Shown here in pieces: positions 1 through 64,000 of a DNA stretch of 64,000 bases. Position 1 is the stretch's first letter; every line of letters starts with the position of its first letter. The position numbers and the translations under genes are program-made. The notes beneath the pieces are model-generated. The model was given only the letters and a program-made list of their open reading frames with translations. It was not told the DNA's origin and ran no database searches. The DNA comes from Amoeboaphelidium protococcarum X5 (Eukaryota; Fungi; Aphelidiomycota): assembly GCA_023515725.1 (NCBI GenBank), contig JALDTO010000251.1, positions 806,001 to 870,000 of the forward strand, in the 5' to 3' direction.

Positions 1-2
1 AT

Positions 3-398
3 TCACCTCCACAGTCTGCTTTGAACTTGAATATATCTTCGATACCGTAGAATGTGGTAAAGGAGATTAGGAACTGGACTTTGAAATCTGCGTCTTCTAT
101 CGCTAGTGATAATAAATAGGATCGCGAGCAAGCAAGTAAATGTTCTAAATGTTAGTCACTCCTTCTCAATGGTGCAATTCAGTGCGATAAATGCAAGTTC
201 AAATATGAGCAGTGCGTTGTGACTGGTAGCCCAGTGCTGAGTGAGGCTGTATCCGTGGGATGCTCTTCATGTAATCAGCTGGCGAATAAAGACGATTGGA
301 ATCATTATTTGGCAATTAAGAAGGCATGTCCCTGGTGCCTATAGATTTAAAAGCCAGTGTATGGTAAAAGTAACATCAGTCTTAAAAATGTAAAATGA
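3..398 (+). CDS. IFT172: Intraflagellar transport protein 172, C-terminal end (5'-partial)
   Basis: With TAR=Gln reads ...KEIRNWTLKS...KCSKCQ...CDKCKFKYEQCVVTGSPV...ANKDDWNHYL...CPWC...; resembles the IFT172 C-terminal Cys-rich region (EVRxWVL, CxxTGYP, ANKDxWN); TGA at 396-398. Confidence 0.8.
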
Positions 399-499
399 TG
401 TAAGATTCTAAAAATATATTGCATTGCTTGTTATTACTAAAACCATGCTCTTGCAAAATAGCTTCAATTCTGCTGTAGTGCAATTTTGGTTACTGTATT

Positions 500-2074
500 T
501 CACATTTCGAATAGCCTGAGTAAGTCTTCATCAGACATTGGTTTTATATTACCAGTAGTGTGATCCTTCTTCACCGCCGAAGGGGATGGAGCAGTCTCAC
601 GTTAAAGCTATTACCATGAAGTTTAAGCCCTTCTATACACATTAGCTTAATTGCCGCTGGTAGAGAGATCCAAGGTTGAACTATCAACAGACTTGACGGC
701 AGCATCAGCAGTCTCACTCGTCATCTATGAAGGAGGAGGAGGAGCATTCCAGATATCTGTGCGTGAGTGGACATGTTTTGTGTTGTCATTCAAACTATTA
801 ACTCCATTCCATCCAAGTGACGGCAGGGGAATAGACTTTTTCACTTCAAATTTCTGCTTCTTAACTCGACTACCACTATGATGATGATGATGATTAGAAC
901 TGGAATCCACTTACTAATCATCAGAGTCAACACGGCGTTTTCTATTGAGCAACTACTAACCTTATCCAATATTGGTCAGACTTTATTATGCTTTCAATTT
1001 CATAAACTGACACAGATTTCTAGCCATGTCATATGGTAGTATTTCAAAGTTATTGTGTGTATACAGAGGCTTAATCTGACCGCCATTAGCAGAATATGGT
1101 CTTTTAGGCATCAATTACTATGCCTATTTGTACGTCACCTCCACTTTCCCAATCCACTCCACCTCAAATGATAAGATCATGTAGTTGATGTCCGTATTGT
1201 TAGCATATTCATGACCATTGCTCAATGTAGAAGATGACGTGGAGGTGGCATTATCACGTTGCAGTTGAATCTATTGCGCACTACTATTGCGGGAACTAAT
1301 AATCCACTGATCATAACCAACTTCTCCAACATCAGATATCATCTTGGCATAGCCTTGGTAATGATCGCTGCCTTCCACAGTGAACAGAAGGTACAATTCA
1401 CATCCTCGTTTCTTCTGCTACAAGTACAATCGACTCAACTTTTCTGCCACAGATAGGCCGATCTGATAAGAGTTTATGAACCATACGCCATGTTATTGGG
1501 AGATCATTATATTCTCGAAATTGTCAGTCTATGCCAGTACATAACTATCCCCACTTCCACCACTGTGACTGGCTCTGTTGGAACGTTGATGGCTTCTATC
1601 TAACGCGTTAGCTGATTTATAAGGGTGATGCTTGTTGGCTCTCTTACGCTTTCGCCTTGACTTTTACTATGATCCAGGCGGTGGAGATATAATAGAAGTT
1701 GCACCAGTGTCAATCTTGACCCGTTAAGTTTGAATGTCATTATCACATGAGTACTTATCCTACTAAGATTGACCATCGCTGCGTTAACTCACCATCTCAG
1801 GCATGTCTCTGACATCTCTACTTGCTGCAGAACTCTGATCAACTTCTTCAGCGGGTGACTTATGACTGGCAAAAAACTATGTCTGACTTTTGCCATCACC
1901 ATCATCCTAAACATAATCATCATCAGTTCCATCATGGCCAGCTGAAGCAAAAGGATCATCGCGAAACTTGGAAATCTCATCAAGTCCAATAGTTTTAACA
2001 GATTCATTCTCCCATGAATCGTCATCATCGTCATCAACTATCAAATCTTCCAATATATCCTCTTCCAGAAGCAT
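500..2074 (-). CDS. YTH-domain (m6A reader-like) protein
   Basis: Single TGA-free frame; acidic N-terminus, then SYVLAQTDNFENIMISQQHGVW...KLSRLY...LYLLFTVEGSDHYQGYAKMISD...FEVEWI (YTH pattern); low-complexity tail. Confidence 0.8.
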
Positions 2075-2282
2075 ACGCTTTTTCTACTCAAGATAAGTCT
2101 GATTTCTAATTTACACCTTAGGAGCTGTCTGTATCAATGCCGAGCGTGTTTAAAGCAAAGAGAATTGTATTTGACGCGCGCGAAACTTTCTCTCGATGAT
2201 TTTTTTTGAAGATCTTTTGTATATCGCTGGACAGTTTTTAAATACTATACGCGTTATCGACTTACTGATAGAGAGTTGGGGA

Positions 2283-3611
2283 ATGTTGAGGATAAACAAG
2301 GCCTAATATTTATTACATGTTAGACTCGCTAGTTCCTATATCAAGTATAGTAGTTAGGCGACTGTCATTTAGCGGGATGATATCAAGCCGGCGAAAGGTG
2401 GCAGTAGTTGTGATCGATATTATGGACGACGTCAGGTACGAAGGGTTACCATAAGAGACTAAGTTAATGCTTACATCGCTTTGACTAAGCCACGATTATC
2501 AACACTCGTACTACTTACATCTGTATATGGCACCGCTCTGTCACCTTACACTTGCGCCATTGATCCATATCTCATGTTGCATACCATGGTGGGAATGTCG
2601 TTATGTATTGGATCAGCGAATGCTTTTAATCAGATCCTGGAAGTTCCGTATGATTAAATGATGCCGCGTACAAAGAAGAGACCTTTATGTACCAATTTGA
2701 ATTCTGGCGGTGGAATTAAATCGGTGTTAGAGCCGGTCATTAGTAGAAAGTAGGCGCTGACGTTTGCTATCGGCACTGGCCTAGTGGGATCTTTTACTCT
2801 TTTCTCGCTGCCAGTTTTGAATGCCGCTTGGACGTGTGGACTTTTAGGTACGTGTAATATCGCGCTGTATTCCATAATGTACACTTTGGCGAAGAGGCGG
2901 ACAGCTCTGAATACTCATATCGGTGCTGTGGTTGGTGCTATTCCGCCGCTTATAGGCTATGCTGCAACTATTCCAAGTGATGCCATGTCTACCACCTCCG
3001 TATTGGGTCTGTGTGGAATTGACTCGCTTGGTCTCAGTTTAGCTTTTATTCTTTACTGTTGGCAATTTCCACATTTTAATGCTCTATCATTCAGGATTAG
3101 GGACTAGTATAATAAGGCTGGTTACGTGATGAATTCCATTTATAGAGAGCGGTATTCAGCTTTTGAATCGCTACTTGGTTCCATAGGCATTGCTGCCGGA
3201 TCGTTGTGGACTTATCAGGCTGGACTTTCGTGCCTCGGAAGTATTGAATAACATCATTAGTTGCTGAGTGCATATTTCCCTGTGCTCAGCCTCGCTGTAA
3301 ATGCCCCTATGATATACTACAGTTACCGATTCTTCCGTTCATTTGATGGAGAGCCGTGGTTCAAAACTGATCCACAGTCATGTACATCTGTAATGCGACC
3401 GAACTATTCTTTGGGGAAGTAAAGCGTTTAATAATCTGCTGATCATGATAGTGGAGAACGTTAAAAGTAACATACACGTAAAGAATCTGCGCGACTCTGC
3501 TTTAAGGCTTCCCTCTATCATTTACCTGCTCTGATTCTACTAATGCTGCTGTGCAAATCTGAATGGCGAAACAAGTAAAAGTAAGATTCTAACATTGCAG
3601 AGTAATCTTGA
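2283..3611 (+). CDS. COX10: Protoheme IX farnesyltransferase (heme O synthase)
   Basis: LTKPRLSTLV, NAFNQILEVPYDQMMPRTKKRPL, YTLAKRRTALNTHIGAVVGAIPPLIG, WQFPHFNALS, FKASLYHLP motifs in one frame. Confidence 0.95.
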
Positions 3612-3738
3612 TTGAAAAGTGCGCGATAAATAGATAGATTTCTAATACTTGCTATTGTAAGAATTATATATTAACATGACTTTAATTTGACACTTCCCAT
3701 ACTTTTTATTTATAGGCGGCAATTATCAATCTGATTTG

Positions 3739-4378
3739 TCACTTTTAAACTTTAAACATTGATGCAGCAGAGTTGGTCAGACGTCTCTTTTTCTACACGT
3801 AGCATTCTGAGAACACGTATAAACAAATTTGAAAATGTTACCTTATTTGACTTGCGACGTCCATCAATGATAACAACGTTGGGTAGAGTTCTTTTGGTAG
3901 ATGCATGTTAATCAGAGTACCCTGTGAATGCAGTCAAATCTTGTTCAGATACGCGGTGTTCCCATTACAATGGTACGTTCGACTCGTTTCGCGTTAGAGA
4001 TTGACGACTTTGATTATGAGGATTCTGAAACAACAATTATTATTGAGATCGATCAGACGATGAAACCATGGACGGTGGACTATACTGCAGTGATGATTAT
4101 AATGAGCAGTCTGTTTATGTTGAAGTATCACGTGTTTGAGGTAGTGCTTTTTAATGCTTTTACTCCATGGCACTTAAGAGCTCACTGACCAATTTTTAAC
4201 CAATATTCTGGAATTCTTCTTTTGCTTGATTGATCGAGTTTTGACTGTGTTACGCTTGACTTTGAACCAGCTCTGACAACGCGTTTTCTTGAGAGGATAA
4301 CTTATTCATTACTCCTCGTTATATCTCTGATAGAATTTACTTAATCACGGCAATGTCGATAGCTATACGTGCGTCCAT
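3739..4378 (-). CDS. Hypothetical protein with N-terminal coiled coil and basic C-terminus
   Basis: ATG at 4378, Gln-rich helical frame; probable ~49-nt intron (about 3793-3841) giving RRKSNK/KKRRLTNS... then TGA; no family recognised. Confidence 0.5.
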
Positions 4379-4982
4379 ATTGAAATTTTGGGTGTTGTAA
4401 ATATCAATAATACTCACTCCAGACGCGTTTGGGAGAAAGGGTGATGGATCAAATCTGAGTGGAAACAAAAAAGATGCATAATTTTCAGTCGTTTCACATT
4501 GTCACTAGTTATCTAAACCAGTGCGAGAGTGAACTATACTTAATGTAACACTTTATCCTCTTACGTATATTGAACTTTTACTCACCGTTCAATAGGCTTT
4601 TCCTACGGCTCAGCTGTGTTGAGAGGGAGCATACTACAGTACTACAAGCCGCGTTACGTGTTTTGATCATGCCGCGAACTATCTGCAATTTGAAAAATTG
4701 TGAAATTGAAGATCTTAAGTACGCTCCATGAGTAATAAAATTTACGAGAGATCAATTTAAAGTGCAATATTTGTAAGATAGCGCGTATATTTGCCTTTAA
4801 TACCTTAAAAATCAGTAATGATAACAGCGAAAGAAACAGAAATGCGGAGCACTTGGATACATCTTGCCATCACGAACGCTTTATTAAGGGGTTATCTCTG
4901 CAGTATCTTTCGGTCAAACATTCTCTCTCATTAAAGTCATTAATTAACAGCGAAGCTAATCAGTAATTCAGAAGTAAACACC

Positions 4983-6319
4983 ATGAGCTGTCACCAACCT
5001 GCGGGATTTGAGAATGTCAATGCAGGTAATTAGTAGTTATTATTTGACCTTTGCAACGCCGTTCACGTCATGTCAAGTGTGTAGATCATTGTGACGATCA
5101 AGGTCAAGTCTCTTGTCAAGACACTGTGATTATCGTTAATCCTGGTAATTCTGGCCGTAATCATCATCATAATCCCGGTTATCCTCAACCTGGTCATGGT
5201 CATAATCATTACAATAATCCACATCATTGTCCCCCAGGCCCGCCTGTTTACAATCCAATGCCGCAACCATGTCCACCTGGTTATAACCCATATCCACAAC
5301 CGTATGAGCCTATCCCTTAACCATTGCCTTCTTATGGTCACGGTCACCACCATCATCATCATCCAACTCCATGTGTGCCTTATAATCCATCTGTCAGATA
5401 TGGAAATTATGACGCGAAAGTCCCACCAAAAGTTAGATCTAGTCCATCTGACATGTCGCTATTCCATGGTTAGCCTGTGACGTGCTTGCCCAGATAGAAT
5501 ATCATGCTACCACACCATCCTTCATTTCCCGCTGCTAAAGTTGATCGCAATAATTCTGGTGTCGTATCTTATTCCTAATAACTGACTAAAAGTGCAGATG
5601 CTCTGCTGGAATATTTGTTCCTGTATGGGTAGGAACGTCCTTAGCTCAAGCTGATTATTACAGGATCTCATGAAGAGTTGCGCCAGACTTTTGGAGTTGG
5701 TCACCATCATAATCTTAACCATAATCATCATCATCATCATTAGGATAACCATATCGGTCATCACCATCACAATCACAATTAACACGCGATAAAGACTCAT
5801 ATAGTGGATTTCAAATTGGATTTGGATATTAGCGGTTTTGTCAATGAGCAATGGTCCGCCTGCTTGTTGAATGGACCTGATTTAAAGTGTAAACTGGAAG
5901 AGTTTGTGAACAGTGAGAGCTCAATGAAGGAGATTGAATGTGGAAAGAGTATCAGTGGTTGGAACATTGAATAATTGCTGAATTAAATCAGTTGGGTTGT
6001 CCGCACCCAGGCCATGTATCCTACTGACCGTAAATTGAAAATTGAGTTCTAGGTTGGTAACAGCGTTATCAAGGCGTGCTCTAATACTTCTGCGATGAAG
6101 ATGTCCAATAGTGTGCTGGTCTAGATTTTGTGTTTCCTCTCCTGTTTGTGGATCATTGTCTATCCTATATTCTTGTGTATGCGTAGCTCATTCAATCAAG
6201 TTTTGTACTTTGACTACAATGTCAAGGTTGATTAGAACGATTTTATTCATAGAATCACCCCAATGATCCAAGATGCGGTGATGAATAAGAGGAAAATCTC
6301 AGCAACTTTAGGCTGCTGA
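4983..6319 (+). CDS. His/Pro-rich N-terminus plus fungal-type uncharacterised domain with C-terminal hydrophobic segment
   Basis: Intron 5026-5084 (GTAATT...GTAG); poly-His and PYP-rich tracts, then RPQLKLIITGSHEE...VDFKLDLDIS...KSISGWN...LCFLSCLWIIVYPIF. Confidence 0.7.
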
Positions 6320-6609
6320 ATTCAATATGAGCTGCTCTTTACTCAATATATATGATAAAATTTATTATGTTCTTGAATTCCTTGCCAATTGTGGGAGGCT
6401 TAGTTACACAGGCACGTTCTCTCTATCTATCTATCTGTGTCTATGTCTTCTAAATACAGCGGAACGCGATTCCTCGTTGCTCGTCACAGGCGAGTCTCAA
6501 CGCGCCTCTGTTCATTCATTCATTCATTCAATCGTTCTTTCCTTTCTTCTTCAACGTTGTCTTGAAAGAATTGTTATTATTATAATATTGTAGACTATTT
6601 CGACTCGCT

Positions 6610-7627
6610 ATGATTGCAGAAGAGGTATGTTCCTACACCTCTTATAGTTTTGGATAATAATGATTAATTTGGTATCTTGTAGGGAGTGAATAAAGTTATT
6701 GGAGTGTCCACTGAGATCAAGAGAACAGGAACTTCAGTGCCGGTGGAGTCTGATGATGGTAAGCCGCGCTATTTGGCCCTATTCGAGTGGAAGGTTAATG
6801 TGCATGAGAGCAGTAAGCGTAAGGGCCGACGTGGACAGATTGAAAAGTATGTGGAAAAGGTGGAATTCAAATTGCATCCAACGTTTACTGATCCTGTGCG
6901 TTTCGTTGATCAGTTGCCATTTGAGTTGCGCGAGTAAGGCTATGGCTCGTTCGATCTCGAGATTGTGCTTCATTTCAAGGACGGTCTACATGAACCATTC
7001 TCTATCACTCATCCAATTATGCTGGACAAGGGCAGCTATGAGTAGCATTATGATTTTGTGGCTACAGATGCCAAGTCTTAGTTTGTGGATCTTTTGAAGT
7101 AGTCTGTTCCGTAGTAAGTAGCATCAGCATCAACTTCTGCTGGTAATAATAATGATAAACAGAAGCTGGATACAACTTCTGGTGGTGCCAGTGAGCCTGC
7201 GGAGAAGAAGCGAAGAGTGTCTAGAACTGTCGCTGCTGCTCCGACTAGTTCAGGCAGTGTTGCTTCTGCAACTGCTGCATCATCGTAGAAAGTGAAAAGT
7301 GTTGGTAACGCGTCATCTTAATCTCATTAGCACTAAAATCATCACGCTCCGTAGCAATAGAATGGAAAAGTCATTGAAAAGTCTTCAACAATAGATCCTG
7401 TGGATATGCTTTTTGGATTAGATGTTGACAAGTTGGCTGATGCTCTCTACGGATTACAAGGTAATGCCATTATGAGCGCCGTAGAGATTGTAAAGAAACA
7501 CAGGTAGAACAGCACTTATATTCACGAAGATCCGTCTGAATTTCACTTTGACTTGTACACTCTACCCCGGGAAGGTGTCATTGAGCTCTGGAACTTTTGT
7601 ACTTCTGTTGGAGGATAATAGAGCTGA
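6610..7627 (+). CDS. TAF14: YEATS plus ET-domain chromatin protein (Taf14-like)
   Basis: Intron 6625-6682; EKVEFKLHPTFTDPVR..PFELREQGYGSFD (YEATS) and C-terminal LDVDKLADAL...EFHFDLYTLP...ELWNF. Confidence 0.88.
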
Positions 7628-7805
7628 AATTACTCTCATCATGTGTAATGAGTAGTCATGAAAATACTATGAACAATAATGCAGTGTATTTAGTTAAATT
7701 CTCAATCTTATTTTGAAATTCACTGACTGGCGGTATATTGTGCTTCATAACTCTCCAAGCTAGAGAGTTAGTTAACAGCACTCGAATAGTTAGTTATTCA
7801 TTCAT

Positions 7806-9593
7806 TCATTCATTAGTGAGGATAACTTTGAGCATCAAATTGTGACTCTTGGCGATAACATTGAGAATATCCTGGTCAGTCTCCACATCAGCAAAGACCT
7901 TGTCCATAAGAGGGCCATGTTGACTTCGCCTCTTCTAGCAGAGCACACGATAAGTGGCAGACTCGTCAGTGTTCAGACCACAACCGTTTTCCATGATTAG
8001 CTGCAGTATACGCTTTGTAAGGATATCAGACTCTGGATTGATATTGGTGAAAGCTGAGCGGCGGACACTTGTCATAACAATAGTAGTCTACCCATGCACT
8101 TCAACGTGGCACTCAATATTAACGCGAGTCTAATGGCGGTATTTTTATATGGTTGAACTGCCACGTCTCTTGATATCCCGCTAAGCTTGCACATACTTGG
8201 ACTCAAATTCTTGATCCAGCTTGAAATCATCTTGGGCATACTTTGCAGATATTGATGCTACCAGATTGACAGCGGCGCGCTCATAGTACGCACCGCCGCC
8301 ACCACCACCATTGGCACCCATTGATGCGTTGTTCTCATTCCCTTCCGACTTGTACGATGGATAATCGAGAACGTTAGCAGATGCTTTGTCAAGTTGTGTC
8401 TGATCTAATTCAGAGGACATACTTCGCTTCATACCCACCAGAGGACTTTAGTACACTTTGAATGTCTGAGAGCGACCGACATTCTTCACCAATCGGACAT
8501 CCTTCATGTTGTTGCGCAAGGCTAGCCATTTTCGCTTCTTGGGTGGAGATGAGGTGACGGTGTCATCATCATCAGCAGCATTAGCATTAGCATTAGATGA
8601 TGGCTAGCTCTTCTCTTGCACGAATGAATCTTCATCTTCAGCGAATTCTTGCTAAGCCTCAATCAATTATTATTCAATGGAATGTAGCCGTTAGACAGCC
8701 GATGGTCTTCTAGACTCATTATGTGAAGATGGAGGCGAATTAACATCCAGCTCAGGTATCTGATCTAGTATCTGACTGCGGCGATAAGAGCTAGACTTTT
8801 AATACGCATTTGTGCCACCTGTACTCCGCGAGCTGAAGCTATTCGGGTACAGAAATGATGAGGAGGTGGTAGATGATCCAGAAATGGAATTGGCACGATC
8901 AGATATTGCGCAGAGGGTGGATATATCAGTGCAACCGGAGGCACTAAGAGGGGCAGATTCATCAATTGCAGTAACGGCTGTTGGCACTCTACCATGCAAA
9001 ATTGGCGTAGTGTCCAGAATATCCTGACTGTAAGCATTGACAACATCATAAATAGAGTCAGCAGCATCATCGATATCGTACACGGAAGTGGGAATTTACT
9101 GCAGAGTATTGGTATTGTTTTTGCTAAGCGCGTGTGATAATCGCTTGCTTGGTGACGCGTTATCAGCAGCAGAGGCACTAAGTACACGTAAACTATCACG
9201 GTTGAGACGCGTTATGAGATTAGTATCAACTTACAAGCCCGTCCGCTTCTTTGCTACCAGAGCCTTGTCGGTATTATCTTCATTTTCTGTCATGATATTC
9301 TTGGTTGACCTTTTCTCACCATCACCGACTTCATCACTATCATCGTTATTATCCGCGATGGTGAACAGCTTCTTCAGCGTGGAGGTCTTTGATTCTCCAT
9401 CCACAGAGGGTTGAAACAATCGCAGATTTGCAAATAATTTAGATTTACTTTTACCAGCTTTCTTGGTCTTATTATTGTTATTACTCTCTGAATTAGCAGT
9501 AGCAGTATTAATATCCGTATCAAGATCTTGATGGGGCTATTACTTGATCATCATGTCTTAAGAGGGCATTTACGGCGATAACAGTCCAGACAT
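7806..9593 (-). CDS. Ser-rich low-complexity protein with possible C-terminal PB1-like domain
   Basis: About 595 codons without TGA, joining supplied ORFs 9231, 8799 and 8181; C-terminus VFADVETDQDILNVI...LKVIL resembles a PB1 acidic motif. Confidence 0.65.
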
Positions 9594-9940
9594 TGAATGG
9601 CGTGATTATAAACTGATATTAAACAATTATTACCTAAAAATAATAAGAATACAGCACTACTTAGTAAGAAGATGAAAGTTTAGATTAATCTTAAGAGATG
9701 ACAAATTAACACAAATCGGAGGTGTGACAGCGAAAATTTAATTTCTAATGGCTGTTACACTCAGACACAAACTGTTATTGGCCACGACGGTGCCACAAAA
9801 CGATCACACGCAATGTGTAAGATGGTGTTTACGATCTAAAAAAATACTGTTTATCTAAAATTCCTGATTATGATTATAAAGTCTATATTATATATGATAC
9901 GATTCATTTAACGTGAAAGTGTACATAGAAGTGATAGCTA

Positions 9941-11193
9941 TCAGTCGACTTACTATTAAGTGGGTCGAAAGGATTTGACACAATGCTCTATGAGTTCTTA
10001 TTCCACATTGGGAAATGTGTTGAAGCTTGGAAAATAATTTAGATCAACCACAACTCCAACCATTTACTCTTATGATGATGATGAAGCGATATTGGAAGCA
10101 CTATCAGTATCCGTAGAGACAACAATAACATCCAATCCAAATAGAGTTATCCCAAACTGCTGACTTACGCGATCGATCATTGATCGTAACTAATTTTGAT
10201 GCTCCTGAATCCATTTAATTTCCTTACAATCTTCCACATTTATACCAGTTTCAAAAATGTCCCGCTATTACGACTAATCATCCACAGTAAATTGCTTTGG
10301 AATCTATTATGAATTAAACTATACCAAGTCCTTATCTATATCACTACGAACACTTGGTCGATACTCGATATGAATCTTTGAGCCGATCGCGTATAACTTT
10401 ACCAAAACACCGCCGTGTCTCAGAAATGGTTACACAATCCAGCTATTAGCATTATCGCTACTGTTCTAATAGTTGAGAAATTGATTGATCTTATCTCTTG
10501 ATGGCCTAGTCATTATAGTCATTTAATGAGATATTTTCTTTGCACACGCAACAACATTCTTTGTAACTACACACATACACATTTACTGTACTTACAGTGA
10601 CGCGGTGTTAATATCATACAAACGACTCAATAGATTGGCTTACTAATGGGGTATTGACAATCTTCTACCCGCTATATAAAGTCACTCATAAGCGTGTAAT
10701 TAACACACCGAAACTCTGTGAGGCCATCTAAAGCTATAGACATTTAATCCAGTATGTAGTCGCGAGTCAACAATTTCTCGACAACCATAAGAGGATCTAT
10801 AACCAGCGTATCATGTAATCTTGCCTACAAAACATAGGAATCAATATAATTCCCCCATACAGTGTATCATTATTTAGATTAATAATCACTTACCTAAAAT
10901 GCTTAATACTCCCTAAGAGAGTCGCTGTCCTGATCGCCAAGGATATCCGTAATCTTTTATAGCACCACATCCACTGGACGCGTCAGATCATCTCTCATGT
11001 TGAATACTACCACATTATCAAATCTACAACATTTTATGTGAATTTTTCGTTATCAAACCATTGTATCAGAATATCATGAACAGTGCTCTTACTTTTACTG
11101 CTAATTAATTAGATTCTATACCCATCCATGGCGAAACTTTTTGGAATTCATATACAGCCCAATGCGAATTACTTGTTATTCAGGTGCGCTCAT
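9941..11193 (-). CDS. ITPK1: Inositol-tetrakisphosphate 1-kinase (ATP-grasp), three introns
   Basis: IGLYMNSKK, VDVVLQKITD, IVQPFLRHGGVLVKLYAIG, FGITLFGLDVIV, VVDLNYFPSF; three GTAAG..TAG introns restore the frame. Confidence 0.9.
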
Positions 11194-11405
11194 TTTACTA
11201 TACTCCCTATGGTCAATTATGATAATAATACAACTACAAAATAAATTAAAACTTAATTAGAATTTAAGTCGACTTTGGCAAATCTCCTTAAACAACCTTT
11301 CCTACTTTCTCTTTACTAAGCTGAAATCTTCTTCGGATCTCGGTAGTCTAACATTAAGTAGTTTGATTGACCATATTATCGCCGATTCTTTGATTGATAA
11401 TAGGA

Positions 11406-11807
11406 ATGGCAGAAACTATTACAAGAGATCTAATGTCCTTTGTCACTGTGCCTCTGGTTGAGAATCCAAGATTAAAAGGCTTAAATCAGCTGTAGTAAGA
11501 TAGGCTGAATGCGTCTGTCAAATCAGATTAAATACGTGTGCAAGACCGGACAGTTAAAATTTAATTGAAATGTCTTAAATGCAAACTTAGGGATCCCAAT
11601 AATAATAATAGCTTAGACGTGAGTATTAAGTCAACGCTGGATAATCTTTATAAAGCAGTGGAACAGATGATGGTCTTGGAAGAAGATTAATCATTCAAAC
11701 TGCTGAATGGAGGTAAAGTGTTGCCGCGAGACTCTAGCGATACGCGGCTAATTGATGCTAATATAAATGCAGATGTTACCCTGACCGTTATGGGCATGAA
11801 AAAGTGA
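11406..11807 (+). CDS. Ubiquitin-like domain protein (possibly Get5/Mdy2-like)
   Basis: 133 aa; VKIQLKCLK...STLDNLYKAV...FKLLNGGKVL...LTVMGMK beta-grasp pattern after a short N-terminal helix. Confidence 0.7.
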
Positions 11808-12148
11808 TAATATATGTTATAAAGTAACATTTATTACACGGCAAAAATACTGGTATTTCCCGCGTCTCATCTTTTGCTGATCGCGCTTTACATTTAACAA
11901 GTGGTTCTGAACACTAAAATGTAACAGCACCGCGAGTAGATAACTTCACCAAACTTGAAAACTATTTGGATGTATACTATAAAACTAATGGAAATATCTT
12001 AAGCACTTTGTTGGGCGTTGTGGGAGAGCAGCTAAACATCCAACCTGTCAATTCGACGATCAATCGTTTTGTTTCGCGCGCGTCTTTTGCTCTTTCCCTC
12101 CTTTCCTTCAATTCCGTTTCTCCCCTTTACAAATCTTGCACTAGGTAA

Positions 12149-15100
12149 ATGTGGAAGATGTCTCCATCAATGGCAGATAATCCTATATAGTCTTCATCAT
12201 CATCATCACCATAGAAAATGAATTTTTAGCCGGATAAATTATCTGAATCTAAAGATTAGCTGTTGTAACAGGTTGAAAAGTTGTAGAAGGAATAATCTCA
12301 GTGCTTGGAAGAGTTGAAGAAACGTGATACACCCGCCCCTAAAGCTGCACCTAACGCATAGAGTCAAATTTTGTTGAAACAATTAGAGTAAGTCCAGGAT
12401 AGTGCGTAGTAAGATCCCATAAAGCTTAAGGCTGCAGAGTTGCTACGTAAAAGATTGGAGGCTATCAGTGGTGGTGGTGTTGGTAGTTCAAAGGCGACTT
12501 CAGGATCTTCGAATCAAGTCATCACTGTGGATAAGATTGCAGAATTGAAGTAGATTCTCTAGTCTGGCTTTGGAATTACTCTGCCTATATAACAGAATAC
12601 TTCAGAATCGGGCTAATAGAATAGTGTTGATTTTTTAGATCGAGTTCGAGTGGCAGTGTCTCTCAAGTTGTAGTCTGTGGCCAGTATTAAAAATCAATTG
12701 TAGGACATTGATTCCCAGCTAGTAAAACTGGATAAAGAGATGGAGTAGTTGGATTCTGGCTGTTAAAAAGTGTAGAAAGAGAAGTAAAGCCGTTTGGATG
12801 ATTTAAATAGAGCAAGAAGTGATGCGATTGCAAAGTAGAATAATGAACCTCAGAGGGCCGTGGAAATCCCTTCGAGGCCTCAAGCTGATTTTGATTAACC
12901 ATAATCTTCCTCTGTAAATATGAGTAGCTCGGAGTAAGATTTGAAATCTGATTCTAGTATTGTCACTTCTAATTTATAGATTAATAAAGATTCCGCTGCC
13001 AAAGGATCACTTTAAACTGCATCTGTTTCAACTGAACCTAATGCTAAGTCTAACTCCTAAATCGATTAAGATTAATCTGCGGTGGACATTTAAGGTAATA
13101 AAGTTTAGATTAGTTAATCCTAGGCTGCCGCTGCTTTATCGCAACCAGCTGTCAACATCCAGCGTAATAATCAGGACTTCAAGTCCAAGTCTAGTCTAAC
13201 GTAGAATTCGTTGTAATAACTATCGGCACCTCCTGAATCAAAGTAAACTAAAGTGTCAGAGATTGCTTAGTAGTTTTAGAGTACTTAGTTGGCACAAGTT
13301 AATGTCAGTAAAAATCAAACTCCCAAGGTGTAAAACAGTGTGGAGAAGTAGCCAGTCAAGGTGGGTGTTGCCAGTTACGATATGATAGGTCGACTTAACA
13401 ACTCTATGAAGTCGCTTTCAATGTCAGATTTATATTAGAAGGCGGAATCTGATTTATAGAAAGTTGGTGGGTCAACAGAGTTGAAAGAAGGAGATAACAT
13501 ATTTGATGATTAATACGCCATGCCCGAAAGTCCAAAGGTGTAAAGTCCGGTCTTGGAGATGAGCTAAGCCTCTACGTATGAATAATCAGCTCAAGATGTA
13601 AAGATTGCAGTTTATAAAGTCTTATATGAATTTGAAAAGTAATAGGAGAACGACCTGTGCATTAAACCAATGGACTTTATTACTGTGATTACTGGAGATA
13701 ACGCCCAAGATTTTTAGAATTATATTGGAAAATTTATTGGCAGTGATGAGGGATGGCTATATGCTTACTAGACATTTGGAAAGCAGGATTTTCAGTTTGA
13801 CTGTGGATATTGTCCATCATCGTACTGTCAAAAGATTTGGGATTCATCCGTCACTGGGACGAAATTGGTTAAATATACAGCTCTTTATGACTATGAAGGC
13901 AGAGATGGCGAAGAATTGAGCTTCAGTGCTGGAGATTAGTTTATTGAATTGTCTAAATTGAGTCAAGATTGGGCAATTGGTGTGGTCATATTGTCTACGG
14001 ATGTCAATAGATGTAGAGTGGGTCAAGTAGGTAACATCCCATATAGTTATTTGAAATAATAGGCAGTTGTACCATAGATTTAAATAAATCCGTTTGATGA
14101 TCAGGGTGCTGCTGGTGGTGGTTTGGAAAGAGTCATTGGATCGCCAGTTTCTCTTCCTATGGATAGGACGCCCGTAATGTCTCCTGTGAGTAGTATCTAG
14201 TCTGATAAATTGTCTGCTCTCAGTGGTGTTGGTGGTGCCTCTAATAGTAAGAAAGGTATTATGAAGCATCGCCGTAATAGATCGCGTACGAATCCCAATT
14301 TTACAGATGATTCTGTGCAGTTTACACCAGGTAATAGAGGTACTTGGTCTCAGTCTGTCCCTCGAGGTATCTTGGACTCTGTGGGAGAAGATGAACGTAA
14401 GCGGCAGGAGGCAATTTTTGAACTCGTTTAGACTGAATAGACTTATTACAACAGTTTGAGCATTGTCATTGATTAGTACTTGGAGCCGCTATCATCCAAT
14501 AGGTTACTTACTCCCTAGGACGCATATTCGATATTCATGAACATCAAGACTATATACAGATTAAGTGAGCAAGTCTTGCGTTCACTGTCTGAAGCTGACT
14601 CCATGTCGAATTATGTTGTCGATGGTGTTGGCTCGGTGCTTTTGGAATACACTAAAGTTGCAGATAGGCTGCCTGGCCTTCGGATAGACTCATCTCTGGA
14701 AAGTGAATAGTCACTTCTGTGTTATATTCCGTATTGTCAAAATCAATTCACAGCAAGTCAATTGCTATAGAAATTGAGAACGTAGAGCCCTCAACTCTAA
14801 CAATTTCTCAAGACATAGATGCTCAAGCCCGGCGGCAAGCTATTGGATCTGTCCAGTTTTTTGCTGGAGCCAATGCAACGTATCACCAGGTATCCTCTTT
14901 TGATTAAACAAATTCTTCATTACACTCGGAAAGGTCATGAGGATTAGGCGCAATTGATCAAAGCTCTGTCTCAGATGGAAGCCTTACTGCGCGTAGTAAA
15001 CGATGCCACAAGATCGTTTGATAATAGGAAAAAGTTGGAAGAGGTTGTCGGCAAGATTGATCTTACCCCGCTGAAATAGCAAGGATAGAAACTGGATCTT

Positions 15101-16003
15101 TTATCGAATACTAGACACGCCGGACCAAGAGAGTTGCTATATCAGGGCTAGTTGGAGAAAGCCAAGAGTGGTCGTAAACTCGAGTGCTTCATCTTTAATG
15201 ATTCTCTTATACTGTGCGAACCTCAGGGAAGTAATGGTGAGAAGTTTTTACTTTACCGTAGTCCATTTGCTCTCGAAAAGTTGCTGGTCAAGAAAGTGAC
15301 TGCGAATGATTACGATGTCAGTGGCAATCCGGAGCATTGCATTCAACTTGTTAATGGAGATTATTCTGTATTTGTGAAAGCAAAAGATGTCAAAGCTCGT
15401 AATTAATGGATTAAGCGGCTAGAGGATGCTAGTATATCTTATTTGCAGAGCATCAATTAGTAGAAGGGAGCTAAAGGTAATCTATGTAGTTGCGCGACAC
15501 TTGAATTTAAAATTTATATCTTGTAGATTAGCGTAATGTTCCTGTGTAGTGTATTGGTACGGTGAAGCTGCTGGTTCAAGATGTCGGCACTTTGTAGTTG
15601 GAGCCTTCTCTATAGAAAGGAGAATTGTATTGTATAGCAGAAATTGGCTCATAGACTCAGAGAACACGTGCGTCTGCAGTGATAAGTTCCAACATTCGAC
15701 GATTAGGATTTGCCGCCAAGTTCAACTAGTCACTACTCTTCTCCATCAACTCTATTGATGAATAGCTACACCTGCACTTGTATCATTATCAGCGATTCTC
15801 TGAAGATGGTAAGTATATGTCTAAATTAAAGTGCTTATCTTATTGTTATAATGTCGTGACTTTATGTAGAATTGATATCCACCACTAGTATGGCCCTAGA
15901 TTTTCTCGAGTATTACTGCGGGAAAGAGACTGAAGTTGTGTAATTACCGCTCCAGAGCAACACTGGAACTATAAATGTCAAAATGCAATACCGTCCTATA
16001 TGA
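12149..16003 (+). CDS. Intersectin-like Rho GEF (2xSH3-DH-PH-C2)
   Basis: SH3s [11 protein letters not shown] and [17 protein letters not shown]; [13 protein letters not shown]...[18 protein letters not shown]; PH; C2 after two short 3' introns; start 12149 or 12158. Confidence 0.88.
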
Positions 16004-16201
16004 ATAAAGTTTGTTTTTTGAGTTATAGTAGCTAAAGCGATTTGACATGCATCTTCTTGAATTTCTCATCGACTCTTTTTGATCTACAGTACATCTGTCT
16101 TTCTTCTCTGTAGATCTATTGCAGATCTTACCAAAGATCCTAGTTGTATTAAATCAACACCGCAAATATATGAAAGTATAAATTCATTGTACTATTATGA
16201 G

Positions 16202-17335
16202 ATGAGTATTAATGGTTTGTTATAAGACATATCTTTTCTGGTGCTTTTCTCATGGCTGGGTCTGTCTGTCAGAGTATTGCTCGAACACATTAGCCAGTAA
16301 AGCCTACTTCCCTTTATAACTGCGTAATGCTTGGGATGCTTTGTATATGGAATGGTTAAAGCAAATTAATAATTCATAGAGTCTCGATATAAGTTGAAGC
16401 TGGCCACCTATATTCTAGTTGGTTTCTGTGGATCTCTCACCACCTTCTCATCAATGAATATGGATGCTTTTGATAACCTGATTCTATTGTCACCCTCTGA
16501 TGGTAATAAAGATGCTGCATGGATCGCAGAAAATATAGTCACGTTCATGGCTGTTTTTATTATAACTCTGTCTTCTAGTTTTGGTTTGTATAAAATTGGA
16601 TTTGGCTTATTAATTGTGTAGTAATAACCTTCAGAAGATTATCAACTTAATGATACTTAAAGTACTGAAAGAACTTCATAACAGCTTTAGAAATAATCAT
16701 AAGACTAGGGTACTAGACACGATTAGGTGAATTTGATAGAGATGAATGAGCGGGATACAGACATTGAAGATCCAGAGATATAGTCTACAGATGCGTCTTT
16801 GAGAAGTGGTCATAGCAATGATAATGCTCCACTTAAGTTGGCTTTTATCGTCGGAATTATCAGTGCATTGTATGTTTCATTTATAATAGTGTTCATCTTG
16901 TTATCTCCGTAGCTGTAGAATGCGGTTGTTTCTTCACTTTGGTTGTATCGGTGGAATATAGCCTTAATCAGTGGACCTCCTGGGACGATTCTTCGGTGGT
17001 AATTGTCTCGTCTGAATGCTAATACTATTGATAAGTGGTGGAGTGCATTGGGAACTCTTTGTGCTAATACACTAGGAACTGCTGTGCTGGCTGCTCTGGA
17101 GGTGATCATAAGGTTGAAGCCTGACAGTTTAGATGCAATCTCTACCACTATTATAATTGGGCTTTAGTTGGGATTCTGTGGATGTCTTACCACTCTGTCT
17201 ACATTCATTCATGAGTTGAATATTGCGAAATCTAAGCGTGTCAGTATAGCTTATTTGACTGTATCTATCATTGCTGATTAAATATTGTTATTATGCATTC
17301 TAGGCATCCCTCTGTGGATTCAAGATTCAGGCTGA
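16202..17335 (+). CDS. FEX1: Fluoride exporter (two CrcB/Fluc domains)
   Basis: GFCGSLTTFS and GFCGCLTTLSTFIHE signatures, GPPGTILRWQLSRLN, GTLCAN; multiple TM segments. Confidence 0.92.
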
Positions 17336-18187
17336 AATAAAAAATTTGGGAGGAAATTCCCGAATCGTCACTCGGTCGGGCCTCAGCAGGAAGGATCGCT
17401 TCAGTCGCGAAACAGCCAGCCAATCATCATAGTCGGTGAGTCACGCTCCAAAGCCAGGACGCATTTGGGCTTAATGTTTGGAAAAAAATGAGTGTCCGTG
17501 GCAAAATTTTGGTTTTAAAATTGGAATATCTAAATCAATATTTACTCTTTTAACTTAATACTTTGTATATCGAAATATTCCATTCATCTCCTTAGGCTGG
17601 AGTTTTCTGTTTTTTTCTATCGCAATTTTGAAGACAAGTCGTAGTGTTAATTTCCAGTTTGGGTGGGACTCAAACGACAGTCGCAAAAGGCCGTTTATTC
17701 CTACTGACGGGCCGTGTTGAGTAGTCGAACTCAATTTATTGGATTTAGTCAGAAGCTCTGTTGATTTATACTGGCTTATTCACAATATACTTGGTAATCT
17801 GTAGAAAATCACTTTTAAGATAAGCGTTGACTTACGTTTCAAGTACAAGGTAACAGTTGTTACTGGCCCTGGTGCAAGAGACGTTGTTCGACTAAAAGTT
17901 TCAGCTTACTTTCTATTGTCCCTTTTTAAAACATATCTGAGGATTAAGATGGCTGTTGTTTGCTTGTTGAATGTAATTAATAAGGACATCTGCTGATAAG
18001 AATAATTAAATTGACATTAGAATCATAGTATCAAAATTGGAATCTTCTTATATTGGAGAATTGCACAGCATGAACGCGTAACTATTTAATCGTATGTCCT
18101 AATTATCGAGCTTTATGTGGAGCGTCTCTGCCTCTGTCCTATTGAAGGGGGTCTTAAGTTCTCTTATATTGTGTTGGGTTCTACACG

Positions 18188-19195
18188 ATGCGATAGACTG
18201 CGCGCAATATTTTTTCGAGTCTACATACCAACGGTGATGTTCTTTATTTATTGAGGCGTACAAGGTTGAATTAGGGATACGGCAAATCACCGGTATCTTC
18301 ATGTGTGGTCTCAATATTTATACTCAAGAAACAATACGCTGATAACCGTTTACATCCGAATGCTGCGAAAATTGGTTTTGCAACAGTAGATCCCATCCGT
18401 TTCCTAGCAGATGATTGTCTATAATGCTATTTGACGATGGCGTTGCCGCGAATGTTCTCTGACTCTTTAAGCTCTATTACTACTACTCACGCTAGTGGCA
18501 CGTTACAGTCAATTACGAGTTAGCTGCCTGTTACAGCTGCTTCTAACCCAGCTGTAATTGATGAGTCCACTTCTGTGGTGCAGACAACTTGGATGTAATC
18601 TTTATAGTTTACAGCTGCTACTAGTTTTGTATCTGCTGAAAGTAGTGTGTAGTTGTCTGAGACTTTTGCCAGCAGTAGTGTTCTGTATATGCGGATTACG
18701 GAAGTACCCTGGTCTTTCACATCTCTGGACAACCAACATCAAAGTGAATATGAGTTTATTTAGACGCAGTATGTTTGCAGTAGCCTCGCAAAGCAATACG
18801 GATACTCTGAGGTGTTACCAGGGCGTATGCCGTTGTTTCTGATGAACAAATTTACAAATACACTACGATTAAAAAGTAAGATAGTTTTAGGCCAGGCCTA
18901 AATGCGAACCAAAGGATACAAGTAATTCAGTGCCTGCGCACTGAATTAGAAAAGAGTTTTAAGAGAGACGTTTTTAGTATATCAGCTAATGTTCGTGCTA
19001 TTAATATAAGCTATCGTTTTTAATGGCAAAGCTATCACGCCTATTCAGCTGTGTGATGATACAGCATTTCTAACGCATAAATTTAAGTTAGCGTTGAGAT
19101 TACAACGGCGATATAGAATGATGACCTGTAACTAGTATTTATCCACCGAATTCTTGAATCAACAACCGTTGACAGAAGCTTTTGTCAAAGTCTGA
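18188..19195 (+). CDS. Possible Ser/Thr-rich hypothetical protein or gene relic
   Basis: About 335 codons without TGA from ATG 18188; S/T-rich middle; no motif recognised; long ORFs arise more easily by chance with a single stop codon. Confidence 0.3.
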
Positions 19196-20839
19196 TTGCT
19201 TATAGTGTTGCCCGCTCAAAATCTATAAACGCGTCTCACCTTCTCAAACTCATGACAACTAATACATTTAAAGCCTTTAGCCAGATCAACTAGCAATTAC
19301 TTAAACGCAGAGACTAGGGATGCACATATATACTTGACCATTTGTCTACAGAATTTAGAGGCAGTCTTCTCTTACCACACGTTGTTCCAAGTACTTTACG
19401 ATTACATAACTGAATAACATTCTCAGGGATTACCTGATCAGTCAAAAGAAATTCAGTACCTGCAATCCAACACTGTTTAAAACTACCTAGTCTCAACACT
19501 CCGTGGCAGAAATCAAGCTCTACTTCTGAATTGATTGTTAATCATTCACGATCTTCATATACAGTTTTTGTTCTGATCGATTATCTTTTCTTGACTCAAC
19601 TAAACTACAACGCGTCCTTGATGTTCCCTAGCAGACTGAGGAGAGAGACCATAAATGGCATTCTGTTTACTCGTTCACTCATAAAACCGTGTGAAGGTAT
19701 TTAAGCTTTAATCATCCATAACTCTCCTTGTTGTTATTTCAGAGTGCAACAGAGAGGGACGAGTAGAACTCAATCAGTGTGAAACAGCAAGAAACTTCGT
19801 GAGAAAAGTGAATCCGCTTTGTGGCCAAACTAAAGAAGCTATTTAAAATCTGAAAACAGAATTGTAATCTACGCGTCAAATTAGCCAAGAATGCAAAATT
19901 TTAGATAGTTTGAACGTCTGAGGAAGAAGTTTTTTTTTGATGACGAACAGAATTTCCGGAAGCTCTCAACCTAGGATTTGAAACGAATCGCCCAAAGAGG
20001 AAATGCATTGAAACCGACTGGCTTAATAGCGAACTACGTTCTGTTCGCGTTGCTCACTACTCTTGGTTCGCAAAAATGAGAGCGTGTTCTATGACTCGTG
20101 TCGCGTACAATGAACGCGTTGGAGGATATTTGATATGAGCAACACTGACTTATCCAAGACGTCGCCGACTTTATCTATTCGAAACCTCACAAAAATTGTT
20201 AAAGATTTGAAAAAGGAGTTTATCTCTGTCGTGGACTTGTGTATCACAACCAAGTTTGCGATTGTTGTTTAGACACCTCTGATTAGATTCAATTCAGATC
20301 TACTCAAAACGTTGATAGTATCCTTCAGGCGTTCCATCCTTATGAATCCATCCACTGATCGTTTCAATTGATACCCATGATCGGGTTTGACTTTTTCAAC
20401 ATAGATTGGCCATAATTTTTAGTTTGATTCATCGCCTGAATTTAATGCTAGCATGATGTGAGTATGTGGCTTCATGAATGAGATTTTTGCGCTCTCAGGC
20501 AGACATCATAAAAAATTGAGATTAAAATATACTGTACTCAGTATAAAGAGCAAGTTAATAAGATTTCAAGATGATGATTAATGTAAATACAGTTAGTAAA
20601 TTTGGGAGAACGCGAAAGAGACAGCTTAAACAATCGTTCTGTTCTGTTAAAGACGATTCGGGATGGGCTGAGCCGCGCGGCGATGCCTTAATTTGTAATT
20701 TCATGTTATGTATTATCAATGGTGTCTTTCAGCCTTTCTATTTAATGTAGACAAAGGGAAGACTAATCAATTCATTATTTAAACAGCATTATATTTTCAT
20801 ACATCAAGTGCAATTTATAGCCATCAAAGTATAAGCATT

Positions 20840-21370
20840 TCAAAATTACAATGCTGAAAGAGCCACTAAACTTACAACGGTCAGCAACATAGAAGAGAGA
20901 ATCGGCCATGAGGTGCGACCAGTGTTGTTTGAAGTGCCGTTAAAGCCTGGACACTTGGTGGACACGTATGCAAATTGAGTGTAGTTGGTGTTTGACGGAT
21001 AAAAATTTGACTTTGGTCCGCCATTTTGCAAGTATGGGACCAAAGTAGAGCCATTTGGAAACCCGCCACAGTAAGACGCATCCACAGCAGAGTATGACGC
21101 GCGCGAACCGCCACCGCATGATGTGTTGACTTGGACAGAGGTGTCTTCCTTAATGCAAAATACAAGAAGATGATAGTCCTCCTCTTATCCGCAGCAGATT
21201 GAGCCATTGAGACACGCCGACGACAGATTTTTAGGCGTGTCACAAGCAGCGCCGAATATACCACCAAAGGAGTAAACAACCTCAGGTGAAACTATTTACG
21301 CCATGCCGGAGAATACAACCACAACGATTTTGAACATAATCATCATTGCAGTTAATTATTGTTATTTCAT
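20840..21370 (-). CDS. Small Cys-rich secreted, probably GPI-anchored protein
   Basis: Hydrophobic N-terminus, 8 Cys, several NxS/T sites, hydrophobic tail WPILSSMLLTVVSLVALSALQF. Confidence 0.7.
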
Positions 21371-21510
21371 GAAAACAATGCGGAATGCAGATTCGAAAGC
21401 TTTAAAAATAGTGTTCGTATTAACCTTGGAAACAAAATCTACTAGATTCATTAAATTGATCGAAACCATAATAATCTCTCATAGCATGCATTGTCTTTAT
21501 AAAAGATCAA

Positions 21511-22539
21511 TCAATTCATATTGAGCAACTTCCTTAGTGGATAAAAGACAAATAATGTCTTGAATGGATTAGGCATTCGGGCATCCAGAGCTGACTAGAT
21601 GCCATTGAACTCCTGCTCAATAGTGATATCCCATTCACGCTTGTCAAAGATGTGCTCTGGTATAATTTAATGCTGCAACACCAGGTAGTCCACGGCCTTC
21701 TTCATATTGCTATCATCGAATAGCGACGGTCGATTGTTGGCACCACCACCACCAATAGAATTCAGATTGTTAATAGAATCAGAAGATCTAGCCTTTTTCA
21801 TCTGTCGCTTGCTCATTCCAGTGCCTGAAGCACCGCCACCTACTTGCTATTTACCGGCAAGTTTATTGATACTATCACTACTACCGCGCGGACTTCCATT
21901 AGGAGATTTCTTGGACTTCTACTACAATTACATTTACTCCCTCTTCAGTGCCAACAGTCTCAAGCCGGCTTTAATCTACAAATAGTTTACAAACTGGGCC
22001 GCATATTGCACACAAGCAGCACCGATTAGTACCAGAAGGAAGGAGGCGGTGACACTCAAATTCTCGCTCTTTCTAAAGTAGAATTTACTACCACGCCAGA
22101 ATGGTATGCCCGTGTGCAGCCAGTGATTATAACGCGCCCTACTCTGATTATCACGTAGAATCTTGGACACACCGCCGAGCACTTTAAATTTCTTATCTGC
22201 ATCTGGAGCATCATTCTTGTCCGGGTGATACTGGAGGGATAGCTTCTTGTACGATTTAGTAATCTCCGCAGCGGGAGCATTGTCAGGCACATTGAGCACC
22301 TCATACCAATTCTTACCCTCACCGAAATACGCCACCATGTCATCCATCAGATCCCAAATTCGATAATCTAGTTCACGGCGCTACTTTTCAGATGGATCTT
22401 CATATTGGCCTTAGTGTTGCTACTACTGCTTGGATCCGCGGAGAGTATCTTCTTGATCGCTATCATCGCTCTATGCAAAAGTAGACAAAGAGCATAAGCT
22501 CAAAGCTATTAATAATAATGGCCAGGTGATTACTCTCAT
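21511..22539 (-). CDS. ER membrane J-domain protein (Erj5/DNAJC1-like)
   Basis: Signal peptide, LDYRIWDL, J domain with HPDK, RARYNHWLHTGIPFWRG, TM helix. Confidence 0.88.
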
Positions 22540-22758
22540 TTTGGAATCGCTTGCTGTTAATCTAAAACGAAATTAATGTTGATTAAAAGATGCGCAAATG
22601 ATTAGCGACTTGAATTCTTAAAATCCTGCCGCGCGATAATCTAAAAGCTTTAAAAGAGCCCTTATGACAAGCAGGCAAGACAATAGAACGAAGAATGAAT
22701 AGAATCACTATTATGAATCTAAATTTACATTTATTTAAAATTATGCAACTGAGCTAGA

Positions 22759-23038
22759 TCATTAAGATTTCTTAGTCAAAGCGAGCCATTCAGCTTTCCA
22801 TTTATTGGAGCAACTGACACTTTCGCCGCCCCGATCAAACAGTCTGAAGCAACACTGACGCAAAGCTTCAACCTCCTTCAAACACTTGTCTTTGTCATAA
22901 TCTACGCGTTTTCTTATTGCAGTATGGTTGGATTAAATATTTTAGTACTAAAGAGAATAATCTCTTACCATTCCGCACTAGGCAATCTTGTATTTCGCAA
23001 GCAAACTTTTAGCAAGGCGGTCTCTCACTCTTTCCCAT
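22759..23038 (-). CDS. CMC4: Cx9C-motif mitochondrial protein (p8-MTCP1 family)
   Basis: PPCQKFACEIQDCLVRN/DYDKDKCLKEVEALRQCC...SVSC with one intron; absent from the ORF track. Confidence 0.88.
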
Positions 23039-23207
23039 ATTCTAATCAGGAGATTGTCAGTGATGATGAGAAAATTAGGGGAACGCACCTTATAACACTT
23101 AGGCACAAGAAAGAGAAAGAGAAAACGCTCCGACAATAGCACACAAGCTCAAACTTTCGCGTTAAAAGAAATTGATAGAAATACATAAATCAATGAGAGT
23201 GATATTA

Positions 23208-24827
23208 TCATTTCTTCAATCTCGAGGCAAGTTCTTGCACCAGATTTTCGCGTTTAACTAATACACCCATCTTGATAGCAGGATCATCAGTCATGAGCTT
23301 CATGTCTTTGATACGTACCTGCCCATTCTTCACTTCATCGCTACCAATAATCACACACCATGGAATCTAATTCTCGCTCTTATCACAGTAATCAAACTGC
23401 TTTGGCAACTTTGGCTTGTTCTTGTACATGAAATCGGCACTTATACCGGCATCCCAGAGTTCTGCACAAATCTTCATTCTCTCTTCCAGCAGTCCATCGA
23501 TGGAGGCCACATAGACATCAGTTGATATTTGCCTCTCCTTGGTCTGTTCTTGTTCATGCTTATACTTCAAGATTGAGTAGATACGCTCCACACCGACAGA
23601 GAAGCCAACACACGGAATCTGACTATTCTTACTCTGGGCGAACATACCAACCAGATTATCATAGCGACCTCCTCCTGCAATAGAACCAACACCGACACCT
23701 TCATCCTCCTTAGACGTGGATGGAAGATTGATCTTCTCAACAATGGCCTCATAGATAACACCAGTATAATAATCAAGACCTCTGGCTAGAGAAAGATCAA
23801 AGCGTACATACTTGGACACGCCTAGGATATCCAAAAACTTGAACATCAACTTCATATCATCAAGTCCCTACTTGGCAGAGGTGTTGCCAGCAATACGATC
23901 ATCTTTCAACAACTGCTCAATCAGCTCAGAACCGCCGCTCAACTTTACATACTCCCCAATAGCGTCCGCAGTCTAATTATTAAGTCCCTTCTCTATGATC
24001 ATCTCATTCTTGACATCGGACCACGCCATCTTGTCAAGCTTATCCACGGCCGAGCAGATACTTCTAAACTTATCAGCTGGCACACCACAAGCCTCAAACA
24101 TACCATCCAAGATCTAGCGATGATTAATCTTCACCAAAAACTACCCAATGTCCAACTCTTTCAAAATCTCACACATCACGCGTACACACTCACTATCGGG
24201 GACCATGCGCTCATACACACCGGCAATGTCATAATCGCACTGATAAAACTCGCGCATCCTACCCTTGGTCATTACAGGTTAATCGCGGCGGTACACCTTG
24301 GCAATGTGATACCTCTTCATCGGCGTCTTGCAGTCAGTGTTGGTGGCCAGATAACGCGCAAACGGAACTGTGAGATCATAGCGAAGGGAACACAGCTCGC
24401 CTCCCTGGTCAGCCAGGTCGTAGATGAGTTTACTATCTTCACCATACTTACCTTGGAGAATCTCTTTCAGCTCAAAGACGGGCGTGTCGATCGTCACGGA
24501 GCCATGACGCTTAAATACCGTAGTAATGGTCTAGAAAATCTTCTCGCGGATAGCCATATCAGCTGGTTTGTAATCAATAGTTCCCTTGGGAGTCTTGACA
24601 GTGATCTTGCCATTCTTACTCGCATCTGCAGATTTAGCGGTAGACTTTAAATTAGACTTGTCACCACTATCTTTGGCAGGACTCAATTTCTTAATCTACA
24701 TCTTGATATCCTTCAATTGTTGCGTGATTGGAGTGATCTCTTCATCACTGGCGTTCTAAGCGCGCAACTGCTGCATCTATTCTATCAACAGCTTCTACTT
24801 CTCTTATAGATCTTTAATGTCAGACAT
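23208..24827 (-). CDS. HTS1: Histidyl-tRNA synthetase
   Basis: [54 protein letters not shown]; WHEP-like N-terminus. Confidence 0.98.
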
Positions 24828-25029
24828 ATTTAACAATTAAGATATGTTAATTAATCGCTGCTACTGCTGCAATGAAAGGCGTCGAGTTTCTTGTAATTTC
24901 CGCGCAAATCTCTGCATGAATAATAAAGAGTGAAAAAGAAGCGTAAAAGTACCGTAGATGGAGTAGGTGTGATCTTATAACAAAGCACAACTAAACTTAA
25001 TACAAAGTAAACAAGTCATTTTAGTATAT

Positions 25030-26397
25030 TCAAACATGGTTCATTTCCAACTTGACAGCATTCATATACAATTGCAGATTATTTCCTAGCTCCGCAATGG
25101 AGTTATTAATGTTTTACTCCATCAATTCTTAATCCTCAGTCAGAGTAGCAGTCTTGGGCTGTAGATCAGCGATAATATCACGCTATTCTTAAATTTACGG
25201 ATTATTAGACTGATTGCGCTACTAAATGTAAGACGTCCACTCAGATTACACCTTGTCAAATTCAGCTTTCGCTTTCATCACCTTCTAGTCCAACTTGGTC
25301 TTGAGCAATTCCACTTTCTTCACTTCAGTCTGATGCATTTGACACAACTTGCCGACACGCAGCTCAGCCTCCTTTACACTACCAACCATAGTGGACACTT
25401 CATTCTCCAAAGTTCTGACTTCATCCTTAAGATCAGTCAACTGATTATTTTACTAAGAACATCCATTCAGCACAGAAATACATTCCATCAGATCATGCTC
25501 AATCTGCGATAAAGATCCAATTTTACTTTCAATTTCATTACGCTTCTGCTCCTCATGCTGATAATGAGCCTTCAACTCTTTCTACCTGTCTCTCAACTTT
25601 CTAATGCCATCCTTCAACTCTTGTGGGTTCGGTACAATTAAAGATTGCAGTCTCTGACACTCTTCATTAAGAGCTTGAATCTATTAACTAACATTCTCAA
25701 TTTTACTCTCAACAGAGGAGCATTCTTACTAGGCAGCATCTCCCCTCTTTCTCAACTTGTCACCATCTGCCAGGCGTGACTGAACCATATGCGACAATCT
25801 GATATTATCATCCTCCATCTGGGCGGCTTTAGATATCTACTCCTACCTCTTTCTCTTCAAATCATCCAGCTTCTATTTTAATTACTAGTGCTTCACAATG
25901 GCAGCCTCTTTCTACTTTAGTATTTACTCAGACTTTGCAGCCAGTTCCTCGTAGATGCTCATTGAATCCTCTCTGAACCGCAGAAAGTTAACCAGACCAC
26001 TCAGAATTACCTTGATTCTATTAGGATCTGGCTTGATTAGATCCTTGATACTAAACTCGCCCACTCCAACAACATTCTCCAATAGGGCAGTCAGCTCCTT
26101 GAAGAACCACATGTGCGGCAGGGAATCCTTGTGCAGTTGAGGATGGTCACAAGTTTCAGAGAGAAGTTGCATCACGTAGCTATTAGCAGAGGTATCATAT
26201 TACCCAATGTATCCATACTAAATGTGCATAATAGCGGCGGCAAACTCGACAAAGAAGCGCATCATATTCTCCTTGTTCGGCTTCTACAGGTCATGATCAT
26301 TCAGTGGTAGACCAGTTGCACTCATGCACTTTAACAGATCATTATGTGGCAGGATAGGAAAAGTCAACTGAACCTTTCTATTCTTTGGAGTAGTCAT
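25030..26397 (-). CDS. NUF2: Kinetochore protein Nuf2
   Basis: FPILPH, DLQKP, FSIKDLIKPDPNRIKVILSGLVNFLRFRE, long coiled coil with LIVPNPQELK. Confidence 0.92.
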
Positions 26398-27010
26398 CTT
26401 GACCAATGATCTTTGATTAAATAGAGGTTATTTTAACAATTTGATAACTCTGGATATAGACTATCACCACCACCACTTGTCTAATTAGTATGATACCTAC
26501 AGTACCACCTATCCACAAGGAAAGTGAAGATGAAAGAAACGCGAAACGAAAAGTTGAAACAGAAAATGCGATGATGATAAATGGTTGAATTTGTCTCTTT
26601 ATATGATGACTTCTCTGGTAAGAGAAATAGCAGTTTGTTGTTTTGACATATATGTTGTCTAGTCGACACCATTTGCAAATGAAGTATTGAGGTTGTACCT
26701 AAAGAATGATGGGACTTGAGCGCTTGATTAATGAGCTCTGATCTGATTCGCCGAGAGCATATTGGTTCCATGATCGGGTGACTCTTCTTTCATTTCATTT
26801 CACCAGCGTGAAGCGACGACTTTTCATCATCAAACGATCTCGCTTTGTCTTCCTGCTGCCAATACTTTTTGTCATTATTTTATCTAAACTCGCGAGAGAA
26901 AGAAAGTCTTTGCCTTATTTCGTGTTGAGTCCTTTTTATCGTTTTCAAAATAGTGACGTTGATTGAATTAATTTAAGGCTGATATTTAATTGACTGCGGT
27001 ATAATAAGAA

Positions 27011-29536
27011 ATGTCCAAGTAGATTTAGTTTGATGATATTCCGACACTTGGCGATTAGTAATAATCAAGGAATAGCCGTCAATACGATGAAGATGATAGC
27101 GCTAGAATGATGGAGTCATCCATGATGTACAATTCCCTGTTGGCTGAGAATATCAGTATGGAGCAGGATTTATATCGTAATACTCAGTCGTAGTTGTTGA
27201 ATATCCTGTAAAGAGTTCAAGATACTATTACAGATGCAGCGGATGGTGTGGAGGCTCATGAAGCGGTCTATCCTATTGATAATGACAACACAATGTCTGT
27301 GCTTAAGCTTGATCTTGCCCAGTCATCTGCTATGAATCCATACTCACCGATCACTCGTAGAAGGATGTTGCTTGATTAAGAGGCATTACTATCCACACTC
27401 GATCCCAAGTCATAATCTAGATTGATATTGTAGAAGCTAAATTAGTGTAAAAGTCACATTGATAAATTGCGAGCGCGTATTGTTGATACATCTTGCAAAG
27501 TGCTGGTGACTGGTGATGTGAATTCTGGTAAGAGTACTTTGATTAATGCACTGCTGAAGCGTGAGGTGTTGCCTATGGACATGTAGCCATGTACTGCTGG
27601 ATTTGTTGAAGTTGTTGATGCTTCCCTCAACCAGAATACTGCTGGAGTTCAAGTTGAGGAAATACACGAGATTCACAATGATCGTGTTGATAAGTATAGC
27701 AGTAATGATCAGAGCACTTATTAACGTTATGATATGGAAAAGTTACATGATCTGGTGGGAGGTAGCGATACAGAAGATGAATAATAGTAGTAATAGTAAT
27801 ATGTAAAGTAGAGCAACACTTAGTATAAAGTTTATTGCTAGAATAGTAGTGACTCTATTCTCCATAATGGTGTTACTGACGTGAAGTTTGTCGACTCTCC
27901 CGGTCTGAATAGAGATACTGCCAAGACAATGTCAGTCTTTGCCAGGTCGGATGAGATTGATGCTGTGATATTTGTAGTTAGTGCTGAGAATCATTTCACA
28001 ATGTCTGGCATTGAGTTTATTACGGAAGCTAGCAGAGAGAAGCCATTCATGTTTATAGCTGCGAACAAGTTTGATGTTATTGCTGAGAGCGGACCTTCAA
28101 ATTCAACCTTTACAAAGTCTGGTGTTGCGGCTATGGAGAGGTGCAAGAGATCCATATTGCGTCAGGTGTCTTCTCTATTGCCGCGTACTTACGCCAAGTA
28201 GAAGGACTTTGTTCATTTCATTAGTGCGAAAAAGTATTTATATAATGAGCTGAAAAGAATTGATATACTCAAGAATGTCCCAATGCAGGATATCGAGGAG
28301 CGTGATATGATCTTATCCTCAATGGACTAGTCATTTCTAATGTTGGAATCGAGTCTAAAGTCATTTCTCATTCATAAGAGAATTCTGTCCAAGTTATGTC
28401 CCGCTAAAGCTTATTTGGAGAACACCTTGGCTGATTTATTGAGTATCGCTACTGCTAATGGTGATAAGGCTTTGGAAGAGTGTGAGCTATCGGAAAGTCT
28501 TCTGCACACTTTATCTCCTCAGCATTAATAATTGATGGAATTTAAGAAGATTTTTGAGCAGAGAGTTGAAGAAATGTCTCGTGATGTGGACACTACTGTG
28601 CAGCATGAATCTAGATTGATTATTGAGAAATTTGTTGATCAAGTGCAGGGTCTAGTGGATTCTGTCGAATATCCGGGTGTATTGCGCATTTGGCAGTATG
28701 CTGATGCTATTGTTAGAAAGTGCAACTAGGAGTTATTCAAAGAATTTGCCAAGTTGGATTAGGATACTCTCGAATTGACTAATACTTCAGTGATTAATCT
28801 TTTCACGTATGCTGATAAGAATGTGCCTGGATGGTCTGATGCTATTGCCATGGAATCACTGGCTGCCAAAATTCCTCAGTCTATCACTGACGTATCATTG
28901 CGTGCTGACAGTCTGATTTAACCTAAAGTTGACGTGATGGACTTTATTGATATTCCCTAACATTTTGGGCTTGTTGGCGTGTCTTTGGGCAGTGCCACCA
29001 TAATTGTTGGTGGGTTTGTTGGATATACCAAGATGGCGCAGACTATTTATCACACTGGTCGCATGTTTGGCCTAAAGACTGGTACGTAATGGTTATGGGC
29101 AACGTTTACTGTGGCCTCAGTGGGAACAATGACTGCTGTATTACTCGATGCCAAGAGTACTTTGAGGCGTAGATTGACGCGTAAGATTAAGCATCAGGTT
29201 AGAAAGTCGCCGCGTGTTCGCTCTCAGTTGGACAAGATTGTCTATGGAAAGAAGTCTATTCTGGAGCAGATAGCTTATGATTTTCGCCATGTCATTCATC
29301 AGCGTGTGGATGAATCTGAGAGATAGATACTGAATTTGAATAATTGTATTGTTAATTCTGTAAAGAGGAAAGCATTTTATGAAGGCATACAGGTGAAAAG
29401 CTCTGGTCTATTGGATGCTTTGAGCTGTGTGGATGTTGATTCCCCGGGATAAAGTGATAGTATTGGCTTAAGTGAATTGAATGGTGATTCGCAATCTATT
29501 GGTATTCTGCACAGAGACATGCTAAAGTAACAATGA
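27011..29536 (+). CDS. FZO1: Mitofusin GTPase
   Basis: SVLKLDL, KVLVTGDVNSGKSTLINALL..EVLPMDMQPCT, FVDSPGLNRD, EIDAVIFVVSAENHFTMS, NKFD, SKLCPAKAYL; C-terminal TM pair. Confidence 0.95.
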
Positions 29537-29666
29537 TTTAAATGGTATTTTGTGCAATTTAAGAAATATGAAATTAAATTAAGGCAGATAGGAAATAAAC
29601 TTGCGATAACAACGAAATAAAATTTTATCATCTTCATCATCTTATGACTGTCATTCATTCATTAAT

Positions 29667-31346
29667 TCAAGCACTTTCATCAGATTTTGGATAGAGTCCG
29701 TTCAACACGGAGATCCATTCATTAAGATCGTGTTCATTCAACGCCATCAGGTAGTAACTCTTCTTGCCATCAATCAGCGTAAACTTCAAATCACCCTCAG
29801 CCTTCACCTTCATATCACTTGAAAGCATGAAGGACTCTGCAACCTTTGACTTGTCGTTAGGCCTAAAGTAGGACAGCATGAACCCATCATCGCCAACCTT
29901 GGAGAGGGCAAAGTAGCGATCATTCCAAGCCTTGAAGAAATTGCTCTGCTTCTTCAGCAAGGACTGCTGGATAGTAGCCTCTGGGACCTTGTACATTTAG
30001 CTGTCATCGCTGACGGTAGGCTAAGTAGTCTCAGCGCTCTCATCAACAGCAGGGATATCCTTCTCAACGGGGATTGGATTAGGATCATGAATCTCATCCT
30101 TCATGGTGACCTCATCTGATGTTGCGACATCAGCCTCAGCGATCGGCTCAGGCTCCACAGGCGCCAGATCTTCAGCAATAAGATCAGCCTCAACTGGAGC
30201 ATCTTGAGCATCAGCGGAAATCTTTGAGCGCATTTTCTTAAAGGTGACAATATCAACGATTCTTGACACCATGAATGGCTTCTTGACTGGCAAAGCCTTC
30301 TCAATCATCGGATCATCAACAATCGGCTGCGACTACATCGCCCCATCAATAGGCTGCACTTCTTCAGCGACCACCTCTTCGACAACGATGGCCGGCAATT
30401 CTTCCTTCTTACCATCCTCAGACGCTGAGCCAGTATTATCACTTACATCCTCAATCTCTTTATCGCCGACTTCAGATTTACGGCGTGGAAGAGTGAAAAT
30501 ATCAACCACTTTGCCCAGCAGACGCTTAGATGGTTTAGAGTCACCAGCGGTTTCTTCAACATCGTCCTAGTCTGTGGTAGCCTTGACAGCTTCCTCAGTT
30601 ACAACTGCAGCTTCAGCCGTTGTAGACTCGATAACATCAACCTAAGCACGGTCAGCATCAATGTTTTCCATCTCAGTGACAAGCTCCTCGCCATCAGTAT
30701 CAGTAGCATCAGCATGAGACGGCTCCTTCTTCAATTTACCAGGCTTCAACGATTCAAAATGAGCCTTCAACTTAACCAGAGCATTGTCAATAGACGCAGC
30801 ATCGACACAGTTAGCCTTGCTATGCTTCTGAATCACATTGATCCACATGTCGCGGCCCTCAGCTGATTTCGCGCCAAACGTAACATCCTTCAAGCCATCC
30901 ACTTTCAGCGTGAACGCGTGCAGATTGCCAAAATCAGCCAGCACAATATCCTTCACCATACTCAAATCGATGATTCCGGCGATAGAATTATGATCGCTAG
31001 AGTCATAGAGGATCATGCCTTTGGTAGAGACCATAGCCTTGGCAGCAATCTTCATCAACACATCGGAAGTGCCCTTGACTTTACGCGATTTGGACAGAGC
31101 CTTCTTCACAACCAAATCCAAATCTTCAACGCTCAGGCCGTGATCATTACCAAAATACACATACTTTTTGTGCCATAGTTTCAGCGGTCCACTACGCTTG
31201 TACAAGAAGCCTTCGCAAAATTCATTAGTAGACGATGATGACTGCTACTCCTATTACTGGGTTGGAGTCGCCTGCAGTTACTGCGCACCCGCGTCCATTG
31301 ATTCCACATTTTCGATATTCATATTACTATTACTAGATTCTGCCAT
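29667..31346 (-). CDS. Protein with two PH domains and acidic linker
   Basis: EGFLYKRSGPLKLWHKKYV...RDMWINVI and LLKKQSNFFKAWNDRYFAL...LNEWISVL joined in one frame. Confidence 0.85.
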
Positions 31347-31691
31347 ATTACAATATAATGATTAGCGATTAGTATAAGTAAAGAAAAGATCAAGAGATAA
31401 AATGGAGTAGAAAGGAGCAATAGGATATCAAGCTTTGTTACACACGATCATCTGTCTGAGATACCTGATTGGCTGAAACTGACGCACGACTCAGCGCGTC
31501 CTTTAACTTCGACCTGACAGCCGACCGTTACAGTAATTTGGTCGTTGGTCGTTTTTGATCTTCATTGCACTATTTATGTGTCATAAACACTAGAACTAAT
31601 ATCTATGAAGTGAAGTGAAGTGAAGTCAGAGGCTTACCGCCAGAGCTTTAGGTTACTCCGAAACTCAAAATGTGCTTGGTAATGTATAATG

Positions 31692-34600
31692 AAATCTGCT
31701 TCTCGATTGAATACTATCGCGTGACTTAAATCGGCGTGTGTGTGTACGTGAAGTATAGCTAATGAAGCTTTTGTAATACTTCAAGTCGTATTCTTATCAG
31801 CTTGGATCTTTTTACTCAAATGAATTACAGACTTGACATGTTGATTATGCTGTACATATTCGTGTAACGAGTACTGCGCTAAATATCTTTCGTGTTCGTT
31901 GATCAAATAGTAAAGATACAAATTACTTTGCATGACCTTTATTGTATTAAATTTCCATTTTTATCATCAAGTTTTGCATTCCAGAATTTTTATATGACTT
32001 TGCACTGATCTTTTAACTAAAGCAAGTGGTAAATGACTCTCAGTAAACTGATCCCATAACTGCTCTGTCCTTAAATCTAAACCACTACATATTCATCAAC
32101 CCCACACGTTGCGACGGGTAAGCATCTCCAGCAATACCATTCCACCAGCGTAAACATCTGCAGCAAAATACGACACAATTCTGTGCCCAATAGGAGTTGA
32201 ATTGCGAAATTGATGCAGAATCTCAGGTGCCGCATAACTTAAAGATGCACCTTTTATATTACCAGTTTAGAAAGCCTTAACTTTAAGCGTCTGCTCATCC
32301 ACAATCTTTGACAATCCAAAATCAGTCAGTACCGAAAACAACATCCCACTGTGTGGATCAAAATCTAGCAAAATATTTGCAGGCTTTATGTCTAGATGCA
32401 CAATACCGCTTGAATGCATTATGAAGAGCGCCTATGAGAGAGATTTCATCAGATACAGCATCTACGGCTTTGTATATCTAAACTAATACGCCATCTTACT
32501 ATCTCCGTGTATGTAATCCTTCATGGACCCCAATTCATAAAATCGCAATAAGAGACCAGCAGGCTCTTCACTATACGCGTAAATATATGCAAATCTAGGA
32601 TCGTCTTTGAATCGGTACATTATACTTAATTCCTGTAAGAAGATGGCTCGATTGTTATCAGACATACCCCGTGCACTGTCAGAGATTTATTTAAACAGCA
32701 GCTTTGTACCTGCTGGAACTCTCTACTACAATGATGGGTTCAAAACTTCAGCCAAGTAGATAGAGCCAACACCACCTTTGGTCAATAGAAAAGATGTTCT
32801 GAAATCTATTCCACACTATGCTAGCATGAACGCTGGAACGGCAATTATATTGGATGCTACAAGAGTCGGTGATTGCATTTAAGTACCCGCATAAGCACCG
32901 GTATGAGTTACACTGTGAGACATGGTGGAAAGAGTGCTTTGATCCACCATCGATGATCCTTTAGTCTTTCTAGACATTGTACGCATTCTCCGCTTCATCA
33001 CAAAGCATGTTGCTCCAATTGCTATTAGCGCGATAACCGCGATGCCGGCGATTAACGCGTATGCGCCAACCATACTTAGGGATTGGTTTTAATTAGCTTA
33101 GACATCGAGGTTACCAGAGGAAGTTTGCGCTCCACCTTGAGAAGTGCCCAAATTACTTAGATAAGAGCCTTCAGAAAATTATAGAAACCCATTATAAGAA
33201 GTAGATTGTTGCCTAACAGTACGTTGTTTACTTGAAGACATTGAAATCGACTAACTAGTGGATACTAAGCCAGACGAACTAGTCAGAGAGGACACAGCCG
33301 AGGAGTCATTAGCGGAAGACATCATAGCAGACGTGGATGATCCATTCAATACCATCATTTAGTATTGAGTTGTGGCTAACGTAGAAGTAGTAGAGTTCCA
33401 GTAACTTGATAATAGCATTTATGAAGTAACAGACGAGTGAGTCAATACAGTTGACAATGAGGATGTACCAATAGATGTGACATTTGGAGTAAAAGTAGCA
33501 ATAGAAGTACTTGTAATTGTTGTTGACGCAATAGTGGTTGACGCTGGAGTAGTGCTAATGGTGCTGGTTGTCGTAGTGATGGGAATTGTACTCGTGGTGG
33601 TGGTTCTCGTCGTAATCGTAGTCGTTGTAGTCGTGGTGGTCAGTAGATATGATGCCTAGTATGGAGCCAAAGTTGTAGCAACCAGAGTAAAATCCTTATT
33701 TACGAGCACAAACGCATTTCCATTCAGCAGCAAATTACTGGCACCTACACCTATTACTGTACGATCATCGAGCATTGTAAGTGATGTGAATATCATTGCG
33801 TGAGCATCCCCGATTTAAGTTCCATAGATACCGTAGTATAAGCCTCCACTGAAAGTTTACATATTCGTCATGAAAAACCAGCGATCATCTAGCCATGGAT
33901 TAGTAGTACCGACTGACATGACAATATTAGACGATTGATCGACTTGAATATCATATACTCTATCGTATCCTTGCTAACCATACACAAAAAATGAAGTATC
34001 CAATGTGCCATCCAAACCATATCTTACCACAAGAGTAGCATTTTCATTAAAAGAAAAAGCAATGGTCGCATCGAGAGTGTACTAACCATTCCACGTTCCA
34101 CCAGCATACAAGAAACCACGGTGGAATTTCACGGTGTTGAACTCGGTCAAGACGTTAGTGAACAGAGTTCTCTACCATCGCAAAGTGAAGATACCAGAGG
34201 ACGGTACAGCATAGCTGGCCAGGAATCCCTAACGTTAATTAGATTACCACACGCTACCAGCAACGACAAGATTGAGATCATCCTGGTTGACTGAGGATCG
34301 AATCAAATCATCAACACCAAGATCAATGACGATACGATTCAACTGGGCGCCACTGGATGCATTGATAGACATCACTTGACCATCCATACCACCAAAAAAG
34401 CTCAGCGGATCATTCTTAGTCTATCCAGTCACTGTGATTAGATTTTTGACCACAAACAGCTACACATTCCAGCCAATGTTATCCAATCCCGATGTACCAT
34501 ACGTTTAAGTCCAAACCACTGAGCCATTGTTAAGAATACGCGATGCATACACATAGCCGTTAGTAGTATTCTTCACCTGACCAGTGACGTAGACATCACC

Positions 34601-35593
34601 AGTTTACTGATTCAGCGCAATACCATAAGGCATGTCGACACCGGAGACCAGTTGATTAGCTTTCCACGTAAACTGCCTCACAATGGAGCCATTTTTGGAA
34701 ATCACCAGTATCATACTGTTGAAAGTTGTTTTAGCCTAACAGGCAGCATAAGCAGTGTTATCACCAACACGGGCAACCACAGAGTAGCAGTAGGTGGCCA
34801 AATTATTCACCAGAAATTGATTGTTGGCAGAGCTGATGGACATTTCAAATTGCTCGATAGATTTGCCGATTAGTAGTTGAGCTTGTGCTTAAGTTGTCGC
34901 TCTATGAATAAGGATGAATAGTGTCAAAGTGGAAAGGAGATAAAGTAGGATAAGGATTCGCTACAGGTTGCCCGGCTCTTATTCTATTTATAGCCCAGCA
35001 TATAATCTCAAACGAGCCAATCGTTTTTCAACTACTGTACAAAGCACCTTTGTTAGCAAGCACCTACTTTCCCGCAAACATTCAGGTGTGGAACAAAATA
35101 ATTAATCCTATATGATAACCTCACTTTATCGCAGTAATGGGGCATTTCAGTGGCAAAGATGCTTCTTAAAGTCTGCGCATCATTCCCCGTTGAAAAGTAA
35201 TTGTTTCAATTTGCAATGGATATAGATGTCACACAGAAGGATAGTAACGTACTGACTGAAGGTCTTTGTCACGCGTCTTACTAACTCTCTGACGGGATTT
35301 TCCATAAGACTATAATGTGATCCCGTGAACCACTAAAGATGGTTAAATCTCGTCAAAAGTAAATATTAAATGTAGTCGATAGAATCTTCTCATTGTGATA
35401 AATGAACGAGAGATCCAGGGATCAGCACCGTGATTAGGCAATCTAGCCGATTTATACCAACATAAACTGGATTTCGGGCTGAATACATAAAAAGAAGTGA
35501 AAACTTTAAATCAATGCTCCGATAACATATCCATCCATTATGCGAATCAGGTGGCGTGATTGGATGACTTGAATCTGGATATTGGTTTTAATC
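31692..35593. repeat. Segmental duplication, copy 1 (pairs with 39576-43690)
   Basis: Near-identical direct repeat from AAATCTGCTTCTCGATTGAATAC to GGATATTGGTTTTAATC, including flanking non-coding DNA. Confidence 0.97.
32096..34966 (-). CDS. Receptor-like protein kinase copy 1 (beta-propeller ectodomain, Thr/Ser stalk, TM, truncated kinase)
   Basis: GDVYVTG and WTQTYGTSG propeller-type repeats, TM AYALIAGIAVIALIAIGATCFVM-KRR, KGGVGSIY, HLDIKPANIL, DFG, YAAPE, DVYAGG; start uncertain (CTG 34966 or ATG 34843). Confidence 0.88.
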
Positions 35594-37466
35594 TATCAGA
35601 CCACGGTGAAACGGGTGAAGAATTATGCAGTAATCCCACTCTGCACAAGTGAAACAGAGATGCGTCTCTATTTCATAGCGCATCTTACTCTTCTTCTTCT
35701 TCCATTAGATACACACCCAAACATTATTACTATTATGGCTAAACGTACCTGCATATTTGATGACATTGATAATGATACTGACTACTTTGCTGGTCCAAGA
35801 CAAAGTAGTCACTCTCTTAACACGCAAAGGTCCACTGATCAATGGGTCAGAAAGTTTGAGGCGTACTTGACAGCCAAACGCGTCACGTACTGCACTGATT
35901 GGTTCAGATCCTCTGAAGGCAAGAAGACGTTTACCAATTTATTCTCCAACTTTGTTGAAAAAGTGAAAAAAGAAAATGGAGAATATTACACGGCTGATTC
36001 GCTGAAGACTGGTGTTTTTGCCTTAATCAGGTACTTTAAGGATCAAGTGCCTGATGTTCTTCTGGATTTTAACAATGACCATTTGCTGACTTAAAATTTG
36101 CGCACCTTGGATAAAACTATGAAGAAACTGCAAGGTATGGGATTAGGTTTAAGAAAGTAGGCCAGAGTGTTGAGTGATGCTGAGTGGACTGCTCTCGTTA
36201 GGAAGCAAGATGCTGATACTCCTTCAGGATTACTCAATCTTGTGGTACTGCATTTGAGTCTCCACTGTGCATTTCGTGGACAAGAACACGTTGAAGTTAT
36301 GAGATCTCTTTTGAAAAAACATGAAACAGGTGGAATTGTTCATTATTAGTATACGATCCCGGTGGAGAAAAACAATCAAGGTGGTCTGCACGGCAATTAT
36401 GAACCACGAGTTTGCAATATCCCTCCTGGCAGCGCGAAGGACTCTATCTAATTCCGTCCTGTTGATCTGATTGACAAGTATTTGAGTGTGCAACCTGAAT
36501 CTCCTCCTGACAGACTCTTTCTGCAGCCAATGAACTCAAAATCTGGAGTTGTTTGGTACAAAAGATAGCCAATTGGTGTGAATGGATTCGGTTACATATT
36601 GAAACAATGCGTTGAAGAATGTGGTCTGCAAGGCCACATAACATGGCATACTATACGTGCTACTGGTATTACTAGTCTGGCTCAACGCAGAGTTTCCGAG
36701 TAGTTGATCAAGTAGTATTCCGGTCATCGAAGTTACACTGCTGTACCCGAGTACACTCGTCGCACCGCTGATGATAAGATGAATGTCGCACGTTTGCTGC
36801 AATCTTCTAATATTGCGACTGGTCAAGTCACTGAACAGGATATCCTTGCGCTGATTCATGAAGAGGATCAACCGTGCTTGGAGTAAGATGCAGTAGCTAC
36901 TGCTATGAACGAAGTCAGTCAAAATATTAACTCTACGAGCTTAGCTGAGGTTGTTAATACTGCTTAGTCTGCTGCCGTGTAAACTGCTGCTTAGCCTGCT
37001 GCTGTATCAACTGCATATTCTCCTTCTTTGGAACCTGTTTATACAGCTTTGCCTATTATCACTCAACCTCATCCTCAAGTTTCCACCTCCTTGGTTGGCT
37101 CTGGGTCTAAGTTTGCTTCTAATATCAATTATCCATCTGAGAATGAGTAAGACAACTGGAACCAATTGCAATAGCGCGTAAAGCGCCAACGTATCACCAC
37201 TTCTGAGACAGTTGACAATCGTTCCCTGGTAAATAAGTATCGTAACAAAAGTAGTATTGTCAAAAATGCTCAAAATAAGATTATATTTAGTGGAAATGGC
37301 ACTACAATCAATATGAATTTACATTTCCACAATTGAGTCTTGGTAGTCAATCCCACAATATCTGATAAAAATGAAGATTCTGAAGTAATGAAGTAACAAC
37401 TGTTTTCCTGATTAATGTTTGGTAGTTTTCAGTCGCTGTTCCGAGTAGTTGGGCCTGATAGATTAA
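35588..37466 (+). mobile_element. Crypton-like tyrosine-recombinase DNA transposon
   Basis: Perfect 12-bp inverted ends TTAATCTATCAG (35588-35599) and CTGATAGATTAA (37455-37466) enclosing one YR ORF. Confidence 0.8.
35735..37336 (+). CDS. Tyrosine recombinase, DUF3504/ZMYM-Crypton type
   Basis: NTQRSTDQWVRKF, KKENGEYYTADSL, DTPSGLLN, AFRGQEH, EKNNQGGL, WYKRQPIGVN, TWHTIRATG, SGHRS, PEYTR; catalytic R, HxxR, H and Y all present. Confidence 0.92.
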
Positions 37467-38651
37467 CAAGCAATCGTGCACGTCTTGTGAGGCCATTACT
37501 GTACAATTGCTGACTCTGCGCTTACATCTGAAATGCTACCTCACGCGTTCGGAACCATTTTGCATAATTAATTGTACGAACATAGTGAGTCCAATTAATT
37601 TCAGAATTGCATTCTCGCGTGTAAAATGCACGAGAATTTTTCGTGAATTCCACTCTTTTCTGAAACGGATAGCTAGTTGACTCTGAAATGACATCTCTAA
37701 CCTGAAACGAACTTGATGTTGAAGATTCTCTTAAACTCATTCTTTCTTCATGAAGCATTCTATAACACTATAAACATAAATAAGAGCTAGTTTAAAGACA
37801 TTTATAAACTAGATATTTAAGATTTACAGACCAGGACTAGTCCTAGGATTTAGTTATTCATTCCACTTTGAAAAGTGCGCGCCTTGTTTCATGATGTTAT
37901 TCATTCCCTTAATATATAATTGCTGTATAGAGTATAATGTGACGTAAACTTTTCTGATATTGTTCGCAGAAGTTCCATGCACATTCTAGGACACAACATA
38001 CTGTATTCCTGACTTCTATTACGTCCCTCTAACAGCAGGATTTCAGAAAATCGCTGTCTAATGATGAAATGAAAATACGGTACATATAATGCTTTGGCCA
38101 TCGCAAACGCGTCTTCAATTGACATTCACACTTAATTGCCTCAGGCTTACAGATTTAGCTACAGTATCGACGTTATAAATATCATGCTTATAGATACTTT
38201 AGCCAGTTTACTTTTGGGTGCAGTAATTCATTATAAACGTCTTATAACTTGCCAAAAGCTACCGACACGTATAGCGATAAGTAGACCGTTACCTTATTGA
38301 GATACTTTGATACGTTGAGACTTTGTGTTCTTAGTTCTACTAAGCACATTATTATAGAACTTTCTAATTATGCATATTGCATTGATGTGACTAGTAAAGA
38401 AAATGGATAGAAGGGGGGATGAACAATGTGGATACTAGTCGCACCACTCAAATTTCAGTACAATGAATAAGCATGCAAACTAGGCAACGAGTAACTAAAT
38501 CGTTTACAGATTGACATGATTTAATACAAACCAATGTTTCCATTCCCTTCAAAATTCCGTGTGCATTTTACACGCCATTGAGTCTGCAATTAACTCGTAA
38601 TTGCACTGTCAGAAAATGTGCGATAGCGGAAAATCAAAGTCATTGTTGCGC

Positions 38652-39574
38652 ATTAAGTTCAATTAATACGAATGTGTGAGTATTAATTTACTGAATGTAA
38701 TATCCCTCACAAGCTCGTGAAATTACATTGTTCTAATTACTCTCACTTCGTTCGTGCAATATATTTGACAACAACAACACTCACTTCGTTCGTGTCATTG
38801 TTGTTTCAGAAAAAGAAGAAATTTCATTTATACAGTTTGATCACAGTTACTCTCGTCTTCTCAGATATCGAATCGGCTTGTTTCCGACATGAATTGGACA
38901 ATTCTTCTGCAAGCTTCTTTTTATTGCAGCAGTACTGATAGTTCAATTTTACTACACCATTACAGGACTGTTGGCCGCTCTTGATACAGAGGGCAATTCA
39001 GCAGTAGATGCGACATTGTTTCAAATTTCTCACCACATTCACAACCAGTAGATTTTCCGCCAATCCTACTAGTTACTGCGTTGATCGGCCCTTTATTTGT
39101 TCTAGACCAAGTCAGAAATTGCGACTATCTCGTCGATAAATCTTTATGCAAGCTTTCAACCTGGAACTTCTTCTCTTGAGATCTGGCCTTCTTCAGCTAC
39201 TTGACGCACTTTAACACCTAATTTGCCTTGGCAGGCTGAGCTCCTTGTGGCGTCCATCTGAAATGAACGTTAACTTTACCACAATTACTCGGGCAGACCA
39301 CATTTAGTTATGTACTCAGAGGATTTTGATCAGAGAGATGTGACCATCTCAGCATTGTGTCCTCAAATCTGATTTATCTAGATCTTTCCCAGTAAGACAT
39401 AGAACTCTCATGCATCAACTGTTCCACGGAGGTAGTAGGAAAAGCTTTGCATATAACTCTTGCACTGAGATTCACTACTCTTTGGAGCTATAATCTTTGA
39501 TGCTGTTTCAGAAAAAGGTGGCGCAACAATGGAATTTTCCGGCAATCGCACTCGGACGAGTGCAATTACCTATA
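38652..39574. mobile_element. Putative non-autonomous element with hairpin-rich ends enclosing a LINE fragment
   Basis: Stacked hairpins 38661-38805 with CTCACTTCGTTCGTG twice (38742, 38780); hairpin GGCAATCGCACTCG-GA-CGAGTGCAATTACC at 39541-39570; boundaries approximate. Confidence 0.5.
38861..39510 (-). pseudogene. 5'-truncated non-LTR retrotransposon ORF2 fragment (Tad1/I-like)
   Basis: LQRVVNLSARVICKAFPTTSVEQL (post-RT region), VHFRWTP, LTWSRTNKGPIN, CECGEKFETMSHLLLNCPLY (CCHC knuckle), VQFMSETSRF then TGA; no RT core. Confidence 0.85.
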
Positions 39575-39978
39575 CAAATCTGCTTCTCGATTGAATACTA
39601 TCGCGTGACTTGAATCGGCATGTGTACGTGAAGTATAGCTAATGAAGCTTTTGTAATACTTCAAGTCGTGTTCTTATCACCTTGGATCTATTGACTCAAA
39701 TGAACCACAGACTTGATATGTTGATTATACTGTACATATTCGTGTAACGAGTACTGCGCTAAACATCTTTCGTGTTTGTTGATCTTATAGTAAAGAAGAT
39801 ACAAGTTATTTTGCATGACCTTTATTGTATTAAATTTCCATTTTTATCATCAAGTTTTGCATTCCAGAATTTTTATATGACTTTGCACTGATCTTTTAAC
39901 TAAAGCAAGTGGTAAATGACTCTCAGTAAACTGATCCCATAACTGCTCTGTCCTTAAATCTAAACCACTACATATTCA

Positions 39979-42900
39979 TCAACCCCACACGTTGCGACGG
40001 GTCAGCATCTCCAGCAATACCACTCCACCAGCGTAAACATCTCCAGCAAAATACGACACAATTCTGTGCCCAATAGGAGTTGAATTGCGAAATTGATGCA
40101 GAATCTCAGGTGCCGCATAACTTATAGATGCACCTTTTATATTACCAGTTTAGAAAGCCTTAACTTTAAGCGTCTGCTCATCCACAATCTTTGACAATCC
40201 AAAATCAGTCAGTACCGAAAACAACATCCCACTGTGTGGATCAAAATCTAGCAAAATATTTGCAGGCTTTATGTCTAGATGTACAATACCGCTTGAATGC
40301 ATTATGAAGAGCGCCTATGAGAGAGTTTTCATCAGATACAGCATCTACGGCTTTGTATATCTAAACTGGTACGCCATCTTACTATCTCCGTGAATGTAAT
40401 CCTTCATGGACCCCAATTCATAAAATCGCAATAAGAGACCAGCAGGCTCTTCACTATACGCGTAAATATAAGCAAATCTAGGATCGTCTTTGAATCGGTA
40501 CATTATACTTAATTCCTGTAAGAAGATGGCTCGATTGTTATCAGACATACCCCGTGCACTGTCAGAGATTTATTTAAACAGCAGCTTTGTACCTGCTGGA
40601 ACTCTCTACTACAATGATGGGTTCAAAACTTCAGCCAAGTAGATAGAGCCAACACCACCCGTGGTCAATAGATAAGATGTTCTAAAATCTATTCCGCACT
40701 ATGCTAACATGAACGCTGGAACGGCAATTATATTGGATGCTACAAGAGTCGGTAATTGCATTTAAGTACCCGCATAAGCACCGGTATGAGTTACACTGTG
40801 AGACATGGTGGAAAGAGTGCTTTGATCCACCATCGATGATCCTTTAGTCTTTCTAGACATTGTACGCATTCTCCGCTTCATCACAAAGCATGTTGCTCCA
40901 ATTGCTATTAGCGCGATAACCGCGATGCCGGCGATTAACGCGTATGCGCCAACCATACTTAGGGATTGGTTTTAATTAGCTTAGACATCGAGGTTACCAG
41001 AGGAAGTTTGCGCTCCACCTTGAGAAGTGCCCAAATTACTTAGATAAGAGCCTTCAGAAAATTATAGAAACCCGTTATAAGAAGTAGATTGTTGCCTAAC
41101 AGTACGTTGTTTACTTGAAGACATTGAAATCGACTAACTAGTGGATACTAAGCCAGACGAACTAGTCAGAGAGGACACAGCCGAGGAGTCATTAGCGGAA
41201 GACATCATAGCAGACGTGGATGATCCATTCAATACCATCATTTAGTATTGAGTTGTGGCTAACGTAGAAGTAGTAGAGTTCCAGTAACTTGATAATAGCA
41301 TTTATGAAGTATCAGACGACTGAGCCAATACAGTTGATAATGAGGATGTACCAATAGATGTGACATTTGGAGTAAAAGTAGCACTAGATGTACTTGTAAT
41401 TGTTGTTGACGCAATAGTGGTTGACGCTGGAGTAATGCTAATGGTGCTGGTTGTCGTAGTGATGGGAATTGTACTTGTGGTGGTGGTAGTCGCTGTAGGA
41501 ATTGTACTTGTGGTGGTGGTTCTCGTCGTAGTCGTAGTCGTTGTAGTTATTGTTGAATTGGTAGTGGTTGAAGTCGTACTAGTCGTGGTGGTCGTTATCA
41601 TAGGAGTCGTCGTAGTCGTGGTGGTCGTTATCATAGGAGTCGTCGTAGTCGTGGTGGTCGTTGTGATAGGAGTCGTTGTAGTCGTGGTGGTCGTTATCAT
41701 AGGAGTCGTTGTAGTCGTGGTTGTCAGTAGATATGATGCCTAGTATGGAGCCAAAGTAGTAGCAACCAGAGTAAAATCCTTATTTACGAGCACAAACGCA
41801 TTTCCATTCAGCAGCAAATTACTGGCACCTACACCTATTACTGTACGATCATCGAGCATTGTAAGTGATGTGAATATCATTGCGTAATTATCCCCGATTT
41901 AATTTTCAAAGATACCGTAGTATAAGCCTCCACTGAAAGTTTACATATTCGTCATGAAAAACCAGCGATCATCTAGCCATGGATTAGTAGTACCGACTGA
42001 CATGACAATATTAGACGATTGATCGACTTGAATATCATATACTCTATCGTATCCTAGCTAACCATACACAAAAAATGAAGTATCCAATGTGCCATCCAAA
42101 CCATATCTTACCACAAGAGTAGCATTTTCATTAATAGAAGAAGCAATGGTCACATCGTAAGTGTAATAACCATTCCACGTTCCACCAGCATATAAGTAAC
42201 CACGGTGGAATTTCACGGTGTTGAACTCGGTCAAGACGTTAGTGAACAGAGTTCTCTACCATCGCAAAGTGAATATACCAGAGGACGGTACCGCATAGCT
42301 GGCCAGGAATCCCTAACGTTAATTAGATTACCACACGCTACCAGCAATGACAAGATTGAGATCATCCTGGTTGACTGAGGATCGAATCAAATCATCAACA
42401 CCAAGATCAATGACAATACGATTCAACTGGGCGCCACTGGATGCATTGATAGACATCACTTGACCATCCATACCACCAAATAAGCTCAGCGGATCATTCT
42501 TAGTCTATCCAGTCACTGTGATAAGATTTTTGACCGCAAACAGCTACACATTCCAGCCAATGTTCTCCAATCCCGATGTACCATACGTTTAAGTCCAAAC
42601 CACTGAGCCATTGTTAAGTAAACGCGATGCATACACATAGCCGTTAGTAGTATTCTTCACCTGACCAGTGACGTAGACATCACCAGTTTACTGATTCAGC
42701 GCAATACCATAAGGCATGTCGACACCGGAGACCAGTTGATTAGCTTTCCACGTAAACTGCCTCACAATGGAGCCATTTCTGGAAATCACCAGTATCATAC
42801 TGTTGAAAGTTGTTTTAGCCTAGCATGCAGCATAAGCAGTGTTGTCACCAACACGGGCAACCACAGAGTAGCAGTAGGTGGCCAAATTATTCACCAAAAA

Positions 42901-43050
42901 TTAATTGTTGGCAGAGCTGATGGACATTTCAAATTGCTCGATAGATTTGCCGATTAGTAGTTGAGCTTGTGCTTAAGTTGTCGCTCTATGAATAAGGATG
43001 AATAGTGTCAAAGTGGAAAGGAGATAAAGTAGGATAAGGATTCGCTACAG
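39979..43050 (-). CDS. Receptor-like protein kinase copy 2
   Basis: Same architecture as copy 1, frame intact, 67 extra stalk codons; start uncertain (CTG 43050 or ATG 42927). Confidence 0.88.
41450..41725 (-). repeat. Coding minisatellite, (P-M/I-I/T-T7-8)n mucin-like repeats
   Basis: Tandem 30-33-bp units such as GTAGTCGTGGTGGTCGTTATCATAGGAGTCGTC. Confidence 0.9.
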
Positions 43051-44004
43051 GTTGCCCGGCTCTTATTCTATTTATAGCCCAGCATATAATCTCAAACGAG
43101 CCAATCGTTTTTCAACTACTGTACAAAGCACCTTTGTTAGCAAGCACCTATTTTCCCGCAAACATTCAGGTGTGGAACAAAATAAATAATCCTATATGAT
43201 AACCTCACCTTATCGCAGTAATGGGGCATTTCAGTGGCAAAGATGCCTCCATAAGTCTGCGCATCATTCCCCGTTGAAAAGTAACTGTTTCAATTTTGCA
43301 ATTGATATAGATGTCACACAGAAGGATAGTAACGTACTGACTGAACGACTTTGTCACGCGTCTTACTAACTCTATGACGGGTTTTTCATAAGACTATAAT
43401 GTGATCCCGTGAGCCACTAAAGATGGTTAAATCTCGTCAAAAGTAAATATATATATATGAAGTCGATAGAATGTTCTCATTGTGATAAATGAACGAGAGA
43501 TCCAGGGATCAGCACCGTGATTAGGCAATCTAACCGATTTATACCAACATAAACTGGATTTCGGGCTGAATACATAAAAAGAAGTGAAAACTTTAAATCA
43601 ATGCTCTGATAACATATCCATCCATTACTGGTTACTATGCGAATCAGGTGGCGTGATTAAATGATTTGAATCTGGATATTGGTTTTAATCAATTAATAAA
43701 AGTGGTAAAACGTATAATAACGCCACTGTTTCAATTACAAGTTTTTGATTTAATGTTGTCGAATATAGAACTAGAACTATTGCAACTTAGTTATCTTTAT
43801 TTACTTTATCAAATGCCTCTGACGTGAGCTTCAATCAACAGCCGGTCGTTACATTGATTGCTCCACCTTACCAGTTCTCATTGCACAATTCATGTGTCAT
43901 CCATCATCCAAAACTTGAATAAATATCTATAAAGTTCATATATATATATATATATCATATACACACACTCATCATCATCATTGATTGTACAGTAGATGCA
44001 ATCT

Positions 44005-44415
44005 TCATTAACCGGAATATACCACGCAGTTATTCTCAGTCTCCCATAATTCAATTTTATCCAATGTTATAGTGGATGGAAGCTTTGAGGCAATCTCTTG
44101 GTAAAAGAAAACTGACAAATTTTCGGTGGTGGAAACTCGATCAGCAAACCACTCCACGTCCATGTCCAAGTGCATGTGATCAACTTGCTGCACCACTGAC
44201 TTTACAATCTACTTCAAGTCTGATATATTGAAGATCATACCTGTACTCTAATCTATTTCGCCAAGTATATGCACCAGGAGAGTGTAGTTGTGTCCATGTC
44301 CATTTGGGTTATTACACTTGCCATACAGCTCCCGGTTCTCTTCAACACTCATGGCTTTATTATGCAATCTATGAGCGCATGAGAAAGTCTCTCTCCTAAT
44401 AAGTCGGGCTTTCAT
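44005..44415 (-). CDS. PTS: 6-pyruvoyl-tetrahydropterin synthase
   Basis: FSCAHRLH, YGKCNNPNGHGHNY, DHMHLD, STTENL, ETENN. Confidence 0.96.
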
Positions 44416-44655
44416 TATTGTGATATTTCAATTACTGGTTCAATACGTATGTTATTATAATGATGATATAAAGTTCAATGAATAATAATGTTTAAAGAAC
44501 GAGAGTGAGAGAGAAACCAGGGGAAGATGATGGATGATATCTTTAAGCCAAGAATCCCACAGGTCGGAAAGAACGAGCGCAGCCTTGCAGGTCTTTAAGC
44601 CCGCGCTATCTCAACAGATCTCTTCTTAGTGACTCTCTCCTCTCCCCCCACTCAC

Positions 44656-44686
<31 letters not shown>

Positions 44687-44789
44687 CTATCTTTGACTGA
44701 GAAAGTGTCCAGTGGGCGTTTTTTATCCATCTTTAATTGTTTAACCAGTTTAGTTTATTTAAGTAAATTTTAAATAGCAAAATAGGGTT

Positions 44790-47741
44790 ATGGTGAAAAC
44801 TATTGATATTCCAGTTGAGAACGGATCTCAGGTTATTGGTGTTAGAGTGGATGAACTGCCTGATGATGCAGGTGAGATTATCGGTATTCTGGAGGATGAA
44901 TAGTGTAAAGAAGAGCTATGGATTGAGTTTGCAGTGGAGTATTATAAATAGGGCAAGCAGTAGAACTTTGTACTCTTCATTTAGGACGGTCTCAAGATGT
45001 ATCAGAATTCTCATGTCTTGAACACGTTGTACTCTGGATATCTTTTGAATCGTGCGATTGCTATGTGTGATTCTGTTATGACTTCAGGTAGTGGCCAGGA
45101 CACAGATGCATAGATGCTGGATAATTTGAAAAGCGGTTCTATTGCTTCCGTAGATGTACTGGTTAAGGATCTGCAGAGTCATCTTGGCACTATTGAGCGA
45201 TCAATGAAGGACCACCCGCAGACTATAGTGCTGAAAGGCTTCATGTATCTGTTAAAGTACTCTGCTGTGAATGCTCAGACTCAGTTTAAGACTGCTGATG
45301 AGCTACTGAGATAGTAGCGTAGTAAGTAAGTAAAGAAATCTGATAATTCTGATAGGCATTTAGCAATAGCCAGTCAACTCGGTATGGCTATTTGCAACTA
45401 TCTGTTGCATAATTATGAAGCTGCTCTGCACCAATTTTAGAATATCTTCAGAGAGAATCCTTAAATGGTTTATTAGAAGCGCGTCAATTTGTATCTCAGT
45501 ATTGGGTATTGTTGGCATTAGCTCAAGTGCTATGACAAGGCTCTGTTGTGTTTCCAGCGTTCACTGGCCGTATTTGGTGAAGGTGAACGTAATTTGCATT
45601 CTCTCTACATGGCCGCTCTGGTTAATTACAATATGGCCAAGAGCGATGAGAGTTAGCGCTAGTGTCTACCTGCTGCCATCAGCTATCTGAAGAAGGCTTA
45701 GGCATTGTGCACTAAATTGGATTCATCTGGCGGTAAGATTGTTAATTCTCCTGCGGTTGGTTTGTTATTGGGTCATGTACTGTTTACTAAAGGTGATTAT
45801 GAAAAAAGTATTACACTGCTGACCAAGTACATTGACAGCAGTATTAGAAATCCGTAGATGAAATGTCAATGTTTTGCTCTCATTGGTAAAGCGTATCATA
45901 AACTGCAAAAGTTTGAAGAGGCTTAGCTGAATTATCAGATGGCTATCGATGCTGATAAGAATGTGGATCCTGAAGTGTATTAAGGCTTGGCTCAGATTAG
46001 TTTTGGAAAGGGTAAATTTGGTGACGCGTTGAGATTTATTAAATTCTGCACTGATAAATAGTCGTTTAGTGAGAATCCACACTGCTACAAGTTGATGGCC
46101 TCTATAATGAGTAAAATTCCTGATAAAGCCGCAGAGTCCTAGAAGCTATTCTAAAAGTTCATTGATGTTGACGATGCTAATCAAGTGGAGATTCTGTTGC
46201 GTATTGCGGAAATGTCGTCCGACTATAAGGATATGGAGAATGTGTTGCGTAAAGCTTTGTCTACCCTGTAAGGCGATGATGAAAGGAAGTTGCTTGTAAT
46301 TAATAACTTGGCTTGTATCAATGCTTTTTAGCAAGATTATGACAACTCACAGAAAATGTTTGATTAGGCACTGGAATGTTTTGGTTCTCTCGCGGTCTAG
46401 AATCCCAATCTGGGGAGCATTTTCTTGACAATTTTGTTCAATATGGCTCGCATGATTGAAGATTCTGCGCATATGAAGTTTAGTGTGAATTAGGATGCTG
46501 TTTCTAGAGATATGTTGTTAGCAAAGGCTGATGAGTTGTACGCCAAGATTCTGTAAAAGTAGCCTGATCATGTTGATTCTATATTGCGCACCGCTTATAT
46601 CAAGGCAGCAAAGGGTCAAATATCCGAAGCATAGAAAGCTATATCATCAGCGTTATCTATTGCTGTTCCAGGGAGCGACTAAGGACCACCACCTGAAGTA
46701 GATACAGCTATTAATTGCATGCTTGCAAGTGCTTGGATTGATCAGGTAGTGTCTCACTCTAGTAATCCAAGTAAACTTTCTCGTCAGTTGTATGACAAGA
46801 TTCTAAAGTAGTACAAGTAGGATGATGTTTACAGTATGTGTTAGCTTGGTACTGATCGTCTGATGAATGCGCGACTTTTGGCATCCCAAAAGAGACCTGA
46901 ACAGTAGCAATAGCTGTAAGGATAGAAACAGCCAAAGATTACCACTTCCACAGATTTGTATAAAGATGCATCCAAGTGGTTTGACAGGTGTCTCAAGTTA
47001 GATCCTGGTTGTGTGTGGGCTGCGCATGGTATTGCTATTATTTTGGCCGAAAATGGCCATCTTGATAGTGCGGTGCAGGCGTTTTCAGCTGTGCATGATA
47101 GCTGTCTGGGACTGAATGTGTTTGGAGATTATCAGTCGATACCTTCAAAGTATCAAGTTAGTCTGAATTATGCTCATTTACTTGTTGAGATGGAGTAATA
47201 TTAGTCAGCTGTGGCTTTGTATGAGCAAGTAAATCAAGCTTTGGGAATGAAGAATGTTCAAGTCTTGTTGTATTTGGCCAGAGCTTATTATGTCCAGGCT
47301 AGAACTTTGAATGCTCCTGTGGAAATGAGTTTGTGTATTAAGGCAGTCACTGCGGCGCTTCAGTGTGTCCCCAAAGATTTGGCTATGTAATTCAATTTGG
47401 CATTGGCTTTACAGTAGTACGCGCAACTGGTTTGTGATTAGGAGTCGGACACGCGAAAGTTGGAAGATTTGGAGCAGGCTGAGTAGTCTATCCAGAGAGC
47501 AAAGCAAATGTTTGGAGAAATTAAAGTGTAGATGCGCTAATTACAGGATAAAGATAAGAAAATAGTTCACAACCTGGGCTTTGATGCCAAATTGGCAGAG
47601 TAGCGTGAAAAGCATTGCGATCACATTTCTAGTTCAGTAAGTAGAAAGTTGACTCAGCACCGTGCCAACATTCAATTGTAACAAGAACGTATGGCTGAGT
47701 TGAAAAAATTGAGAGAGGAGCGCGAATCGATGACACTCTGA
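44790..47741 (+). CDS. CTR9: PAF1 complex TPR subunit Ctr9 (C-terminal tail apparently missing)
   Basis: TIDIPV..DELPDD..EIIGILEDE...WIEFAVEYYKQG N-terminus, TPRs, WAAHGIAIILAE, LNYAHLLVE, LYLARAYY, FNLALALQ. Confidence 0.92.
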
Positions 47742-47861
47742 CTTAATATCAAGTATTTGGGATCAAATTTAAACTGATTCTACTTTAGAGGTATTTCCAT
47801 ACTGATCTTATTACAATCAGTAACTTTTTGGCATCGCCGCACATTGCGAGTTTTCGAGCTC

Positions 47862-48083
47862 TATCGCTCCAACTACTCTCAATCTGTAGCGAATAGCTAC
47901 TTCATATGTTAAATAGTTTTACGTTATTAAACTGAGTTTTGGTAAAGCCAAAGCAAATGAGGACAAGTTCGTCCTCAAACGCTGAAATTTGATCAACATG
48001 AGGACGAGTTGGTCCTCATCGTTGCCCCTTGAATGCGCAATCAAGACATATCGCTCAAACTACTCTCAGTCTGTCGCGAATAG
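47862..48083. repeat. 35-bp direct repeats enclosing two related hairpins
   Basis: 47862-47896 vs 48049-48083 match 32/35; hairpins TGAGGAC-n6-GTCCTCA at 47958-47977 and 47999-48018. Confidence 0.8.
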
Positions 48084-48694
48084 TGTAAGTTGATAGTCTG
48101 TATGATTTTTATGCCGTCAAACTCAGCCTGAGTGACGCTGTGTTGAATGAGGAATGTCCGCTAACGGATCGTGTGTTCGTCGACACGCTGCAGATTGTCC
48201 TCGCCGAATAATCAATCATAAAATGTCTAGAAGATTTTCAAACAGATCTCAAATCACTCACTCCCTGATATTCTTCGCTTGTAGTTGTGCTCTGTGCAGT
48301 ATCTGAGATTGAGTTCGTCACTTTAGCCATGTGGGCCCTTAATTGTTGGCGGGCTAGTTTCCGTTCGACAGCCTCCTTAGGATAGTTCTACTAGAGCGTA
48401 TCAAAGTCCGAGCACAGGAACTCGATTCGGTACGTAACAGCTTCTTCACCTTCAGGTGCGCAGTTGCTGTATTTTATTCCATATCGTTGTTTCCAGTGGT
48501 TGCCAATCCCGTGGGTGTTTGCAAGTCAATTTCCCGAGCGGGCTTAACTCATATAGAGTATAAAAAACTATATTTATCGTCGTTATGCACATCCATATGG
48601 ACTTTTTGTGGGAAAAACCGGGAACAGCTTCTATTAGGTTGTAACGATTTCAAAATCGCAGAATCGTCTTTCATTTTTGACCGTAACAACAAAG

Positions 48695-49036
48695 ATGGCG
48701 TACATCGAGTTTCGAAAGCGACGGTGTGAATTCAATGAAGACCACCTAAAAGAATTACTGCAGATTTTGTTGAGATGCATTAGGAAACGACAAGAGCTAG
48801 AGGCTGACCAAATTCAAGAAATGGTAGACAACGTGAGTGACTTCGTAGAGGCATTTAACTTTGCAAACCACTTGCCAAAATCTGAACATGATATTGATGT
48901 GCGAATTGCTTATAATGACGATGGTGATCGAATGGAATTGTTGGCTATGTCGATAGAGGCGCAAATGGAGCCGCTTACGGTTCCCTACTGCGTTTGTACC
49001 ATTGTTCTGAATGACGACGCATAGTTGATTGAGTGA
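48695..49036 (+). CDS. Small acidic orphan protein
   Basis: 113-codon ORF MAYIEFRKRRCEF... with protein-like composition; no family recognised. Confidence 0.55.
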
Positions 49037-49255
49037 GGATGTCATTTTAGCTGTGTTTGTGCAAATAAAATGATTAGTCTTCATCTTTTACGTTGTCTTC
49101 TATCAGGCTCAATACAATCACGCTCACAAATGTGTGTATCTTTTGTGTAGATTCTTCTGCCAATATAAATCTTCCATGTCTTGACTTTAACGCGGAACCT
49201 TCATTATTCTCGTCTCTTTCAGATACAGAAGAAATAGAAAAACCACCACTGCATT

Positions 49256-49839
49256 ATGCTCACAAATAGACAAAAATTGCGATTAAAAGTCGGCGCGCTC
49301 AGTGTGACTACAGCATGGTTTCTCATATGGTCAATGCAGCGATAAAAAGAATCACAGATCAAAGGCACGCCTCTGTTCAAGGGTGTGATGTATTAGTTGA
49401 GAACTGATCGCAGCGTGAAAAAGTGGATTGGCGAAGACGTGCAATGCATCAGCAGAAAGTCAGTCACGGGATACTTTTATGAGCTATTTGGAAAGAGTTA
49501 CGGCGAATCCTTGTTCGGATACGTGAACCACCTCAGAGGACGAGCATAATTGTAATTTACAGTAGAGGGCAGTAAAGGTATGAATGAATGATTGATTCCC
49601 ATAACGTCATCAACAATCAACATCTATGAGATCATGATCATCAATGTGTAGGAAAGGGACGCGTCGAAGTTTAGGCGGTGAAACAGTTGGGAGAACGCAA
49701 AGAGTGGCTTCTCAACAAGATGACTGTGGATGTGGCTGGAGAATAGATTCTGCGTCTTGATAATAACGACACTGTAGACAAATAACTGAAGACAGTTGAT
49801 ACATAAGAGGGGCTTTCTCCTCATAAAGCTATCCACTGA
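49256..49839 (+). CDS. COA1: Cytochrome c oxidase assembly factor Coa1-like
   Basis: TM helix, VMYQLRTD..VKKWIGE, GYVNHLRGRAQLQFTVEGSK/GKGRV; intron 49578-49651. Confidence 0.75.
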
Positions 49840-50540
49840 ATAGATTCTATTGTTTTCTGTACTAAATAGACATTTCAACATTATAGAATTTTAAAATTCA
49901 GACTTCCTTCTATGCATAGTGATATAAAATTTCGTTTTAAAGTTGGTGTATTTTCAGCTTGCCATAGACACAAAGTAATAGATCATCATGGAGTAAGAAA
50001 AGAGATGACGCTATATATAGGAAGATATAACCTTAAAGAAAATATCTGGTGACAAATATGGCGTTCAAAAGTCAGCAGATCAATGTGTGTATGTGTGGCT
50101 GAGTCTTCTCACCAATTCGAGAATGCCACACGTTGATCCCACCCATTCAATCCAAACAAACAGTTCCCTCTCGCACCCGCTGCTTGGCTTACAGAAAATT
50201 CAACGACCGTTCAGCCGCGCGCGTTTCTAATCTCATCCCATCAAGGAAGAAGAAGAAATCTGCCGAGCGATAAACACTTCACTTGGCCTCGTCTCTCTCT
50301 CTCACTCCGTTTTTGTACTGACCTACTCTGAAAGCTTAATTCTTATCCGGTAAGAATTGCTTAAAGTAAGTGGTTTTAGCTCAGTTAATAATTCAAGAAG
50401 ACTTATTTTGGTGCTTGTTTTGTTTGACAAATTGGTTAAGATTTCAGGTGGATTGTGTTAGCAGTATAGCCTATTACATTATAGAAGGTGGTATAGAAGA
50501 AGCACGTCATTATAACACCTACTACCATAATTCATAAATA

Positions 50541-52406
50541 ATGACCAAGAGAATAGAGGACATGTCTGCCTACATTTGGAAAGGATTCTACAAAAAGACC
50601 TTGAAAGAGAGGCAGGCTTTGGTGGCATAGCAGTATCCCGATCTCTTTAGCCAGGTGGAGTCGTCGTCGTCTTCATCGATGATGGGTGATGATCTGGACG
50701 ATCTTGATTGCACTGGTAATAACAATAGTCATAAGAGTGTTAGTAATGGCATTGCAAGTAAGCGTGCTAGTACTGTGTCCAATAGTAATAGTGATGAAGA
50801 GTTTGAGAAGAGTAGCGTGGTTGAAGAGTCTCAATATTCTGCTTCACCTGCGCATTCAAGTGCTAGTGTTGCGAGAAGTAGCAGCAGTAGTAGCAGTTTG
50901 TCTGGCAACTCTTTTTATTAGGAATTTCCACTCAGTACTGTTGACGTGCAGATTTTGGAGAAGATGATTGAGAACTGTGTCGGTGTGTTGGGGCTTCCTC
51001 TTGGCCTCAGCTTCCATCTAATTATGAATGGTCAGCGCTTTGTCGTGCCAATGGCTATTGAAGAACCTTCCGTGGTGGCTGCGCTGAGTTTCTCTTTCAA
51101 GACTCTATGCCATGATGACTCTTCTGGTCCTTTGAATCCCGTGCCTATTGATGGTGCTCTTCCGGAATCGATTGGTATGGAGGCTTTCTGCTCATTTGAA
51201 CGTAATGTCATTGATGGCTAGATCCTGATCAAGTGTCATTAAGAGGATATTGCTTCTGATGTCTAAGCTCTGCTTTTATCTGAAATGGACAATATATTAC
51301 AGTAGGCTTAGAGCAAGTGTCGTCCCAATCTCATTAAGCGCGGTGGTGGAGTTGTCGGCGGCAAAGTGAAGGTGCTCAGTGCCGATAAGGTGACTCTCAC
51401 TATCACTGTTGACGTATAAGAATCTATGGGAGCCAACACGGTCAATGATATGCTTGAGGGATTGAAACCGTACATCAATTACATGGTATCCTCGAAATAT
51501 AATGCGCATGTTATGATCTGCATCCTCTCTAATTTTGCACCTAATAGATTGGTAACTGCTAGATTCAAGGTGGATGTTGCTAGTGTTGCATATAAATCAT
51601 TTTCTGGTCTGGAGGCGGCGTAGAGAATCATTGATGCTAACGAGTGGGCCAAATTGGACATTTAGCGGGCAGTTACTCACAATAAGGGTATAATGAACGG
51701 TATTGATGCTGTAGCTGTTGCTTGTGGATAGGATTGGCGTGCATTAGAAGCTGGTATTCATGCATACGCATCCACTATTGTTTCTTCAACATCAGATGTC
51801 AACAATAAGCAGTAGTATCGCTGTCTGACAGAGTATAGATTGGTTACTGATTCTCATTTGGGAAAGTAGTATTTGGAAGGTGAGATAACTCTTCCACTTC
51901 AAGTTGGTGTTGTTGGTGGTGCGATTACGTCTAACCCGGCGCATAAGTATTGTCTCGGTTTGATGAATAATCCAGACTGTAAGACTTTTGCCTAAATTCT
52001 GGCTTGTGTTGGCCTGGCTCAGAATTTCGGAGCTTTGCGTGCACTGGTCACTGAGGGAATCTAGCGAGGTCATATGGCTATGCATGCTCGTAATATCGCT
52101 CTCAGTGCAGGATCGCTGCCTGACTTGGTGGATGCTGTGGCTCAGTAAATGATAGCCAATAACACTATCAATTAAGATTGTGCCAAGGAATATCTGAAGC
52201 AATTGAAGAAGTAGTCGAATTAAGCAATGAATGGTCATAAAGTAAACCTCCAGTAGTAAGTGTTTGATAGAAATGGGCATTCCCTCCTCAATGGCGATTC
52301 GCCGTCTTCTGGTAGATTATAGACTAATGGAAGACAGCGTGAAAATAGCAGTTAGAGAAGCTAATCTAGTTTTGTGTCTTTGGAAGGCAATGTCAATTTA
52401 AAGTGA
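50541..52406 (+). CDS. HMG-CoA reductase, class II (prokaryote-type, soluble)
   Basis: [93 protein letters not shown]. Confidence 0.95.
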
Positions 52407-52660
52407 TTCTTATTGTACAATCTTTTGAGTGCTGGCCTTCGGCTCACTTATGAGCAGTCGGTCATTCATAGTGTAAGTGTAAATGTTCGCGATTAATTAA
52501 ACAGAAGCTCTATTTAAGTGTAATGAAAGCTTTCTCTTTTATTTTCTCACAATATCATTCTACTAACAGATTATAGCATGACTGCCTTGTTATTCAGCGT
52601 AGAATAATCAGACTTCCAATGATGACTGTACACTTTAAAAATCCATGTCTGTATATAAAA

Positions 52661-54352
52661 TCATTCCAGAACACTTTGCATATATTGCTGGGTGGCCATG
52701 AGAGCATAATACCGCACCTCGCTATCACTACTAGACATCAACTCCATGATACGCTCCTTGGCTCCAAGCGACTACAACTACTTCTTACCCTGCTTGGCAC
52801 AGTACTTGAGAAATTTGGCAACATCATGGCAGGCAACGGCGAGACGAACGCTCTCAGTGCTCTATTGTAGACAGGAAACCAACAACTTTAACAGCTCTGC
52901 ATTGTTATCAAGCAATTTGTATGCATTCTGCTTCCACAACTTTTCGCTGTCATGCACGGGACTCCAATCGAGACGCTGAGACCGCAGCTCACTAATGTAC
53001 TCGTCCCAAGCGGTGAGGGAGGATATCACAATACTCAACTACTCCTTGAACCATTTCAAATCAGTGACAATATCTTCATCTGACCACTTTCTCGATAGGA
53101 GATTATCAACCATAGTGGCAGACTTGGTGCCAACAAATGCGGATATAATACCAGTCTATGCTGGAGCATCGTGAACTTTTCTATTAGTCAACTTATCCTC
53201 ACCACTACCAGCACCAACACCATCGATATCTACACCGCCTGACTATCCATCTGTGATAATCTTGCCTGAAGACGACTGGCTCATTGCAAAGCTCAACATA
53301 TTTCTCATCACAGACAAGCAAACGCGTACCACCTTCTCCTTTATAGAGCTTCTGGTAATGTCAACCAGAGTCGGAATGATATTATACTGTGTCTAGAACT
53401 GAACTGCAATAGATTGATTCAGAGTCAATAACCAAATACAGACGATAACCTGATACTATAGCTGAGGATTCTTAAACTGCGAATCCTCTTTTGATCCACC
53501 AGGTGCGGATCGCTGCAATAACTCTGCCAGAACATCACCACCTTTAGTCATATCCCAAAAGAACTTGCGATTCTTAGACTGACGCAATACAGCCGCCAAC
53601 GACTGCAGATAAACATCAATCTGACTGCTAATCTTCAAGTTACTCCCGTAACCACTCGCTCCACTCTACAAGAACTGACGAACCTGAGACATGTTCCATC
53701 TCAGAAATTCAGTCATTTTTGACTCGGCAACAGACTTGGGCCACAGCGAAAGGAGATCGGCAAACAGCTTACAGCTCTACAACTGGACAAAAGTGTCATC
53801 CTTGAGCATTAACTTCAATAAGAGAGAGAAGAGAGTAGATGCACTGCTAAGTTGACTCAGCCGATGTACAAGGGCGGGGGATATCGCTGCACCATACAGA
53901 ACATCGTCCATGTGTACCAGCAACTGCTGCAAAGTATCGACACGAACAATCTTTTACATGAAGCTAATCAATAATGTAAAATACTCCTCAATCTCTGGTA
54001 CCACTGCTTGGTTATTTCCAGAATTATTGTCAGCAGAAGAGCTAGTACTTGAACCATTGACAGACTAACCGAGACTCAGAACGTCAATTCCTCTAGCAAG
54101 TGCAGCATCTTCAATACAACGCTCAATAGGCTGGTGACCAACACTGAACTTGGCATACTTTATAATCTTGTCATACTCTGCATCGGTAATCATATTCGCA
54201 GTGTGGAAAGCCTCCCACGACACACTGGGTTTCTACCGAACACTTCTCCCCTCTTCAATTAAGTAGTAACATGTTACACCTGAGAGCATAAACTCTCGAA
54301 ATTGGTACTTGTTCGCCTCACTTTAAGTGGTTAAATTCTAAGAATTATCCAT
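52661..54352 (-). CDS. VMA13: V-ATPase V1 subunit H
   Basis: VSWEAFH, PQLQYQVIVCIWLLT, KEKVVRVCL, RKWSDEDI, WDEYISEL, LDWSPVHDSEKLWKQNA, ACHDVAKF. Confidence 0.95.
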
Positions 54353-54691
54353 ATTCACCTTCAATAATCTATTAACGAATAACAACCTATGGTCTTATAA
54401 TCAATCAACTTCTTAAGCGTTAAAAGTACACTGACTTTCCAAAGGGAAGAAAAGCGGAATGAAGAGAAAGATCTATCTCCAGGACGGGACAAGGGAAGAG
54501 AGCGAGAAAGAAGATTAAACGGAGACTTGCGTGATCTAAGTGCCCAAAAGTCGATCAGTTGTTTCAGATTTGAAATTCCATTTTTTTAATTTATCTACAC
54601 TTTTCCGTAGTTGATTTCACATATTGCATACAGTATAAAAAAATCTTCCAGATCAAATACTTTACTATCTAATCATAATTGCCTTATTCGG

Positions 54692-56201
54692 ATGAACAGA
54701 TAACAAATTGAAAAGAAGTTGGCCACCGTGCGTCTGGAAATCGTTGAGGCTTAAAAGAAATTTGTTCATGCTTAATAGATGGTGAAGGATTTAGTCGGTG
54801 GGGATGAAAATCAGCAATATTTTATACTGTTGTAGCCGCATACCGTCTTGATCAATAATTTAAGGAGTAATGAAATTGATTTGATGGAATAATTGAAGAT
54901 ACTTGGGTCTGCTGTGGCGGTCTCTGCATCTGCTCCTCCTCCGTTTACCGCGAATGACTTTCTTAATCTCGCGTTGCCGCCCGTGACTTATGACGAAAGA
55001 CCTGATAATAAATCTAGTACTTCAAGAGCCAATCCTAGAATTCCTAAGAAAGTGGAATTGTGGTCTGATTTCTCTGTTTAGGCTGATTAGTTTAAATATC
55101 CTGAGAATTTGGTTGTTAATCGCCGGAGCTTTCACTCTGTCGAAGAGCCGATATAAGCGGAGAAAATCGTTGACCACTATGTTCATAGTAACATTATACG
55201 CATGATGAACTTTTTTCTCAAGGATATTGGATCTGACATAAAGTTAGCTGCTAACCAAATACCGGAATTTAAAGGTGTACCAGATTATATTGCTTGTAAA
55301 GAAAATTTAGATAAGACTAACAGTCCTTATTCCTTCGTTGAGGTGAAGACGATTTGGGATTTACCTACACCACCTAATGGGGAGACGTTGGTAGATTGGT
55401 GGCATTCTGACGTGGAGTATGAACTGGGAGAGGGCTCACGAAGAGCTGGGAAGAGTATCTTCCACGAAATTACGCAATCATATGGTTATCTGTCATTTAA
55501 CAGTCTCCGCTATGCAGCACTGACTACCTATGAAAGTACCTGGTTTCTTTATCGTCCTCAAGCTGGATCCCTTTTTATATCTGAGCCATATGATTGTTAA
55601 TCAGTTCTTCGCGGCTTTTGTTACCTATTATCCCTGATAGAAGTGAATCACTCTACGGAGAAATCGCCTGAGTCTACCCCCTCATCTCCTCGAAAGTCGT
55701 TTTCTGTACCCTCATCATATCATCCATATAATACGCGATCAAGTGCTATAAACAGCTTTCCAGCTGGTTTTAGTATATCTAGCTTGGATCATGCCATTCC
55801 CATTGGCGGCGGGAAATGCGGATAAGTATATAAGTGGAATGTTGACGGTTTTGACATGGCGGTTAAGATTTGTGATCCTAAGAACCATGTTGGTCATAAA
55901 ATGATGAAGAATGAATTTAAAGTCTATGACGTTCTACAAGAGTTGCAGGGTGATTGTGTCCCAAAGCTGTACTTGCATGGAAAAGTGGAAGGCTCTAATG
56001 TCATGGGGATGCAATTGATTGATGTTGACCATGTTGAGCCTCAAGAAATCCAGCCTTAGCTGGACGATATTTGGGGGCGTATAGAGTAATTTGGTGTTGT
56101 TCGTGGCGATATTTAATTGAACAATGTTCTTTTAAACAAAGCAAAACAAGGTTTAGCTGATCGATTTTGGTCTGAGTAAGATTGGAATTATGAGAGGATG
56201 A
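54692..56201 (+). pseudogene. PD-(D/E)xK nuclease-fold plus kinase (Crinkler-like), frameshifted
   Basis: GVPDY...FVEVK...QSYGYL...YAALTTY; GGGKCGQVY, AVK, NEFKVY..LQGDCVPKL, VRGDIQLNNVL; LIDFGLSK lies in a different frame after about 56140. Confidence 0.75.
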
Positions 56202-56274
56202 ACAGATGTACATTAAAATATTAGTTCAAATTCAATTTCACCTTCTTTATTGTCGCAACCAAGTCACACGCATT

Positions 56275-58299
56275 TCAATCAAAGCGCTTAATCAACTTTA
56301 AAAGAGAACCTTTCTAAACTGAGGTACCACCGACCTAAAGTTAGCTCGGTACTAGCGCCAAAGCATCAACTGCCACCCAACTCTGCAATCGACTGCTGAC
56401 TTGTACTCCAGTCGTTCTAAAAGTCGCGTTATTATCATTCCGGGTTAAGCGAACAACTTCTGGGCGAGTCTTATCACGAGTAAACTCTTCACTAACTTTT
56501 ATCCTTTCGCTGTCCTCACTGTTAAGACGAACAATCATAGACTTTAATTGAGTATCAGTTTAACGGTACAAATCATTTACAAATGGGTCTACAATTACAT
56601 GGAACATTGTGAGTGCACTAACAGGATTACCAGGTAACGCGAATATAAATTTGGCAGTACCAAATTCAGGTCGTCTACATATAGCGATAGTAGTAGGAAG
56701 GCCCGGCTTTATATTAATTCTTCCACAGATCAACTCAACACCTCTCAGAGATTCTAGAATTGGCTTAATTAAATCATAATCCCCCATTGAAACACCGCCT
56801 GTAGAAATTAAAACATCACACACAGAGAGACCATCTTCAATTGCTTGTGTTAAAATCTGACGATCATCTGCCAAAAGTCCAAGATCAAGTGCGACGATTC
56901 CTTGTTTTTATTACAAAGCATGCAGAAGCATTGGTCTATTACTATCTCTTACCTGAAATGAGCCATGATTCTAATCATTATCTGCCGCCATGATTTCACT
57001 GCCACTCGATAAAACTGCAACTTTAACTGATTCATAAACAGACACAGAAGAGACTCCACTTCCATGCAGTAGGCCAACTTCCCCACCACTCCTAGATATC
57101 ATCTACCCTTTGGCCAACACCAACTATCCACGACTCAGATCGCTACCTTTCGTTCTAATATGACTTCCTCTTTATATCTAATTAACAGCAGATTAATCAA
57201 ACTTTACTCGCGTCTTATTGTCAATGCACTGAACCGACGCATACTCAACCGGGATCACAGCGTCAGTCCCTTCAGGGATAGGAACGCCAGTGGCAACTTT
57301 GATAATATCTCTAGATGATTGTTTGATACCAGGCTTCGAACTCAATTACACCGAATTTACCTCACCAACTACATTATACTATACGCTAGAGTCTATTGGT
57401 AACTTTACTGCATATCCATCCATTCGAGACACGTCGACAGACGGGATATTTAATTAAGACAACACATCCTCACTAATAACATCTCCAGTTTTTAGCTAAG
57501 ATACGTCTACCACCTTTTTGGCCATAGAGCGATGTCCTTACAGAGCAGTAAGTTCATCTCGCAATTTCTACAAAACATGAGTAAGCTCAACCATCGGATA
57601 CTTTGACAATTATCGCAACTCATCAGCTCTGTTATCTACAGCTTCAACTTGAATACCACAAGAACACCCTTCATCACCCGTATTTTATGCGTTCGAGTTG
57701 ACCTCAGAGGTTACAACTGATGATGATTCCATACCATGATGAAACTTACGCTCCATTGACCCGCGACAAAAGTTTAATAAATGATTAAGAACCTTGAAAT
57801 TGGTTTAGCTATTACCGCCAGCATTCTCAAAGGCGACCAACGCATCAAGGCACTCTACGACAGCCTTTGGTTTACCCGGGAAGCAGGTGATCAAGCATCC
57901 GTTGAATTTGGAACGCGTCAATTTCAGCCCGCATACAATTCTACTGAGAACGGCGAACGGAGTATGCTTCAGTGACTGTTAATTAATGTGCTATTCAAGC
58001 GCGTCGAATCGCTTATCCAGCAATGGTAACACAGACTCGGGAGTGACATCGCTAATACTAGCTCCAGTTCCACCAGAAGTGATTATCCAGTCATATCCTT
58101 CATTTATCAAATCCAATATGCGAGCACTGATTTAACTGCTATCATCTGCGCATTAAGACTAGCATCCTATTCTAAAAGGCATTTAATTTTAGAGACATTC
58201 ATTCAACCATTCCTTAATCTTTTCTGAAGTTTAATCATATTAGACATCAGAGACTGCACGATCTGATATGATCAAAGTGGCAATTTTGAATGGCTCCAT
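56275..58299 (-). CDS. Gephyrin-like MogA-MoeA molybdenum cofactor biosynthesis protein
   Basis: IISDR, ITSGGTG..DVTPE, INLPGKP (G domain); SRMDGYA, VATGVPIPEGTDAV, SSGSE, DSNRP, STGGVSMGDYD, KPGLP, LPGNPVSA, SSRLQS (E domain). Confidence 0.93.
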
Positions 58300-58807
58300 C
58301 GCGACTGACTCGGCTCAGAAACTATAACAAAAGAAGATGGTAAAGGTGATTGAAGAAAATGTTGTAAATTAATTTCGTAACACTCGACACATTTAAGCAC
58401 ATGGTACTACAATAATCCAAGTCTGGGCGACATTCGATTGTCAAATCAAATTTACGAACATGCCATGCTAGTATAAAATAGTTTCGATTGACGACCATGG
58501 GGAGGTGACATATCCTCTCAAAAGTTCAAATGAAAAGTTGAAACAAAGTTGTCAGTGCTTTAAATGACTACTGGTAATTTATTTATGGTGATGTCCGTAC
58601 CAATTACCCAAAAGTTGACTTACTGTGGTCGAGTGACTATCTTTGACATGGCTCAGAATAAAACTTCACAACAGCATTGCTAGGGAGATAAATATAACCA
58701 TATCCACGTTTTACATTGAAAGACCGCCTTTATTTCTAAAATCTATTCAAATTTATACAACTAGCAAGCAATTTTAAGAGACAAAAAAAATATATTGACT
58801 AGGTAAA

Positions 58808-59975
58808 ATGAATGGTTCAATGTTTGGTGGTATCTTCAACGTGTCAAGTGTGAACTCAACGAGCATGAGACTGCGTGATCGTAAGTATTAATATGTCAAC
58901 ATGTCGCAACTTGAATATTATTTTATACTTTGTAGGCAGATTGAAGGATGCTAAAGTACACGCTGATAAGAACTAGAGAGAGCTTGCACGTGACAGAATG
59001 GCATTGGAGCGCAAGGAGAAGACGATGCTTGCCGAATGTAAACGGCTGTTGAAGAAGGGCGATCTGGTGAGTGCCCAGCTAGTGGCATAGCAAATATAGA
59101 AATTTCGCAGCTTGCAACATCGAAATTTGACTCACTCTTGCAATCTTGAGCTCAAGACGCAAACTCTGATTTCTGATCATAAAGTTAATCAGGCTGAAGT
59201 GGAAGGTGTTAAAGCGTGGTCGTATGCTAATGCTTACGAAACTTTTGGTGGCCTGGAGAGGAGAGAAAACAGGATGGGTATGCGATCTGGAGCAATCGAC
59301 CATTTTGAAGATAGTCTGCGTGGGTGTGTTGATGGCCTCCTGGATGAAGACGGAGTGGGAGACGTTGACGATGGACCCCAGTATTAATCAGGTGGTGGCG
59401 CTGACATGGAGATGCTGGGTGCTAAAATGAAGAAGATGGAATTACAAGCCATCATGGCTCAGGCTCTAGGAAAAGAGAAGCGAACATATTTCAATTAGCC
59501 GGAGGTTGTGGCACCTTACTCATTAATTATTAAATCATTGGACTAGACTAGTGATGATGAAGGCGTAATTGTGGTGTTAAATGACATCAGTAAAAGTGCT
59601 CAATCAGGAAACTCTGCGCCCGAGAAACCATTCAGTGTTTCAACATTCAAAATTGATGATTTGAAACGCAAAATAGTGGCTGATTCTTACGTTTCCGGTC
59701 AGTTGGATCTATGCTGGACTCCATCAGAGTAGGTGCAAAAGGATAACTTGATTGGCACAGTGAAACCCTTCAAGATTGGTAAGTTGAACGGTGGCACTAA
59801 CGAATTTGAACAGTTAAAGTTCAACGCTACGTTGGAGTAGTTGAGTATCAAGGATGGAGATACGTTGTACGTGCTAACATCCACTGCTGCATCAGAACCA
59901 AATTCAAGGAGAACAAGTGTAGACCCTCGCGATGAAGAGTTAAGACATCGTTTAAATCGTATACGCAAGAATTGA
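58808..59975 (+). CDS. ESCRT-III (Vps2/CHMP2-like) protein with inserted ubiquitin-like domain and MIM1-like tail
   Basis: Intron 58881-58935; QRELARDRMALERKEKTMLAECKRLLKKGD..SAQLVAQQ; later KIDDLKRKI...ATLEQLSIKDGDTLYV; ends DEELRHRLNRIRKN. Confidence 0.78.
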
Positions 59976-60250
59976 ATATCAGACGCATGCGTATAAAAGT
60001 GAATGATGATTTCAATTTAATGTTTCCCCAATTCATAGTTAGTCTTTGTCTTAGAGGCCCAATATTTTTCAAAGCCCATCGGTGTCGTTTGCAATTTCAG
60101 TTTCGTTCTGCGTAATGTCAACCTTTAGCGAAGGAGATCGTTCCTTTCGTTCATTCTAGCGATACTTTCTACGTCGCGTTTATTGAAAATACTATAGATT
60201 GCCCTCTTATAGCAATAATAAGTGGGTTGTTGACGTTAAGAACTAGTACA

Positions 60251-63048
60251 ATGTGGCAGGCTAATGAGTAAGTACTGAACACTGTCCTGCAGGTCTTGCA
60301 TAATGCAGACTCGCCTAATAATGCCATTTAAATGCAAGTGCGCAAGGTAAAATAAATATCATTGTGGATGTTAAATGCATATGTATGTTAATATTTATTA
60401 CCACTATCACCTTAATGTAGAAGTTGGATGAATTTCAAACTTCCGTACCTCAGTACAATAATTATTTGATCCATATTTTAACGCAGTTGAAGCAGGAGAG
60501 TCCTCAGGTGCGTGCAGCTGCTGGATTGATTTTGAAGAATAACATTCGCTCTATTGGCAGTCAGATTTCCGAAGATTTGTCTTTTATCAAGCAATGTGCA
60601 GTTCATTCATTGGGTGATCCTCTACCATTGGTGAGGGGAACTGTTGGTATTGTAATTACTACTCTGGTGAGTAAAATTGGTCTGTAGCAATGGCCAGATT
60701 TGTTGGGTAACCTGGTGCAGCTTGTTCAGTCCAAGGATGATAATACGGTTGAGGGAGCGTTCAGTTCACTTTCCAAGATTTGCGAGGATTCTGGCCAGAT
60801 GTTGACTGAACAGGCTCCTGACTTGGTGAGGCAGCTACTGCCCATCTTGATCTAATTCTCTGGATCGTAGAATATGAAAGTGCGAACATTTGCGCTTAAT
60901 TCTGTGAATTAGTTCATCATCTGGTAGTCGGATGTGTTGTTTAATGAATTTATGGGCCCTTATATTTAGGCATTGTCAGCTAGAGCTCAAGATACTGCTG
61001 GAGAAGTCAGGCGACTTGTGTGCCAAGCATTTGTTATGCTCTTGGACAATAAGGCGGATATTCTTTTGCCTCAGATGAATAGTATTGCAGAGTTTATGCT
61101 TTATGCCATGAAAGATTAGGAGGAGAGTGTGTCTCTGGAAGCATGTGAGTTTTGGTTGAGATTTGCTGAAATGGACAACTTGTAGACGGCGATGTAAGGC
61201 TATCTTCCTACTCTTTTGCCGTAGCTTCTGAAAGGTATGGTGTACAGTGAAGATGATTTGGCGATCTTGGATTAGGATGAGGACGATTAGAACGTTCCTG
61301 ATCGTGCCGAAGACATCAAGCCCCGTCATCATAAAGCAAAAACTCACGCTGTGGAGAATGGTCAGAAATAGCAATAGTAGTAGTAGTAGGATGCTGAGGA
61401 GGGCGAACTTGATTAGGACGATGAGGAGGAGGATGAAGAAGATGACGATGAGGTTTATGCAGAGTGGAATTTAAGAAAGTGCTCTGCTGCTACTTTGGAT
61501 GCTATTGCTTCCTCATTCGGTGATTCCATATTATCGCTGGTACTGCCAATCTTGAATTAAATGATGAATAGCCCGGAATGGACATAACGTGAAGCTGGAA
61601 TTTTGGCTTTGGGTGCCATTGCAGACGGATGTATGTCAGGTATTCAGCCGCACCTACCATAGCTACTGCCATTCCTTTTGTAGAATATGAATGATCCTAA
61701 GCCGCTTGTCAAGAGCATCACTTGCTGGACTCTAAGTCGCTATACTGGATTTGTCATTGATTCTTTCGAAAGTAATAAGGCGTCGTACTTTGAACCTTTG
61801 CTTAGTGCCATACTGAATGCCGTTCTGAGCAATAACAAGCGCGTTCAAGAGGCCGCATGTAGTGCTCTGTCTGTATTTGAGGAGGAAGCGTTGGATTACA
61901 TGGTGCCATATCTACCACAGCTTTTGTAGGTGTTCAATCAAGCGTTCCAGGTTTATTAAAAAAAGAATGTTACTATTTTGCTGGATAGTGTTGGAACTCT
62001 TGCTGAAGGTGTTGGTTCTGCCTTAGCGAAGCCGGAGTATATCAATCTACTGATGCCACCTTTGATTGTGCGATGGAACACATTGAGTGATGACGATCCA
62101 CAGTTGTTCCCGCTGCTGGAGTGTTTATCTATTGTCGCTGCTGCTTTGGGTTCCACTTTTGAGCCATTCTCTCACCCAATCTATGAGAGATGTATCAAGT
62201 TGATCAAGTAGACTATAACAATGTAAGTAATGCATCAGTAGAACCCAGGTCAGATGGATGAACCTGACATTGATTTCTTGATTGTAGCTTTAGATTTGGT
62301 GTCTGGCATAGTGTAAGCTCTGCAGTAGAATTTCTCTTCGTTACTTTAGAGAGTTTAGCCATCTCTGTATGATCTGTTGCTGCATTGCATTTGCCACGAA
62401 TCTCCAGAGGTTCGTCAGAGTGCATTTGCTCTTATCGGTGATTTGGCGATCCATTCCTTTGCCACTTTGAAGTAGTATCTACCACAGATTATGCCTGTCT
62501 TGATTCAGTAAAGTAGCGTAAATTTGGTCGATACTAATTTGTCGGCTGTAAATAACGCTTGTTGGGCTGCGGGTGAGATTTCCATGCAGTATGGCCAGGA
62601 AATGGTTCCTTTCGTAAAGCCAATGACTGATCAGTTGTTAGCTATTCTGTTCCATAGAGAAAGCTCAAAAATTCTGCAGGAAAATGTTGCCATCACCATT
62701 GGAAGACTAAGCTTGATTTCACCAGAAAGCATCGCTCCTAATTTGGAAGTTATAGTTGAACCTTGGTGTCGCGCTTTGAGATAGACAAAGCCTAATGCTG
62801 AGAAGGAGTCGGCATTCCGTGGATTCTGTAGACTTATTCAGACTAACCCAAATGGACTGTTGAAGTCCTTTTCCTGGTTTGCAGATGCAGTGGCAATGTA
62901 TCCTTCTGCTCCATAAGATTTGCGGGACGCGTTCCAAGCAATACTGAGCGGTGTCAAGAATATGTTGGGCGCGTAGTGGGACAATTACTATTCCAACTTT
63001 CCCCCTTCGCTGCGAGAAAGGCTGTAGAAGTTTTACAATTTATCATGA
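60251..63048 (+). CDS. KAP104: Transportin / karyopherin beta-2
   Basis: Intron 60347-60420; RAAAGLILKNN, KICEDS, LEACEFW, PDRAEDIKPRHHK acidic loop, WNLRKCSAATLD, ITCWTLSRY, NNACWAAGEI. Confidence 0.96.
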
Positions 63049-63647
63049 TCTTTGAAATCTTTGAATATATATAACGAGTTGTTTGGCACTTTATTGGTTT
63101 CATTGTGGCGTGAAAATTGTAATATAAGTAGTACTAAGAACAATCAAGCAAATAATAATTACAGTATGAGCGCTGAAGTTTACAGTGTCAGAAGTACAAT
63201 TACGAGTAATGCTTTTTCCGCAACAGAACACAGACCACTCAAGAGCTTAATAGCCATGACCGACAATCACGAAAAATCTCAAGTAAACGACATGAGCAAT
63301 TCCAAACTAACTAATCCTCTAATTCTACAATTTCTCATATGGAGTTTAAATAATGGCACTTTCTCCTAAGCTATCTTTTGAGCTAAAATAATCTGAAACG
63401 ATTTACAAAACGAGCGACTCCTGAAAAGCTTCTGACCGAATAAGCGACAGCTGAAAGCAACGACAACGCGATCTGATATTGCGGAAATTGGCGAAAACGT
63501 TTACGCGATTTTCATTTAACCGAAGCAACCTAAAAAGGCCGTTCGCGTTAATCAGTAAAACTTTTCTGGCCTTTGGTAGCTTTGAGTGAAGAAATTGGAC
63601 ATTTTCGCAATTTAATCTCCATTTGTAATCTAGTGAGGAAATTAAAT

Positions 63648-64000
63648 ATGGTCAACAATAGATATAACGTTGTTAAAGTGGACGAAAACAGCTGCGCCAA
63701 GGCAAGAGGTGCATATCTGCGCGTTCACTTCAAAAATACTCGCGAGACAGCAATGGCTGTTAAGGATATGAATGTGCACAAGGCTTTGTAGTATTTGGAG
63801 GCTGTTAAGGAGCACAAGCGTTGTATTCCATTCCGTAGATTTAAGGGTGGTGTCGGTAGAACTGGATAGGCTTTGGAATTTGGCGTCACTCAGGGTCGCT
63901 GGCCTGTGAAGAGTGTTAAATTCATTGAGGGATTGTTGAAGAACGCGCTTGCCAACGCTGAGGCCAAGCAGTTGGACACTGACTCTCTATACATTAAGCA
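63648..64000 (+). CDS. RPL17: 60S ribosomal protein uL22 (3'-partial)
   Basis: [51 protein letters not shown]. Confidence 0.97.

What the first reader, a model, noticed from the sequence alone, without database searches (positions are those of the whole stretch)
31692..43690. Receptor-kinase gene duplication whose inner breakpoints sit at mobile-element ends (possible recombinase-linked receptor amplification)
Seen: copy 1 homology ends at 35593, inside the left inverted end of the YR element. Copy 2 homology begins at 39576, a few nt after the hairpin end of a second element. The 4-kb spacer is thus bounded on both sides by element termini. Known: tyrosine-recombinase transposons are thought to move via circles. 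Inference: a circle carrying element plus kinase gene could integrate at the resident gene by single crossover, giving exactly gene-spacer-gene. That would make Crypton-type elements agents of receptor-family expansion in a parasitoid. Best candidate here for an undescribed system.
Basis: partly seen in the sequence, partly recalled or inferred. Interest (0 to 1): 0.85.

Follow-up and report, generated by a model that had tools for sequence, protein, structure and literature searches.

The report
Two recombinase transposons between duplicated kinases
In an algal parasite, two copies of a receptor-like kinase gene are separated only by two small recombinase-type transposons fused to each other; the fusion looks recombinase-made, but it is a one-off, and these transposons do not explain the expansion of the receptor family.

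Summary
The duplication is real (2.5% substitutions; the homeologous locus has no kinase) in Amoeboaphelidium protococcarum (TAA/TAG=Gln). Independent copies and an empty site show both inner breakpoints are exact element termini: kinase 1|element A at 35588|35589, element B|kinase 2 at 39575|39576. A encodes an intact tyrosine recombinase but runs past 37466 and has lost its right end. B is a non-autonomous derivative of a DUF3504 Crypton carrying a LINE fragment. The A|B join (37604-37608) fuses B's left terminus to a look-alike right-end site in A, probably a recombinase product. The general claim fails: none of 24 other Crypton-type sites lies within 10 kb of a kinase hit, and 15 other tandem kinase pairs sit 2.8-4.3 kb apart with none of the catalogued sites near them. 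Crypton-made rearrangements are known from Chlamydomonas. The scan noted other Cryptons and kinase arrays in this genome.

The parts
29667..31346 (-). Left neighbour gene, PH-domain protein (559 aa under code 6); present in the homeolog
   Evidence: PH_6 43 bits over cut-off
31508..31611 (+). r1: left copy of an old, diverged ~100-bp direct repeat bracketing the whole kinase block; the homeolog on C264 has one chimeric copy and no kinase
   Evidence: local score 43 versus shuffle maximum 34 of 1000
31692..35588 (.). Duplicated unit, copy 1; its left edge ATAATG|AAATC is an empty B-type target
32096..34843 (-). Receptor-like kinase K1, 915 aa: propeller-like N-terminal region, Thr/Ser stalk, one TM helix, non-RD kinase (HLD motif); open under code 6
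   Evidence: propeller reading is from sequence pattern, not folded here
35589..37608 (+). Element A: Crypton-like, canonical left end TAATC, right end truncated (62-165 nt missing including the terminal hairpin)
35738..37336 (+). Tyrosine recombinase ORF, 532 aa, R180, H304, R307, H330, Y339 intact
   Evidence: (PF00589 30.1 bits, over cut-off); 33% identical to DUF3504 protein P0005
37452..37466 (-).
37575..37591 (.). 17-bp micro-inversion between 9-bp inverted repeats, relative to two other A copies
37592..37608 (+). A|B join: look-alike of B's right-end site inside A, fused at AATT to B's left terminus; G where all five other B left ends have T
37605..39575 (+). Element B: non-autonomous Crypton-like element (about 1.27 kb without the LINE), internal inverted copy of its left end near 38551-38590, terminal hairpin near 39546-39567, canonical right end CCTATAC
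   Evidence: autonomous parent with 563-aa DUF3504 recombinase in L068
38816..39500 (-). 5'-truncated non-LTR retrotransposon fragment inside B, flanked by a 14-17 bp direct repeat (38799-38815 / 39501-39517)
   Evidence: zf-RVT 19.6 bits, below cut-off; other B copies have the empty site
39576..43685 (.). Duplicated unit, copy 2; its right edge GGTTT|TAATC is the empty A target
39979..42927 (-). Receptor-like kinase K2, 982 aa; longer Thr stalk, 31 amino-acid differences from K1, 18 in the N-terminal region
43829..43935 (+). r2: right copy of the old direct repeat
44005..44415 (-). Right neighbour gene, 6-pyruvoyl tetrahydropterin synthase; adjacent to the PH-domain gene in the homeolog

Best explanation
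An ordinary tandem duplication of the kinase came first, as for many other kinases of this genome, possibly by unequal crossing-over at the ~100-bp repeats r1/r2 (inferred). Two unrelated Crypton-like elements then integrated, each at a normal 5-bp W-W-A-T-Y target, in the short redundant spacer between the copies: A upstream of K1's start, B downstream of K2's stop (canonical junctions and matching empty sites shown; order inferred). A tyrosine recombinase then paired B's left end with a look-alike of B's right-end site inside A and deleted the roughly 0.4-0.5 kb between them: A's real end and the whole old spacer (terminus-exact join shown; enzyme and geometry inferred). That leaves kinase-A'-B-kinase with breakpoints on element ends, both elements crippled and stuck. 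The elements mark the breakpoints but did not make the extra gene.
For: Fifteen other adjacent kinase-hit pairs lie 2.8-4.3 kb apart with no A/B or CryptonF site near them; the fetched C181 array has 80-bp spacing and no element sequence. 0 of 12 other A/B sites and 0 of 12 CryptonF sites lie within 10 kb of a kinase hit. The block is bracketed by r1/r2 and the homeolog has lost it leaving one chimeric repeat. These elements cluster with other repeats: B at C212 lies about 10 bp from another repeat's end, B at C214 inside one, a LINE sits in this B. Outer flanks are clean empty targets, so no second allele or later excision is needed. Weak hint: metagenome run X12 lacks intact A and this B+LINE copy yet shows two kinase-promoter variants.
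Against: The elements do not look younger than the duplication: private substitutions B 42/1206 (3.5%) and A 22/1001 (2.2%) against about 1.6% per lineage between K1 and K2 at near-neutral sites (p=0.002 for B, 0.29 for A), though these are upper bounds and gene conversion would shrink the K value. No remnant of the old spacer survives, so the prior tandem state is not observed. Both rare elements must have hit one ~330-bp interval in the same orientation. The six closest paralogs of this kinase are dispersed single copies.
Confidence: 0.5

Rival explanations
1. The recombinase mis-join made the duplication directly. B sat left of a single kinase and A right of it, on two alleles (K-A and B-K) or on sister chromatids (B-K-A twice). 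One unequal exchange between B's left end and the look-alike site in A gave K-A'-B-K; in the sister version the two intact outer elements later excised cleanly, leaving only the crippled inner pair.
For: All three inner junctions are terminus-exact; the look-alike site is unique outside B's own end; element ages are at least the duplication age; recombination of a Crypton end with a new target, and clean excision, were observed de novo in Chlamydomonas (PMC9977147); an intact B-family recombinase exists in another strain.
Against: Needs a second allele, for which there is no sign here (the homeolog lacks the kinase), or two further excisions. A random gene would be expected, yet the duplicated gene belongs to a class that forms tandems without elements. 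G instead of the invariant T at the join is not the canonical product.
Confidence: 0.25
2. One reading: in B-K-A the recombinase mis-excised from B's left end to the look-alike site in A, releasing a 7.9-kb circle B-K-A' whose junction is the A|B join; the circle re-entered a kinase copy by one homologous crossover.
For: The join has the arm-spacer-arm form of a circle junction and B-left / A-internal are in excision orientation in B-K-A. The product would be the observed sequence.
Against: Same needs as the direct exchange plus one more step. A recombinase-driven reinsertion would have opened the circle at the join and moved the kinase elsewhere; no such copy exists. No association elsewhere.
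Confidence: 0.15
3. Assembly artefact: haplotypes K1-A and B-K2 joined at A|B.
For: No listed contig of four runs carried the window's version of 37468-37608; in the source-like run X2 only the C155-type A end was laid there. A 610-bp orphan contig duplicates part of K1.
Against: A 4-bp overlap is not an assembler join, and it falls on a biologically meaningful site next to a private micro-inversion; no N gaps in the window; no second contig holds A-right or B-left with these flanks; X2 has filter holes elsewhere in sequence that is certainly present (37034-37227); K1 and K2 differ by 2.5%, homeologs by 7.3-7.8%.
Confidence: 0.07

Closest known systems
CryptonA / DUF3504 tyrosine-recombinase transposons (Kojima and Jurka 2011, PMC3212892; fungal Glomhoppers, PMC13465315)
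   Same: Single recombinase ORF with intact R-H-R-Y, no GCR1_C/NDC10 domain, non-autonomous deletion derivatives, no true terminal inverted repeats or target duplication; DUF3504 over cut-off in the B-family protein
   Different: Found in an aphelid, written in code 6; ends resolvable to the base (constant TAATT/TAATC left, target-derived WWATY right) with a subterminal inverted copy of the left end, CTCACTWCGTTCG repeats and a terminal hairpin, whereas those papers report no or poorly conserved terminal repeats. Aphelids are not mentioned in the Glomhopper paper.
CryptonF-1_cRei-mediated rearrangements in Chlamydomonas reinhardtii (Lopez-Cortegano et al. 2023, PMC9977147)
   Same: Element end at one breakpoint and a target-like site at the other; 5-bp donor/target microhomology; clean excision
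   Different: There: inversions and translocations seen de novo, duplications tied to a LINE. Here: a CryptonA-like pair, a join between two different families, at a tandem gene duplication, inferred from one locus.
Starships and composite transposons carrying cargo genes
   Same: A recombinase element pair could in principle bracket and loop out a host gene
   Different: The kinase lies outside the element ends, and no kinase copy bounded by element ends exists at a new site.
Receptor-like kinase repertoire of aphelids (Mikhailov et al. 2022, cited in PMC10608142; paper itself not held)
   Same: Large family of single-pass kinases, many in tandem arrays
   Different: This pair alone, among those tested, has elements in the spacer.

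Membership tests
CryptonA (DUF3504) transposon | Tyrosine recombinase with intact R-H-R-Y tetrad as the only ORF | tested here: met
   R180, H304, R307, Y339; PF00589 over cut-off; same for the B-family protein P0005
CryptonA (DUF3504) transposon | DUF3504 domain over the Pfam cut-off | tested here: inconclusive
   Met for P0005 (58.4 bits); no PF12012 match for element A in a stop-read-through genome search whose control also rang nowhere; A is 33% identical to P0005 over 542 columns, E 2.6e-82; weak QRICH1 hit
CryptonA (DUF3504) transposon | Short (4-6 bp) terminal direct repeats reflecting target microhomology, no TIR, no true TSD | tested here: met
   Termini table of 9 copies and an empty homeologous site: degenerate 5-bp repeat, one core in the empty site
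CryptonA (DUF3504) transposon | Dispersed copies with different flanks, non-autonomous derivatives | tested here: met
CryptonA (DUF3504) transposon | Placement in the CryptonA clade of a recombinase tree | not tested
   No Repbase reference set in hand; nearest hits outside the species all carry PF12012
CryptonA (DUF3504) transposon | Excision as a circle and reintegration | not testable with these tools
   Only contigs were available; no circle joint among those listed
CryptonF | NDC10_II / GCR1_C-type recombinase | tested here: not met
   PF16787 hits 15 other places of the genome, not this one
Cargo-carrying recombinase element (Starship-like or composite) | Host gene enclosed by element ends and moved to a new site | tested here: not met
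   Kinases lie outside the ends; five paralog loci have no element sequence in about 1.5-kb flanks
Crypton-mediated rearrangement | Breakpoints at exact element termini with target-like sites at the partner ends | tested here: met
Crypton-mediated rearrangement | Element shown to precede and cause the rearrangement | tested here: inconclusive
   Age proxies overlap within a factor of two; the other strain's locus could not be reached
   0 of 24 other sites within 10 kb (about 1.0 expected for all 25 sites); 15 other tandem pairs without catalogued sites. Kinase and element lists are lower bounds.

The most novel reading that the evidence does not exclude
A Crypton recombinase mis-paired the left end of one family with a look-alike site in another family across a host gene, and so duplicated a receptor kinase (by unequal exchange or through a gene-carrying circle). 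This would be a first case of a Crypton-made gene duplication and a trapped circle-type junction for the DUF3504 group. It would stay a single event; that it drives the family's expansion has a probability of about 0.03.
Probability: 0.4. Interest if true: 0.6.

Novelty: new member of a known kind. Interest (0 to 1): 0.38.

Why it matters
DUF3504/CryptonA elements have never been shown to move and their ends are poorly defined. This locus and its relatives give two families with intact recombinases, base-resolved ends, a donor/target rule and a natural mis-joined product, so the excision-circle model and cross-family end recognition become directly testable. If the join made the duplication, Cryptons would join the list of elements that create paralogs. 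It does not explain the receptor-kinase expansion of this algal parasite.

Tried and rejected
Right end at 37466: rejected, other copies continue. Target-site duplication of 3-4 bp: rejected in favour of a constant left core and target-derived right core after the empty site at C264:1363105 was read. Copies as the two homeologs: rejected, the homeolog is on C264 at 7.3-7.8% divergence and lacks the gene. One element inserting by chance exactly on a pre-existing head-to-tail junction: rejected as a double coincidence. Second example at C155 (tandem gene copies beside A): the duplicated unit does not end at A. Nine near-identical CryptonF copies: no flank-to-flank repeats within 0.6-1 kb; four of five tested are simple insertions. 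Attempts to reach the same locus in another strain failed: metagenome scans empty, no full-length A protein found, neighbour-gene search empty, exact look-ups empty. The genome paper is not held. Proteins were searched only as stop-free pieces by reference; the joined code-6 proteins were examined only in local scripts and not sent to any search.

Full report
Setting. Long ORFs appear only when TAA/TAG are read as Gln. Close relatives of the recombinase are named Amoeboaphelidium protococcarum by NCBI. The genome is 23.6 Mb in 346 contigs with homeologous pairs about 7.5% apart in coding DNA and 16% at four-fold sites; genome-wide duplication in this species is reported in PMC10608142.

The duplication. 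Self-comparison gives 31692-35596 against 39576-43693, 2.5% substitutions plus a 201-bp difference in the Thr stalk. Both kinase ORFs are open, 915 and 982 aa; paralogs start at the same Met, so there is no obvious cleavable signal peptide in this subfamily. The homeologous region on C264 joins the PH-domain gene directly to the PTPS gene: the whole 12.2-kb block is absent, and a single chimeric copy of a ~100-bp repeat stands where the window has r1 and r2. r1 and r2 differ more from each other than r1 does from the homeolog, so the kinase was probably ancestral and lost on C264 (inference).

The spacer. It is two elements. A begins at 35589 and carries a 532-aa recombinase with all catalytic residues. 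B has full copies at C212, C214 and C207 and an autonomous parent in the other strain with a 563-aa DUF3504 recombinase 33% identical to A's. Decayed recombinase elements with the same end motifs lie at C207:712k and C157:21k. The window's B holds a LINE 3' fragment that the other B copies lack.

The termini. The empty homeologous site of the C207 copy defines the rule: the element starts with TAATT (A: TAATC), ends with CCTATAC (A: CTGTTAC), and inserts just before a W-W-A-T-Y target without duplicating it. This is the donor/target microhomology described for Cryptons (PMC3212892; PMC9977147). By this rule K1|A and B|K2 are canonical junctions, copy 2's right flank is the empty A site and copy 1's left flank the empty B site. 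Such targets are common (15.6 per kb), so their presence says little alone. The A|B join is different: A stops inside its subterminal repeats at CAATTA-N6-GAATT, a pattern that occurs on the + strand of the window only there and at B's own right end, and B starts at its second base. A random deletion would rarely end on B's terminal core, so I read the join as recombinase-made (about 0.7), with the caveat that the G replaces an otherwise invariant T and a private 17-bp inversion lies beside it, which also fits template switching.

What made the second gene. The same reaction, B-left with the look-alike in A, gives the observed sequence in three geometries: as a short deletion between elements that had settled in the spacer of an existing tandem pair; as an unequal exchange between alleles or sisters; or as a loop-out circle that re-enters by homology. 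The first needs no second allele and no later excision, and fits a gene class that forms tandems freely. The other two fit the age proxies slightly better. Sequence alone cannot decide. I give 0.5, 0.25 and 0.15, with 0.07 for mis-assembly because none of the listed contigs bridged A|B (list truncated, holes present). The kinase-A junction is bridged in run X5, and run X7 from another sample holds intact A and B+LINE at about 0.5% difference, so these parts are not private to the assembly.

The general claim. A kinase piece found 62 places; 13 A/B-family sites and 12 CryptonF sites were compiled. Apart from this locus none is within 10 kb of a kinase hit, and 15 other adjacent pairs sit 2.8-4.3 kb apart, about one gene length. 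The C181 array and five close paralog loci hold no element sequence. Both lists are lower bounds and other Crypton families may be missed, but no enrichment is visible. Other element copies are mostly simple insertions; two stand at breaks in homeolog synteny, which is suggestive but untested.

Comparison and verdict. The elements work like, and very likely are, CryptonA-type transposons; tree placement was not tested. Crypton ends at rearrangement breakpoints are known from Chlamydomonas, where they made inversions and translocations but not the duplications. The locus is thus a well-resolved new instance of known kinds, with a 0.4 chance of being a first Crypton-made gene duplication. It is not a system for receptor amplification. 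Interest 0.38.

Noticed in passing
L073-L081 (G000 C136, C146, C154, C155, C156, C158, C200, C213, C214): A very young CryptonF family: 2,490 bp, nine copies at 99-100% identity, 5-bp TANTT/TAATT terminal repeats; the empty homeologous site of the C200 copy lies in this window near 3824.
   Followed up: partly
L076 (G000:C155:434822-437313): This CryptonF copy sits at a synteny break: left flank homeolog on C298, right flank homeolog on C146. Real translocation or a mis-join through an identical repeat.
   Followed up: partly
L002 (G000:C155:462993-464157): The second A copy has no contiguous empty site; the homeolog C146 has 13.6 kb of other, partly repetitive DNA there. A small membrane-protein gene beside it is tandemly duplicated, not at A's end.
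   Followed up: partly
L068:5839-8076: Intact autonomous B element with a 563-aa DUF3504 recombinase in another strain's assembly; not found in this genome.
   Followed up: yes
window 33790-34130 versus 41870-42210: Amino-acid differences between K1 and K2 cluster in the N-terminal region (18 non-synonymous, 11 synonymous codons) compared with the TM and kinase part (7 and 9).
   Followed up: partly
window 39881-40700 in run X5: Contig depth about 2000 over the kinase against about 50 over the recombinase ORF and none over the promoter; if this unlabelled run is RNA, both are expressed and the kinase strongly.
   Followed up: no
window 31616-31633 and 43811-43829: Weak inverted match at the outer edges of the block, resembling the elements' hairpin motif; probably chance.
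   Followed up: no
window 32096 and 39979: Both kinases, and their paralogs, end shortly after subdomain IX.
   Followed up: no
L007:1440-1500 and 2720-3300: B at C214 is inserted in another multi-copy repeat marked by GGCGCGCC palindromes.
   Followed up: no
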